From NCBI GenBank assembly GCA_034780895.1, contig JAUZTB010000083.1:8338999-8402998 (forward strand): DNA of 64,000 bases, given 5' to 3'. The notes under the pieces were generated by a model. It saw only the letters and a program-made list of their open reading frames with translations. It did not search any database and was not told the origin of the DNA. The stretch's first letter is position 1. Each line of letters opens with the position of its first letter. Source of the DNA: Rhynchobatus australiae. Taxonomy: Eukaryota. This document shows positions 1-64,000 of the stretch, one piece after another. Position numbers and translations under genes: made by a program.

Positions 1-345
1 CATATTGATTTAAGAAACCCTGCTGGATGCACCAAACAAATTCTGTCCAAGTTTATATTAGGGAAATTGAAGTCACCCACTACAACAACCCTGTTGTTTT
101 TACACCTTAATCTGCCTGCATATCTGTTCCTCAATGTCCCATTGGCTACTGGGGGGTGGAAGGATGGTGGTGGAGATCTGTGGTATAGTCCCATTAGAGT
201 GATTGCACCTTTCTTATTTTTTTGAGCCCTACCCATATAGACTCAGTGTATGAGCCCTCCATATGTCCCCTCTGAGTGCAGCTGTGATATTTTTCCTGAT
301 TAATAATACACCCCCTTTAACATCCTTCTCTATCTTTTCTAAAAC
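1..345 (-). mobile_element. CR1 LINE ORF2 fragment, apurinic-like endonuclease region (decayed)
   Basis: Reverse complement of ~61-96 translates NRVVVVGDFNFP (APE GDFN motif). The NKKGAITLMG segment lies upstream on the same strand. Frameshifted. Confidence 0.88.
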
Positions 346-984
346 ATTTTTCTCTTTGATTCTTTAATCACGTATTCTTTTAAAAAAATTGCCCCATAAA
401 ATGTTGGAGTTGGAGGAGGCAATGAAAGATAATGATATAGCCATTGAATTTACAGATGAGCAGTTGAAAGGATTGGTGTGTGTGGAATTGTTTTTTTTGC
501 TCCAAGGATGCCCTAAAGCCTTCCTACCTCATGGATTTTTTTTTAAGGCACAGTCACTATCACAAATACAGTGGCTAGTTTGCATAAATAATGTGTGAAT
601 AAACCCTCTATTTGTTGCTAAAACTGGTTAAGTGAGGAAGGTGGCCAGGAAAGCATCTTGTTGTGTGTGAGTCCCTAATTTTTGCCTAGGTGGGTGATAG
701 GGACTCTGGTTTAACCTATTGGCCAAATGATATTGTTTCTGATAATCAGATATCAATCAGTGTCTTCAAATTGGCAAGTGCACTGCAATTGGCAAGAGGA
801 AAATCAAATTCGGTTAATTCTGTTTTTCTTTTTTTTTGTGATATTGAAGGATGGCATTCAGCCCATCGAGTCTATGTGGGCTCTTGGAGCAATCCTATCT
901 ATTCCATCAATCTTATTTCCCTTTAATGTACTCTTTCACCTACAATCATTAACGCTCTCCTGATTCACCCTGAAGATCTATAAG

Positions 985-1135
985 AAGGGCAATTTACTAT
1001 AGAAACTTGGCCTCCCAAACAACACGTCTTTGGGGTGTGGTAGAAAATGGAACATCCGGGGGAAACCCACATGTCATAGAGAATGTGTAAACTCCACACA
1101 GACGGCCTCGGGACAGAATCTGGAGCTGTAACAGC
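985..1135 (-). mobile_element. tRNA-derived V-SINE fragment
   Basis: cacgtctttggggtgtgg...ggaaacccac...gagaatgtgtaaactccacacagac is the reverse complement of the V-SINE core seen intact at 2058-2290. Confidence 0.8.
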
Positions 1136-1814
1136 AAGAGTTGGATACATGTACGAGACAAAAGGTGGCAACACAACTGTACAGAAATAGGAATGGAGAG
1201 TGANNNNNNNNNNTGATGCATCTGGAGTGTTAGAGATGAGAGTGAGGGGAAAGAAGGGCAGAGATAATCATGATGGTTTTGATTTTTAGATAGTGAATAG
1301 ATGAAAAGCTTGCAAAAGAAGATTGTTTTTTATTGTAAATCACAAAATAATTAAGTTGTCAGCAAGCCAGCCCAAATCTTCTTAAACATTTGGATTGCTC
1401 CAAGCAAAGAATTTCTACTTATTACAGAAACTACGTGTACTGAATTTGGGATTGGTACAACTCTAAGGCCTTAGTCTGGGACAGAACAGATACCTCCTCT
1501 TCCTGCCTACCACCAACTAAAGAAGAAAGTGTTTGTTAACCACAACTTTTTGTTTAGATTTGTTTGCAACTTTCAAATGTAGTTTAATTTCATACCATTA
1601 TTTGAAACTATTATTGCAGAAAGGGGGCCTTGGAGTTGGATGGGCTTGGAGTAGAAAACCCCTGGGTTGATGACCCTTAAACTCTTCAACATACTTGGGG
1701 CACAAATTGGCAAATTTGACACCCTAATACCCAGTATAAAGAATTAATATCTCTGCACTTAGAATACTACCTTTGGAAAGACATTATCAGCACTTGTGAT
1801 TATATATTATAGCA

Positions 1815-2372
1815 ATACATTGCAAGATGCTTCACAAGAGCATTACAGGATGACATTACAGCCATATAAAAGAGATATTAAGTTAGTTGACCAAGCTTGG
1901 TCAAAGGGTTAAGGTTTGTTTCAAAGGACAGTATAGAATGGTTTAGAGAGCAGTTTAGGAAGAGGATCCAAACTTTTGTCTCTGGCAACTGAAGGCGCAG
2001 CAGCCAGTAGTCAAGCAGTTAAATTCTGGGATGATCAGTTAAATTCTGGGATCATTAGGGCGGCATGGTAGCGTAGCAGTTAGCACAATGCTATTACAGC
2101 ATCAGCGATCAGGGTTTGATTCCCGTCGCTGTCTGTAAGGAGTTTGTACGTTCTCCCGTGTCTGCATGGGTTTCCTCCAGGTGCTCTGGTTTCCTCCCAC
2201 ATTCTAAAGGCGTACAGGTAGGTTAATTTGGGGCTTAAAATGGGTGGCGCGGACTCATTGGGCTGGAAGGGCCTGTTACCATGCTGTAAAATAAAATTTA
2301 TAAAAAATTTTTAAAAATTTAAATTTATAAAAAATTTAAATTTTATAGAATCAGGAGTGTAGATGCCTTGGA
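1815..2372 (-). mobile_element. L2 LINE 3' end (old), interrupted by the SINE at 2058
   Basis: gcttcacaagagc...tgaccaagcttggtcaaag...ggcaactgaaggc matches the recalled antisense shark L2 3' end. It resumes after the SINE tail (agaatcaggagtgtaga). Confidence 0.6.
2058..2346 (+). mobile_element. Near full-length tRNA-derived V-SINE with AT-rich tail
   Basis: A-box-like tggtagcgtagcag, B-box-like gggtttgattccc, V-domain (ggagtttgtacgttctcccgtgtctgcatgggtttcctcc), CR1-like tail gggctggaagggcctgttaccatgctgta, then A/T-only tract 2287-2346. Confidence 0.9.
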
Positions 2373-2889
2373 GTGTCTTCCACTGAAAATGAAAATTGGT
2401 TATTAATCAGGAANNNNNNNNNNNNNNNNNNNNNNNNNNNNNNNNNNNNNNNNNNNNNNNNNNNNNNNNNNNNNNNNNNNNNNNNNNNNNNNNNNNNNNN
2501 NNNNNNNNNNNNNGGCCCCTCAGGTACTTTTACGCGCACGTGCAACTTTCAGTTCTTTCAGTAAAGTGTGCTTCGACTGAGCATCCACAACTTCGAGTTC
2601 TTTTACTTTCACCGCAAACGGCTACATTTGTTCCATTTAGCTGCTGAGTGGATCAGAGTTAGTACTACATCTGGCTGCCAGTCTGGGGTGGGGAGAAAAA
2701 GTTCTGCAGAAATGTCTTAGTCAGTATTCAGGTAAGTCAAGAATTATTGGCATTGTAGGGATTATTTAGTAAATTTCTGAAACCTTCAGTTAGAGCATGG
2801 CTGGCACAGTCATTTTTCTTTGTGTTTAATTTTGTTCTTTCATGATATTTGATATTAGCTAGGCCATAATATTGATTTATATTCTGACC

Positions 2890-3006
2890 CTACACATCCT
2901 ACTGTGTGGGGCAGTACTAGATCTAGGGGATGAAGCCGGGCAAGTAGATAAAGTATTAGTGGGTGAGCACTTTAGCGATAATGACCGTAAGTCAGTAAGT
3001 TTCATG
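2890..3006 (+). mobile_element. CR1 ORF2 endonuclease C-terminal fragment
   Basis: ORF 2872-3063 contains GAVLDL...GQV...VGEHFSDND, resembling the CR1 LDLVL...GEHFGDSDH motif. Confidence 0.7.
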
Positions 3007-3061
3007 TTCCGAGTCAAGGGAAGGATGATTTCTTTATCATTAGATAAGACCTGGAAAATAT

Positions 3062-3390
3062 AACATAGAACAATACAGCACAGTACAGGCCCTTTGGCAT
3101 ACAATGTTGTGCCGATGTTTTATCCTACTCTAAGATCTATCTGACACTTCCCTGCCACATAGCCTGTGATTTTTCTATCATTCATGTGCCTATCTAAGAG
3201 TCTCTTACATGTCCCTAATGTACCTGCCTCCACTACCTCTGCCGGCAATGCATTCCACGCACCCACCACTCTCTGTGTAAAAAAAAAAGAAAATACCCAT
3301 GACAACTGCCCATACCTTCCTCTATCCCCCTTTACCTTCTTAAAATTATGCCTCCTCGTGTTAGCCATTTTCACCCTGGGAAAAAGTCTC
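3062..3390 (-). mobile_element. CR1 LINE 3' end (younger copy)
   Basis: ORF 3120-3428 has FFTQRVVGAWNALPAEVVEAGTLGTCKRLLDRHM, the typical CR1 ORF2 C-terminus. Tail aacatagaacaatacagcac. Confidence 0.9.
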
Positions 3391-4345
3391 TGTCTGTCTC
3401 TGGGTGAAAGAATCCTTATCTCCTCCAAATGTCTTCCCTCTTACCCCAAATGTCTGTCTTCTATTTTTATTTATCTTTGATATAGGGAAAAGTTTCCTGC
3501 ATACTATCCTATCTATATGCCTCATAACATTATACACCTCAATCATGTCCCCACTTAACCTTGCCACTCCAGGGAAAATGCACCTAGTTTCTCCAGTCCC
3601 TCCTCATAACTGAACTGCTCCATCCCAGGCAACGTGCTGGTAAACCTCCTCTGGTCCCTCTTCAGGCTATCACATCCTTTCTATAGTATAGTGACCAGAA
3701 CTGCGCACAGTATTCCAGCTGAGATCTGACCTAGGTTTTATAAAGTTGGAATATAGCTTCCCTGCTTCTGTATTTGATGCCTTGACTAATGAAGAACAGT
3801 ATCCTGTATGCCATGTTATCTACCTGTGTTTCCACCTTCCAGGATCTATGGATTCCAAGGTCCCTCTGTTCCTCAATACTCCCCAAGACCCCACAATTCG
3901 TGGTGTATGCCCTAGCTTCATTAGTACTTCTAAAATGCACTACCTCACATGTCTGTATTAAACTTCATTTGTCATTTTTCAGCCCACTTAACTAAAACAT
4001 GTATGTTTCTCTGCAACCTAAGATTAACTTTCACAATATCAACAACTCTGGCAATCTTCATTTCATCTGTGAACTAACCAATCGTGCCTCCCACATCCAT
4101 GTCTTTCGTGTATATTCCAAACAGCAAGGGTCCTAGCACCAATCCTAGTGGGACACCACTAGTCACAGGCATCCAATCGCAAAAAAAGAGCCTTCTACCA
4201 TCATCTTCTGTCTCCTATTGCCAAACCAGTTTGTCAACTTGCCTTGGATCCCACGGGCTCTAACCTATTGAATCAAGTCTCCTGTATGGGATCTTGTCAA
4301 ATGCCTCACTAAAGTCCATGTAAATTACATTTACTTCTCTGCCTT
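3391..4345 (-). mobile_element. CR1 LINE ORF2 RT to C-terminal region (older copy)
   Basis: Reverse complement near 4288-4328 reads VIYMDFSEAFDKIP. ORFs 3731-3940 (EEQRDLGI) and 3361-3567 (RLSGDMIEVYNVM) are CR1 ORF2 segments. Confidence 0.88.
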
Positions 4346-4367
4346 AAACTAATTTACCGAACTGTGT

Positions 4368-5546
4368 TGATTATTGTCACGTGTATAGAGGTACAGTGAA
4401 AATCTTTGTTTTGCATGCCATCCATACAGATCACTTCATTGTATCAGTGTATTGAAGTAGTATGGAAGAGCAATAACAATGCAGAATAAAATGTTACAGA
4501 GAAAGTGCTGGCAGACAATAAGGTGCAAGACTATGTCGAGGTAGATTCTGAAGTCAAGGATCTATCTTATTGTACTAGGGGACCATTCAATAGTCTTATA
4601 CCAGCGGGATAGAAGCTTGGTGGTATGTCCTTTCAGGCTTTTGTATCTTTTGCCCGATGGGAGGGGGGAGGAGCGAAAAATTTTGGGGTGGGCTACTTTG
4701 ATTATGTTGGCTACTTTGCCGAGGCAGCAAGAAGTGTGGACAACAGTTCAAGGAGGGAAGGCTGGTTTCTATGATGTGCTGAACTGTGTCCACAACTCTA
4801 CAGTTTTTTGCAGTCTCAGGCAGAGCAGTTGTCATAACAAGTTGTGATGTGTGATGCATCTAGGTAGGATACTTTTTACGGTGCAGTAATAAAAATTGGT
4901 GTGCGTCAAAGGGGACATGCCAAATTTCTTTAGCCGCCTGAGGAAGCAGAGGCACTGGTGTGCTTTCTTGGCTGTGGCCTCTACGTGGTTGGACCAGGAC
5001 AGGCTATTGGTGATGTTCACTCCGAGGAACTTGAAGCTCTCGACCTCAGCACAGCTGATACAAACAGCCCACCTTCCTGAAGTCAATGATCAGCTCTTTT
5101 GTTTTGCTGACATTGAGGGAAAGGTTGTTGTTATGACACCATGTCACTAAGCTCTGTGACTCATTGCTGTTTGAGATGCAGCCTATTACAGTGGTGTCAT
5201 CTGCAAACTTGTAGATGGAGATAGAGCAGTATCTGGCCACACAGTCTTGAGTGTATAGGGAGTAAAGTAAGGAGCTGAGGATAGAGCCTTGTGAGGCATC
5301 AGTGTTGAGGATAATTGTGGTGGAGGTGTTGTTCCCTATCCTTACTGATTGTGGCCTGATGGTCAGGAAGTCAAAGATCCAGTTGCAAAGAGAGGTGTTG
5401 AGTTCCAGCTCGAGTTTGGAGATGAGCTTGCTTGGAATTATAGTATTGAAGGCAGAGCTGTAGTCAATAAACAGTAGTCTAATGTAGGTGTCTTTATTGT
5501 TCAGATGCTCCACAGATGAGTGTAGGACCAGGGAGATGGCGTCCAT
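4368..5546 (-). mobile_element. Rex1/Babar-type LINE, RT plus C-terminal domain and 3' UTR, 5'-truncated
   Basis: ORF 5046-5546 DAISLVLH...[19 protein letters not shown]...KFADDTT (RT core). ORF 4832-5086 FKFLGVNITNSLSWSNH...FLRRLKKFG. Confidence 0.92.
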
Positions 5547-6030
5547 TTTAAACCTTCTTCAATAGTGCTAGCAAACCTCCCAGCAAGGGTGTTGGTCCCA
5601 CTCTGGTTAAGTTGCAACCTGTACAGGTCCCATCTTCCCCACAAATGGTTCCAATGATGCAGGAACCTAATGCCTATCTTCCTGCACCATCCCTTCAGCT
5701 ATGCATTTATCTGACCTATTCTTCTATACTCACTAGCTCATGGCATCAGAAGCAATCCAGAGATTACAACCTTTGAAGTCCTGTGTTTTAAATGGCCATC
5801 TAGCTCCCTAACCTCACATTGAACTACCTCATCCCATCTATTTATGTCACTGGTACATGTAGCATGACCTCTAGCTGTTCTCCCTCCTCTTTCAGAATCT
5901 CCTGAAGCCACCCTGGGCCTTCCTTGATCCTAGCACCATGGAGACAGCATACCAACCTCTAGTTTCTTTTGCAGCCATAGAAACAACTATCTACCACCTT
6001 TACAATAGAATCCTCTACCACTATTGCTCT
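5547..6030 (-). mobile_element. CR1 ORF1 fragment (SGNH esterase-like domain)
   Basis: Reverse complement of ~5550-5618 translates [23 protein letters not shown], the recalled end of CR1 ORF1. A decayed GDSIV-like start lies near 6000-6030. Confidence 0.8.
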
Positions 6031-6189
6031 CCGAGTCTCGTGTATCCCCCACCCTCCCACAACCTTCTGTACTGCAATACTCGATGGTATTGTTACTGTT
6101 CTCCCATGGGCGCCTCCCCTTTCTTCCCCCACCCCTCCACCCCCATACTACCCAACACACTAAAGAGGTGTGGGGGATAGTTTTTAAAA

Positions 6190-7900
6190 AAAAATTAGTA
6201 AGGCAAAGAGGGGCCATGAAATATCAATGACAGAGTAGATTGAGGAAAGTTCCAAGGCATTTTGTAAGTATATTTAAGAGCAAGAGGGTAACTGGGAAAA
6301 GAGTGGGGCCCAAAATGGACCAAAGGTGTAATCTGTATGTGTCGAGCCAGAGGATGTCGACAAGGTTTTAAATTAATATTTTTCATCTGTATTCACTAAG
6401 GAGAAAGACATTGTAGATGGCGATTTCATTTGGGACAGTGAAATTATGGAGCACGTTATAATTAATAAGGGAGACCTGATCAAGATATTTAAATCTTTGC
6501 TGGCCACAGATGAGGTGCCAGATGACTGGAGGACAGCAAATGTGGTACCTTTAGTCAAGGGCAGCAGGAATAGGCCAGTTAGTCTAATGTCAGTGGTGAG
6601 AAAATTATTGGAAAAAAATTCTGAGGGGCAGGGTAATCTATACTGGGAAAGACGTGGATTGACCAGGGATAGTCAGCATGGATTTGTTGGTGGGAGATCC
6701 TGTATGACTAACTTAATTTAATATTTCAAAGAGGTAACTAAATATATTGATGAGGACGGTGCAGTTTGTGTGGTTTACATGGACTTCTGTAAAGCCTTTG
6801 ACAATCACACATAGAAGGCTAATTCAAAAAGTTAGAGCTCATAGGATCCATGGAAAATTGGATCCAAAATTGGCTTCACAATATGAGATGAGGGTGATGG
6901 TGGAGGGTTGCTTTTGTAATTGCAAGACTATGACCAACAATAATGGGACTTGCTGTTTGTTACATAGATTAATGCCTTAACTATCCATATAGGAGATATG
7001 ATTAAAGTCTCAGATGACAAAAATTGGTGATGCTGTTGATAGTGAGAGGGTAGTCTTAGGTTGCAGAATGAAAGTGATTAGTTGGTAACTTGGGCAGAAC
7101 AATGGAAAGATGGAATTTAAACCTGATAGGTGTGAGGTGACGCACTTTGGGTGGAGGCGGTGGGATGTCAAATAAAGATTGGATATATTCTGTGAATGGT
7201 GGTGCCCTAGGGAGTGTTGAGGAATAAAGGGATCTTGTTGTAAAAGTCCAAGGATTCCTTTAGGTGGCAGCACAGGTTGTTAGGATGGTGAAGATGGCAC
7301 ATGAGATGCTTGTCTTTGTTAACGAGGACATAAAGTATAAGAGCAGGGGCAACTTTGTAAAATATTGGCTAGGCCACAGTTGGAATATAGTATGTAGTCC
7401 TGTGCCACACTACAGGAAGGATGTGATTGCACTGGGAGTTTGCAGAGAAGATTACCTGGGATGGAATGTTACAGTTTTGAAAAGAGACTCGATAAATTGG
7501 GTTTGTTTTCCTTGGACCAGAGGAGACAAGAGTGGGACCTGACAGATGTATGCAAAATTATGAAAGGAATAGATTGGGTAGGATAGTAAGAGACGTTTCC
7601 CCTAGATAGGGGTGTATAATACTAGAGGGCATAGGTTAAAGTTGAGGAATGAAAGGTTTAGAGAGAGTCTGAGGAAGATTTTTTCATCCAAAGGGTAGTT
7701 GCAATTTGGAATGCACTGAGAAGATGGTGGAGGCAGGTACTCTCACAACTTTTAAGAAGCATCTGGAAGAACACTTGAATCACTGACACATAGTAGGCTA
7801 CCAACCAAGTGACGGTAAATGGGATTAGTATAGATAAATACTTGATATTCATTGTAGACATGGTGACCAAGAGTCCTGTTTCTATGCTGTATGACACTGA
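6190..7900 (+). mobile_element. CR1 LINE ORF2 (linker, RT, C-terminus) and 3' UTR, decayed
   Basis: ORF 6446-6721 VPDDWRTANVVPL...RPVSLMSVV...SQHGFVGGRSCMTNLI. YMDFCKAFD near 6776. 3' end cctgtttctatgctgtatgac. Confidence 0.92.
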
Positions 7901-9547
7901 TGTTATGTGCATTTGCCCATGTTTTAGCATTAACATCTACTTTCTGCCACTGGCACAACTTCCAACTGGATGATATGTGAGAGATGAACAAATTTAGCTA
8001 CATTTTGAATTGGTTATCTTTGTTCAAGAGTTGTTCTGATAACTCTGATGACGAGCAGTAGCCCAAAAAATTGTTCTTTGTTCTGAAGGGGTGTCTGATG
8101 ACATAGTGGTTCCATATGAGAGTGATTCACTGTGAGCAGTTGGGAAATACCCTGAGGATGTGTATATTAATTCTCAGTCTCCTACAGTCTTGTTCATCAT
8201 TGTTATGAACATGTTGATTATGTGCTATTAGTAGCCAAAAGTGAAGCAGTTTAAATGGGCAGGTTGGATAGCCGTTGAACTGCCCTAAATTATAATACTT
8301 TCATTGTTGCTCTGTGATGGAGATAGAGAGAAATTGAGTCCTCTTCGGTCCAACCCTTTATGGTCAGAAATGAGGTGTAAATTTTCTAATTTCTGTTTAA
8401 ACATTTTTTCTTAAAATCTGCATTGTCATTTTCAAAATTAGAACCCTATCGCAAAACTACTGAATCATTTTGTGGGCAAGCTATCAGCCCATCCTTGTTT
8501 AGAAGAAAATGTGCCTCTCTGTTTTATCAGGTTTGTTAACTAATTGTCACTGGTTACAGGTGACTTGTCTGCTTCTAGGGATGCATTAGATTGGAAAAAC
8601 GAGCAAAAGAGGCAAAGGGATAATTAATTTCTTACACTAGTAGATCAGGGGTTAGAATGTTTTTTTAAAGTATAGTGGCCATAGAATGCTTATGTAAACT
8701 TGGTCTTGACTTTTTAAAAAAAACTTTTTAGATCAAGGCTTTTTTTTTTACTTTTTGGCTTGGAGGTTTATTCTAATCATTGTGATCTATAAATAATATA
8801 CCCATTTTGTTATTTCTTCACAAATGGTGGACAGCTTGGCATTGAAGATTAGACTGTGCAGAAAGATTATATAATTTTGCACTGGTGTGTTCCGAAATGG
8901 TTCACGTAGAATTAGCACCTTGATTTACTGAGATTAGAATAGGCTTGTGAGAATATTTGTATTTGAGTAGTCTCTGGTTTAGAGCAGCTGTGTGTTTCAG
9001 TGCCTTTGAAATGGTGGATAGCTAAGAAAGAACTAAGGAAAGTAAATAACTTCTCAAGTTAAGCAATTTTTACTTTTTTATCTTTGTATGTGGCTTTGAG
9101 GGCTTAGAGCTTATTAGTTATCTAATCAAAAATTCAACATTAAATATGGTTACTATGGTTCCTTAATGTTAGTACACAATACCATAATATCTTCAAAGTC
9201 ATCATGTAACAACAATGAATGAGATTATTGAAAACTAAAGTGGTATTTCTATACTGCATTGTAACATTCACTGGGTATGTGGATTTTCATGAAAGAAAAT
9301 TACTGTATTTCAGTGAATTACCATGCAAATATATTTATGATTTCCTCAAACTTGCCTGCCAATTTACAGCAAGTTAGATTTTGGGGTGCTACCTGAGGTA
9401 CGAACATTAAGAACTATTCAATGTTTGTTGATTTATGTTACAGACATCCTTATTGAGCTGATGGGACCTCTGGTTACTGACTTAACAAAATGCAGAAATG
9501 CATCTGTGGTGTGTAAATAAGAATAGAAAGTGTTTCTAATGAAAATG

Positions 9548-9825
9548 CATGAAAGGTCATCAACTTGAGTTTGTTTCCTTCTCCACTGATAGGGTGGTGG
9601 AGGCAAATTCATTGGGGGCATTTAAGAGGGCCTTGGATGGGCACATGAATGAGAGGAAAATGGAGGGATATGGGCATTCTGTAGGCAGGGGGGATTAGCT
9701 ATGTTGGCACAACATTGTGGGCCGAAGGGCCTGTTCTGTCCAATACTGTTCTATGTTCTATATATACTGCGTGAAAACATTTTTTGTTTTATTCCAGATT
9801 CCTAACATCTGCAGTATTTTGGTTT
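9548..9825 (+). mobile_element. Penelope-type terminal repeat fragment, split by a CR1 3' end
   Basis: gaaaggtcatcaacttga...ttctccac on the left and attccagattcctaacatctgcagtatttt on the right match the repeat at 26050-26180 and 46909-47035. Confidence 0.6.
9590..9760 (+). mobile_element. CR1 LINE 3' end
   Basis: gtggtggaggca...catttaagagg...ggcacaacattgtgggccgaagggcctgttctg...tgttctatgttcta tail. Confidence 0.88.
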
Positions 9826-10864
9826 GGATTTCTGCTTTGAGATTATGTTTGTCTGGATGGAGTTGGGCTTAAATCCGTAGTCTGATTTGGAATAATTATT
9901 TTGCATTTCTTAGAAGTTTCTCTTTTCTTTGGTGTAACTAGCACTTAAATTTAAAAAAATATTTTGGTACTTTCATGGGTCTGCAGCTTTGTATAATGAT
10001 TCCTGGTTATATTGAAAAGGGGACTTTAAAGAATTAATGCCAAGAATGCTGTGGATGGAAAATGCAATTTGATCAGATATCAGTGCCATTCTGAATGTAG
10101 GGTTCAATATTGGCAATATTACCAATAATTTTGTACTTCCTGCATTTGAGGCATGTACTTTTCCTCTAAACTATTGAATTGTGGTTAACGGCCTTTAAAA
10201 CCATTGGAGCAGTTTACAGGAATGTCATGTGATTGCTCTCATCAAGCACAGAATTTAGCATCTGAGTTGGTTATTGGGTCAAACTGAAGGAAGAGGTTTG
10301 TAGAGAAGAAACTGAGATATCGTTTCAAAATCAGTGCATAACCCATTCTTTCAAAAATTTCCTGGAAGGAGCCCTGATTATGAAATTGTACAATTGTTCT
10401 TTTACCCAAATTCACAGCCAATGGAGTTTTTATAGCTTTGGGTTTAAGCCGTAGATTTGACATAGATTTGGCAGTCCTCAGGCAGGAATTGTTGAGCATT
10501 TCTTACACTGTTCAATCTGTTCCACAAAATAAGACTAGCTGCTTTTTGTTAGTATAACTGAAAAGTTTTCTTCACCCTCCAAACCCCACAAATACTGATT
10601 TCTTTCTGGAATATAGGACCACTTTTCAATTAGCCTTAAGTGCCTTCACTTTGAGTAGAGCATTCATAGTGCTGTATGACATTGGTAGGTGCCTTTATGC
10701 TGGTATAGCCTGTGGAAACTGGTTTCCAGCCAGCACTTTAGTTTGGAAATTTCTGGTTGAAGTTTGTGGAACAATGAGATGATGCAAAACCAGGTTTAGT
10801 CAGTACACTTTATGATGTTATTGAAAGTTGATTGATATGTAGACTAATTGATGATAAAGATACT

Positions 10865-11445
10865 TACCAACTCACACCAATCTAGTTCACTTGTTACCCC
10901 TATGCTTGCTGATGTACATTGGTTACTGGAAAACACCTCAGCTTCAGAGTTCTCATCGTCGATTTCACATTCCTGCATGGCTCCATCCCTTCAACTCTCT
11001 GTAATCTTATCTAATTCTATAACCCACCAAATTTATTTTTATTCATTTAACAGATAGGGATGAGCTGTGTGGCAATCAGAACTGCCCTTCTTCAAGGTGG
11101 TGATGAGTCACCTGCACCACAGCAGTCTTTAATATGTAGGTGCTCCAACAGCACAGTTGGGTAGGGATGTCCACTATTTCAATGGAGTGACAATGAAATA
11201 AAAGTCGTTGTATTTCCAAATTAAGGTGTGTTTTGGAGGGATATTTCCAGGTGGTCATGCTTCCATGCACTTGCTACCCTTGTCATTCTTGGTTGTGGAT
11301 TTGGGAGGTATTTTGCCTTCAATTACTAAGACCCTGCTTGGGAATTCTATCCTTAAAAACTCGCTGTCCTTCTATCCATTTCTCTCCTTTTAGAATGCTT
11401 GTTAAACCTACCTCCTTGACAAAGCTTATGGCCACCCATGCTTCT
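10865..11445 (+). mobile_element. L2 LINE 3' region, interrupted at ~11030-11310
   Basis: ttacccctatgcttgctgatgtacattggtta (ITP.L..LHWL motif) on the left. gccttca...ggaattc...aaacctacctccttgacaaagctt on the right. Confidence 0.65.
11030..11310 (-). mobile_element. 3' fragment of a second CR1/L2-group LINE family
   Basis: tgccctt...aaggtggtgatgag...tatttccaa...caggtggtcatgcttccatgcacttgctacccttgtc. Appears to be the same family as 54700-55090. Confidence 0.6.
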
Positions 11446-11999
11446 GTGATTCAGAATCAAATTATATACTTCTGTGAATAGCGATAGGTTCAAGTTCTTT
11501 AGCGGGAACACTAGTAAACAACATTTGACATGGGGCATGCTGCTGAAAGAATAGATGTGTGTAATGTTACACTAAAATATTTCATCTTTCACATATCTCT
11601 GACTGAAATCCAAATCCATGTTAACTTCAGACCTGACCACTTTAATGCTTTCTTGGCCATTCTTCCACTTTGTTCCATCCATAAACTTCAGCTCACCAGT
11701 TCTTACTGCGTGTATCGTGGTCTGTTACCAAACCTTTTTCCTTCATTATTCACTGACCAGCCTTGCATTTGGTGATATGCATCTGCTTCTGATTCACTAA
11801 CATATTCGTTTATATGCTCATGTAAAAATCTCTCTGTATGTCTTTATTCTTCCCTTTCTCCATGATAATCTTTGGCTTTCCAACCCTCAAAAAACTCTGG
11901 ATTCTTCACCTCTGTANNNNNNNNNNNNNNNNNNNNNNNNNNNNNNNNNNNNNNNNNNNNNNNNNNNNNNNCCCCACCTCTGTCTCCTCATTTAATTAT

Positions 12000-12850
12000 C
12001 AAATTTCTACACTGATTCTGTCAAATGACTGAAACAACTCTTTCAAGTCATGTGACATTAGATTGTGACTATGGAAGCCATTCTTCTTGGGCTATCTCTA
12101 GTCTTTAACATAGTTAACTAGAGTACCTTTAGCACCTCTTCACCATTTTCCACCATTGCCGGGTAACTGCACCTTTCAGTTGCAGTCAGGGAATTGATTG
12201 CACCTTCTTATAGGTCTACTCTGTTGTTTTCCCAGGATTGATCATTGTTTCCCCTCTTTTTAAAGTCTTTTTACTGCTACTTAGAAACCACCTCTGGTTC
12301 CATGTGTGCTGATGGGTCCCAGGTTTACCTTACCACCACCCCTCTCATCCATTGTCCAGCTCTGTATGCTCATCATTTTCCTCCAAACAAATGTTGGGAA
12401 GATCAAAGCTAGTGGCTTTGATTCCTGAAAAAAGAACTTTGTTTCTCAGCTACGAATTCCAATCCTTTCCTTGGCAGTTTTCTGAAAATGAGCCAGGCTA
12501 TTCACAATGCTGGTATCATGTTTGATCACTAGATGAGCTTCTGTCCACATATAGATTTATTATTCTTAACACTTCCACCTCTGTAATTTTGTGTGACTCT
12601 TATACTTACCCTAGCTTATCAGCTGATGAAAATGTCTCTGCTTTTTTTACTAGTCTATTCCAAAGTGCTCCCGACCAAATTCCCATGTTCTGTCTGCCAC
12701 AAAACAATATCAAATCTGGGCTCAATGTCCTCATATCCAGAATACGATTTACGCAGTGCACCTCTTAGTGCTCGCTATTCTGCTTAGGCTCCTCGCAAAA
12801 CAACAACCTTATTTTAAAATTCCCATTGTGGACTGGTTCCAGATTTTGTC
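12000..12850 (+). mobile_element. Highly decayed L2 LINE fragment
   Basis: Pyrimidine-rich, ending in cacctcttagtgctcgct...ggctcc...ttttaaaattc, resembling the L2 ORF2 C-terminal region. Confidence 0.4.
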
Positions 12851-13877
12851 TAATTACTTCCTTGTGAAAGGTATAGAATTTTGTCCTCTAGTTCAAGATG
12901 CTATTAAAAGCACAAGTGGTTGTAAGGTAGAATGGTGCAATGTGATGTTTTCAAATGATTATTTATTACATTACAGGAGAGAGAGGTTCTTAGCTGGTTC
13001 ACTGGGCTGTAGACTCATGACTTTTAAGCATGAACGTTCAAAGTAGTAGTTGACATTAAATAATGTGCTTGGAATACACATTTCAACTGAATATAGTTTT
13101 GTGAAAATAAATTTCAGGCCAATTGGAAGCAACCACCTGTGCCAGTTCACCAATGCTTTCTCTAGGTGCCTGTTTGTGGATGTCTATATGGGATAAACCA
13201 TCAGTCAATAACTGGGACAGTACCTACTCAGCAAAGCTGGGAATGTATTTCAAATGAAAGCTCCCTTCCTGAGGACTTAAGATCCTATTAACCTCAGGAA
13301 ACCCTCAGATAGCTGTTTTATTGGAACAAAGTTTTCAATTGTCTGTGAAATTGTTTCTCTGTCAGATGATTATTTTGTGTGGCATTTTGAAACCAGTTTT
13401 AGTCTTTGCTCTGCCAATAGGCTTTTGGCAAACACACACATGTGATCACTGCAGCTGTCTCTGAAGTTGAACAATGTTCTTGATTACATGGGCATGATCT
13501 ATTGCTTTGATAGTATGTTCAGTATTATAATACCTTTTTAAGAAGTGATAGGAACTAATTATATATTCTATTCCAACTGAGATAGACTTTTGTAATAGCC
13601 ATAGCTGGTGAGTCCTTAGCTANNNNNNNNNNNNNNNNNNNNNNNNNNNNNNNNNNNNNNNNNNNNNNNNNNNNNNNNNNNNNNNNNNNNNNNNNNNNNN
13701 NNNNNNNNNNNNNNNNNNNNNNTGAGTCCTTAGCTACAGTGGTTGTCCATGTGATATTTCTCCTTGGTAAGTTTTGTCTTAATTTTTGAAATCATCTTCA
13801 GCGCTGGGGTGTCATTTCAAAAGAAAATGTGATGTACACACAATTTAGTTTTATGTGATTGCATGCTTAATAGTGAA

Positions 13878-14131
13878 TAGGCGACCCCCGCATTACAATG
13901 GCAATTGTGTTCCTAGAAAACGGGCTTTGTATTGCGATTTTCTGAAGCTCAAAGCTGCATCATCTGTGCATGCATCAAGAAATTGAGTTGAATAAAAGAA
14001 ATTTTTATGTTGATTTATTTACTTTTTTTTCTACATAAATTCTTTGAGAGCGAAATTTTTGGGTAGTGATTTGAGAATTCTGTAAGCGGGATTTTCTGTA
14101 ACTTGAATGGCCTTAACGTAGGGATTACCTT
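13878..14131. mobile_element. Non-autonomous Tc1/mariner (Tigger/pogo-like) MITE
   Basis: Left end aggcgacccccgcattac versus reverse complement of right end aggtaatccctacgttaa: 11/18 identical, mismatches mostly CpG-type transitions. TA adjacent to the ends. Confidence 0.5.
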
Positions 14132-14156
14132 TATAAGTGACAGTGAGATCTCTTAT

Positions 14157-14640
14157 TCAGATGAGTTTATTGTCATATACACCAGGGTGCAATAAATACA
14201 GTGATGAGCACAATGTAGTGGTGCAATCTGAACTAGTGCAAAAAGAAATGATAGGTGACAATAACGGAATAACCAAGAGAGGTAGAATTAAGAGTCCAAG
14301 AACGTGGCAGCACCAGCACTGTAGAAGTTTTGACAGAATCCTCGTAGACAAGCCAAATCTTCTCAGACACCTAAGAAGGTACATATGCTGATGTGCTTTC
14401 TTGATTACTGCATCAGTATGAAGGGACCAAGTGAAGTTGCTGGAGATATGGATGACTAGGTCAACCATCTCTACAGCAGCTCCTTTTAATGAGGATGCAG
14501 CTGTGTTCACAACCCTTCACCCTCCACTTCTTTAGGTCAACAATCAGCTCATGCGTCTTGTTGACATTAAGTGTTAAGGGCTAGGTTGTTGTTCTGAAAC
14601 AAGGTTTGCAGTTTCTTTCCTGTACTCCATCTCATCATTG
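14157..14640 (-). mobile_element. Rex1/Babar-type LINE fragment
   Basis: ORF 14157-14510 HISSNFTWSLHTDAVIKKAHQHMYLLRCLRRFGLS. Tail gagtttattgtcat. Confidence 0.82.
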
Positions 14641-15719
14641 TTAATTTGGCCAATATGATGGGGACTTGCTCTATTAATTGGCATACATTGTTTAGTTTTG
14701 TTTGTTGACCCTTGAGTGGAATTGCAATGACGGTGCTTTAAAGGAAATATATACTTGTGTCTCCCAAATAAGCCAGGGAAAAATTTGTTTGATGGTTTTC
14801 CATATTGCCATGTATCAGTTAAAGTGAAGGTTTAAGGAGGAAATGCTTTATTTCCACTGCCAATAATTTGGGATAGTTCTGCTCAATTCTTTATCTTAAC
14901 TGGAAAAACATGCACAAATGCCATTCTTTCATGTGTAATAGTTTACTCAGGACATGGACTGTTGTCTTCTCTTGGACAGTTTCTGAGGGTCAAGGAGCAC
15001 TTCTTCTGTGGTTCTCTGGGTGGCTGATGAGACCAGGGTGGGGTGGGGGCAGGAGATGGGTAGTTTAAGAAGTGATGCGCTCAGCCATTTACACTGACTT
15101 GCGTGTGCTTCCAATGAATGGACTCAAATGTTCTCAAAGCCATTCCAAATGTTCCTTCTGCAGGTTGAGCAGTCATGAACCATGTATTCCCATGAGTCAG
15201 TGGAAGTGTTACACCTTTTTCTAAGAGACTTTGAAAACGTCCTTGAATAATTTTTACTTTCTCTTGTGATGGTAGTCTGTGGAGTAGAGTGTCTGTTTTG
15301 GGATTCTGGGGTCTGGCATAGCATTGATCCTCATTGGATCCATCTGAATATAATTTAGACCTCAGTGCTGGGGATGTTGACCTGGGAATAATGATGATGT
15401 TAGTTTGCTTATCCTTCCAATGAATTTACAGGATTTCATGGAGGTGGCATTGCTGGGATCTTTCCTGTGCTTTGAAGTCCTGGCTGTAGGTAGTATACGT
15501 CTCAGAAGTGTGTAGAAGGGTTCCGATTACTGCTTCCCTTTAGATCATGAGCTTTGTGGTGAGTTTGAGGTCTTGATCTGTAAACACTCTTCTCCTTAGT
15601 TGGTCAGAGGCTGTACCGTCTCACAGAAGATGATGGTGAATTTTGTCATTGCTGTCCACCTTTGCTGAGAGATAACTTTTGAGGCCTTAAATGTATCCAT
15701 TTTATATTAGGACGTTGAG

Positions 15720-15878
15720 GAAAAAACAAACTATTGGAAGAACTCAGCAGGTCAAGCAGCATTTGTGTAAGCAATGATTGATATTTCAGGTCGAGACGCT
15801 GCATCAGAACCCACTGAGTTCTTCCAGCTGTTTATGTTTTGCTCTAGATTCCAGCTTCTGCAGTCTTTTATGTCTCTT
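15720..15878. mobile_element. Penelope-derived mini-element with inverted terminal repeat halves
   Basis: aaacaaactattggaagaactcagc versus ctgagttcttccagctgtttatgtttt (inverted). Decayed hammerhead-like motif on the minus strand at 15776-15810. Confidence 0.7.
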
Positions 15879-16123
15879 TTCAGGGGTTTGTTGTGGATCC
15901 TTATTGTCGAGGAGTGTTATTATAAACTGGGGCAATTTGGTAGAGAATCTTTTGTTTTGTGAATGCTAAGTGTCAGGTTCACTCTCCTGAATACTTCATT
16001 GAATGCGTTGTCAATTACTTGGAGCTTTGCTTCAGACGTACACAGATGGAAGCATTGATCCATGTAATACAATGACTGAAGTTGGGGTAAACTTAGTTCT
16101 GGAACAGAGGTAATGTAGATTAC

Positions 16124-16335
16124 AGAATCAGAATCAGCTTTATTTTCACAGACATATGTAATGAAATTTGTTGTCTTGCGGCAGCGATACAGTGCAAGAC
16201 ATAGATATAAAAATTAATATAACTTACAAAAATAAATAGTACTAAAGAGGAATAGTGAGGTAGTGTTCATGGACCATTCAGAAACCTGATGATGGAGGAG
16301 ACAAAGCTGTTCCTGAAGTGGTGAGTGTGGGTTTA
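16124..16335 (-). mobile_element. Rex1/Babar-type LINE 3' end
   Basis: (agaatc)2 microsatellite tail plus tttatt, then ccattcagaaacctgatgatggagg...aagctgttcctgaa. Confidence 0.75.
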
Positions 16336-18164
16336 AGTGTGGATTTAACAATTTTTCATTTGTTGTGTTGATTTGCNNNNNNNNNNNNNNNNNNNNNNNN
16401 NNNNNNNNNNNNNNNNNNNNNNNNNNNNNNNNNNNNNNNNNNNNNNNNNNNNNNNNNNNNNNNNNNNNNNNNNNNNTTTGCTTCACTCCATCAAGATATG
16501 TGCTGAATGGAGTATTTGTTTAGTATTGAGCTGCAAAAGGTTGAGAGAAAGGTTGGGTCTTTGACTCAACCTTGCATGATGTGATCTGCACTGAGAATGA
16601 ATGTTGTTGACCCATTGATTAAGATCATGGTTTGCTTTCCATCATGTAGCAGAAGAATTTTGGAGTTGAATTTATGTGGGTGGCCAAATTTGAGATTCAT
16701 TGAACATGGAAGTCAAAGGCATTTGTGAGGTTAAAGAGGACCATGTATAGTGGTTGATGCTTCTCCCTGCATTTCTCTTGGAGATGCTGCATAATGAACA
16801 CAATATCCAATTTGCCTCCAGATGGGTAGAATCCACACTGCAGTTCAGTGAGTAGTCACTACAAGGAGGCAGTTCGGGAGAACCTTGGCAACGACTTTCC
16901 CTGTAGCAAATGTCAGAGGGACTGCTCTATATTTACCATAGATCAGATTTCTCTCCTTTCTTGTGAGTGTCATAGTTACAGCATTTTAGGTCCCCTGTCA
17001 CGTCCTCCTTTTCCCGAATGTGCAAAGTTGGTTTGTGCAGTTGTGACTAAAGTTCTTTTCTGCCAAGTTTTAGAACTTCAAGTTGGTTCTGGTGCTTATG
17101 AGGTGGTCATGGCAGAGAGGAACTTGTGACTTGTTATTGGTTTTGGGTTACAGTAAGGAGAACTGGATAATTTTTTGTGGCTTGGAGCCATGGTTGGAGT
17201 TAGTCAAAGTGCTCCTTAGAATGAATTTAAGAGTGCTCTTATGTTCACCTCTGATCTTGACTCTCACTAAGGCAAACCCTTGGGTGTTTATCCCATTGAT
17301 GACCTTGGCAGAGCTGAGATATCCCATTGATGACTTTGATAGTGTTGTCCTATCTTGCTCCTTCCATCCATCATCAATTCTTTAGGTTATGGATTTTCTG
17401 TTGGACTTCAGCTGCCATAGAGCTGTTTCTTTTCCCTAGAGGCATGGTGGAATTTTAAAACTAAGAACACCATGCTTTTGTGCTAATTAGCTCCTGGATT
17501 AGCTGGTCATGCTCATCTAACCAGTCCCAGTAGAGAATACCTTCACAGGTGCTAATTATTTTGGACAGCTGGGAAGGAAAAGTTGGGATCTGGAAAAGTG
17601 GGGATAGAAAAAGAAAGGTTTGAGATTGAAGTAGTTCAATGAAGGTAAAGGGAGCCCCTTCACGTGGTCCTCCCTCTAGATATTCACACCCCATGATCTG
17701 TCATACTCATCATTGCTACCAGCATCAGAGTGGCTGGCTGGTAAGGAAATACCCAGAAAAGGTGGACTCTTTTTAAATTATCAGAATGAAGATGACTTAG
17801 GAGGTGGATATGGGGAGGATAGTGTGAGGTAGGGAAAGGTGCGGAGGACGAGAGGAAAGGCTTGGTGCAGGGAAAAAAAGGGGCTGAGGTTCATGGGCTA
17901 CATATTCAACATAACTGTCTCAGCACANNNNNNNNNNTCCTTGCATTTCCACATTTTTTATATAGATAAGAGGCAAACCAATGCAGGAGAAAGTAAAGAA
18001 AGCTGCATCCTGCTCAGAACATACCTTTATCAATTCACCAACAATGCGGCAATCTAATTTTGTAGTCTGGAGAAACACAAGTTTAATAAATTGCACAAAC
18101 TACTTTTGATGTGTATTGAAGTTGGAGTCTATTCAGGCAGATCCTATCTCTTCAGATAATGCTA

Positions 18165-18330
18165 AGAGATTGTTAAATCCATCTGAGGGAACAGATGGAA
18201 CGTTCAATTAATAGTTGAAACTTGGCACATCAATCCTGCACTATCAGCCAAGATTGTGCTTGGGTGGGGCTTGAATGCATAACAATTGATTAAAAAAATG
18301 TCATCACTAAGTCATAGGCTGACACCCTTG
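18165..18330 (-). mobile_element. DeuSINE-like fragment
   Basis: tccatctgagggaacagatgg...ctgcact...cagccaagattgtgct...gggcttgaa resembles the recalled antisense Deu/SacSINE sequence. Confidence 0.45.
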
Positions 18331-18511
18331 AATGAGAAGTTACCTGTTTTGCTGATGCCTTTTTCTGTGCCTGCAGGGTACGAAAACAGAAATTAAAGTT
18401 TGTAAATGCTTAACTTTTGGTTGACTTTTGGAATTTTTGCAGCTGTAATAATTTTAAAATCTTCATTGCGTGGCTTAAAAGTTTACACCAAATGGTTTTG
18501 ACCTTTGTGAG

Positions 18512-18925
18512 AACATCAGGCTCTGTACCTCCTGCTGGATGGTAGCTGCAAGAAGATGACATGGCCTGGATTGGGANNNNNNNNNNNNNNNNNNNNNNNN
18601 NNNNNNNNNNNNNNNNNNNNNNNNNCCGATGGTGGGGAGGGATGTGCCCGTGATGTATTGGGCTGAGTCCACTACTCTCTGCAGCTTCTTATGTTCCTGT
18701 GCATTCGAATTGCCATCCCAGACCATGATGCAACCAGTCAGGATACCTTCAACGATACATCTGTTTGGTGAAATGCCAAACCTCCTTAACCTTCTAAGAA
18801 AGTAAAAGTACTGGCATACCTTCCTTGTGATTGCATCTATGTACTGGGCCCAGGGCAGGCCATACAATATCTTAATGCCCAGGAGTTTAAAGCTGCTGTC
18901 TTTCTCCACTGCCGATCCCCCAATG
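18512..18925 (-). mobile_element. Rex1/Babar-type LINE fragment
   Basis: ORF 18475-18909 FKLLG...YFLRRLRRFG...ILTGCIMVWDGN...KKLQRVVDSAQYITG. Confidence 0.88.
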
Positions 18926-19439
18926 TTGGGCCGAAGGACCTGTTCCTGTGCTGATTCTGTTGTATTGATTTATCCCAGTCAGCCCTTGGCTTAGTTTATT
19001 TCAAATATGGTAGATTTTACTCTTGAGGTGCAACAAGTGTTTTGATAACTTCACAACAAAATAGTTACTAATTCACATGGATTGCTTTCTCAAGGTTGAA
19101 AATAACATGGTTTCCATAATGGATTGTATCAGTATTTCTATTTTCATGTCCAATACTGTTAGGTGCAAAGTGTGGTTCTCTCTGCTCTGCTTAAAATGCA
19201 TCAGCCACAAATTCAGAACAGCACTTCCTAATTCATCAGTGTAGCAGTTTTTTTAAAGTTATAAGCCAGCTATCCTATTGCAATGAATTTGTCATTTACT
19301 GGTGAAGTTGGACGAGATTTGTACTGAGCCTGATTTGACTCTGAAGTAGTCTTTTCACAAAGGGTTCTTCCAAGCAGAAGACAGATGAGAGTTAGAAACT
19401 TAGTGCAGGAGGAAGCCAGAAAAAGTGTTTTTATACCCC

Positions 19440-19705
19440 AACTCCCCAATTTTTCCCCCATCGCTACGTAGAATTTTCTGTTTCAGGTATTTATCCAATT
19501 CCTTTTTGAAAGTTAAGACTGAATCTTCTTCCACTAGCAGTGCGTTCTAATGTAGCCACTCACTACATCAATATAATGGTCTCATTTCCCCTCCCCTGCC
19601 CCTGCCAGATCATCTTGCTGTCCTCTGGGTTATAGTGTTCCTTCTTGTTGAAGCAGTTTCTCCTTACTTGTTCTAGGTAACTCATAATTTTGAAGACCTT
19701 CATTT
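19440..19705 (-). mobile_element. CR1 3' end, decayed
   Basis: tatttatccaattcctttttgaaag...gaatcttcttccac...cagtttctccttac...ctcataattttgaagacc. Confidence 0.65.
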
Positions 19706-22700
19706 CATCATACTGCATTGGGTTTGAACCACATAGATCAAATGTGTCTTAAATATTGGTGAACTTCAATGGATTGGCCACTTCCCTTCCCCGATCTACT
19801 GCATGTTCTCTATCTCCAGGTTCCTTCATAGTTATTTTAACACTAAAGAAAAGTTTTTAATTGTTAGAAGTCCTTTTCTTACCTGACTGTCTTACACATG
19901 ATGAGATTCTTCTTCCACAATACAACTATGGTAGAGAAGGGTGGAAAATGTAAAATACACTTTCACCCATATGTTAACCAGACAGTGCCTGATTTACTGA
20001 AAAGGAACTGAATTCTTCAAGGTACCAGTGGTAAGAAATGGAAAATTAGGCACTAATTTGGTAATGTTCCATGCCATGACTTCAACTGTGCAGTAAATGA
20101 CCACCTTTTTAGAAGCTGGTATATTTTCACTGCTGGGTATAATTAAGCAAAAGAATATTGGAGAGTATTTGTAACAGGCAGACACCCATTTCAATAGTTT
20201 AATCAGACAGTGTTAAAATTTATTCCTTGGTGACATTGGAAAACCAGCCCACACACATTTTAACAGTATAATTAAAGATGAGGTGTGTAGTAAATTAATC
20301 TTGTATCAACAGTTGTATTTTCAAAAAGGATTGTGATAAGAAACTTCCAATTTAATTTCTTTTTCTTTTACATTTTAAAATTAACACAGTGGAATGTTTA
20401 CATAATGGTTTGATTTTTCTGTATGTTCAGCTTCCAGTCTGGTAGATAGAGATGCCCGACCTAGACTGCACCTTAAATCCTTGTCTTTTCTGGCCACCAG
20501 GTACAGCACCATTGGCAGATGGGCTTCAGATTTAGATACATGGTTGAGTTAACACATGCAAGGAAGGAAAAGAAAATGATAAACCCCAAATAGCCTTAAA
20601 TATACTGCTGCTAAAGATGTAGGTGCTCCCACTGGAACTTTGGTCAGAGTGGTCTCATGACATGTTAGGCCATGAATTGAAGAACAGACCTCCCTTCCAT
20701 ACAAAGTGACTTTGTGTGGCGTCTGAAGTTCCAAAATGAAAAGAAAAAAACAGATTTGTCATTTGCTATTTATCTTTCAATTCCTTTTGCATTGTTAATT
20801 CCCCTTTTCAGCTGTGTCTTATTTCACTCATTTGGTCCACTTTGTTTCTTGCTGCTGCTCGATTCCTGAGCACTGATCTGGAAGTTAACATATTAAAACT
20901 TGATTTAACGATCATTGCAGGAATATTGTTGAAAGCACCTGTTACTGTATTCTGTGTTCTCTTTCCTGAGAATGGTGAAGTAAAAGGAAGGCACAGTAAA
21001 TAAGGAGAGGGATAGGAAGTTGGAAAAGTAAATGAACCAAGCAGCATTGTTTCATGGAGTCATTTCTGCTTTTGAAAAATTTTTTGGGACACTACATTAG
21101 TTTGATACCAACTGTATCTGGCAATGTCTTGCTTTCCAGGTTCTATTGGCGAGCTAGGTTGTCAGGCTGAACAATCATTACTCAGGCATGCTTTCCTGAA
21201 TTCATTTCTCTGAGTCAAGCATGGAGAGTTCATGAAGCTACTTCTATTCTGTTTTGAATACCTGGCCTATTGTTAACTGCCTTGGTGGTGGTGCAGGGTC
21301 GGGTGGGAGAGGAGTAGGAACATGTATACAACAAAGTTATTCCTTCAATGGCCTCAGTTTAGTAAGTTTTGATGTGAAATTGCTAAACATTTGACCCCTT
21401 GTTACACAAAAGCAAAAATGCAAATGACACAACAAAATTCAAATGATTTTTTTTCATTTTAAGCTATGGACACCAACCATTGGATAACAGCTGATGAACA
21501 GGATCAGTAAAATTCACAAGATGAACTATTATGGAGCTATTTTTTCCTAATGTGCAAATTTTTGTGCCATATGCACAAATTTATCTAGTTTATGCATTCA
21601 GATGAAGGTAAAGTATAAATGTATTGTAGAAGTGACATACAAAACATAAAAACACTAGAATGAAGACTGTTGAGCAACAATGGATGATTATGAAATTTTT
21701 AACATGATGTTAAACAGCAATGATCGAATCCATGCTGGTATTTTTGGAAATACCTGAGAGACCTTTTTTACCAGTGCTACCCAGTTGTGATACAGAGGTT
21801 GGTCTGAACACAGTTGAAGTGTCAGACGAGGAAAGCCCGTAGTCTGTCGAGGACAAAAAATACCAAAGGCAAACTTCTTTCATCTCTCATCAAATGCCAT
21901 ACTAGTGTAGTATTTATATCTGTGTCACAGGTTGGTATCATTAAAAATACCAAATGCAAACTTCTTTCATCTCTCATGCACTAATTATGGTGACACATTC
22001 TCTGTGGTAGAATATATGTTCTATCTGNNNNNNNNNNNNNNNNNNNNNNNNNNNNNNNNNNNNNNNNNNNNNNNNNNNNNNNNNNNNNNNNNNNCTACCG
22101 TGCTTCTTATTGTTTAGTGAATGATTTTCTTTAATGCATGGGAACCCCAACCCTTGGTGGTCTCTGCTTTTTGTTCCATCTGTGTATAATGCGAAGCATT
22201 TTAGTATGGTGATAATTATTTTTGTATACCTCTTCCCCCCTGCACAAATGTTCATAAGGCTATTGAGCTTGCCAGAATAGTTTTTCCCTTTCAGGCAGAG
22301 AGAGGGGTAGAAAGCTTAGCTAAATCTGTGATAACCTCAATTATAAAAATGTTTGCCTTTGTTTCTGATGGATTTATCTTCATTTGAACTGGTGGTAGAT
22401 TTTTCCCCCTACATTGAACTCGCACCCAAAAGGAATACCAGTTGAGATCATAACTAGTTTAACCTTCAAAAGCTTTACTTGACAGGAGCCAAATCAGTCC
22501 ATTTCTAAAAGGTAACTGGACAATGATTCTACAAATGCAGGAGAAATTCATTGCCCCTTTTCTGCCATGCTTTTGTGCAACAGATGAAATATTGAGACGT
22601 GCTCATCTTCATAATACCTGATATTTAGTTGAGGTGCTTTNNNNNNNNNNNNNNNNNNNNNNNNNNNNNNNNNNNNNNNNNNNNNNNNNNNNNNNNNNNN

Positions 22701-23344
22701 NNNNNNNNNNNNNNNNNNNNNNNNNNNNNNNNNNNNNNNNNNNNNNNNNNNNNNNNNNNNNNNNNNNNNNNNNNNNNNNNNNNNNNNNNNNNNNNNNNNN
22801 NNNNNNNNNNNNNNNNNNNNNNNNNNNNNNNNNNNNNNNATTGATCTTCTTCTGTTGTCTTTGAGTGAATGAGATACTTGTTCCAGTGTTGAAGACTGGA
22901 AGAAAAATGCACTTTATAAAGGTGGTTTAAAAGGAAAATAAGTGATTGGCCAAAAAAGGAAAGCATCCAAATTTACAGCATAAAGTGACCATTTGGACCT
23001 CTTGTGAAAGTAGTCTAAATAAAACTGTGCCTCCCCTTTTTTTATTGATTGTAATTTTCTTTGTGTCAATATTCAATTTTCTTTTACAGAATATAGTCAT
23101 CTTTTCCTCAACCAGTACTTGTAGCAAAATATTATCCATGTTCCAACAATCCTCAATATAAGAAGAATTTTCTACAAACCTCATTTTTTAGTCAGTGACT
23201 GTTTAAACTTATTTGACCATTGTCACTGATATAGAGCATTGCCTTGTTACTGGGACTGAGAATGCAAATGGATGAAGAGTGGAACTCTCCGGTAAAATGG
23301 TAATTATCTTGACTTGAGAAGGACATGAGAGAATTCTGAAGTAT

Positions 23345-24029
23345 AAAAAAAAATGCGGCTTTTGGAATTCTAAAATAAAAACCAAGGTTCAGGTTTACTA
23401 TTATACACAGTATTTTTATTTAATAACATACTGGAAATACTCAGCAAACAGCATCTTAGAATAGAGAGCCTAATGTTTCAAACTAATTATCTTTCATCAC
23501 GTGGGAACAATTATAGATAAAACAGGTATAAAGATGCAGAAAGGGGATTTGACAGGTAAGGCAAGAATAAAAAGAAAGGTCTTTGGTAGAGTGAAAGGCA
23601 CAAGAGATTAAATGACGAGCAATGATCATGTAATGCAAAAGGGAGTAGCAGTGTGGCAAGTAAAGCAGCAACAGATGGGTTTAGAGAAGGGGAAAATAGG
23701 AATAACAAGATCTTTATTTGAAATTATGAATTTCTTTATTGACTCTTAAAAAGCTGCAATGTACCCAGTCGGAAGATAAGGTGAATGTTCTTGGATGTTG
23801 TGTGGAGCTTAATTGGAACAGTGTAGGAGGCTCAGCTTGATTCTTGGCAGGTGACTGGAAGCAGACGAATCAGGGTGACAGACGACTGGAAGCTTGGATT
23901 ATGCTTAATGATTTAAAAGTCTTCTGCAAAGCAGTCACTGAACCTTCACTTAGTCTCCTGACATTAAACAAATCGATGGAGAGCAGCAAGTACACTCTAC
24001 TGAGTGGAAAGATTGAAAGTGTGTTTGGG
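23345..24029 (-). mobile_element. Penelope-like element (terminal repeat plus GIY-YIG region), decayed
   Basis: ctggaaatactcagc terminal repeat. ttctgcaaagcagtcactgaaccttcacttagtctcc is the antisense of the GETK.RL...FAE segment seen at ~46450-46490. Confidence 0.65.
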
Positions 24030-24579
24030 NNNNNNNNNNNNNNNNNNNNNNNNNNNNNNNNNNNNNNNNNNNNNNNNNNNNNNNNNNNNNNNNNNNNNNN
24101 NNNNNNNNNNNNNNNNNNNNNNNNNNNNNNNNNNNNNNNNNNNNNNNNNNNNNNNNNNNNNNNNNNNNNNNNNNNNNNNNNNNNNNNNNNNNNNNNNNNN
24201 NNNNNNNNNNNNNNNNNNNNNNNNNNNNNNNNNNNNNNNNNNNNNNNNNNNNNNNNNNNNNNNNNNNNNNNNNNNNNNNNNNNNNNNNNNNNNNNNNNNN
24301 NNNNNNNNNNNNNNNNNNNNNNNNNNNNNNNNNNNNNNNNNNNNNNNNNNNNNNNNNNNNNNNNNNNNNNNNNNNNNNNNNNNNNNNNNNNNNNNNNNNN
24401 NNNNNNNNNNNNNNNNNNNNNNNNNNNNNNNNNNNNNNNNNNNNNNNNNNNNNNNNNNNNNNNNNNNNNNNNNNNNNNNNNNNNNNNNNNNNNNNNNNNN
24501 NNNNNNNNNNNNNNNNNNNNNNNNNNNNNNNNNNNAAAGATCACATGATCAATCTGTTACATTCAAATTTAAACCAACA

Positions 24580-25455
24580 GACATGTTGACAAGCACACAA
24601 ACCTAACAGAAGAAATACATGTACTGATAGAAAAAAGAAAATAAGATTGGCTTCACGAGGTTGAAAGTATAATTATCAGAATGCAAAACTGAAAAGTTAA
24701 ACCATAATAAATTCTGCTGTCTTGTGGGTAAATGAAGCTGTTTGCAGACATGCAAGGATGAGATGCAGAAGGATTCAGGTGTCCTAGTGCATGTGCAGGT
24801 ACAGCGAGTAATTAAAAAAGCTAACAATGTTATCACACTGCCAGAAGGTTGTATTTTAAGTACGGAAGTTATGCTTCAGTGATATAGGAATTAGTGAGAC
24901 CACATCTAGGGTATGAGTACAGCATTAGTCTCCTTATTTAAGGAAGGATATTAATGCATTGGAAGCAGTTCACAGGATGTTTACTAAATTAACCCCTAAA
25001 ATTATGGGTTGTCTTTTGGGGAAAGGTTGGACAAACTGAGTTTGCATGTGCAGGAGAGAGTGGTGACTTGATAGCAAAATACAAATCCTGAGCAGTCTTG
25101 ACAGAGAAGATGTTGGATGTTAAGAGGATTTTTGTCTTATGGAAATACTTAGAACTGGGGGTGGGGTCATTATTTAAAAAATAAGGGGTGGCCATTTTAA
25201 ACAGATGATGTGATTTTTCTTTCACTCTGAGCGTTATAAATCTTCAGAACCCTTTTCCTCAAAGTGCAGTGGAAGTGGTGTCTTTGAGTATTTTAAAACA
25301 GAAGTAAATAGATTCATAAGCAAGCAGATGAAACATTAGCTCAAATGGAAGGGAATCCAGAGTTGAGGTTGCAGTCAGATCAACCATGATGTTATTAAAT
25401 TGGTGGAACGAGCTTGTGGGTTTGAATGACCCTACTCCTGTTTCTAATCCATATG
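24580..25455 (+). mobile_element. CR1 LINE 3' part
   Basis: aggattcaggtgtcctagtgcat, gtgagaccacatct, tctccttatttaaggaaggatat...ttggaagcagttca. 3' UTR agatcaaccatgat...cctactcctg. Confidence 0.82.
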
Positions 25456-26049
25456 TACATATGTTTGAGATGATGGTCCTGTTTCCTGCGTGGAGTTAGG
25501 CAGTTATTTAAAACTCAGCAGAAATGGAAAACATTGAAAAGAGAGACTGCAGCTCATATTCTCAACTCTAAGACATTGAATAAGTAGATGTCATATTCAA
25601 AATCAAGATGATAGTGGACTGTTGCATTAATAACTTGGCAATTGCTGTACTTAGCTGCAAATATTTTGAACAGTACACAACTGAAACCTTTGGTGTACTA
25701 AGGCTATTAGAAATAAAGAACGTTTAACATTTATTGTTGTCAGCAATTGATGGCAATGTGATAGGAATCTATGAATAAAGTATATTGTCCTTTAGAGGTT
25801 CATCAACTTAATCGTTAACAAACTTAACACCTGCTGGGGTTTCACTGCAGCAGGTCCCAAATCATTGTTTTGCAGAGTTTTTAGAGTTCTAATTTAGCTT
25901 GCAGATAGTTGGGGATCCAATGACAATACTGCAGTACAAAAAAAGCCATCTTTTAGAGGTATTATTTATTGCATTGATTTTTCTGCATTTTATTGAAACA
26001 ATTTTCTGCTATGGGGGGGTTTTGAGCTTTGCTTCTATGACTTGTCTGT

Positions 26050-26180
26050 TTTTATTGAAAGATGATGCTTGAAATGTTAATTCTGCTTCTTTCTCCACAG
26101 ATGCTGCTTGACCTCCTGCTTCTTTCTAGTATTTTCTATTTTTATTTCAAATTTCCAGCATCTGAAATATTTTGCTTTAG
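26050..26180 (+). mobile_element. Penelope-type terminal repeat fragment
   Basis: gaaatgttaattctg...ctccacagatgctgcttgacct...atttccagcatctg. Confidence 0.7.
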
Positions 26181-26861
26181 CGTTAGTTTTTCCCATCAGT
26201 TCTGTCAGATATTAACTCCTGTGTTTCGTTTAATCAAATACCTAAGCTTACTTCATCCCCAACTTATTTTATGATCTTATCAAAGTAACTTTATCAAGTG
26301 GAAAACTCAGCTTTCATTTTAGTTTGGTGAATAATCCATTTTCATCACTAACTGAGAAGGCCCATGGATCAAATAAACCTTGCATTATGCATATACAATA
26401 CAGTCAGTTTATGTAGATTGTGCAAAATCTGCATGAAAATGCTAAGAAGCCTCTTCCTTTCAGCCAGAAGGTCTTTGGCAATTTTATCTGTGTGCAAACC
26501 TTAGGCAAAGACAAAGTGAAATGCTCATGACTATCTTGTGTGACACAAAAATGTTCTCTCCTGTGAGTATATACAACAAGCTTTACTGTTTAAACCTTGC
26601 ATGTCAAAGTAGTGTTAGCTCTTACAGATTTGTCCCATATACTGAAGTTTCAGTTCTTTGTAAAAGTCATCTCTTGGAATTTTCCCTTATTTTATTTGGT
26701 ATGATCTAGTTGCATCCAATATCAACATCCATTACTTGGTCAAGACTTGGAAAAGATGTTTCCTGTTGTTACACCTAACTTTTATTTGGTTGATTGAAAC
26801 ATAGTGTACAGGGAAGGGGGGAAGTAATAGACTTCAAGGCTGGTGAGATGGGTGTATTAAA

Positions 26862-27558
26862 TTTAATGCTGTGAAATGTGAAGGGTTACAGACTGAGAAG
26901 AAGCAATAGAAATAGAAGATGCATTTCTAAAAGAGGTACAAGAACAGAGATATATGTGGGAGTATCTGCATACTTCTTTGAAAATGGCAGGGCAGGTTGA
27001 GAAGTTGTTTAAAAAAACATAAAAGTCAAGCTTTATACAAATAAAGGCACAGTGCATAAGGGAAGGAAGTTGTGATTAATCCTTTATAAAAACGCTGGTT
27101 AAATTGCAACTGGAAAATTGTGTTCACTTCTGGGTCTTACTGTAGGGAAGATGTGAAGGTTTTGGAGAGAGTGCAGAAGTGATTTTCTAAAAGTATAATA
27201 TTCCCCCTGGAACAGAGGATCTGATAAATGTATTTAAAATCATGACTGGTATGGACACAATAGATTGAGAAAAACTGTTCTGATTGATGGAGGGGTCAAG
27301 AACCACAGTTATAGGATGAAGGTGATTAGCAAGAACAACCAAAAGTGACATGAGGAACAGGTTCTTTTATGCAGCATGTACTTAGGATCTGGGATGCCAT
27401 GCCAGTTGTACTTGCAGAATCTGATTCAATTATAGCTTTCAAAGAGAAGCTGGATAACTATCTGAAATAAAGAATTTTCAAACCAGTGGAGGGGTGGACT
27501 AGATGGATTGCTGTTTTACAGAGCTAGTGTGGCCTCGATGGGCTAAGTGGCCCGTTGA
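26862..27558 (+). mobile_element. CR1 LINE 3' part
   Basis: ttaatgctgtgaaatgtgaagg, tttggagagagtgcagaag, ggatctgggatgc, tail gatgggctaagtggcc. Confidence 0.78.
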
Positions 27559-27760
27559 TTATCCCCCACCCTTATACACTCCCATGTGCTTGGAAACTTA
27601 TGTTCTGTGGAAGATGGCAACATTGGAAGAATGTATATTCTCATTAAAGAATGTAGGGTGCCTGAAAATAATTGTGCAAGTTGGTAAGCTACAGAAAAAA
27701 ATCTGCAACGTCTTGTTTGCCTGTTGAAAAGTCAAGTTCATTTAATCTTAATTTCTCTTC

Positions 27761-28270
27761 CTCTCTTCTTAGACGGTCCCTAGGATTCGAGGATGTCTTG
27801 TTTCCATTCCAGTTCTAGGGGTTCTGAGGTGGCTGATGAGGCAGACTCTACCACAGATGGGTGATAATCCAGAGGCCAGTGGGTGGGTAGTTTGTACTCT
27901 GCTTTGGTGTGCTCCTGACGTGTGGACTTGAGGTTCTCAGTACCAAACCAAATGCTGCTGTTCTACTTTAAGGTATCATTGGGCTGGGATTCCCAGGATT
28001 AAGTGGGGATGTTGTGTTTTTTCCAGAGAGGTTTTGAGGACACCTTTGCTTTCTTTTTTTCCATTATCTGCTTGGTATCTATTTCCATGACAGAATTCAG
28101 AATAGATCTTAGGGTCTGGTATCTGGTGTGCAAACACCAGCATGGAGTCATTTGAGTGTAATTAAGGCCTCAGTGCTTGGAGTGTTTTCCTAGGAGAGGA
28201 TGCTCAAAGTTTCATGTCCTAACAGTGGGATTTGGAGGATTTTGCAGAGACAACATTACTGATAGCTCTC
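27761..28270 (-). mobile_element. RTE LINE 3' fragment
   Basis: cttcttagacggtccctaggattcgaggatgtcttgtttcca tail. Collinear with the 14964-15450 part of the long RTE copy. Confidence 0.78.
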
Positions 28271-31200
28271 AGGATCAGTGCAATTTTAATGTAACATTAT
28301 TCTAAGTCCTGGTTAGTTGAGAAGGATGGGACAAGGATTTCCCTCAGATGACAAAACATGTGGATATAAGTAAGGTCACTGGCAGTGAAGCTAAGGGTGC
28401 AGTGATGCACAAGCTGTTGAGCCCTCCATGGATAGAACAGAGCTGTAGTTCTAGCTTGTCAAACCACACACAACCTGGACCCAGGCCGTGGCTCTACATG
28501 CAGCCAGGCCCACACACTGGCTACAAGCCTACCATGCTCCTGACCCAGGCTTTGGCCACACACTGACTGTTGACATTTTACTATTTGACAGCACAAGACA
28601 TCAAATGCAATCCATCTAACAGCAAACAGGAGTCACTGGGCACCATAGGAGAGGGCTTTGGAGGAATGCACTATATTTACCAACACTCCCAGTAATACAT
28701 TGCCAAACTCAAGTTCACGATGACAAGTCAGTGGATTACAGGGACTGAATGTAATTGTTACAATATATAATGCTTCACCCCAGAGGAAAATTCACTACAT
28801 AGTTACACTATTCTGTATACATATTAAACATACTTACGTGATTCCGTTATTCATTTGCATTCATACTGAACTGACAGGTTGTGATATGTTCCTGGGGCGT
28901 TAACCTTGTAAGCTTGAGAAAGTTTGTATGAATTAATATAATGCCTTTCTCTTCATTTGTCATGCTAAATTGTGCAGTATGGTGGAAGGTAGATTATCAT
29001 AGTTTGGACTATATTGCAAAGAATAAAAAATGCAGATGAGGATCTGGACTATTGAAGTGTCTTTGCAGGAGAAATACTTCTATGGTTTCAAGTTATGTTT
29101 ATGTTATCTCATTTGTAATTTGTTCCTTGTAGTTAAATTTCTGAAGTGGACAAGCTGCTGTGAGTGGAGCTCACCATGCCAAGCAGCAATATACTGTAGG
29201 ATTTGCCTTGATATTCAAGAGGGATTTTATTTCACAATGTCAACCAAAGGAAAAGGTGCATTTAAACATGATCATTTGTAATATTTCCCTTTACTGGTGT
29301 TTCCCACTTGAAGTCAGATAATTGCCTTTAATTTGCTAACAGTCAACCAAATTTTCACACACAGTTGATAGTACTTCCATATTGGGCTTATGGGAGTGAT
29401 TCCTCTGGAATGATAAAGACTGCAGAATATGCTTCTGATATTCTGATTGCCAAGTTTCCAATGGAGATCACTGTTAATACACCCAGTATAGGTAACTTCA
29501 GTTGGTTTATCAGTTCTTCCAGCACAGATTAAAACAGATTTTAGATTTAATGTGCTATAAGGTAATAGATAGGTAGTCTGTTTACAAAGCTTGCCTACAG
29601 AAATCTAGAAACATTACTGTCCCACTCTTGAAAGTTTTCTTCCTCCATCCCTGCTTTCATAAAATATCCATCATTTGTTTTCTCTACTGTGGTTTCTAGG
29701 CAAATGCAGCCAAAATATTTTTCTTTACAATGCAGTTTTTGTTCTGAAACAGGCTAGAAACCTTTAACTTTTCTAAATAAAATTTGCTCTCCTTTCGTTA
29801 GGTAAAGCTAAAGTCTGTTTTGCAACAAATGGCCTTTTAACCTGTTGAGGACACAAAGTTTGATGCCTTCCATCAGCTGATGGTTTGTTCAAATTTTAAG
29901 TACTGTTTGTAGATATTTCTTGGAACTGTATTAATATGTTCTTCAGATGGCTGAAGCATATCTGCTCTTTGCTCAATGTGATGCCACTGATCAAAATTCA
30001 TTCTGAAGCTAGTTACACTCAAAGGTAGTCACACCCAGATAGAAAGCAAATTGTGTGAATAAATAATTAACTGTGCACAATTAACTACTGGTACTCCCCA
30101 TGAGTGGAATTGGCTTTAGTTTGAAACAAATTTTACTGTACTAGTTATACAAGATCATGAATGGGCCGTATAATTTTGGGAAAGGTATTCTTGTGAAAGG
30201 ATAGCGATTGAAGAACTACAAGTCTTTCAAGGTGAAGGAGAAGATTGAAGAACATACTGGTTATCTCAAAGTGAAGGCTTTGCTTCTCTGACCCAAATGT
30301 AGACAGTCTTCCTTTAACAGGGTTAGTTGTTCATTTCTCCCCATTCTGAAGTGTCTGTTCCATAATGAACTGAGAGGCCTGTTTCAGAAATGTCCTTTCA
30401 CACAAAGTTGCAAGCCAGCTATGCTGCAATAAATTTGTCAAATGAAGCAGTTTTCCCTAAAAGAAGAAACCATTGTAATCATCATTGGTCTCTTCAATTG
30501 TCACCTTTTGACAAGAATTGATAATTTTTAATGCATTTGGATTGTCACATCAGGTGTGCACAACATATTGTTTTTTTGTTGGCAGGAGCATTTTAGACCA
30601 CATTAGGTACCCAAAAAAACTTGGTTCAGATTGGTGAGGGCGATTGTGAAGGAATAGAGAAGGTGGCAGTAGAGAGCATGGCTGAGATTTGTTGATTAGA
30701 TGCAGGACTATTTCAGCTGAAGTTTTGAAATTATTTTGGGAGTTGACAAGTGACTTCAAAATGGTAGAATTCCACAAGGTAACTTTCTCATCATCGCCAT
30801 TGTTATAGTGAGAAATGGTGTAGAGAAACGGGGAGTTGAGATTACACATTGCTTTACTCCCGGAGAAACCAAAATTTGAAGGTCAAGTTGACTTGTGCAA
30901 TTCCTAATGACCACTGACTGATACTGGCAGAGGTTTCAGGTCAGTTCTTGCTCCCCTTTCAGTATCAGCTGGTGACAACTAAATTGGTGGATTGCATGGA
31001 ATAAATACTGAAAATAAAAATTGTCAGAATATGTGTTGTTCTTCCAGAAGACCATTGAGTTGGGCGAGCTTTCGCTATGAAAACCTTGCATGTTTTGTTA
31101 AACAGAAAATAAAGTTAACTAATGACAGAAAGTGGCATCTTGTCAAGAAATGATGCAACGCGTTTGAACAGAACTGATAATCAAAGTCAAATTTGGAAAT

Positions 31201-32351
31201 GTAGTAGTTGTTCGCTGTAGAAAATGGTGGACGCATGTACAGAGTTCAGTCCTCTCACTGGTTGTTCTGTGTGTTAGCTTCATGTGATTTTAAAAAGTAG
31301 GCTTGTAGAGATGATTGTGGTCTAGCATTCCTAGTTTCATTGTTTTTGGTATGTTTGCTTTTGGTTGAACATAAAGGTGCTTGGTTCAGTTCTAGCCCGT
31401 ATTTCTGGGGTTGTTCCTGGGTGTGCTAAAGAAAAAGGGAACAGTTCTGGTGTTAGAGAGCTTTTAAAATGACCATGTTCCATTGCATTTCACTCTATTG
31501 CATAAGTTTATGATTGTATGGGAAGAGCAATGTTTCCTTTTGAACTTGTATAAATTCCTTAGTGTTAGGCACCTTCTGGTGGTTTTGTGTTGTGCTATTT
31601 TGTTTGTCAATGTTTGGGTAAAAAGGGGTAGGGTATGCAGTCAACCGCCTCTGTCTCCCCTTGATTCAGGGGAAAAAAAATAGTTTTGCATTGGCAGCAG
31701 CAGATTCACCAAGCAGCATGGTGCCACTGCTTATTTTAACACCATTTTAGAGGGGGGGGAAATTAGAAAAATTAAAACAAAAGCTATAAAGTAAGCATTT
31801 GATTGCACATATTTTCTAAATATGGTGAGAAAAAAGAAAGCAGATGTTTAAAAATTGACCCTGTGCCAAGGAGCTACAGAGGAAGAAAATCTAGGTCGGC
31901 AGTTTGCTGTACTAACCAGGATAGCAGCCACTTGGCAAGGTTACAAGGCAGTCAGAGACGTTAGCTTTGGCGCAATTTTAATACATGCAAATACAAATTT
32001 TTTATTCTTTAACAACAAATCCCCCAGACTTGAGATTTTGCACATGTTTTCATTAAGCATAGAGGCTTGCACTGAATTTTTTTCAGATGCAGTTAAGTAT
32101 TTAATAATCTAAGATCTAAAAATGTCTTGAAATTTGAGATTGGTAATTATAGAAGAACTAAGCACAAGTATGGATGTTGTTGCATTTATTGTAATAATGA
32201 GTTACCAAAAAACCCAAGTGACTAGCAGTTCATGAAATATTGCACAACAACATCTGTGATTCTCGGAAGCAGCTGTTTTCAAAGCTTATTGTATATACAG
32301 ATATCATACACTGTTCTTAGACATAAACTATTCTTAGAGCAGGATAAAATA

Positions 32352-32407
32352 TCGGCACAACATTGTGGGCCAAAGGGCTTGTACGGTGCTGTAATGTTCT
32401 ATGTTCT
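32352..32407 (+). mobile_element. CR1/SINE shared 3' tail
   Basis: tcggcacaacattgtgggccaaagggcttgtacggtgctgtaatgttctatgttct, nearly identical to 9703-9760. Confidence 0.75.
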
Positions 32408-32544
32408 GTGTTTGTGTTAATTTGATTTTCACTCTTCTCCTGTAGGTGTAGATTCCTGCTGGTCTGAGAATCTAGGAGAGGCCTTCCAAAGGTTTGAAAG
32501 AAAGAAAGAATTACATCCCAAAGTGCAATTTGGGCAATAGGTCT

Positions 32545-32665
32545 TTTGAAGTTCAGCCACTGCTGTTATGTAGGAAATGTAGCTGCCTCTTTTGAACTCA
32601 GCATGCTCCCGCAAACAGCACTATGATAATGATCCGATAATATGTACCAGTTAAGGGGCAAATTT
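32545..32665 (-). mobile_element. DeuSINE-like 3' fragment
   Basis: tttgaagttcagccactgctgttatgtaggaaatgtagctgcc...cagcatgctcccgcaaacagcactatgataatga matches the recalled antisense SacSINE/AmnSINE-type 3' region. Confidence 0.65.
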
Positions 32666-32910
32666 TTCACCTAATGCAAGCATTAATGGCGGGACGTACC
32701 TTGAGTCTCCCTGATTTCCATTGCTGGCATCTGCCTAAATCACCAGTGGCATCATCCATCCCACCACCTGCTCTGCCAGCTGCTCTTGTGGTGCTCCAGG
32801 GGGCTCCTAATCAAGTCTAACAGGGCAGCAGTATCCACACATTTCCCAGCTCTCAGGCTGGTAAACTTGTTCCCGAGCCCGTGCCTGGTTAAATGGTGCA
32901 AGCACAGAAA

Positions 32911-32966
32911 TCTTCTTCTTAGGCAGTCCCTCGGGGTCCAGGATGACTTGCTTTCACTCCAGTTCT
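32911..32966 (-). mobile_element. RTE 3' tail
   Basis: tcttcttcttaggcagtccctcggggtccaggatgacttgctttcactcc, same tail as 27761. Confidence 0.75.
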
Positions 32967-33382
32967 GACAATTGGAAGCTGCCTGTGAGCAGGCTCAGTT
33001 ATTAATATTATACACAGTTCCCATTCAAGTGAATGGGAGATAGTGTCTCTTGGAAGAAAGATAAGAAGGTGTGTTTTATTATTTACGTGTTAGTTTTAAT
33101 AGCTTTAATTGATATTTTTAGTATGTGGGCATGCTTTTTAGCTTTCAATATCTAAAGAATAAAAAACAATTTTTTTTATTGCTTATGTGTCCTGAATGTT
33201 ACTGCATGGTTGTGAATATGGAACATGTTCACAAACATTAAAAGCTCACTGCCAGCTGCGGCAGCCCAAGAGTCTTTGCAGTNNNNNNNNNNNNNNNNNN
33301 NNNNNNNNNNNNNNNNNNNNNNNNNNNNNNNNNNNNNNNNNNNNNNNNNNNNNNNNNNNNNNNNNNNNNNNNNNNNNNNNNN

Positions 33383-35210
33383 GGATTTTAGGTAGGAAGG
33401 TTTCTGGGGGGCGAATCAGGAACAAAAAAAGGTTCGAATTTGCCAGGTAGACTTTTCCGAGGTGGGGAAAATGCTTTTCAATGTTTTTTGGCTTTGAAAT
33501 GTTGGAGCTCGACGAGGTTACAGGCAGAGTGAGTTGTTTTTTATATCAGAGTCTTTTGGTAGTGGTCACAGTGCATGCTCAGGGCCATCCGCATCAGGGT
33601 TTAAGAAGGGGGTAAAAAGGCTATTTTCGGGTTCGAAAATAATTTCTTTTTGTCATGTTTATGATTGTTGAAGTTTAAAGTAGATTATCTGTACAAAAAG
33701 GAGTATAAATTTTCACCATTTGATAATTTTTCAGGCTTTTTCGAATCCTCACTGTTTTTGCACCCTTACTGTGCAGCCTGATGCAACTCACTAGCTCCAT
33801 TGCTGCTGACGTTTCAAGATTTTTTTCCCGAAAATATTCAGAATAATTCATAGGGGGTTTATTGTAGCAGAATGATAAAACATGGCATTTGGGGGAAAAA
33901 TATACTTTTTATTGCAGTATTTCTTTCTGACGACTCCTTGGGGGGAAGAAAGCTTTATTAGTGAAAAACATGTTTAATTTTCGTTCAATTAAATTATAAT
34001 GAATATACCTTTTGGGTGCATTAGTGAAATCTGTTAGAATCGTAACCTTAATAAAGGCNNNNNNNNNNNNNNNNNNNNNNNNNNNNNNNNNNNNNNNNNN
34101 NNNNNNNNNNNNNNNNNNNNNNNNNNNNNNNNNNNNNNNNNNNNNNNNNNNNNNNNNNATCGTAACCTTAATAAAGGCCTAAACTGGAGTTTTTTTAAAT
34201 TAGAAAAATTGGGACTTGACTGGTACAAGGCATAAATAAGTGAGAAAGATTTCTGATTTATATGTAAAGAGAATGAAAGTTTGGGACTGATTATTAAATA
34301 TCGTTTTTTTAAAAAATAGATTAATATTGGACATTAGCTAAAAATTACAGAATTTTGTTGGGGCGTGGCAGTTCCTTAAATACTGCATTATAACTTAGAA
34401 TTGTATTGTAGGTTAATTTTAATGAGTAATTTCATTAGAATTACCTGCATAACTTGAATTTCAATCGTTCTTGGGAATAATTTAAAGTTTTTTCCCTCAA
34501 TTTTGTATTTTTTTCTCTCCTCTCCAAAAAGGACTTGTTTTCAATGCATTTTTCGTATTTAATTTTAACCAACAATATAAAAACGAATGAATATTTACAG
34601 TCGCCTGGCCAATAGTAACTTAACGTTCTTTTTGAGGCGTTTATTTGAGGCTATATTTTTGGCTTGAGTGTTGGATGCATAAAGTGACTTATGATAAGGC
34701 AGACATTTGCTGAACCGCCATTTTGTCTAAAGCAGCAGATCTGCCAGGTTCAGCAGACCTCTAGCTCTATCTACCCTGTTAGTGCACAAGATTAGTATGC
34801 TGTTTTAAAAAGTCGTATTTTTTAATTTATAATTTTTTTGCCAATTTTTTTTAATCCTAGAAGCTGCTTGTGTCTTTTTCCATTTTGTTTCGCTATTGGG
34901 ATATTTTTCATCTTGGTGCAATATGTTTTGAGTAGAAAAATTGTCCGATTGATCGATTAATGTTGATGAATAACTATGTTGAATTTATTTGCCTTTTTTA
35001 TTGCTCTGTTTCAGTAGGTGAAATGGTGTTTTTATGTCTGGTTTGTATTGTCGACTAATCCACATTGTTTAAACTTTATTTTAACCTTCATTTCTGATTT
35101 TTGTATTTTAAATTGCGTTTAGGTAACAAAATCACTGAAAATTAACATCTGTTTTTCTTTCTTCCTCATAGTGCTCTTCCTAGTACTTCAGTATTTGAAT
35201 ATACAGGTGG
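33383..35210 (+). promoter_or_regulatory. Candidate promoter domain: AT-rich, CpG-retaining, TE-free, with CCAAT (34609-34613) and YY1 (34715-34724) motifs
   Basis: CpG density visibly higher than the flanks (ttcgaa x3, ctcgacg, ttcggg, ccgattgatcgat, gtcgac). ggccaatag and ccgccatttt present. Several + strand 5' splice-site motifs. Confidence 0.55.
35172..35206 (+). other. Candidate 35-nt non-coding exon
   Basis: Branch-like ttaac, long pyrimidine tract tctgtttttctttcttcctcatag, donor CAG|gtgggt. Confidence 0.5.
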
Positions 35211-35714
35211 GTCCCTTCCATCTTTCTCTTATTAGTAATTTGTAATTAAAGTGGAAAAATATTTAACAATTGCCAAAACTACCCTTTTCACATTTGCTTT
35301 TCCTATAAGTGCCGTTTTATAATCATTGTAAGTTCTGGATCATCTTTGAGTGTATTTTTTCCCCTCCGAATTGACATCTATTTTTCCTCCTGCATGTTAA
35401 GCATTTGCCACAATTGTTCAAAATAATTATTTAATCCTGAACCTGTTGCTAAACTTGGTCTTCTTTTGATTTTAATCCTGTGATTCATAAATTTTAATCA
35501 AAGTACAGGAGGTTCTAACTCCATGTGAATATTCATTCACTGTTCTGTTCAGTAGGTAACATTTAATAACTTAAAAGTCTTGCACTACATCCTAAAAGTG
35601 CAACTTTCTGGGGAGAAAATAATCCAAAGTTTCTTATAACTTTCCTCCTAAAGAGTAGTGCTAGAAGGAATGGTCTCATCAACTGTATTTGACAAATAAT
35701 TTATTGATGTCACA

Positions 35715-35753
35715 TTTATAAGATTTATAAGATTATAATAATTTATAAGATTT
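35715..35753. repeat. Short tandem repeat (atttataag)n, imperfect
   Basis: atttataagatttataagattataataatttataagattt. Confidence 0.8.
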
Positions 35754-38700
35754 CACAAAATCTAGGCATTCATTGAAATGTCTGAAGTATACCTGAGAGA
35801 ATTAATTCTGTCTAATTAAGAGCAATGTAAATCAATTTATCTGAATGCAGCAGACACTTGGTGTGTTATTCGAGTGTCAAGGCCACTGAAAAATAATGGG
35901 ACTTTCCATGTGATAATAAGAATCTGTCATTACCCACTGATCTATTTTGGGTGAAACCTATTCAATAATCATTAAAGTTCTGGGTTTGATGAGATGGGGA
36001 CATTTGCTTAATGACAGACTTTGAACCTAATTATTGACATTTCATTCATTGATGGCATTATTCTGCTCAATCTCTCATGCTGTTTATATCTATTCTGCAC
36101 TGAAGCAGCATTTTGTATGGTGTGATATAGAACATGTATATATGAAAATGTGTGTATGCATGCATCACTTTGTTCTTTTACAGTCTTTCAGCATGAGTGA
36201 GACAACTCTTGGGCTCGCTGCCTCCATCAACTACTCTTGGTTGCTGTACAGGGGGCAGAACAGGCTCACCTGCAAGGTGGAAAGTTAGACTCACTGAGGA
36301 TTTCGGGTTATTTTTGAATCAACATCCCTCCACGTAATTTGACCCTTGCTTATGTTGTAGCATTTTAGAGTGTAGAAATTCTGAAGACTATTCATAATTT
36401 TTTTATTAGTATGTTGCTGCTTAGAAGGAAACCCCTAAAACAACATGGGAGAAAAAACAAATAAAACCTTGCCTGGTAAATCTGGCAGTTGGGAATGGAA
36501 ACTAGTGTTTTTGTGTGTCAGAGTACGAGAGAAACAAATTGACTTTCTGAACCTCAAAGTATTTGTGAATGTTCTGGTAAGGACTTATAGCTATCTGCAA
36601 GTTAGTACTTGATTCCTTTTGAGTCAATCTACAGTGTTTTGTTTTTTAAAAAAAATGTAACATTTACTCTATTATGTAAATTGTGTTTCTGAAAATCTCA
36701 TAATTCACATTAAGTTGTTGTATCTCTTTTTTTAAAAAAAAACAAGTTATGCTGTCCTTCCTATTTAATATACTCTCTCTAGATCAGTCATTTTTTTTCA
36801 GGAATATGAGAAAATTTATTTAAAATAAAATTATGGAAGGTTTATCGGCATTCAGCATCCTGATCACATGGAGGTTTCGTTGCCAAGATCTTGGGGCCAA
36901 GATTCTAGTATCTTCCATCAAAATACCCATGTCTGCGTTATAGTTCTCTTCATCAATTGATGAACTTTTTTTTATGACAGGCAGTGGTCAATACTTAGAC
37001 AAATGCCTTCCATTCAGCTCAAAGGGAGCTGCACAAGACTTTTTAAAAAATATATATAAAATACACTACAATTTGGGTCTCTAGCCAGCTTAATTCCCCT
37101 AACCTAAATTTTCTTCAAGTTTTCTATTGAAAGCTATCCTAACTTCAAATTTGTTTCCTGTTGATTTAAGGCAGAGAAAGAAATTGGGTGCTTTTGCCAG
37201 ATGGTCGCATTGTACATTCAAGAGGTATATTTTTTAGCAAGGTTGACTTACGTGGTGATATCTACAGTGAGCACACAATTCCAGATTTGCCACGATCTGA
37301 ATTGGTTCTCGTGGACAAACTCAGCTTACTTGAAATCTGAGCGTTTCAATACCAATACTAAATCTTTGGAAGGGGTAGCCATGAATGGTTCACTGTAGTT
37401 GACATGAATGAACATCATGGGTATATTTTGTTTTTTTTTATACACTTAAACATTCTCTAAACACATACCATTTATCTGGTTCTGGAGCAAGAACTTTATT
37501 TTTCTGTCTATTTCAGCTTCTAGTTCTTTCCATTACCATTGTTAGTTTACCAAGCAAATGAGCCAATTAAAGTTTTCTGGGCTGCAATGATTTATTATGA
37601 TGAGTACAAAAGTAGAGTGGCATGGATAATGGTTTTCTGATTTTGTTTTTATCTTGCCTACTCTAACCCCCAGTCTCTACTTATTTAAATTGAATTGCTA
37701 TTGACCACTTATCCAAATAACTTATTTCCACATGTGTATGTCAATAATTGCATTTTCTTTNNNNNNNNNNTTTGTACCTGTGGCATGCCATCGATGCAGA
37801 TGATTTTTTGGGAACAGGAAAATATAAGTTATTAAATGAAACAATAGCATTTTAATAATAAACCTGTTTTCATTGTTGTGTCCCTCACTTTCCCCAGAAA
37901 GCAACAACATTGTCTATAACATTGTCCAGTGTTATCATTTGTTTCAATGGCTTTTTCCCAAATTACAAAAGTGCAGAACCAATATGCAGCATCAGATTAG
38001 GCAGTCCATCAAGCTTGCCCTACATCTGCAGTGACAGGAGAATCGTCCCTCAACACCCTGTCCCCTCCTCTTTTCCTCACCTCCATCCCCAAATCTGCAT
38101 GTGATCTTCTTGGAGGGACATTGAGAATATTGAGCTTTAAATGGACATGAGAAAATGAGACTTAGTCATTTTTACTGTGTTCCCTGTTTATTTCAACCAT
38201 TTACTCAGATTAAGTTCATCATTCCCTTCAAATTCTTGAAAGCTGCATTCTACCAAATGACAGTAAATCAAAAGTAATAATTATACTAAACAGTTTATAT
38301 TTGCAGTCTCCCCTTTTAATTATAGAAGAAGTTGTGTAGCAAAAAGTTCTTTCTTGTGTTAGAATGAGTTCCTGATCTCTTGAATAGAGTCTTGTGGTAA
38401 ACCACTATTCATCAAATGGCAATTCATTGCACTTTAAACTGCAAGAGTGTTTCAGGGTAAGTAAATGTTTATTTTTTAAAGTCTATGTTAAATCCAGCCC
38501 ATTAGGTCTACTTTCTCAGAGGGAAAAAATGCACAACTTTTTTGGCATAACTGACAGATTTATTTCAAATCATTTTTTTCATTAAACAGTCAAGTTCAGT
38601 GCTCTATGTGTAGCATACCTATGTGGTCATTTGTTTCGTTAAATTGTCATATTTTTCAAAATGAAAAATTGGGAAGAACTTTTTTCCAAATGATCCTGTG

Positions 38701-39905
38701 CACTTATTGAATCTGTGAATACAGATCTAAGTGCAGCTATAGTCATTTTGTTACTAAATTTGTATACTAAGTTTTGTAGTGGGGGTTTATTTATCTATGT
38801 TCAAAGCCACTTGAGTGTGGCCAAGCATTGAGACAGAATGCACAGATTTGCTTCCAATATTTTTTGATGTGCCACTGGCCACCAACCGGTAAATCCANNN
38901 NNNNNNNNNNNNNNNNNNNNNNNNNNNNNNNNNNNNNNNNNNNNNNNNNNNNNNNNNNNNNNNNNNNNNNNNNNNNNNNNNNNNNNNNNNNNNNNNNCCA
39001 CCAACCGGTAAATCCACCAAGTCTTTTTTACTTGGAGATTGTGCAGCCACATCTAGAATGATCTTAAGAAGAAACCAGGTTATACTTTTGTGGAGTGTAT
39101 GTATCCTGAATAAAGATGATCAAGCTACTGGTTGTTCATAGTTATGCCTTGTTCTGACTCGGGACCATAAGAATACTGAATTTTAGCTGTTGTGTTCATT
39201 TTATTATCATATCTGAAAACTGAGACTAAACTTGGCAGACATATAGATGTGCCCTCTTTTTTTCTCAGCTTCAGGGTGAGAATTCGATTCACTTGTAGAT
39301 GAAAAACTTCCTTTTCAGGTGCCCCTGGATCCACTGTTCTGAAATGCAATACCAGAAGAAGGAATATTATTGTCACACCACTGACCAGCGAGACTTCTTG
39401 GGGCTAATGAGTTATTAAGTAAAGGATACCAGTCCAAAAATTTGTAGAAACGTTTTTCTAGGTTATGAGAGCTGGGCCCCGAGGTCAGATTCAGAATCAC
39501 AGCTCTAAGTGAANNNNNNNNNNNNNNNNNNNNNNNNNNNNNNNNNNNNNNNNNNNNNNNNNNNNNNNNNNNNNNNNNNNNNNNNNNNNNNNNNNNNNNN
39601 NNNNNNNNNNNNNATTGAATTAATTGGAATTCACAGTGTTGCATTTGTTTACTTGATCTTCAAGTTTTTATTTTGCAAGTTGGAAGCCATTTCAGTGTTT
39701 GGCTTAACTTAAATCAGTGTAGCAATTTATTGAACTTTTAGGGCTTTATCGAACACTTTGTTTCCTTTGTAGAGTCTTTGAGCCCTTTCTAAGATTTGAA
39801 GTGAATTGACAATATCTATTGTCCAGTGGATAATAGGATGTCTTTAGAATTGACACAATTTTCTTTGTGTTTATCCTTTGGTCAGTGAGCTACAGCACTG
39901 TATGA

Positions 39906-39956
39906 AACTACTTAGATTGGAAAAAAAAATGATTTTTTTTCTCAATCTAAGTAGTT
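39906..39956. repeat. 51-bp near-perfect palindrome
   Basis: aactacttagattg / caatctaagtagtt (14 bp perfect) enclosing g-a9-t-g-a-t8-ct. Confidence 0.9.
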
Positions 39957-41554
39957 GGGGGAAAATCAATTCAGTGGATTTCACTTGATTACAAAACTTA
40001 ACTTGAGCCTTCATTTCAAAAATAATAATGCAGTACTTCGTTAGTTCTCCTTATGTAGAGTATGGTCTGCAGCATGAATTTATAGTTTATCTAGCATGGT
40101 ATCTTTGTTGATAAGTTCTCCATGGACTGCAGATCAAATTTACTAGAATAGGCAGCTCCTTGCTGCAGAGTTAACATAAGACAAGACTAAAGGTATTGGT
40201 TCCTTTTCTTCCCTCCAGTGCAGATGTTCTCAGCTTTATCACAAACCAGTCCCGTACTTTTCAGGACAAGACACAAACTGTGAGAGACATCCTAATCTCT
40301 CAAACTTCACATATTGACTGTTCCATATGAAGGCTCCCCCTTACCCCCACGCGTCCCCCACCAGGTCCACAATCTAGCATAAAAAACAAAAAAAAATTCT
40401 AAAATTAAAATTTCANNNNNNNNNNNNNNNNNNNNNNNNNNNNNNNNNNNNNNNNNNNTTTACTTTAATCTCATCTGCTAATGATATTTCCTGAACACTC
40501 GTTATGTTCCGAATTTCCTTTTTAAGCACCTTCCTCAGACTTTTTTTTCTAAACAATTGCCCTTCCCACTTTATCTTCAAGATCATGTTCATCTTTTGCT
40601 AAAGTTCTCTGTTTATTTTGTACATTAAAATCTTGCTGCTATTCCCTTGGTAACTTGTATAGGTTTGGTGACCTAAACCTTCTATATTAACTTCACCTTA
40701 TCTACTTCCACTGAATTCTTTGCTGTGAATTCCTCTCTTTCATGATCCACATGATGGATTACTCTCAATAATATTATACAAGATTAATGGAATTCTCTTA
40801 TTCACACCCTTCTCCCCTTTCCCATTCAGCTATTTTCTTCATGCCAACTAAACATGCTTTCATTTTCCACTCAGGATTGAAGCTCTTTTTCAATCTCAAT
40901 TTAAATTCCATTATTTCCCTTTGTTGGTCTACTGTCCTGAATGATATTTAGTGCTGCTATTGCCCCTTGTAAATTTTCATGTCTCTTATTAATCAGATCT
41001 AATCTGGTAAAACTGAAGTGAAATCTGCAGGTAGCAATGTCTAATGGACCTTGAATCTGACCACTGTGGTAGTTCACCACCAGATCTTTGAAACATTCTC
41101 TTTCCCAGTTAAATTTCCTAATGCAGCAAAATTACCTGGTAGATTGTAAATAAATACATTCCCAGTTGTACCACCTATTGCTCTGTCCCTGCGCTCCACG
41201 TGACATCCCAATTATTGACCACTGCATTTATTTCTGTCCCATGCTGCCTTCATCCATGCCTTCTATAATATGGCTGATAACATTACACCATTCCAAACTC
41301 CTCTTTTGAATAACTCAGTACCCTTTGGGCCTGAGGTTGCTTATGTCCTACCACTCTGATACCCAGCAGTCTGAATTTTACAATGCTACAAGCAGAAATA
41401 GCTTCTGTCACAGATACTAGTGGCATCATCTTATGGCAATTGCTGTTCCTCCTCATCTGTGTGTTTTCTATGCTGTTCATCATTTTTAGGTCATGCACTT
41501 TGGTAAGAAGAATCAAAAGGCAAACTATTATCTAAATGAAGACAGATCGCAAAT

Positions 41555-42226
41555 GACTTGTCATGAATCGTAAAAAGTTAGCAGGCAGGTACAGCAAGTG
41601 GTTAGGAAGGCAAATGACATATTGCCCTTTATCGAAAGGGGATTGAAGATTAGAATTGGGGGAAATATTGTTATAATTGTGCTGGGTGTTGGTGAGGTTA
41701 CATGTGGAGTATTGTATAAAGTTTTGCCCAGCCCCAATATTTAAGGTAGGATTGGAAGCAGCACAAGAGTGATTCAGTAGGCAAATTCTTTTGTTGAGAC
41801 TATTCTGCCTAAAAAATAGTTGGATCTGTACTCTATGGAGATAAGAAGAATGAGGAGTGATTTTATTGAAACACAGGATCCTGAAGGAGCATGACAGGGT
41901 AGATGTACAGACCTTTCCACGAGTAGGAGAGNNNNNNNNNNATGAGTTACAAGATGAGGCAGCCATTTAAAATTGAGGTGCACAGGAAATTTGTCTCACT
42001 GAGAATGGTGGATCCCTGGAATTCTCTGTTCCAGAGGTTTATGAAGACTAGATCATTGGAGGTATTTAAAGAGGAGATGTATAAACTAAGACAGATCAGG
42101 GAATCAGGGGGTTATGGGAAAATGCCACCAGACAGGAGTTGAAGCCTGGGGCAGATCAGCTATGATCATGTTGAATGGCGGGGTTGGTTTGAGGGTTCAG
42201 ATGGCCTTCTCCAGCTCTTCGTTTCT
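41555..42226 (+). mobile_element. CR1 LINE 3' part
   Basis: caggtacagcaagtggttaggaaggcaaat. ORF 41942-42142 (SLRMVDPWNSL...SLEVFKEEM). 3' UTR ggcagatcagctatgatc. Confidence 0.85.
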
Positions 42227-43787
42227 TTTGGGGAAAAAAGGTACAATATAAACTAAGCCAAACTCAGCCTTTTCAATTGCCTTTTAACTCCAACCGCTTT
42301 CCTGAATATCATATCAGGTTAGGTGTGATGTTATTGCTTGATCACAGCTGAGTATTCTTAATTTTTGCTTCAATAGCATCTTTGCAATAGTCTGCCTCTG
42401 CCTCACTCTTTCCACTACAGTATGATCAGAAGCTTGATCTCCTGGCAGATATCTTCATTTTCACATTCACTATCCCCTTCGCTCAGAATGTGACCACCTG
42501 TACCTAATCTCTTTTACCTAAAGCCTTACTTGGCTCCATCGGGTAACTGTTGCCAACAAATAAATTTCAAGATCGCTATCCTCAAATACTAGTATGATCT
42601 TTAACAAAGCACTAATGCCAGTAAATTTCCTGAATTCATCATCTTTTTCTAAAAAGTGTGATTCTGTTTATTAACTAATGATTACAATCACTTTGGGATA
42701 TTTGACTGCAACAGTTGCTTCCTATAGCGTCAGCTGTTTTTCTNNNNNNNNNNNNNNNNNNNNNNNNNNNNNNNNNNNNNNNNNNNNNNNNNNNNNNNNN
42801 NNNNNNNNNNNNNNNNNNNNNNNNNNNNNNNNNNNNNNNNNNNNNNNNNNNNNNNNNNNNNNNNNNNNNNNNNNNNNNNNNNNNNNNNNNNNNNNNNNNN
42901 NNNNNNNNNNNNNNNNNNNNNNNNNNNNNNNNNNNNNNNNNNNNNNNNNNNNNNNNNNNNNNNNNNNNNNNNNNNNNNNNNNNNNNNNNNNNNNNNNNNN
43001 NNNNNNNNNNNNNNNNNNNNNNNNNNNNNNNNNNNNNNNNNNNNNNNNNNNNNNNNNNNNNNNNNNNNNNNNNNNNNNNNNNNNNNNNCGCAAATAATAT
43101 TGGTTTAAGGTTGCGGTAGTTGTTGAGTTTTTGTTTGTATTGCTTTAGTAACCCTTTTAAACAGCAGAGTGCCTTCCAGATTGTGCAGTAGGGTGTGACC
43201 AGCTCGTGTCTGGAAGCCACTTCCACTTGCAAGGACGTCAAAGATGATTTCTTTCTGACTTGGAAAGGCTTGAGGATCCACCTTCCACACACTGTAATCC
43301 AATCCACAGGGAGTGGTATGTAGGAAGGCAGCAATCTGAACACCATTCTTTTAGTTCATCCACTTTTATACACATGTTCCCAAAATTTTGAGGTAGTCTC
43401 TGAATCTAACACAACTTATTTCAGTAATGACTGTGTGTTTTGCTTGGAGCTTGAGCAATCTGTGCTCAGGCACTCTGATTGCTCTGCTCAGTGCTCAAAA
43501 CAGTCAAGTGACTAATTGTGAACTGTTTTAATTCTCCAAAGCAGTGTTCTATCTGAGGCAAGGCAAATGATGTTTTCACCTGATAACTTCTAACTTTGCT
43601 TCAGTGACTCATCTTAGCTCTGTTAGGTTGAAATTGATATGCATCACTGTTGATCGTTAATAAATACAATTGACGATCACTTTTTGAACATGAAGCATAG
43701 ACCACTGTGATAAATATTGAAAACTTGTCCTAGAATGTGTTCATTTTCAAAATACTTTTGGTTCATCTTATTATATGGCCAGTAATG

Positions 43788-44135
43788 ACCTGGAATATAT
43801 ACAAAATTATGAGCATAAATAGTGTAGAAAGGAAGAAACTATTTCCCAGGGAACAGGTACCTAAAATCATAGGGTAAGGGGTAAGAGCTTAGAGGGGATC
43901 TAAGGAAGAACTTTCTCATCCAGAGTATGGTGGGAATCTGGAGCACACTGCCTCAGTGGGTGGGAGAGGTAGATACTCTCACAGCATTTAAGATGAGCGT
44001 TCAAATTGCCAAGGCATAGAAGATTTACGGACCAAGTGCTGGTAAATGTTATAGATTGAGTATTTATTTGCTGGTCGGCATGGACGTAGTCCACTGTAGG
44101 GCCTGCTTATGTCCTCTGACTCTGACTATGACTCT
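43788..44135 (+). mobile_element. CR1 LINE 3' end
   Basis: aaactatttccc...gaggggatctaaggaagaactttctcatccagag...gggaatctggagcacactgcct...gggcctgcttatgt, with (ctctga)-type tail. Confidence 0.85.
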
Positions 44136-44161
44136 AAGCTNNNNNNNNNNNNNNNNNNNNN

Positions 44162-45255
44162 GTGGATATTGTAACTTGTTTGGTTCCCTTGTGCTCAACA
44201 CTAACAAAATACTTTGAATTCTTTTTATCATTTGCCATTCAATATATCACTCATTGACAAAGAGCATATTTTAGATAGCACTTAACATGGGTAAAGTTGA
44301 GGATCATCTAGAATTTGGAAAGTCCAACTAAGTCTCTAATGCTTCCAGAGTCCCCTGAGGTTAGTGACCTGGTGACTTAAAAAGAACCTACTCAGGGGAG
44401 CTGAGTAAACCACAATGGATTTTTTCACTCAGATTTCTCCCAATTGGGACATAATCTGTGGGGAAAACAAGGATATCAGAGTGTAAATGTTTGTTTGCCA
44501 TTTGTGGAACTTCAGTCTTTTTTGTATGTACCAAAACTTGTTGCTGATACTTCACCCATTGATGATGACATCATTAAGGTTTGATGCAGTTGTGTCTGAT
44601 TTGTTCTTTCTTTCAAACTACTTGCTAAGATGCTGGTGGTTCTCTGGGTCCAAATTTTCAAAACAAATCTCACCCAAGTTTGAAATGTTGGGATATTGCT
44701 TAAGATGGTCTGTTGATGCATAAGCAGAGGAGTTTTGTATATGTTTCCTTGGATTCCCTTCAAAATGGATCTTTTGTAGAGTCAAAATGGATTTTTTTTA
44801 ACTAACTATTCAGATTAATTTTGGGAGCCCTCTTCCCCTCTCCCAATCTAAGAAAATAGAACACCCTGTTACCCCATGTCTGTTGGAAAGCCATTTGGGA
44901 GAAAAATTCAAACAGTTGGTTATCAGTGTTTATGGGAGACCTGAAAAGTTGTGCATGCCCTTGACTGCTTCATTATTTTACATAAAACTTGAATGAGAAG
45001 CAAAACAAACAGCAATGGATTTTTTAGGACTGTTTGATTCCTCTAAGTTTACATTCTTTTCAAAGAACTTAATTGCTCCCTTGAGTAATGTGTTTATTGC
45101 AGCTTATTTCAGTTTTGCCCAACACTGAATATATCAAAGTCATTCTTTCGTATTTTTTTTATCATTTTCCATCCAATACATCATTCATTGACAAAGAGCA
45201 TCTTTTAGATGGCATTTAACATGGGTAAAGCAAAGGATCATCTAGAATTTGGAAA
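44162..45255 (+). repeat. Dispersed direct duplication (copy 1 44162-44321, copy 2 45090-45255)
   Basis: Shared core tttatcattt.ccat.caata.atca.tcattgacaaagagcat.ttttagat.gca.ttaacatgggtaaag...aggatcatctagaatttggaaa. Confidence 0.9.
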
Positions 45256-45811
45256 ATGGTTTCCTATAGAGTAGAATATATGGCAGTCAGTGCATTGAGT
45301 AATGTGCCCTTCACCTTGTGTGAATTCCTGGTAGGATCCACCAGAATGTGTTGTATTTTTGCAGTTATTATTGCTAGGAAATCACGGATTCTATTCATGC
45401 TATATGCAAAGCTTTATTAATGTTTGCTTGTTCAAATTAATCTGAAGGTACAAGCCCTTAACCAAAACACTACTTGTGTCCTTTGAGGTTAACAAAGACA
45501 AACGAATATTAGAAGTTTCTTCCTATGCAGTTAAGAGATGTATTTAGCTGGATTGTCTTAAATGCCAAAATGTTAAGCAGATAGGTGGGAAAGTAGTACC
45601 TTCTGCTAGTTCTGCTTGGTCTTCATCATAATTAATGAGTCATGATTCATTGGGAATAAGAAGAACAGGGAAAAAGTATTACCAAATATCTTGCCAATCC
45701 TGTAGGGGTATACTTTTGAAAAAAGGTTTTTAAAACTCGTTTGTGATTTAACAAACTTTGTTTTCCAAAGTCTTGAGATCTGCTTAAAACTCCTACCAAA
45801 TCGGAGGTTTA

Positions 45812-47035
45812 TTCACTTGGACACCTCTCTCTCTTCTCTGGGTCTCTGTCTTCATCTCAGGACACAAACTATCCACTGATATTTACGATAAACCCAATGA
45901 CACCCACAGCTACCTAGACTGCACCTCCTCTCACCCTGTCTCTTGTCAGGGCACCATCCCTGTCAGTTTTTCCTTTTTCTGGAAACGTGGCTTTCCCCCT
46001 ACAGTGGTTGATGGAGCCCTCACCCTTGTCTCCATTTCCTGCACTTTTGTCTTGGGGCAGGTGGGTTGAGAGCAGAAGGGAGATGGAGTTCTCTTGGCCC
46101 TTGCCTTTCACCGTACCAGCATCTTCATTCAGCAAGTCATTCTCTGTCCTTTCTGCCAGCTGCATCGTGATCCCACCACCAGTCATATCTTCCCCTCCCC
46201 ACCCCTTTCTGATTCTGTAGGGACCACTCTCTCATGACTCCCTGGATTGTTTATCCCTCCTCACCCATTCCTCCCCAACCCCAGGCTCTCTTCCCTGCAA
46301 CTGTGGGAGGTACAATACCTGTCCCTACACCTCTTCCCTCACCATCATCCAGGGACTGAAACAGTCCTTTAAGATGAGGTACAGATTCGCAAACACCTCC
46401 TCCAACCTTGTCTGTATCATTAGGTGCTTTCAGTTTGGCCTCCCCTACATCGACAATACCAAGTACAGACTGGGCAAATGCTTTGCTAAACCTCCTCTGT
46501 TGCTTTCACTCTCCTGCTGATTTGCTGTGGTCATCATGCACACTGTCTTCTTTCCAACCCAGCCTCCTGTTACCCAGTTTCTTTCCCTTCCTCCACCTGG
46601 TTCCATCTGCCTATCACCTACACACTCTACCCACTTGATTCTCTATCTCCTGAGCCCCCCCCAATGCCCCAGTGTTCCCTTTTGCCCAGTATCCCTCCCT
46701 TATTTGGTTCCACTCAACGTGTTCCTTATTAGATTTCAGCCCTTTGATGCCTCAACTATCACCTCCCAGCCTCTGTCACTATCTCCACCCTTCCCTCCCC
46801 CCACGTGGTTCCATCTGCCCATCAACCCCTCCTCACCTGGATCCACCTATCACTTGCCAGCTCTTGCCCACCACACCATTTATATTGGATATCTCCCCTT
46901 TACATCTTCAGTCCTATTGCAGGGTCTCAACCTAAAACATCGACTATCCATTTCCTTCCACAGATGCAGCCTAACCTGATGAGTTCCTTCAGCAGTTTGA
47001 TTTTTGTTCCAGATGTGCAGTCTCTTGTGTCTCTA
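45812..47035 (+). mobile_element. Penelope-like element: RT thumb, GIY-YIG endonuclease, terminal repeat
   Basis: SISGHKLSTDIYDKPNDTHSYLDCTSSHP near 45850-45936. PCNCGRYNTCP and NLVCIIRCFQFGLPYIDNTKYRLG (decayed VY..YIG) near 46290-46480. Terminal repeat cagatgcagcctaacctgatgagttccttcagcagtttg. Confidence 0.88.
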
Positions 47036-49059
47036 GATATTAATGTATTATATGTGCAAGTATTAAAGGAATACCAAATTATGTCTCAAAACAGTGGATG
47101 TGGTAAACTGAGGAAGAGTTCAGGACTATGGAATGGGGTTGGTGGGGCATCAAGGGCCAATTTATGGGGTTGTAATATATCCTAAATAGAAATATTCTCA
47201 TGGAAGAAGCAGAAAGTCTTATTGGTACACTTCTTAAAAAGTTCCATCCAAAATAGAAAAGGCCATAGGGGCATCAAACAGGATGCTAACTATCCCATGA
47301 TTACCACTTGCAGATTTGTAGCAAGGCTCCTGGATAGTTCAAATTCTCCTGGATATTATGTTGAGAATGTGATATATAAGTTTACTGAAAATAAAAATAC
47401 CACAAAGCGTAGTGCGAGTAACTTCAGACAACATTTGTTCTGTATTTCATGCATAGCATTCTCCAGCTTTGTGACTGGTAATTTAAGTAAATATAATTGG
47501 TGTTTCTGATTAATTGATGCCTCCAGGGTTCAATTAATTGGGCACATTGCTGAGAGAGCTGCAGTGCTCTCTTGCTGTTATGAATTATTCCAGATATCAT
47601 TTGCAAACAAAATATTTTTAACTTCAATTCCTGCTGCAGAAAGGAGTACAATAAATTAGCTTCCTTGTTTTTTAATACTTTATGGGGCAATATCTGGGTG
47701 TTTTGTTACATGTTCAAAGTTGGTCAGCGGTGCAGTTCTGAGCTCCAAATTATACTCGCGGGTGGGGTGCACTTTAATGGATAGTTGGATTGTCAATTTT
47801 TCTGTTGTCTGCATTGCACAGTCTGGCATGGAACACGTCTGTACAGGAAAAGCTAACTTTACTACAAAATGCTTGGTACAGCATTTACATCTTGGTTGCT
47901 ATTGTTAAAGTAAACTATTTCTGGTCAGTCTTTCTTGTTCAGCCTGAACATGATTTGTTAATTAAAGTCTGTCTTTAAAGACACAGCAGTTTTCTGCCAG
48001 GGCATCCTACTCTGTAGATGTATTCTGCCATAGGTCTTTATTCATTCTAAGTTGTAAATTGTTTGAAGTTACAATGTATTCAGTTTGAAGCACAATAAGC
48101 ACGGTCCAGCGTACACAATAAAAGTAAGGATCACAAGATAAAATAAGCCACCAGACCCCACAAGCCTGCCCTGCCATTCAGTATGATCATGGCCTCAACT
48201 CATCCTCACAAAATGAATCAACCATTAGCTACATACAACCTTATCAATAGCCTGGTTCTGGAGATTCAGCCTTTTACTTCCTAGCTACTGGATATTATTG
48301 TCCACTGTACACTTTTTTTGTGATCTTCCGTGAGCTACTGAGACCATTCCACTCATCATCTTTGGTATTCAAGTTCTTTAATGGTGAGTTGATGGGTCTG
48401 GGGTCTCTTTTTTGAGAACTCAGTCCTGTAGAATTTCACCTGAGTTTGCCTTGGTGAATCCATCAGTATTTTTTTATGCCAGTTTGTTGTCCATTTAGGA
48501 TCACCCCAGTGGAATCAGAATGGGAAATTCTATTTCTGATGTTACCTGTAGGTCAAACAAAATAGCTCAGAGACGGATACATGGGTTAGGCAAGATATGT
48601 GATTGAGTTTAAATTGTAAAACTGGCAGGGAAGCCAACTACACAATTAATTGCTTCAGGTCATGGGTTGGAGCAAGTATTTGAGATTTCCTTTTGTTAAT
48701 TTGTGCCCTATACACTAAAAAAGCAAACTTTTTGAATTTTTGTTTCGAGAGTCAACCTCAAGTGCATAATATGGAAGAAGTGCTGATATTTCTGGTCTGT
48801 GAATTGAATAAGCATTACTGGAGAATGGTTCATAAAGTTGTTTTTATGATTGTTTTTCAAATAATATTAATAAATCTCAGCTTCAATTCTGAATGCAGTG
48901 CAGAAAGGGTGGGCATAAGTTTCATTAAATCCAGGTAGTTCTACTTTTCTGGTTTGATCTCTGCAATTGGTAATTAATGGGTTGTTTCACCACCCCCACT
49001 TGCTCCATTAGAATAATAAAATCTTTCTTACCATAAAAATAGATTGTTCTTTGAAAGGC

Positions 49060-49870
49060 AGTGTACTTGTACAGTGCCCATAACATGGTGAAATCTGCCT
49101 TGGGGCTTCATAGAAATGTTATCCAACAAAATAGACCCTGCCCTATGTGGGATGACCAAATGCTTGGAAGAAAAGAAAGATGGTGGGGAGGTTAAGAATT
49201 CCACAACTTGGGGCCTTGGCTGCTGAATTTGTGGCCATCACCATTGGAGCAATAAAATTGGGCTGCTCAAGAACTCAGAATTGGAGGTTTACAGGCCTGT
49301 TTCAGAAGGATTGTGGGCCTGGAAGACATTACAAAGACTGGCAAGGCTGTAGAGAGTTCTGAAGGCACAGTATTTGTGTACTTAGTGCCTAAAGTAGATC
49401 AGTAAACAACTTTGTTGTATGTGCACTTGCTCACACAGAGCTATGCACTTTGCTGTAAAGGGAAGGATGGCCAGGAGCTCATTGGATTCGAGTTCAGAAA
49501 TAAGAGATAGAAAAGGTTTCAGCAGCAGATGAGCAGAGCTGGGAACAAACTTGGCCAATGATGTAGTGGGTATGAGGCTGGAAGTTCATCCTTGGGTCAG
49601 ATACACCACTGAGATTTCAAACAGTCTGCTTCAACATCATAGTTGCAAGAGGCAGGGGTGGAATCGGGGAAAGTGGTTGCAGTGCAAACCAAAAACAATG
49701 GCTTTGAACCTCTCAGTATTCAAGTGTGTCATCGGTGCATGTGTAGAAGCAGATGATGAGATTTTGCATGATGCTGTAAGAAATCGAGGAGCATCTGGGG
49801 AGTAATCCTTGGAGATACTGAAGGTGATGACAGTAGAGTGGAAAGATCAACCACTGCAGGTGATCATCTG
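49060..49870 (-). mobile_element. L2 LINE fragment, decayed
   Basis: gggcttcatagaaatgttatc...gatgaccaaatgcttgg...gaattccacaacttggggccttggctgctgaa...ggtttcagcagcagatgagc. Same family as 1815-2372. Confidence 0.65.
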
Positions 49871-50751
49871 GATTGAACCACAGTGATTTTATTACTGGTG
49901 ATGAAGTTAAATTGTTACTTTGGTTATCTAGGTTGTGAATGTCAATGGCAAGATAATGAGATGCCCAAGTTTAAGAAAACCACAGGACAATATAGAAAAT
50001 AACCATGAAGTATGAAGTTAAGGTCTATAGTATTACATAGTTTGCAAAGGAATAGTGAAGAGTTTGACGGTTGTTATGAACAATTAGTTTACTTTTTCTG
50101 CTGTAACATTCTGTGATTCCTCTGCAGACATAAAAAATGTGTGTGTGTGTGAAAATAATAGAGTGAATAAACAATTCTAAGTTTTGGGGGCCAGAAACCC
50201 CTTTTTTTCAATTAGTGCGCTGTCTCCTTACTCTCTGTAATTAAACATATTGAGCTTCATGAAAGGTAATTTGAAATTAATATCTTAAAGTATGCAGAGT
50301 GCATTTTGTTAATGTAGAAACTATCAAATTACAACTGGGATTCAATATTAAATAGATCCTTTATCTAGGATCTGTTGTTGGAACTTCATTTTCAATAAGC
50401 AGCTGATAATACAGGTCTTTTTAGGTAAAAGACCTAATAAAACTTGGAAAACACATTGGAACAGTGGGTGAGGTTGGGGGAAATTCTTTCATGAAGTCAG
50501 TTGAGTGGAATGCCTGGGCCACTGGTGCATCCCAGGCAATCTTTCTGTTTTTGACTTCACAGTAAAAGTTAAACCATTAAAGAAGAAAAACACATGGAAA
50601 ATACTTATGGGCAGCAGCAGCACCCTGCATAAAGCAGAAGAGTAAATTGACAGGCAAGTTTACAATTCATACATGTAATAAACATTAAAGGCAAAGGGAA
50701 GTTGAACAACAGTCATGTTGGAAAATTCACCCAGACCAAAAATAGTCCAAA

Positions 50752-50897
50752 GCAAAAAAAAACAAACTGCTGGAGGACCTCAGTGGGTTGAGCAGCATCT
50801 ATGGGAGGAAATGAATTGTCATCATTTTGGATAAGACCCTGCATTAGGACTGAGAGTAGAAAGGGAAGATATCCAGCATTTGCAGTCTCATGTCTCC
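50752..50897. mobile_element. Penelope-derived mini-element (minus half followed by a plus-strand end)
   Basis: aacaaactgctggaggacctcagtgggttgagcagcatct...gaccctgcattaggactg, then atccagcatttgcagtctc. Confidence 0.72.
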
Positions 50898-51824
50898 AAA
50901 AGAAATCTTGAGCTTAGTCAAGGAGCATGTTGAGGAGAATAATGGCAGACTTATTTTGATTCAATTTTTTGGTAGATGATTTGAGACCGGGACTTGCAAG
51001 TATTAACATTTGTACACAGTCAGAAAAGACAAAATGATGGAATGAGTACTTGGAGAAGGGCATTGTAGTGAGTGTTAAATACTAAAGGAAAACACTCCAG
51101 CAGTAGAAAAATGTCAGGCCTCTTCTCTCCATTCAGAGAATCACCAACTGTACAAAGTAGAAATGNNNNNNNNNNNNNNNNNNNNNNNNNNNNNNNNNNN
51201 NNNNNNNNNNNNNNNNNNNNNNNNNNNNNNNNNNNNNNNNNNNNNNNNNNNNNNNNNNNNNNNNNACTGTACAAAGTAGAAATGATAACGGGGAGCCACT
51301 ATATATATGAAGTTGTGTTTTAGGTTTCAGACAATTCAGTGAGATGCTTCACCTCAAGATTTGAGAAACCCCTTTCACCAGTCTTCTCTTGCAAACATTC
51401 CAAACGTCAGTAGACCTTAGATACAGACCTTAGATGCAGCTTGTGATCATGGGTAGGCGATCTCATGAATTGTGGAACCTTGAATCTAATCCTGTCTTAG
51501 AAGATCCACGTGTACATTAGGGACTGGGGTAGTAATGGGAAATGGAAATTTTTGCCAACAAGCCTATCACAGGATTATTGGAACTAAATTCTGACTTGAA
51601 TACTGAGATTAACCATTGCCACACAAATAAGACATTCAGGTCTATGTGCAATGCATTGCATTTCAACCACCACTGAGTCACCTTGAAAACGCCTTAAGAT
51701 GCATATTTGTAATGGTTGGCAATTGTGTAGATTGTGCAAAGCTTCTAAGAAATAGAATCAGCAGTAGTTCAAATGGCTTACACTGTTGTTTAGTAAAATT
51801 ATGGCTGTCATTTCAGTTTTGGAC

Positions 51825-52000
51825 ACTTTCTCCAAAACCTTTTATATCCCTACAGGAAAAATCTATCTTGATCTTATATACACAAGAGTACTGGGATGGA
51901 GAATTCCAAAGATTCACCAAGAGAAGAAATTCCTCCTCATCTCTCTTAAATGAACAAATCCTTCTTCAGAAACAATGCCACCTAGTTCTAGATTTTCCCC
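51825..52000 (-). mobile_element. CR1 3' fragment
   Basis: gagaattccaaagattcacc...gagaagaaattcctcctcatctc...ctagttctagatt. Confidence 0.7.
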
Positions 52001-53591
52001 TCCTCTCATTGTCCACCTTGCTGACATGTACAAAACTTCCTGTGACATTAGAGGTGGTCTTTGGACAGGTGCTACCGTGATTTGACAATCCCATTAGTGA
52101 ACTGACGATGTGTTCTTATGAAAAATACTGGAGAGATTGCAGTGTACTTTAAAAGTAGCAATTTCAAATAACGTCATTAAAGCAAGTAGTTTGTTGACTC
52201 ATTTGAGCCCTGTCACTGAATTCTAAGCAGTCACTCTCTGCCAAATATCCCAACTGCTTTCCCATTGTGCAGAGTGAAGGCAGCTTTTCTCCTTAACTCT
52301 TGCCAACTGTGAACATTACAAGATATTGACATGAGCTGGAATCTTGCAGTGTATTGGAAGTTTAATCAGATTTTTAGTGTATGTCGTGCCTGATAAACTT
52401 GCCTGTAAATGCAAAAGGAATATTGTGTTTGCCTTGCCATCAGTTACTGAAGGAAGATGAATTCCCAGTGGCTGTCCAGATAACTGATGACATAATCAAT
52501 TGTGTTCCAAACTTATTGGTTTAATACATTAGGCAAATCTTCTTCCCAGCATTCAGGCTCTTTGTGAACATTGTCTTGTGTTTAATTTATAATTTATTTA
52601 AGATTAACCTACAATATTGTTTTGGGGAAAGGGCCAAAAATTAATCATTTCACTAAGTTTTTCTTTGAGTTTTAGAGCTTGTGTAATATGGCAGTAAAAT
52701 AACTGAAATGTAGGGGCAGTTTTATTATTAAGATAATTGAATTATTTGTTGCATTTTAATTTTCTTTCATTCCCTGCCCTGTTTGTATTTTAGCATTGGG
52801 CTTACCAGATTACCACCAGTAAATCTGATTCTGATTATTTTACACATCCCAAATATTTTGAAAATCACTACATACTTACTGTGCTGCTTCCGTTTCAAAG
52901 TTTACCCTCAAACAGCAGGCTTGTGTTTTTTCCCCTTTCCACATGGCTGCTCTTTCCTGCTCAACCACCGTGAGCAAGTGATTTACTTTGCTGCATTGCT
53001 ACCAACCAGTTGTCTGTAGGCGTGGTAACTCACTGTATGTTTTTGTGTGTTTCAAGTGGTAGCCAGTTTGGGTAGAGTTAACACTAGATACCAACCATCA
53101 TGAAACAGATGAACTTAGGCTGTTGTTTAAGGTAGCAAGTTCTGCCACATTGAACTGAACTGGGTATTACCCAGAATCTATTTGTAGATGGGTTTTCATC
53201 AGTCTCACCTGACATGGTGCACGGCAATACATACTTGAATTCTTATTCATCAGTACAAACTTGCACAAGTAGAACACTCTCCACTAACCCTTGTATGTTC
53301 CCCCAGCACACCCAGCTGGGTCAGCCACTGTTTTTGAGGCTGAGTGTCTGTCAATTAAATATTGCAATCTTGTTAAGAGTTTAAAATGTAATAGCACCAA
53401 GCCAAGTATATGAACTTAAAATGCAGATTGATGATGTTCTACTGGAATGGCAAGGCAGAATAAAGAGCCTAATGCCGTTCCTACATTCATAATGCCTATG
53501 ACACAAGGAAATGGATATCAGGTGACTTCATTTTGCACCCAACCCCCAGCCTACCTGTCCTGGGAGAGGCTACCATTAGCTTCTTTAAGCA

Positions 53592-53785
53592 GAAGAAAAC
53601 TGTAGATGCTGGAAATCTAAAACAAAAACTGAAACTGCCGGAAATATTCAGCAGGTCAGGCCACATCTGTGGGAAATAAAACAGTCAGTGTTTTGGGTCG
53701 GAGACCCCTTCTTCAGAACGCTCTGTCGACTGTGCTGCCCTTTTCTCAGATGTGGCTGTCCTGCCATGTATTTTCTGTGTCTGTA
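53592..53785. mobile_element. Penelope-derived mini-element with inverted halves
   Basis: actgtagatgctggaaatct...cagcaggtcaggccacatctg versus cagatgtggctgtcctgc. Hammerhead-like motif on the minus strand at 53681-53719. Confidence 0.75.
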
Positions 53786-54699
53786 TTAGCTGCTTTAATC
53801 CTGAGAGAGATTTAATCAGCAATGCCATATCCCTAGTGTAACTCTATCCAGTAGCCCCTGCTTTGACACACATGGGCAGCATTGCTCCTTTGGCCACAGA
53901 TTTTAAATACAAGTGTAAATAAAAATCTGTGATATTTGGCTGTCTGATCTGGACCAGTGGTCCTTGACTACAAACCAGAATGATTTCTGGTGAACTTCAC
54001 CTTCTAGCTATAGGTTCACTGTCAAAATTTTCAGCAAGAACCAGATATGCCTCCCTGCAAGGGTACCTCACTGGCATTGCCCCAAGCAACTGCAGGCCTC
54101 CAAGGTGAGATTTACATGGTTGATCCGCTTTTGGCACTTCAGTGCTCACCCAAAGACCCAGCAGCAACTTGGATACCCGCAGCATTAGAATCATGGTATG
54201 AAGCATTACTGTAACAACACAGCACTATTGTGCTAAAGCTGACACAGATCCTAGCAATGATTTGATGACACTACTTAAAATACTGTGCAATAATTATAAT
54301 AACAATCAGCAGTTGTACCAGCAATTTGTGTTTTGAAATGGCAGGGGAAGAACTGTCATTTGTTTATCCATCAGTGGGCTTAGGAACCTGGATTGCCTGA
54401 GTCAGAGAGAGATGCTTTCACATGAAGAGAAGTAATGTTTTGTGAGTGTTGTTGTTGGTCCACAACAATTGATATGGGAGAGCAAGTCTGCAGCAAAGGA
54501 TTTATTTCTTTTAATGCCATCTTTTAGAAGCTCAGCAGTGATGGAGCTTGATTTTTGTAATTCAAGGTGTAGCTGCCAAATGATGCCATTGGCTTAATTT
54601 GAATTGTTTTGAGTGATAGGGAAGAGACCCACTTGTCTAGTCTCTGTCGTGATGTGCAGTTGGAGACCCACCATTTTTTTCTTGTTGGTTAATCAAGTT

Positions 54700-55090
54700 T
54701 TGAGATGTGAGTATTGCTTGGAAGGCCAGCATTTATTGACTATCTTTAATTGCCAATGGAATTGAACATTTGCAAATATCAGTGAACGTCCCCTCTTCTG
54801 ACCTTATGATGGAAGTTGATTAAAGCAGCTGAAGGTGGTTAGAACACTGCCCTGAAGAACTTCTCCAATGTTGTCNNNNNNNNNNNNNNNNNNNNNNNNN
54901 NNNNNNNNNNCAACTAGTTTCTTATTTTGGAGGTATGATTCCAGGCACAGTTTTTTTTCCCACTTGATAACCATTGGCTAGTTTCATCAGGTTTCCTTAA
55001 ACCCACACCTGATCAAGTGCTGCTTTGATGTCAAGGGCAGTCACTCCCACTTTGCCTCTGGAACTCACCTCATTAGTCTATGTTTGAACT
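54700..55090 (-). mobile_element. CR1/L2-group LINE fragments (tail plus RT region)
   Basis: aaggccagcatttattg tail. tgctgctttgatgtcaagggcagtcact reads VTALDIKAA on the minus strand (RT LDIKAAFD motif). Confidence 0.7.
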
Positions 55091-55489
55091 AATTTCCTAG
55101 CACTTCCTCTGGCTGCCTTTGGCTTTGAGCAGGTTCACGATCTCCATGAGATATCTTCACAAAGAAATTAAGGTGATTTGCCTGTCAACTCAGGTCATTT
55201 CTGGGTGGTTTCTAGTTTCATTTGGCAGAAGACTTGGTATCAGTCAGGGAGCAGTATTGCTTGTTGTTCGTTATAACTGAAAAAACAGCCAATTAAAAGA
55301 ATGTATTCTGCATGGACATAACTGTTCCATATGTTATAACAGTGACTGCAAATCAGCCATCTCAAAGGGTTGCAAAACGTGAAAAGTATGATAAAAGATT
55401 TGAGTTTCTTTGCTTTGTACTGCAGTTACATAATGTCTTGGGAATTATGGTGTTTGTTCTACATGAATAAAATGTTTGGATCCTGTATA

Positions 55490-55568
55490 GGAAATTGTGG
55501 ATGGGTAATTGATGGTTGGAGTGTACATGGTAGGCTGAATGGCCTGTTTCTGTGCTGTATTATGGTCT
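55490..55568 (+). mobile_element. CR1 3' tail
   Basis: tgatggttggagtgtacatggtaggctgaatggcctgtttctgtgctgtat. Confidence 0.65.
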
Positions 55569-57432
55569 GCATATGATTGCTGGATTCAGCTGAAACAGCA
55601 GGCCTTCCTATCTCATGAGGTGGTGACTGCAATTTAATTTCCATCATTTCAACAAATAGAACTACTTGAAATAAGATATCAATGGAGGAAAATTGTTCAA
55701 ACACAAAGAATATCCTCAAAGAAAAAATATATGACATTAATGATAACCTTCTATGTGTACCGAGAGTGACCCTTCTGCAATTTACAGAACAATCATTCAA
55801 ATACTAAGTACAGCTCAGTCACTNNNNNNNNNNNNNNNNNNNNNNNNNNNNNNNNNNNNNNNNNNNNNNNNNNNNNNNNNNNNNNNNNNNNNNNNNNNNN
55901 NNNNNNNNNNNNNNNNNNNNNNNNNNNNNNNNNNNNNNNGGCTTCTGGATTGCATTATCCTTGCAATGTTTGTCCTTAATGTCCTTTGGGTAAGCCTATA
56001 TTAATGTGGCAGCGTTATCAAATACAGTAGATAGGCAGAAGCCCAGCATGGATGAGGTTTTAGATGGAAATTATTCGGACAGTGCTGTTTCTAGCTAGCA
56101 TTACCAGACCTCTGTAATGCTGCCCTGAAGTTAATACTTTGTAGGTTTGGAAACCTTTGCAAGTTACTATACTAATGTGTCTGTGACTGGTTTACAAGCT
56201 GGTGCACAAATTTGAATTTCTACCATCCCAGAGCCTTTGAAGGGAAGATTGGTTGGAAGAGCAAGTGGAAATTCTAATGAACTAGCTGGCCAAAACTATT
56301 TCACTGATGCCTGCTCAGCATCACAGCCATGTTCATACAAGGATCTGAACAGAATTCCTTTTAGAGTGCCAAAATTTATATACACTCTGGGATCAACCCT
56401 CACTGTTATCTTCCTTGGATCATGAAGCAACTTACTCCATGGCAAATCAATAGTTTCCTGCTGGCAGATATGCTGGTGGAATTCCTAGGTGGAAGAGATT
56501 TCACAGAAAGTTTTGCTATTTAATTGGAAACAATTCTTATTTAAAGAACATTGAATTTAACTAGTTGATCCATGATACAGTCTAAGGTTCACATTATTTT
56601 CTTTGAAGATTTTATCTTGTCACTAAATATCTAACAGAACAAGATACCTGTGTGCATGGTTTTTGAGCCCATCTGTGCAACTGTCTAAGCTTATGGCTGT
56701 GAGTTAATTGGTGTATGCAGAGTGAACTGGTACTTATTGGTAACTTGAGATGAAATGTGTTGTAATGCCTTCTGTGGTGCACTTCTCATCCTGTGTCAGG
56801 TTGGCTAAATTTTCCATCATTTCAACTGAGTGATAATTTTCTTTTATAGAAACAAGATGGCCATGGAGTAGTTGACAGGAGTAGCAAGGTGTACCCATTT
56901 CCTGTTCTCTAAGAGAGACTGTATAATCTCTGTTCGATACATAATTTCTTCCATATCTGTTCATATTGTTAATTCTCTATGTATAAAAATCATAGTATTC
57001 AACCCAATAATCTAACTTGCACTCTCTCAATCCCATGTGGTAAAAATATATCTTAATCTAGATCAGTGGTCATGATGCTANNNNNNNNNNNNNNNNNNNN
57101 NNNNNNNNNNNNNNNNNNNTCTCAAATTCTCCAAACCATCTACCAGTTTTATACCTGGAAGTGCTCCATTCAGAGTGAACTCATTGTATTAGGCATTTCC
57201 TACACTTCCCTGTCACCATTCTCTCGTTTGTTGCTTCACTCAAAACAGGATATAGTAAGGTGAAAGAAAGGTGAGGAACTAGGAAGGGCTTGAAAAAAGT
57301 ACAACTGCTCTTCACGCACCCATCAGATTAACCCAGCTGATGACGAGACCTCCTTTGTCAAGATAATTGCTTTGATGTTATCTTCGCATGATTCAAATGA
57401 AGAATTTCCTTCATTTTTTTTTTGTTTTCCAG

Positions 57433-57526
57433 GTTGGCAGTGTAAGTGCAGGAACCAAGCTACCCTCTTCTTGTAGGGGTTTTGAAGATGCTGTTCAGAT
57501 TGGTGGTGACATTCTGCCCGACTCCA
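57433..57526 (+). other. Candidate 94-nt exon (alternative internal donor after 57441)
   Basis: Strong acceptor (ttccttca, long T-run, gttttccag). Donors CCA|gtaagt (57527) and AGT|gtaagt (57442). Confidence 0.5.
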
Positions 57527-57834
57527 GTAAGTAAAATATAAATAATTTTCATATCCAGCTGGTCAAAATTTGTAGGCAGTAGTCAGGAAACCACTGTCAG
57601 CTTGAGATAAGGTTGACAATATTGTTCCTTTCCCAATTCTGGTAAAACTCTATCCCATTTCTTTTTCTCCAGTCTGTATTCCTCACTATTGAGAGATGGG
57701 GAAAAGAACAGAAATTTCTGAGGAAAAAAAACATGGCATGCAATAGTTTGCTTTTGTGCAGTTTGATTCCTGGTTCACAACCTCTAGAGGATCTGATACC
57801 ACCTTAAGATCCTGTGCCAGGGTCCTTATTACCA

Positions 57835-57912
57835 GTCAAAGTTAAGTTTATTGTCATATGCACAGCTGCAATGAAAAACTTACTTGTAGCACCATCGTAG
57901 GCACATACAGAA
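57835..57912 (-). mobile_element. Rex-type LINE tail fragment
   Basis: aagttaagtttattgtcatatgcaca...tgcaatgaaaaacttacttgtagca. Confidence 0.6.
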
Positions 57913-58627
57913 AATGTATTTGCACAGCACAAGGACTGGAATATTTGAAGGTGAGTTGGTGAAGCAAATTGGCTAAGGAGCCAGATAAATCTCTGAATGC
58001 ACTGTTCTCTTGCCACACTTACTCCGGATTAGCTGCCAGGGGGAGGGCTCTCTTGTCCACATTGGTCATTCAGTGGGGTCCTGTGTTTGCTTCCAATTCC
58101 ACCATTGCTCATGGGAATTTAAAAAAGTCCCTCCCCATTTCAGGTGTTGAATTTTAGAGTGTACAGACTGTGAATAGCACTATAACTTAGTTCAAAAAGT
58201 GATTAATGTAGGCTGCAATCCCCTGCCGCAATTTACCCAGATCATTTCTTGGGATTCCTACTGCAAGTATTCAAAAAAAAAATCTGCTTTTGTTGCCTGG
58301 GATATACCATGGGTCCACTCTTGATTTCTATTATTAAAGCTGTGCTTGAAGCTGGGGAAGGGAAAATATTGGTGCAGTAGTTTTATTTAAATGGGGCCTG
58401 TTCGTTTGCTATAAAGAAGCTAGGGACACAGTGTGAATAACAGCACTCTTCTCTTGTGGTGGACATCTCCTGGCTGCACAGAGGTAATGGGCGCAGCAAT
58501 TAATGAGAAATAATTATCACTCCATGAACTGTTGTTAAATGTTATTTTCCCTGTTTGTTTCAGAGTGACCTGCTTGTAAAGGGAATTGCTGGATTCTCAA
58601 TCTCTGCATATCCTTCATCCTAAAGTA

Positions 58628-58712
58628 CCTGCATTCACCACAGCAGCACATCATGGTTTGCATGCTTGTACTAAATATCCAAACCATTGTGTGCTGTTAT
58701 GGGGAGTGTGGG
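58628..58712 (+). ncRNA. MIR497: microRNA precursor, miR-15 family, miR-497-like (Mir-15-P1d); mature 5p ~58641-58662 CAGCAGCACAUCAUGGUUUGCA
   Basis: AGCAGCA seed. 5p pairs with 3p caaaccattgtgtgctgttatg (58680-58701) with a 2-nt overhang, and the lower stem extends to 58628/58712. The 5' C, the 3p arm and the flanks (cctgc...; gag.gtggg) resemble human pre-miR-497 as recalled. Family call is firm; paralogue call is inferred. Confidence 0.9.
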
Positions 58713-60830
58713 AAAATCTGGCCAAGAGTGGGACTAAAAGGTAGTTTTTGGGGTTTGTATGGAATGACAATGCTTTCCACCCTACAAGTGCCTTTCTCCC
58801 TAATTGCTATCTAGTTTAAAAAAGACTTTGTTTCAAGCATTATGGATATCATACTGCTCAGGAATCCACCCAATTTATGTAACATTGAATTTTCTCTCAT
58901 ATTTAGACTTTTTCATTCTTATTCCATATCTTCCTCACACTCCTCTCTAATTTTTAACATTTTAATATCATTAGCAATTCTGAACTTTTGTTTCTTCTTG
59001 GCACCTTTTAACTATCCTTGAATTCTTGTTGCATTGACAGTAAGAATCACTATTCTAACTTTTATTCTTAACTCATTGTCTCTCAGCATCTCATGTCCAT
59101 GGACTGCCTTAATTCTTGGCAGGTTTTCAGAACCCATTTAACACATTTAAACTTAATCTTTGCACTTTTCACTTGTGCTAGTTTTAAAAATAACTAGATT
59201 TCTAATTCGGTATTGGTATTGGTTTGCCAGAATTGGTACTGGCCAGAATAATGTTGTTTCTTAATCTATCTTGATTCTCACTGCAAACTTAGATTGTTTG
59301 TTGGGCTCCAGATTCCATTTTCTAAGGCTCCATAGCATTTATTGCACAAATTTCCCCAGGACTTGAATAATAAAAGGCCAATGTAATTGTAATCCACATA
59401 GAGAATGATGCACAGGAAACAATGGAACCCATGGCTTTATTTTACCTATAAATCTGACACTGTTTCTGTTGGTACTGCCTCTGGTAACATGAGAGAGCAG
59501 AAGTTTCTTGCATAGAAGGGGGACATGACTCAAGTTGTTTCTCCCAACCTTGTCCTCCATCTTATTACAGGCCTCTCCTGCTGATCCTATGGTGGTGAGG
59601 TATTCAGTGCTCTTGAGAGTTTCTGTATTGGACATGTGTCTCATTTAGACGGTGCTTGCACAATGTTCCATGCTTGCACTTAGTCAATAAATTATTCTCT
59701 AATCTCACCTTTAATTTTAATTAAGAGATGAACTCTGGGGTTCTGTGATTTGCCTCTGCCTTGTCATTCTGTTAGAGAATGCATTCCAATATTATGTGTC
59801 ATAAAATTTGCAAAGAGTCAGATTCTACCCAGCTGCATGTATGGGTTTTTCTGCTCATCAGTTCTTAGGCCATTTTCTGTGATGTCCCTCCACAACTGAA
59901 GTAAGACAGAGGTCTGAACTGCAGCTACAGTCCCACTGCCCCTATATGAAATTGGCTGGCAGCATTCACTAAAGAAGAAAGGTTAAGAATAGAGGACTGT
60001 GTTTGTTGAAAATGAAAGGGGAAGAATGGTTTCACTTGACAAATCTAAGTGCATTGTAAATTTGTCCCAACTGCTGCTTTTCCTCTATTTTATGCTTTAA
60101 AGTTACTGGCTAGAAATAGCTTCAGCGCACAAGTGTTGTGTGGGTTCCCCATGTGAAAAATCTCCCACATGATTTGCAAAGGGCTCTTCTGTGAGTAGGA
60201 CCACATTGGACAGTTGTATCCCTGTCTGTACTGCTGAAGGTGGCAGGTGGTGTTCACTCCTCCCATTCCAGTTAAGAATCACTGTACAAAAAGAATGCAC
60301 ATTAGACCATTCCATGACAGAATCAAAAATGGCAAAGGATGGTGTAAAGACTCAGTGCCTTGACAGTTTCCAGCACTGACGCCAAGGAAATGTGCTGATT
60401 CTTATGGAAAACAATTACCACCCCATTTGCATTTGCTGGAACTTCTTCCTTTGGTTTATTTCCAACCATCCCAAAGATAGGAAACAAATCTGGACTGAGC
60501 AACTTTCACCCAGGTCACGTCATCAACAGAAAATTCTCATGGTGTTCACAAATGTCAAGAAATCCACACTTAGATATTAGAAAGAGAGACCCAAAGTTGG
60601 AGGGTGCCTGTCATGCATGAGATCCATCTGCCCACAGAAAGTAACCACTTCTTTTACCCATACTCTACCAGAAAGTTAGCCCAGTTGGGTCAACAGTAGA
60701 TTTTGTAAGCTTCCTGTGTTGTATGTGAAGATGATTCACACTGAAAGGTTTGCTCTGCCCTTAGAAGTAATGCTGCTGGGTGCAGGGTTGTAGTGCACTT
60801 AGTGTGGGAAGTGTGTGTCATCTGCAGCGC

Positions 60831-60979
60831 TATATATAAACACACACCTTCATCGTCTATGCAGCATGTGCTGCTCTCATTTTAGTTTCACCCTGAAGAG
60901 CATCCAGATCTGCACCACGTTATAAACACAAGCTGATGCCAAGATGGAGACGTATAGTTACAGTGTGGAGTATGTAAGT
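60831..60979 (+). promoter_or_regulatory. Candidate TATA/MEF2-like site followed by a short exon ending in gtaagt
   Basis: ctatatataaa (60830-60840), aagATGg at 60944, 10 codons METYSYSVEY, donor TAT|gtaagt at 60974. Confidence 0.3.
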
Positions 60980-61872
60980 ACATCATTAGCTTTATGCAGT
61001 GTCTGCTGTGTGTATTCCCATATATAAAAACAGCTGAGATGTCTTGAGTTTGCACCTTGGCTCCATGTGTTATGTGTGGTTTTTGCTACACTCTAATTAG
61101 CTTAAAGCTTTGACCAGGTATCTGAACCCCAATTGAATACAACTGTAATTGATTAACAGCTTGAAGCATCAATTGGGTGGCAGTGCAGTCTACAGTGCAG
61201 GAGGTGAGAGATGACTCACTGACTTGAATCTTGAGGTGATTGTATGGTAATTAAAAGGATGCAATTTTCTTGATGAACTTTATCAGAAAATTGTGTAATG
61301 GAAAATTTTCTAATATATTTTAGCTCAATTATCATTGCAAATTGTATGATAACTTTTCAGTTCATTTTTGCTACTGCTTTACTAGTTTAAGCCCACTAGT
61401 ATGTATCTGTGTCCATATTAAAGCAAGATGGACTGCAACTTGTGGTCCAAGTGAGATCTTTAATTTTGGCTGTATTCACACACACTCCCTCTGTTTCTGA
61501 ATGATCACAGTTCGCAACTGATCTGCAGTTTTAGGTTNNNNNNNNNNTGGACCTGGTTTCTAATCTGTTTGGAAAGTTGCTGAAAAATCAAATGTGTATT
61601 TTAAACTGAATCTCCTCCCTTAAATTGTGTGCCAGTAAGTTTTAATGAAGTACTAATTGCTTAAGTTAAAAACAACAAATCAAAAACAACTCTTTTCCTT
61701 TAAGTGGTGAAGCATTTTAACTTGTGGGTTTGTGTGTGTGTGTAATACACACTCATGAACAAATGTTTAAAATCCATGTTATAAAGCTGCAAGATAATGC
61801 AGTGATCTGTGTGGTCAGATTTTTGGGTGTGGGATTCCGAGGTGCTGGGTGTGGAGGATAAAGGAATGCACT

Positions 61873-61958
61873 GTCGACTCTGCTTTAGCAGCACATAAAT
61901 ATTGGCAGGTTCCAACCTTTTTGCCAATATTGTGTGTGCTGCTCCAATATGGTCCGAC
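61873..61958 (+). ncRNA. MIR195: microRNA precursor, miR-15/16 family, miR-195-like (Mir-15-P2d); mature 5p ~61886-61907 UAGCAGCACAUAAAUAUUGGCA
   Basis: 5p pairs with 3p ccaatattgtgtgtgctgctcc (61924-61945), which resembles miR-195-3p. Basal UG at -14 (61872-61873) and CNNC (cagc, 61964-61967). Lies downstream of the miR-497-like hairpin, as in the known cluster order. Confidence 0.92.
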
Positions 61959-63789
61959 GCAAGCAGCGGATCACAGAAGGATCTCCTGGTTAATGTGCTG
62001 ACACTATTTCCCTCTCAATATTGCTGTGTAAGATCCTTTTCATGTGAAAAATGTACATTATGATGTTGTGGGTTTTGTGTTTGACGTCCAAATGCAATAA
62101 GAAAAATAAAACCAAACTCTTTATAATAAGAATGACGACTCTGGTTTTCTTTTTGGGTTGGTTTACTGCCCTTCATATTCTTTGTGACCTGTTACAGCAT
62201 TCACACCAGGCTGCACTGGTTACTTTTAGGCACCCTGGCACTTATTCAGACATGGATGAGATGGTGCTCATTAGTTTGAATGCAGGCTGGCCTCAGGAAA
62301 ATATAACCAAGAAATCTTGATTGCATTGAATGAGTGGAACCTGTCATCTAGTCAGCCATACCACCACCCCCACCCCCCCTAACTCGTCATCTCAGAAAAT
62401 CCTCTGAAGGAAATGGTGCCTCTTATGGATTGACAATCTTAATCAATTTTGGAAGTCATTTAAGTAAGTGCAGAAATCCTTAACTTTATGACAGATGCTC
62501 ACCACTGCTATTCGGAATTTACTCTGATGCTGGAATCCATTGAAGGAACACCAACTTCCTGCAGTTATGCTGGGGTGTCTGCCCAGTGAACCTGCACCAG
62601 TTACAGCAGAGAACATGGTTCTGAGGAAGAGGTGAATTTCAGGTCATTTATATTTTTTAAATTGAGTCATTTTTAATGTACTTGTAATATTTTTATTNNN
62701 NNNNNNCAGTGTATAACTTAAAAAAGGTGTCCAAGAACTATTAAACACTTCCATCTGACATTCAAGTCTTGACAGCAGTACGTCTGGGGTGGAGTTAACT
62801 GGCAGTTAAGGCATTTCTAAGGGCAGAGATTGCTATTTTCAGCAAGAAAGCCCCTCACAGAACAGGGCCTCACCAATTGGGTCAGCTTTGGAGAACAAGT
62901 TAGTGTTGCAGGTAAATGTGGGCAGGGGAACAGGGAGTACAGGTGGCTCACTGAACCATCCCACTAACAAATATTGGCTCATGGGCCGTGTGTTATACAT
63001 CACTGCCATAAACTTTCCATCGGGCTTTTCTGCCACTAAACTGCTTTTCCTTATTTATCCTCAAACCCCTTAATGATGTTGAGTAACTCTATTGCTTAAG
63101 CTTCTCTACTCTGAGGAAACAACATTCATTTCTCTGCATTACTGATTATTGTATCACCCTTTGTGCTACATCTCCTTTCCTAGTACTCAGAATTGTCCAT
63201 GATGCATATTCTGGTCTAACTTCAGTCTCAAAAATTTAAAAGAATCTGTGCTCTAGGTCCTGATGTTTCTCAGTTTCTTGTCTCCCCTGTAAGATCACCA
63301 AAAACAGCATTCTTTGCATAAATGCTGATAACATCCAGCTCTTCTAGTCTGCACCCATCCGCAGAATCTAAATTGTCACACTGCTTGCCCAATATGCAGA
63401 CTGTATGAGCAGAAACTTCCTTCAGTGCTGGAAAGACCAAAATCTTTGGTCCCTGTGACTCTCCACTCCCTGTCTGAGCTCATCTTTGCTATAAATTTGA
63501 GCCTGCTGTGCATGTGGGCTTTGTTTCTGAATCATTGCTTCTACCTCCATAGCATAGGCCTCCACTTACTTGCTGCTGAATCCCTCCCACCACTTTGCCA
63601 TTGTTAAATGTAGATTTGATATTACATTTCTGGCTGCTTTCCCCATAAAGCTGTCCTCTATGAAGTTGTGGTCAGTGTCAAGACAAGCAGCAGGAGGTTA
63701 TTCTGTCCATACTAGCTTCCGAGTGAGCAGTCCCATCTCCATATTCTCTCACCTGTGCATCTCCTCCCCTTTGACTCTTTGCCACTTAA

Positions 63790-63920
63790 TATACCAGCAC
63801 ATCTTTGGGGTGTGGGAGGAAACCAGAGTACCCTCAGTAAAAGTCACAGGCAGCATCTGATGTTTCGATTGAACCTGTGTTCCTGAAGCAGTACTAAATG
63901 CTGTGCTACTGCACTGCTGT
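63790..63920 (-). mobile_element. V-SINE fragment
   Basis: ccagcacatctttggggtgtgggaggaaaccagagtaccc...gattgaacctg...tgctgtgctactgcactgc. Confidence 0.75.
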
Positions 63921-64000
63921 ATGGGCAAATATCCATTGGTGTCTAGTTAAGGGGCACTTAATTTATAAGTTTTTCCCCATTGCCTTTCTGTCATGTCCCA

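Follow-up and report, generated by a model that had tools for sequence, protein, structure and literature searches.

The hairpins of human miR-497 and miR-195 lie a few hundred bp apart. The pair is co-covered by ESTs and has C17orf49 antisense downstream (PMC2632650). In the curated table of Peterson et al. (2022, PMC8789304), Mir-15 clusters a to d are assigned to the last common gnathostome, human and gar, with d also in zebrafish, and the rows of elephant shark and coelacanth hold only a to c. The catshark has a row in the alignment of the same paper and, since it belongs to the same curated set, the curated clusters may already include a d from an elasmobranch. The three elephant shark pairs, found on scaffolds 1, 2 and 344, have spacings between 163 and 196 bp (163, 177 and 196 bp); two are intergenic (59 and 151 kb) and the third lies in an intron, beginning 87 nt from the intron start (PMC3964593). 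Medaka pair spacings are approximately 180, 247 and 443 bp (PMC8321539), and zebrafish 15b and 457a are found within 3 kb (PMC2427041). One review regards miR-195/497 as specific to mammals and locates 424/503 between PLAC1 and HPRT (PMC6394552). The names P1d/P2d stand for 424/503 in PMC6848104, and in the 2021 Peterson preprint P2c is the eutherian seed-changed gene, which is taken here as miR-503; the paralogue letters used below follow the later usage of the preprint, not PMC6848104.

No description of shark miR-497/195 was found in the literature searched, the reach of which was limited and did not extend to MirGeneDB, so this is not proof that the locus is unannotated. The main texts of FishmiRNA, MirMachine and MirGeneDB 3.0 contained no information on shark Mir-15 paralogues, and the searched passages of PMC11976272, PMC13622530, PMC8826519, PMC11701709 and the MirMachine preprint contributed nothing decisive.

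A miR-15/16-family pair in Rhynchobatus australiae

The window, i.e. the whole stretch of 64,000 nt from R. australiae that was analysed, contains two hairpins which are a genuine, conserved miR-15/16-family pair:

58628..58712, + strand: hairpin 1, Mir-15-P1-type pre-miRNA with lower stem, likeliest the miR-497 (P1d) orthologue (Rfam, z score, pairing)
58641..58662, + strand: predicted mature 5p arm of hairpin 1, first base C (from the sequence, ends predicted)
58680..58701, + strand: predicted 3p (star) arm of hairpin 1 (pairing table and 2-nt overhang rule)
61873..61957, + strand: hairpin 2, Mir-15-P2-type pre-miRNA, likeliest the miR-195 (P2d) orthologue (Rfam, z score, motifs)
61886..61907, + strand: predicted mature 5p arm of hairpin 2, seed AGCAGCA (from the sequence)
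61924..61946, + strand: predicted 3p (star) arm of hairpin 2, CC tail as in miR-195-3p (arms compared by hand)

An earlier note on this DNA had claimed two hairpins with AGCAGCA seeds on the same strand, miR-15-type and then miR-16-type, and this was confirmed by seeds, folds and Rfam. The sequence scan of the window placed the seeds from 58642 and 61887 on the + strand, at nt 2-8 of the predicted 5p arm in both hairpins, and the sequence agrees with the 5′ ends proposed earlier, 58641 and 61886. The P1-type hairpin precedes the P2-type hairpin. The seed alone is no proof of a microRNA, because AGCAGCA occurs 35 times in the 64-kb window, compared to 10.6 times expected from dinucleotide shuffles. 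This excess over positions 1-64000 likely reflects general CAG/CTG richness together with repeats.

Folded as 101-nt stretches, hairpins 1 and 2 had z scores of -5.66 and -5.71, respectively, with none of 200 shuffles equally stable in either case, and they held ranks 1 and 2 by minimum free energy among 5,950 windows of 85 nt. The Rfam score was higher on the + than on the - strand for both. Hairpin 2 reached 60.1 bits with the mir-15 model, above the gathering score of 57.3, and only 18.5 bits with mir-503. Hairpin 1 scored highest with mir-497 (56.9 bits, gathering 62), followed by mir-15 (55.8 bits, gathering 57.3), mir-15_2 (41.6 bits) and mir-322 (33.3 bits), all four below their own gathering cut-offs; the E value with the family model was 1.8e-12, yet the score was 1.5 bits short of the gathering score.

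Apart from the pair, Rfam revealed no microRNA in the window; a search at E ≤ 0.5 over positions 1-54100 gave three weak matches, all below gathering, and no miR-542/450-like neighbours were found in the 54-64 kb region. A weak match to SNORD39/55 at 49748-49828 (+) had 28.4 bits (gathering 35, E 0.036) and contains C- and D-box-like words; it is probably due to chance, a C/D snoRNA in an intron of a non-coding host being possible. Scans of metagenomes for vertebrate copies gave no matches in one and, in the other, a single unrelated chance match to the pattern, at 10001-10047 of L001 within a long bacterial ORF (9901-12375, minus strand).

Spacing, surroundings and candidate host transcript

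The hairpins are separated by the following feature:

58713..61872, no strand: spacer of 3,160 nt, with single-copy-like depth and without high-copy repeat or coding exon

The distance from start to start is 3,245 nt, which bears out the spacing of about 3.2 kb given in the earlier note and is the widest among the comparators found. The spacer includes a 10-N gap at 61538-61547. Contigs of run X1, from the source organism, cover 58394-60028 and 61577-62543, and thus both hairpins, with 0 differences. A contig of run X2, from a second, related organism, spans 60232-61743 and has 11 letters fewer at the 10-N gap. Because this contig bridges the gap, no extra sequence is hidden there and the 3.2-kb spacing is not an assembly artefact.

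The depth of X1 contigs over the spacer was 6-12, compared to more than 20,000 at a repeat of the 57.7-58.05 kb region. The spacer is thus not the product of a recent high-copy insertion, since its depth is single-copy-like, and a recent high-copy or transposon insertion was ruled out as the origin of the wide spacing. The spacing is likely the result of old drift in a non-coding host. The very high-copy short repeat itself lies at 57834-57907, approximately 720 nt 5′ of hairpin 1, the contig depth there exceeding 20,000 in X1 and X2 alike, and a stretch resembling it is visible near 14160. For the spacer, no self-repeat was found in the window.

Pfam scans were carried out on 589 ORFs, consisting of 449 ORFs from the whole window, free of N and 48 or more amino acids long, and 140 ORFs of 24-47 amino acids from 57.1-64 kb. 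No match to SMC4 or another cellular gene was obtained among the 589 ORFs, very short exons being able to escape such a scan, and the absence of visible SMC4 exons claimed previously was upheld in that no SMC-type match appeared. Likewise, no C17orf49, RNASEK or BCL6B exon was found in the window, and at least 58 kb 5′ of the pair is without detectable coding exons.

The only Pfam matches reaching the cut-off were LINE relics, with RVT_1 at 5049-5558 on the minus strand and three ALKBH8_N-type matches. The broken relics, with RVT_1 and an ALKBH8_N/DUF1891-type domain, lie at 4835-5558, 14160-14516 and 18626-18969, all on the minus strand. Among the best 120 of 921 matches to the RVT_1 relic, the nearest named relative was the sawfish Pristis pectinata (71 % identity), and named teleosts had at most 62 % identity, which speaks weakly for the cartilaginous fish, here a ray, of the earlier note. 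Five Pfam matches under the cut-off (DarA_C, fn2, Kazal_1, zf-Vps39_C and Rpr2) were dismissed as chance, and none of 11 candidate exons from a crude splice-site finder was gene-like. A pyrimidine tract ending in CAG, noticed by eye at 58543-58564 (+), approximately 64 nt before hairpin 1, is a possible splice acceptor with a score under the crude threshold.

Two features may mark the limits of a host transcript:

33400..35400, no strand: CpG-richer stretch, candidate host promoter (CpG observed/expected 0.52-0.77, window median 0.154)
62105..62110, + strand: AATAAA, candidate host poly(A) signal (one of nine AATAAA/ATTAAA hexamers in 55-64 kb)

The CpG-richer stretch, approximately 24 kb upstream of the pair, is the only promoter-like region in the window and contains 11 of the 14 highest-CpG 500-nt windows. 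It carries what we take to be a GC box (34360), a CCAAT box (34607) and a YY1-like motif (34715), and may start either a lncRNA hosting the microRNAs or a divergent transcript. The TA skew was 0.063 before the candidate promoter and 0.071 after it, without a switch, and because the base skew is unchanged there, the link from promoter to hairpins is conjectural. A single Pol II non-coding host transcript from the + strand would carry both hairpins, possibly with its start in the CpG-rich region (33.4-35.4 kb) and the AATAAA of position 62105 as its poly(A) signal. Further AATAAA hexamers occur at 59369 and 59686, between the hairpins.

Which paralogue the pair represents

The best reading of the pair, probable although unproven, is that this ray locus is orthologous to the miR-497~195 (Mir-15 d) cluster. 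The margins of the d call are small. To compare the arms, human sequences were taken from two reviews (PMC8499475, PMC8942954) and the predicted ray arms were aligned to them by hand. The 5p arm of hairpin 1 matched miR-15b at 19 of 21 positions, miR-15a at 18/21, and miR-497 and miR-424 each at 17/21, and its 3p arm matched 497-3p at 16/22, 15b-3p at 15/22, 15a-3p at 13/22 and 424-3p at 14/21. With both arms taken together miR-15b (34/43) and miR-497 (33/43) tied, followed by miR-15a (31/43) and miR-424 (31/42). The 5′ C of hairpin 1 is common to miR-497 and miR-424, and the G3.U wobble is common to miR-497 only; the C1.A mismatch is as in miR-497. The mir-497 model comes first for hairpin 1 because the flanks raise its score.

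For hairpin 2 the 5p arm matched miR-195-5p and miR-16-5p equally (20/21 each) and miR-503-5p at 12/21. Over 22 nt of the 3p arm, identities were 20/22 with 195-3p (ungapped), 17/22 with 16-2-3p (gapped) and 16/22 with 16-1-3p, giving totals of 40/43 for miR-195 (ungapped), 37/43 for miR-16-2 (gapped) and 36/43 for miR-16-1. The lead of miR-195 over miR-16 is thus due to the 3p arm, including the CC at its end. The totals for both hairpins against the human arms were 73/86 for d, 71/86 for b and 67/86 for a.

Medaka arms from the PMC8321539 supplement were also compared by hand. By matching the orthology table with the counts of Peterson et al., medaka 15b-1/457a is the d cluster. Hairpin 1 had 35/44 identities to b, 34/44 to d and 28/44 to a, and hairpin 2 had 38/45 to b, 36/45 to a and 32/45 to d, which does not favour d; the CC tail, however, is present in just one of the three P2 hairpins of medaka, mir-457a. 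The earlier statement that arms and flanks fit 497/195 thus stood in part: hairpin 2 is nearest to miR-195 and hairpin 1 is best on mir-497, but hairpin 1 ties with miR-15b and medaka does not favour d. Beyond the arms, a d copy is to be expected in the ray because gar, zebrafish and human have d, and a wide pair fits the missing fourth cluster, because the three elephant shark pairs are compact and the elephant shark row lacks only d.

The surroundings speak against d. The gene-free upstream region of at least 58 kb resembles the elephant shark intergenic pairs (59 and 151 kb, PMC3964593), and human MIR497HG, with C17orf49 antisense downstream and BCL6B close upstream, is hemmed in by genes, unlike this window. 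That the pair is instead the c ohnologue (miR-15c/16c, in mammals miR-424/503 at the H19X locus), with the same processing, is unlikely. The 5′ C start is shared with miR-424, the unplaced Rfam family mir-15_2 matches hairpin 1, and the long gene-free upstream region is like that on elephant shark scaffold 344 (151 kb), the assignment of which to c was inferred here. The comparison with c covered mammalian 424/503, which are derived forms and so no fair stand-in for c as a whole. Within this comparison the Rfam scores of mir-322 on hairpin 1 and mir-503 on hairpin 2, the 31/42 identities to the 424 arms and the 12/21 to 503-5p all argue against c, as do the elephant shark pairs, all of which are less than 200 bp apart. 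In the 3′ portion of the 5p arm, the mir-503 consensus and hairpin 2 also differ at one position, with C in the former and U in the latter; this position is homoplastic, with C also in medaka 457a and rabbit 16a.

Assignment of the pair to the a (15a/16-1, DLEU2) or b (15b/16-2, SMC4) cluster is very unlikely, even though the 5p arm of hairpin 1 is closest to miR-15b, the medaka identities are highest for b, and the position of the promoter-like stretch, 24 kb upstream and CpG-rich, is reminiscent of DLEU2. The a-type arms had the lowest total, the 3p tails of 16-1 and 16-2 are unlike that of hairpin 2, the a and b pairs are compact in both elephant shark and medaka, and no SMC4-type Pfam match was present in nearby ORFs. 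The b cluster in particular is unlikely because no SMC4 exon was seen and the intronic elephant shark pair lies only 87 nt into its intron. There is hardly any probability that the pair includes a decaying, unexpressed remnant (a single hairpin or both), or that the hairpins belong to two separate transcripts rather than one cluster. The d cluster is loss-prone, given that it is missing from the elephant shark and coelacanth rows, hairpin 1 is without basal UG and CNNC motifs, and two AATAAA hexamers (59369 and 59686) fall within the spacer. Against this, the seeds are intact, the stems are near-perfect and arm identity to human is 77-93 % across the gnathostome split. The comparison with X2, which is limited to hairpin 1 as X2 has no cover over 61744-62134, gave 5 substitutions in the contig over hairpin 1, none of the 4 that could be located being inside the hairpin, which is too few to demonstrate constraint, the divergence being too low for significance. 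The pair is most likely the expected ohnologue of a curated family, unusual only in the distance between its hairpins.

Predicted processing, and comparison with known clusters

Drosha/DGCR8 cropping is predicted at 58641/58701 and 61886/61946, after which Dicer would cleave the hairpins, the 5p arms would be loaded into Argonaute and mRNAs with UGCUGCU sites would be repressed. Established targets of the miR-15 family are found in the cell cycle and apoptosis. A basal UG (-14/-13) and a CNNC motif (+18) accompany hairpin 2, and both are missing from hairpin 1. In compact mammalian clusters, miR-15a/16-1 and miR-497/195, the P2 hairpin reportedly assists its P1 neighbour, which depends on it for processing, and such help may not operate in the ray pair because the hairpins are 3.2 kb apart. 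The lower stem of hairpin 1 is paired at 12 of 13 positions, and since it is almost continuous over 13 bp, Drosha could cut hairpin 1 alone. It is conceivable, although doubtful, that in a ray d cluster the tenfold wider spacing freed miR-497 from neighbour-assisted processing; if true, this would be a natural test of the co-evolution of cluster assistance and spacing. The 3.2-kb spacing is in itself a modest comparative datum for the processing of microRNA clusters.

If the d call holds, miR-497/195 is recorded in a batoid, the curated table (PMC8789304) having none for elephant shark and coelacanth, and the view that miR-195/497 is mammal-specific (PMC6394552) is contradicted. The gain is small, because d is already present in gar, zebrafish and the reconstructed gnathostome ancestor, and the catshark is in the curated set.

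With human and mouse miR-497~195 (MIR497HG; MirGeneDB 2.1 Mir-15-P1d/P2d), the ray pair shares the order, strand, AGCAGCA seeds and non-coding setting, the 5′ C and G3.U wobble of the P1 hairpin, and 40 of 43 positions of the P2 arms. It differs in its spacing of 3,245 nt, in a P1 5p arm that is 15b-like at positions 11-13, and in that no C17orf49, RNASEK or BCL6B exon adjoins it in the window. Mammalian miR-424(322)/503, which belongs with miR-15c/16c to the c cluster (H19X), has the 5′ C in P1 and a lncRNA host in common with it, whereas the Rfam and arm matches, for which only the mammalian forms were compared, are low. The elephant shark a, b and c pairs, compared by their coordinates, come from a cartilaginous fish too and share family and arrangement with the ray pair, two of them being intergenic, but they are 163-196 bp apart and elephant shark has no annotated d. 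The teleost and gar mir-15b-1/mir-457a is likewise a P1-P2 pair, with 20/22 identities between medaka 15b-1 5p and hairpin 1 and the CC tail in P2, whereas in medaka the hairpins are approximately 440 bp apart and 457a has diverged (32/45).
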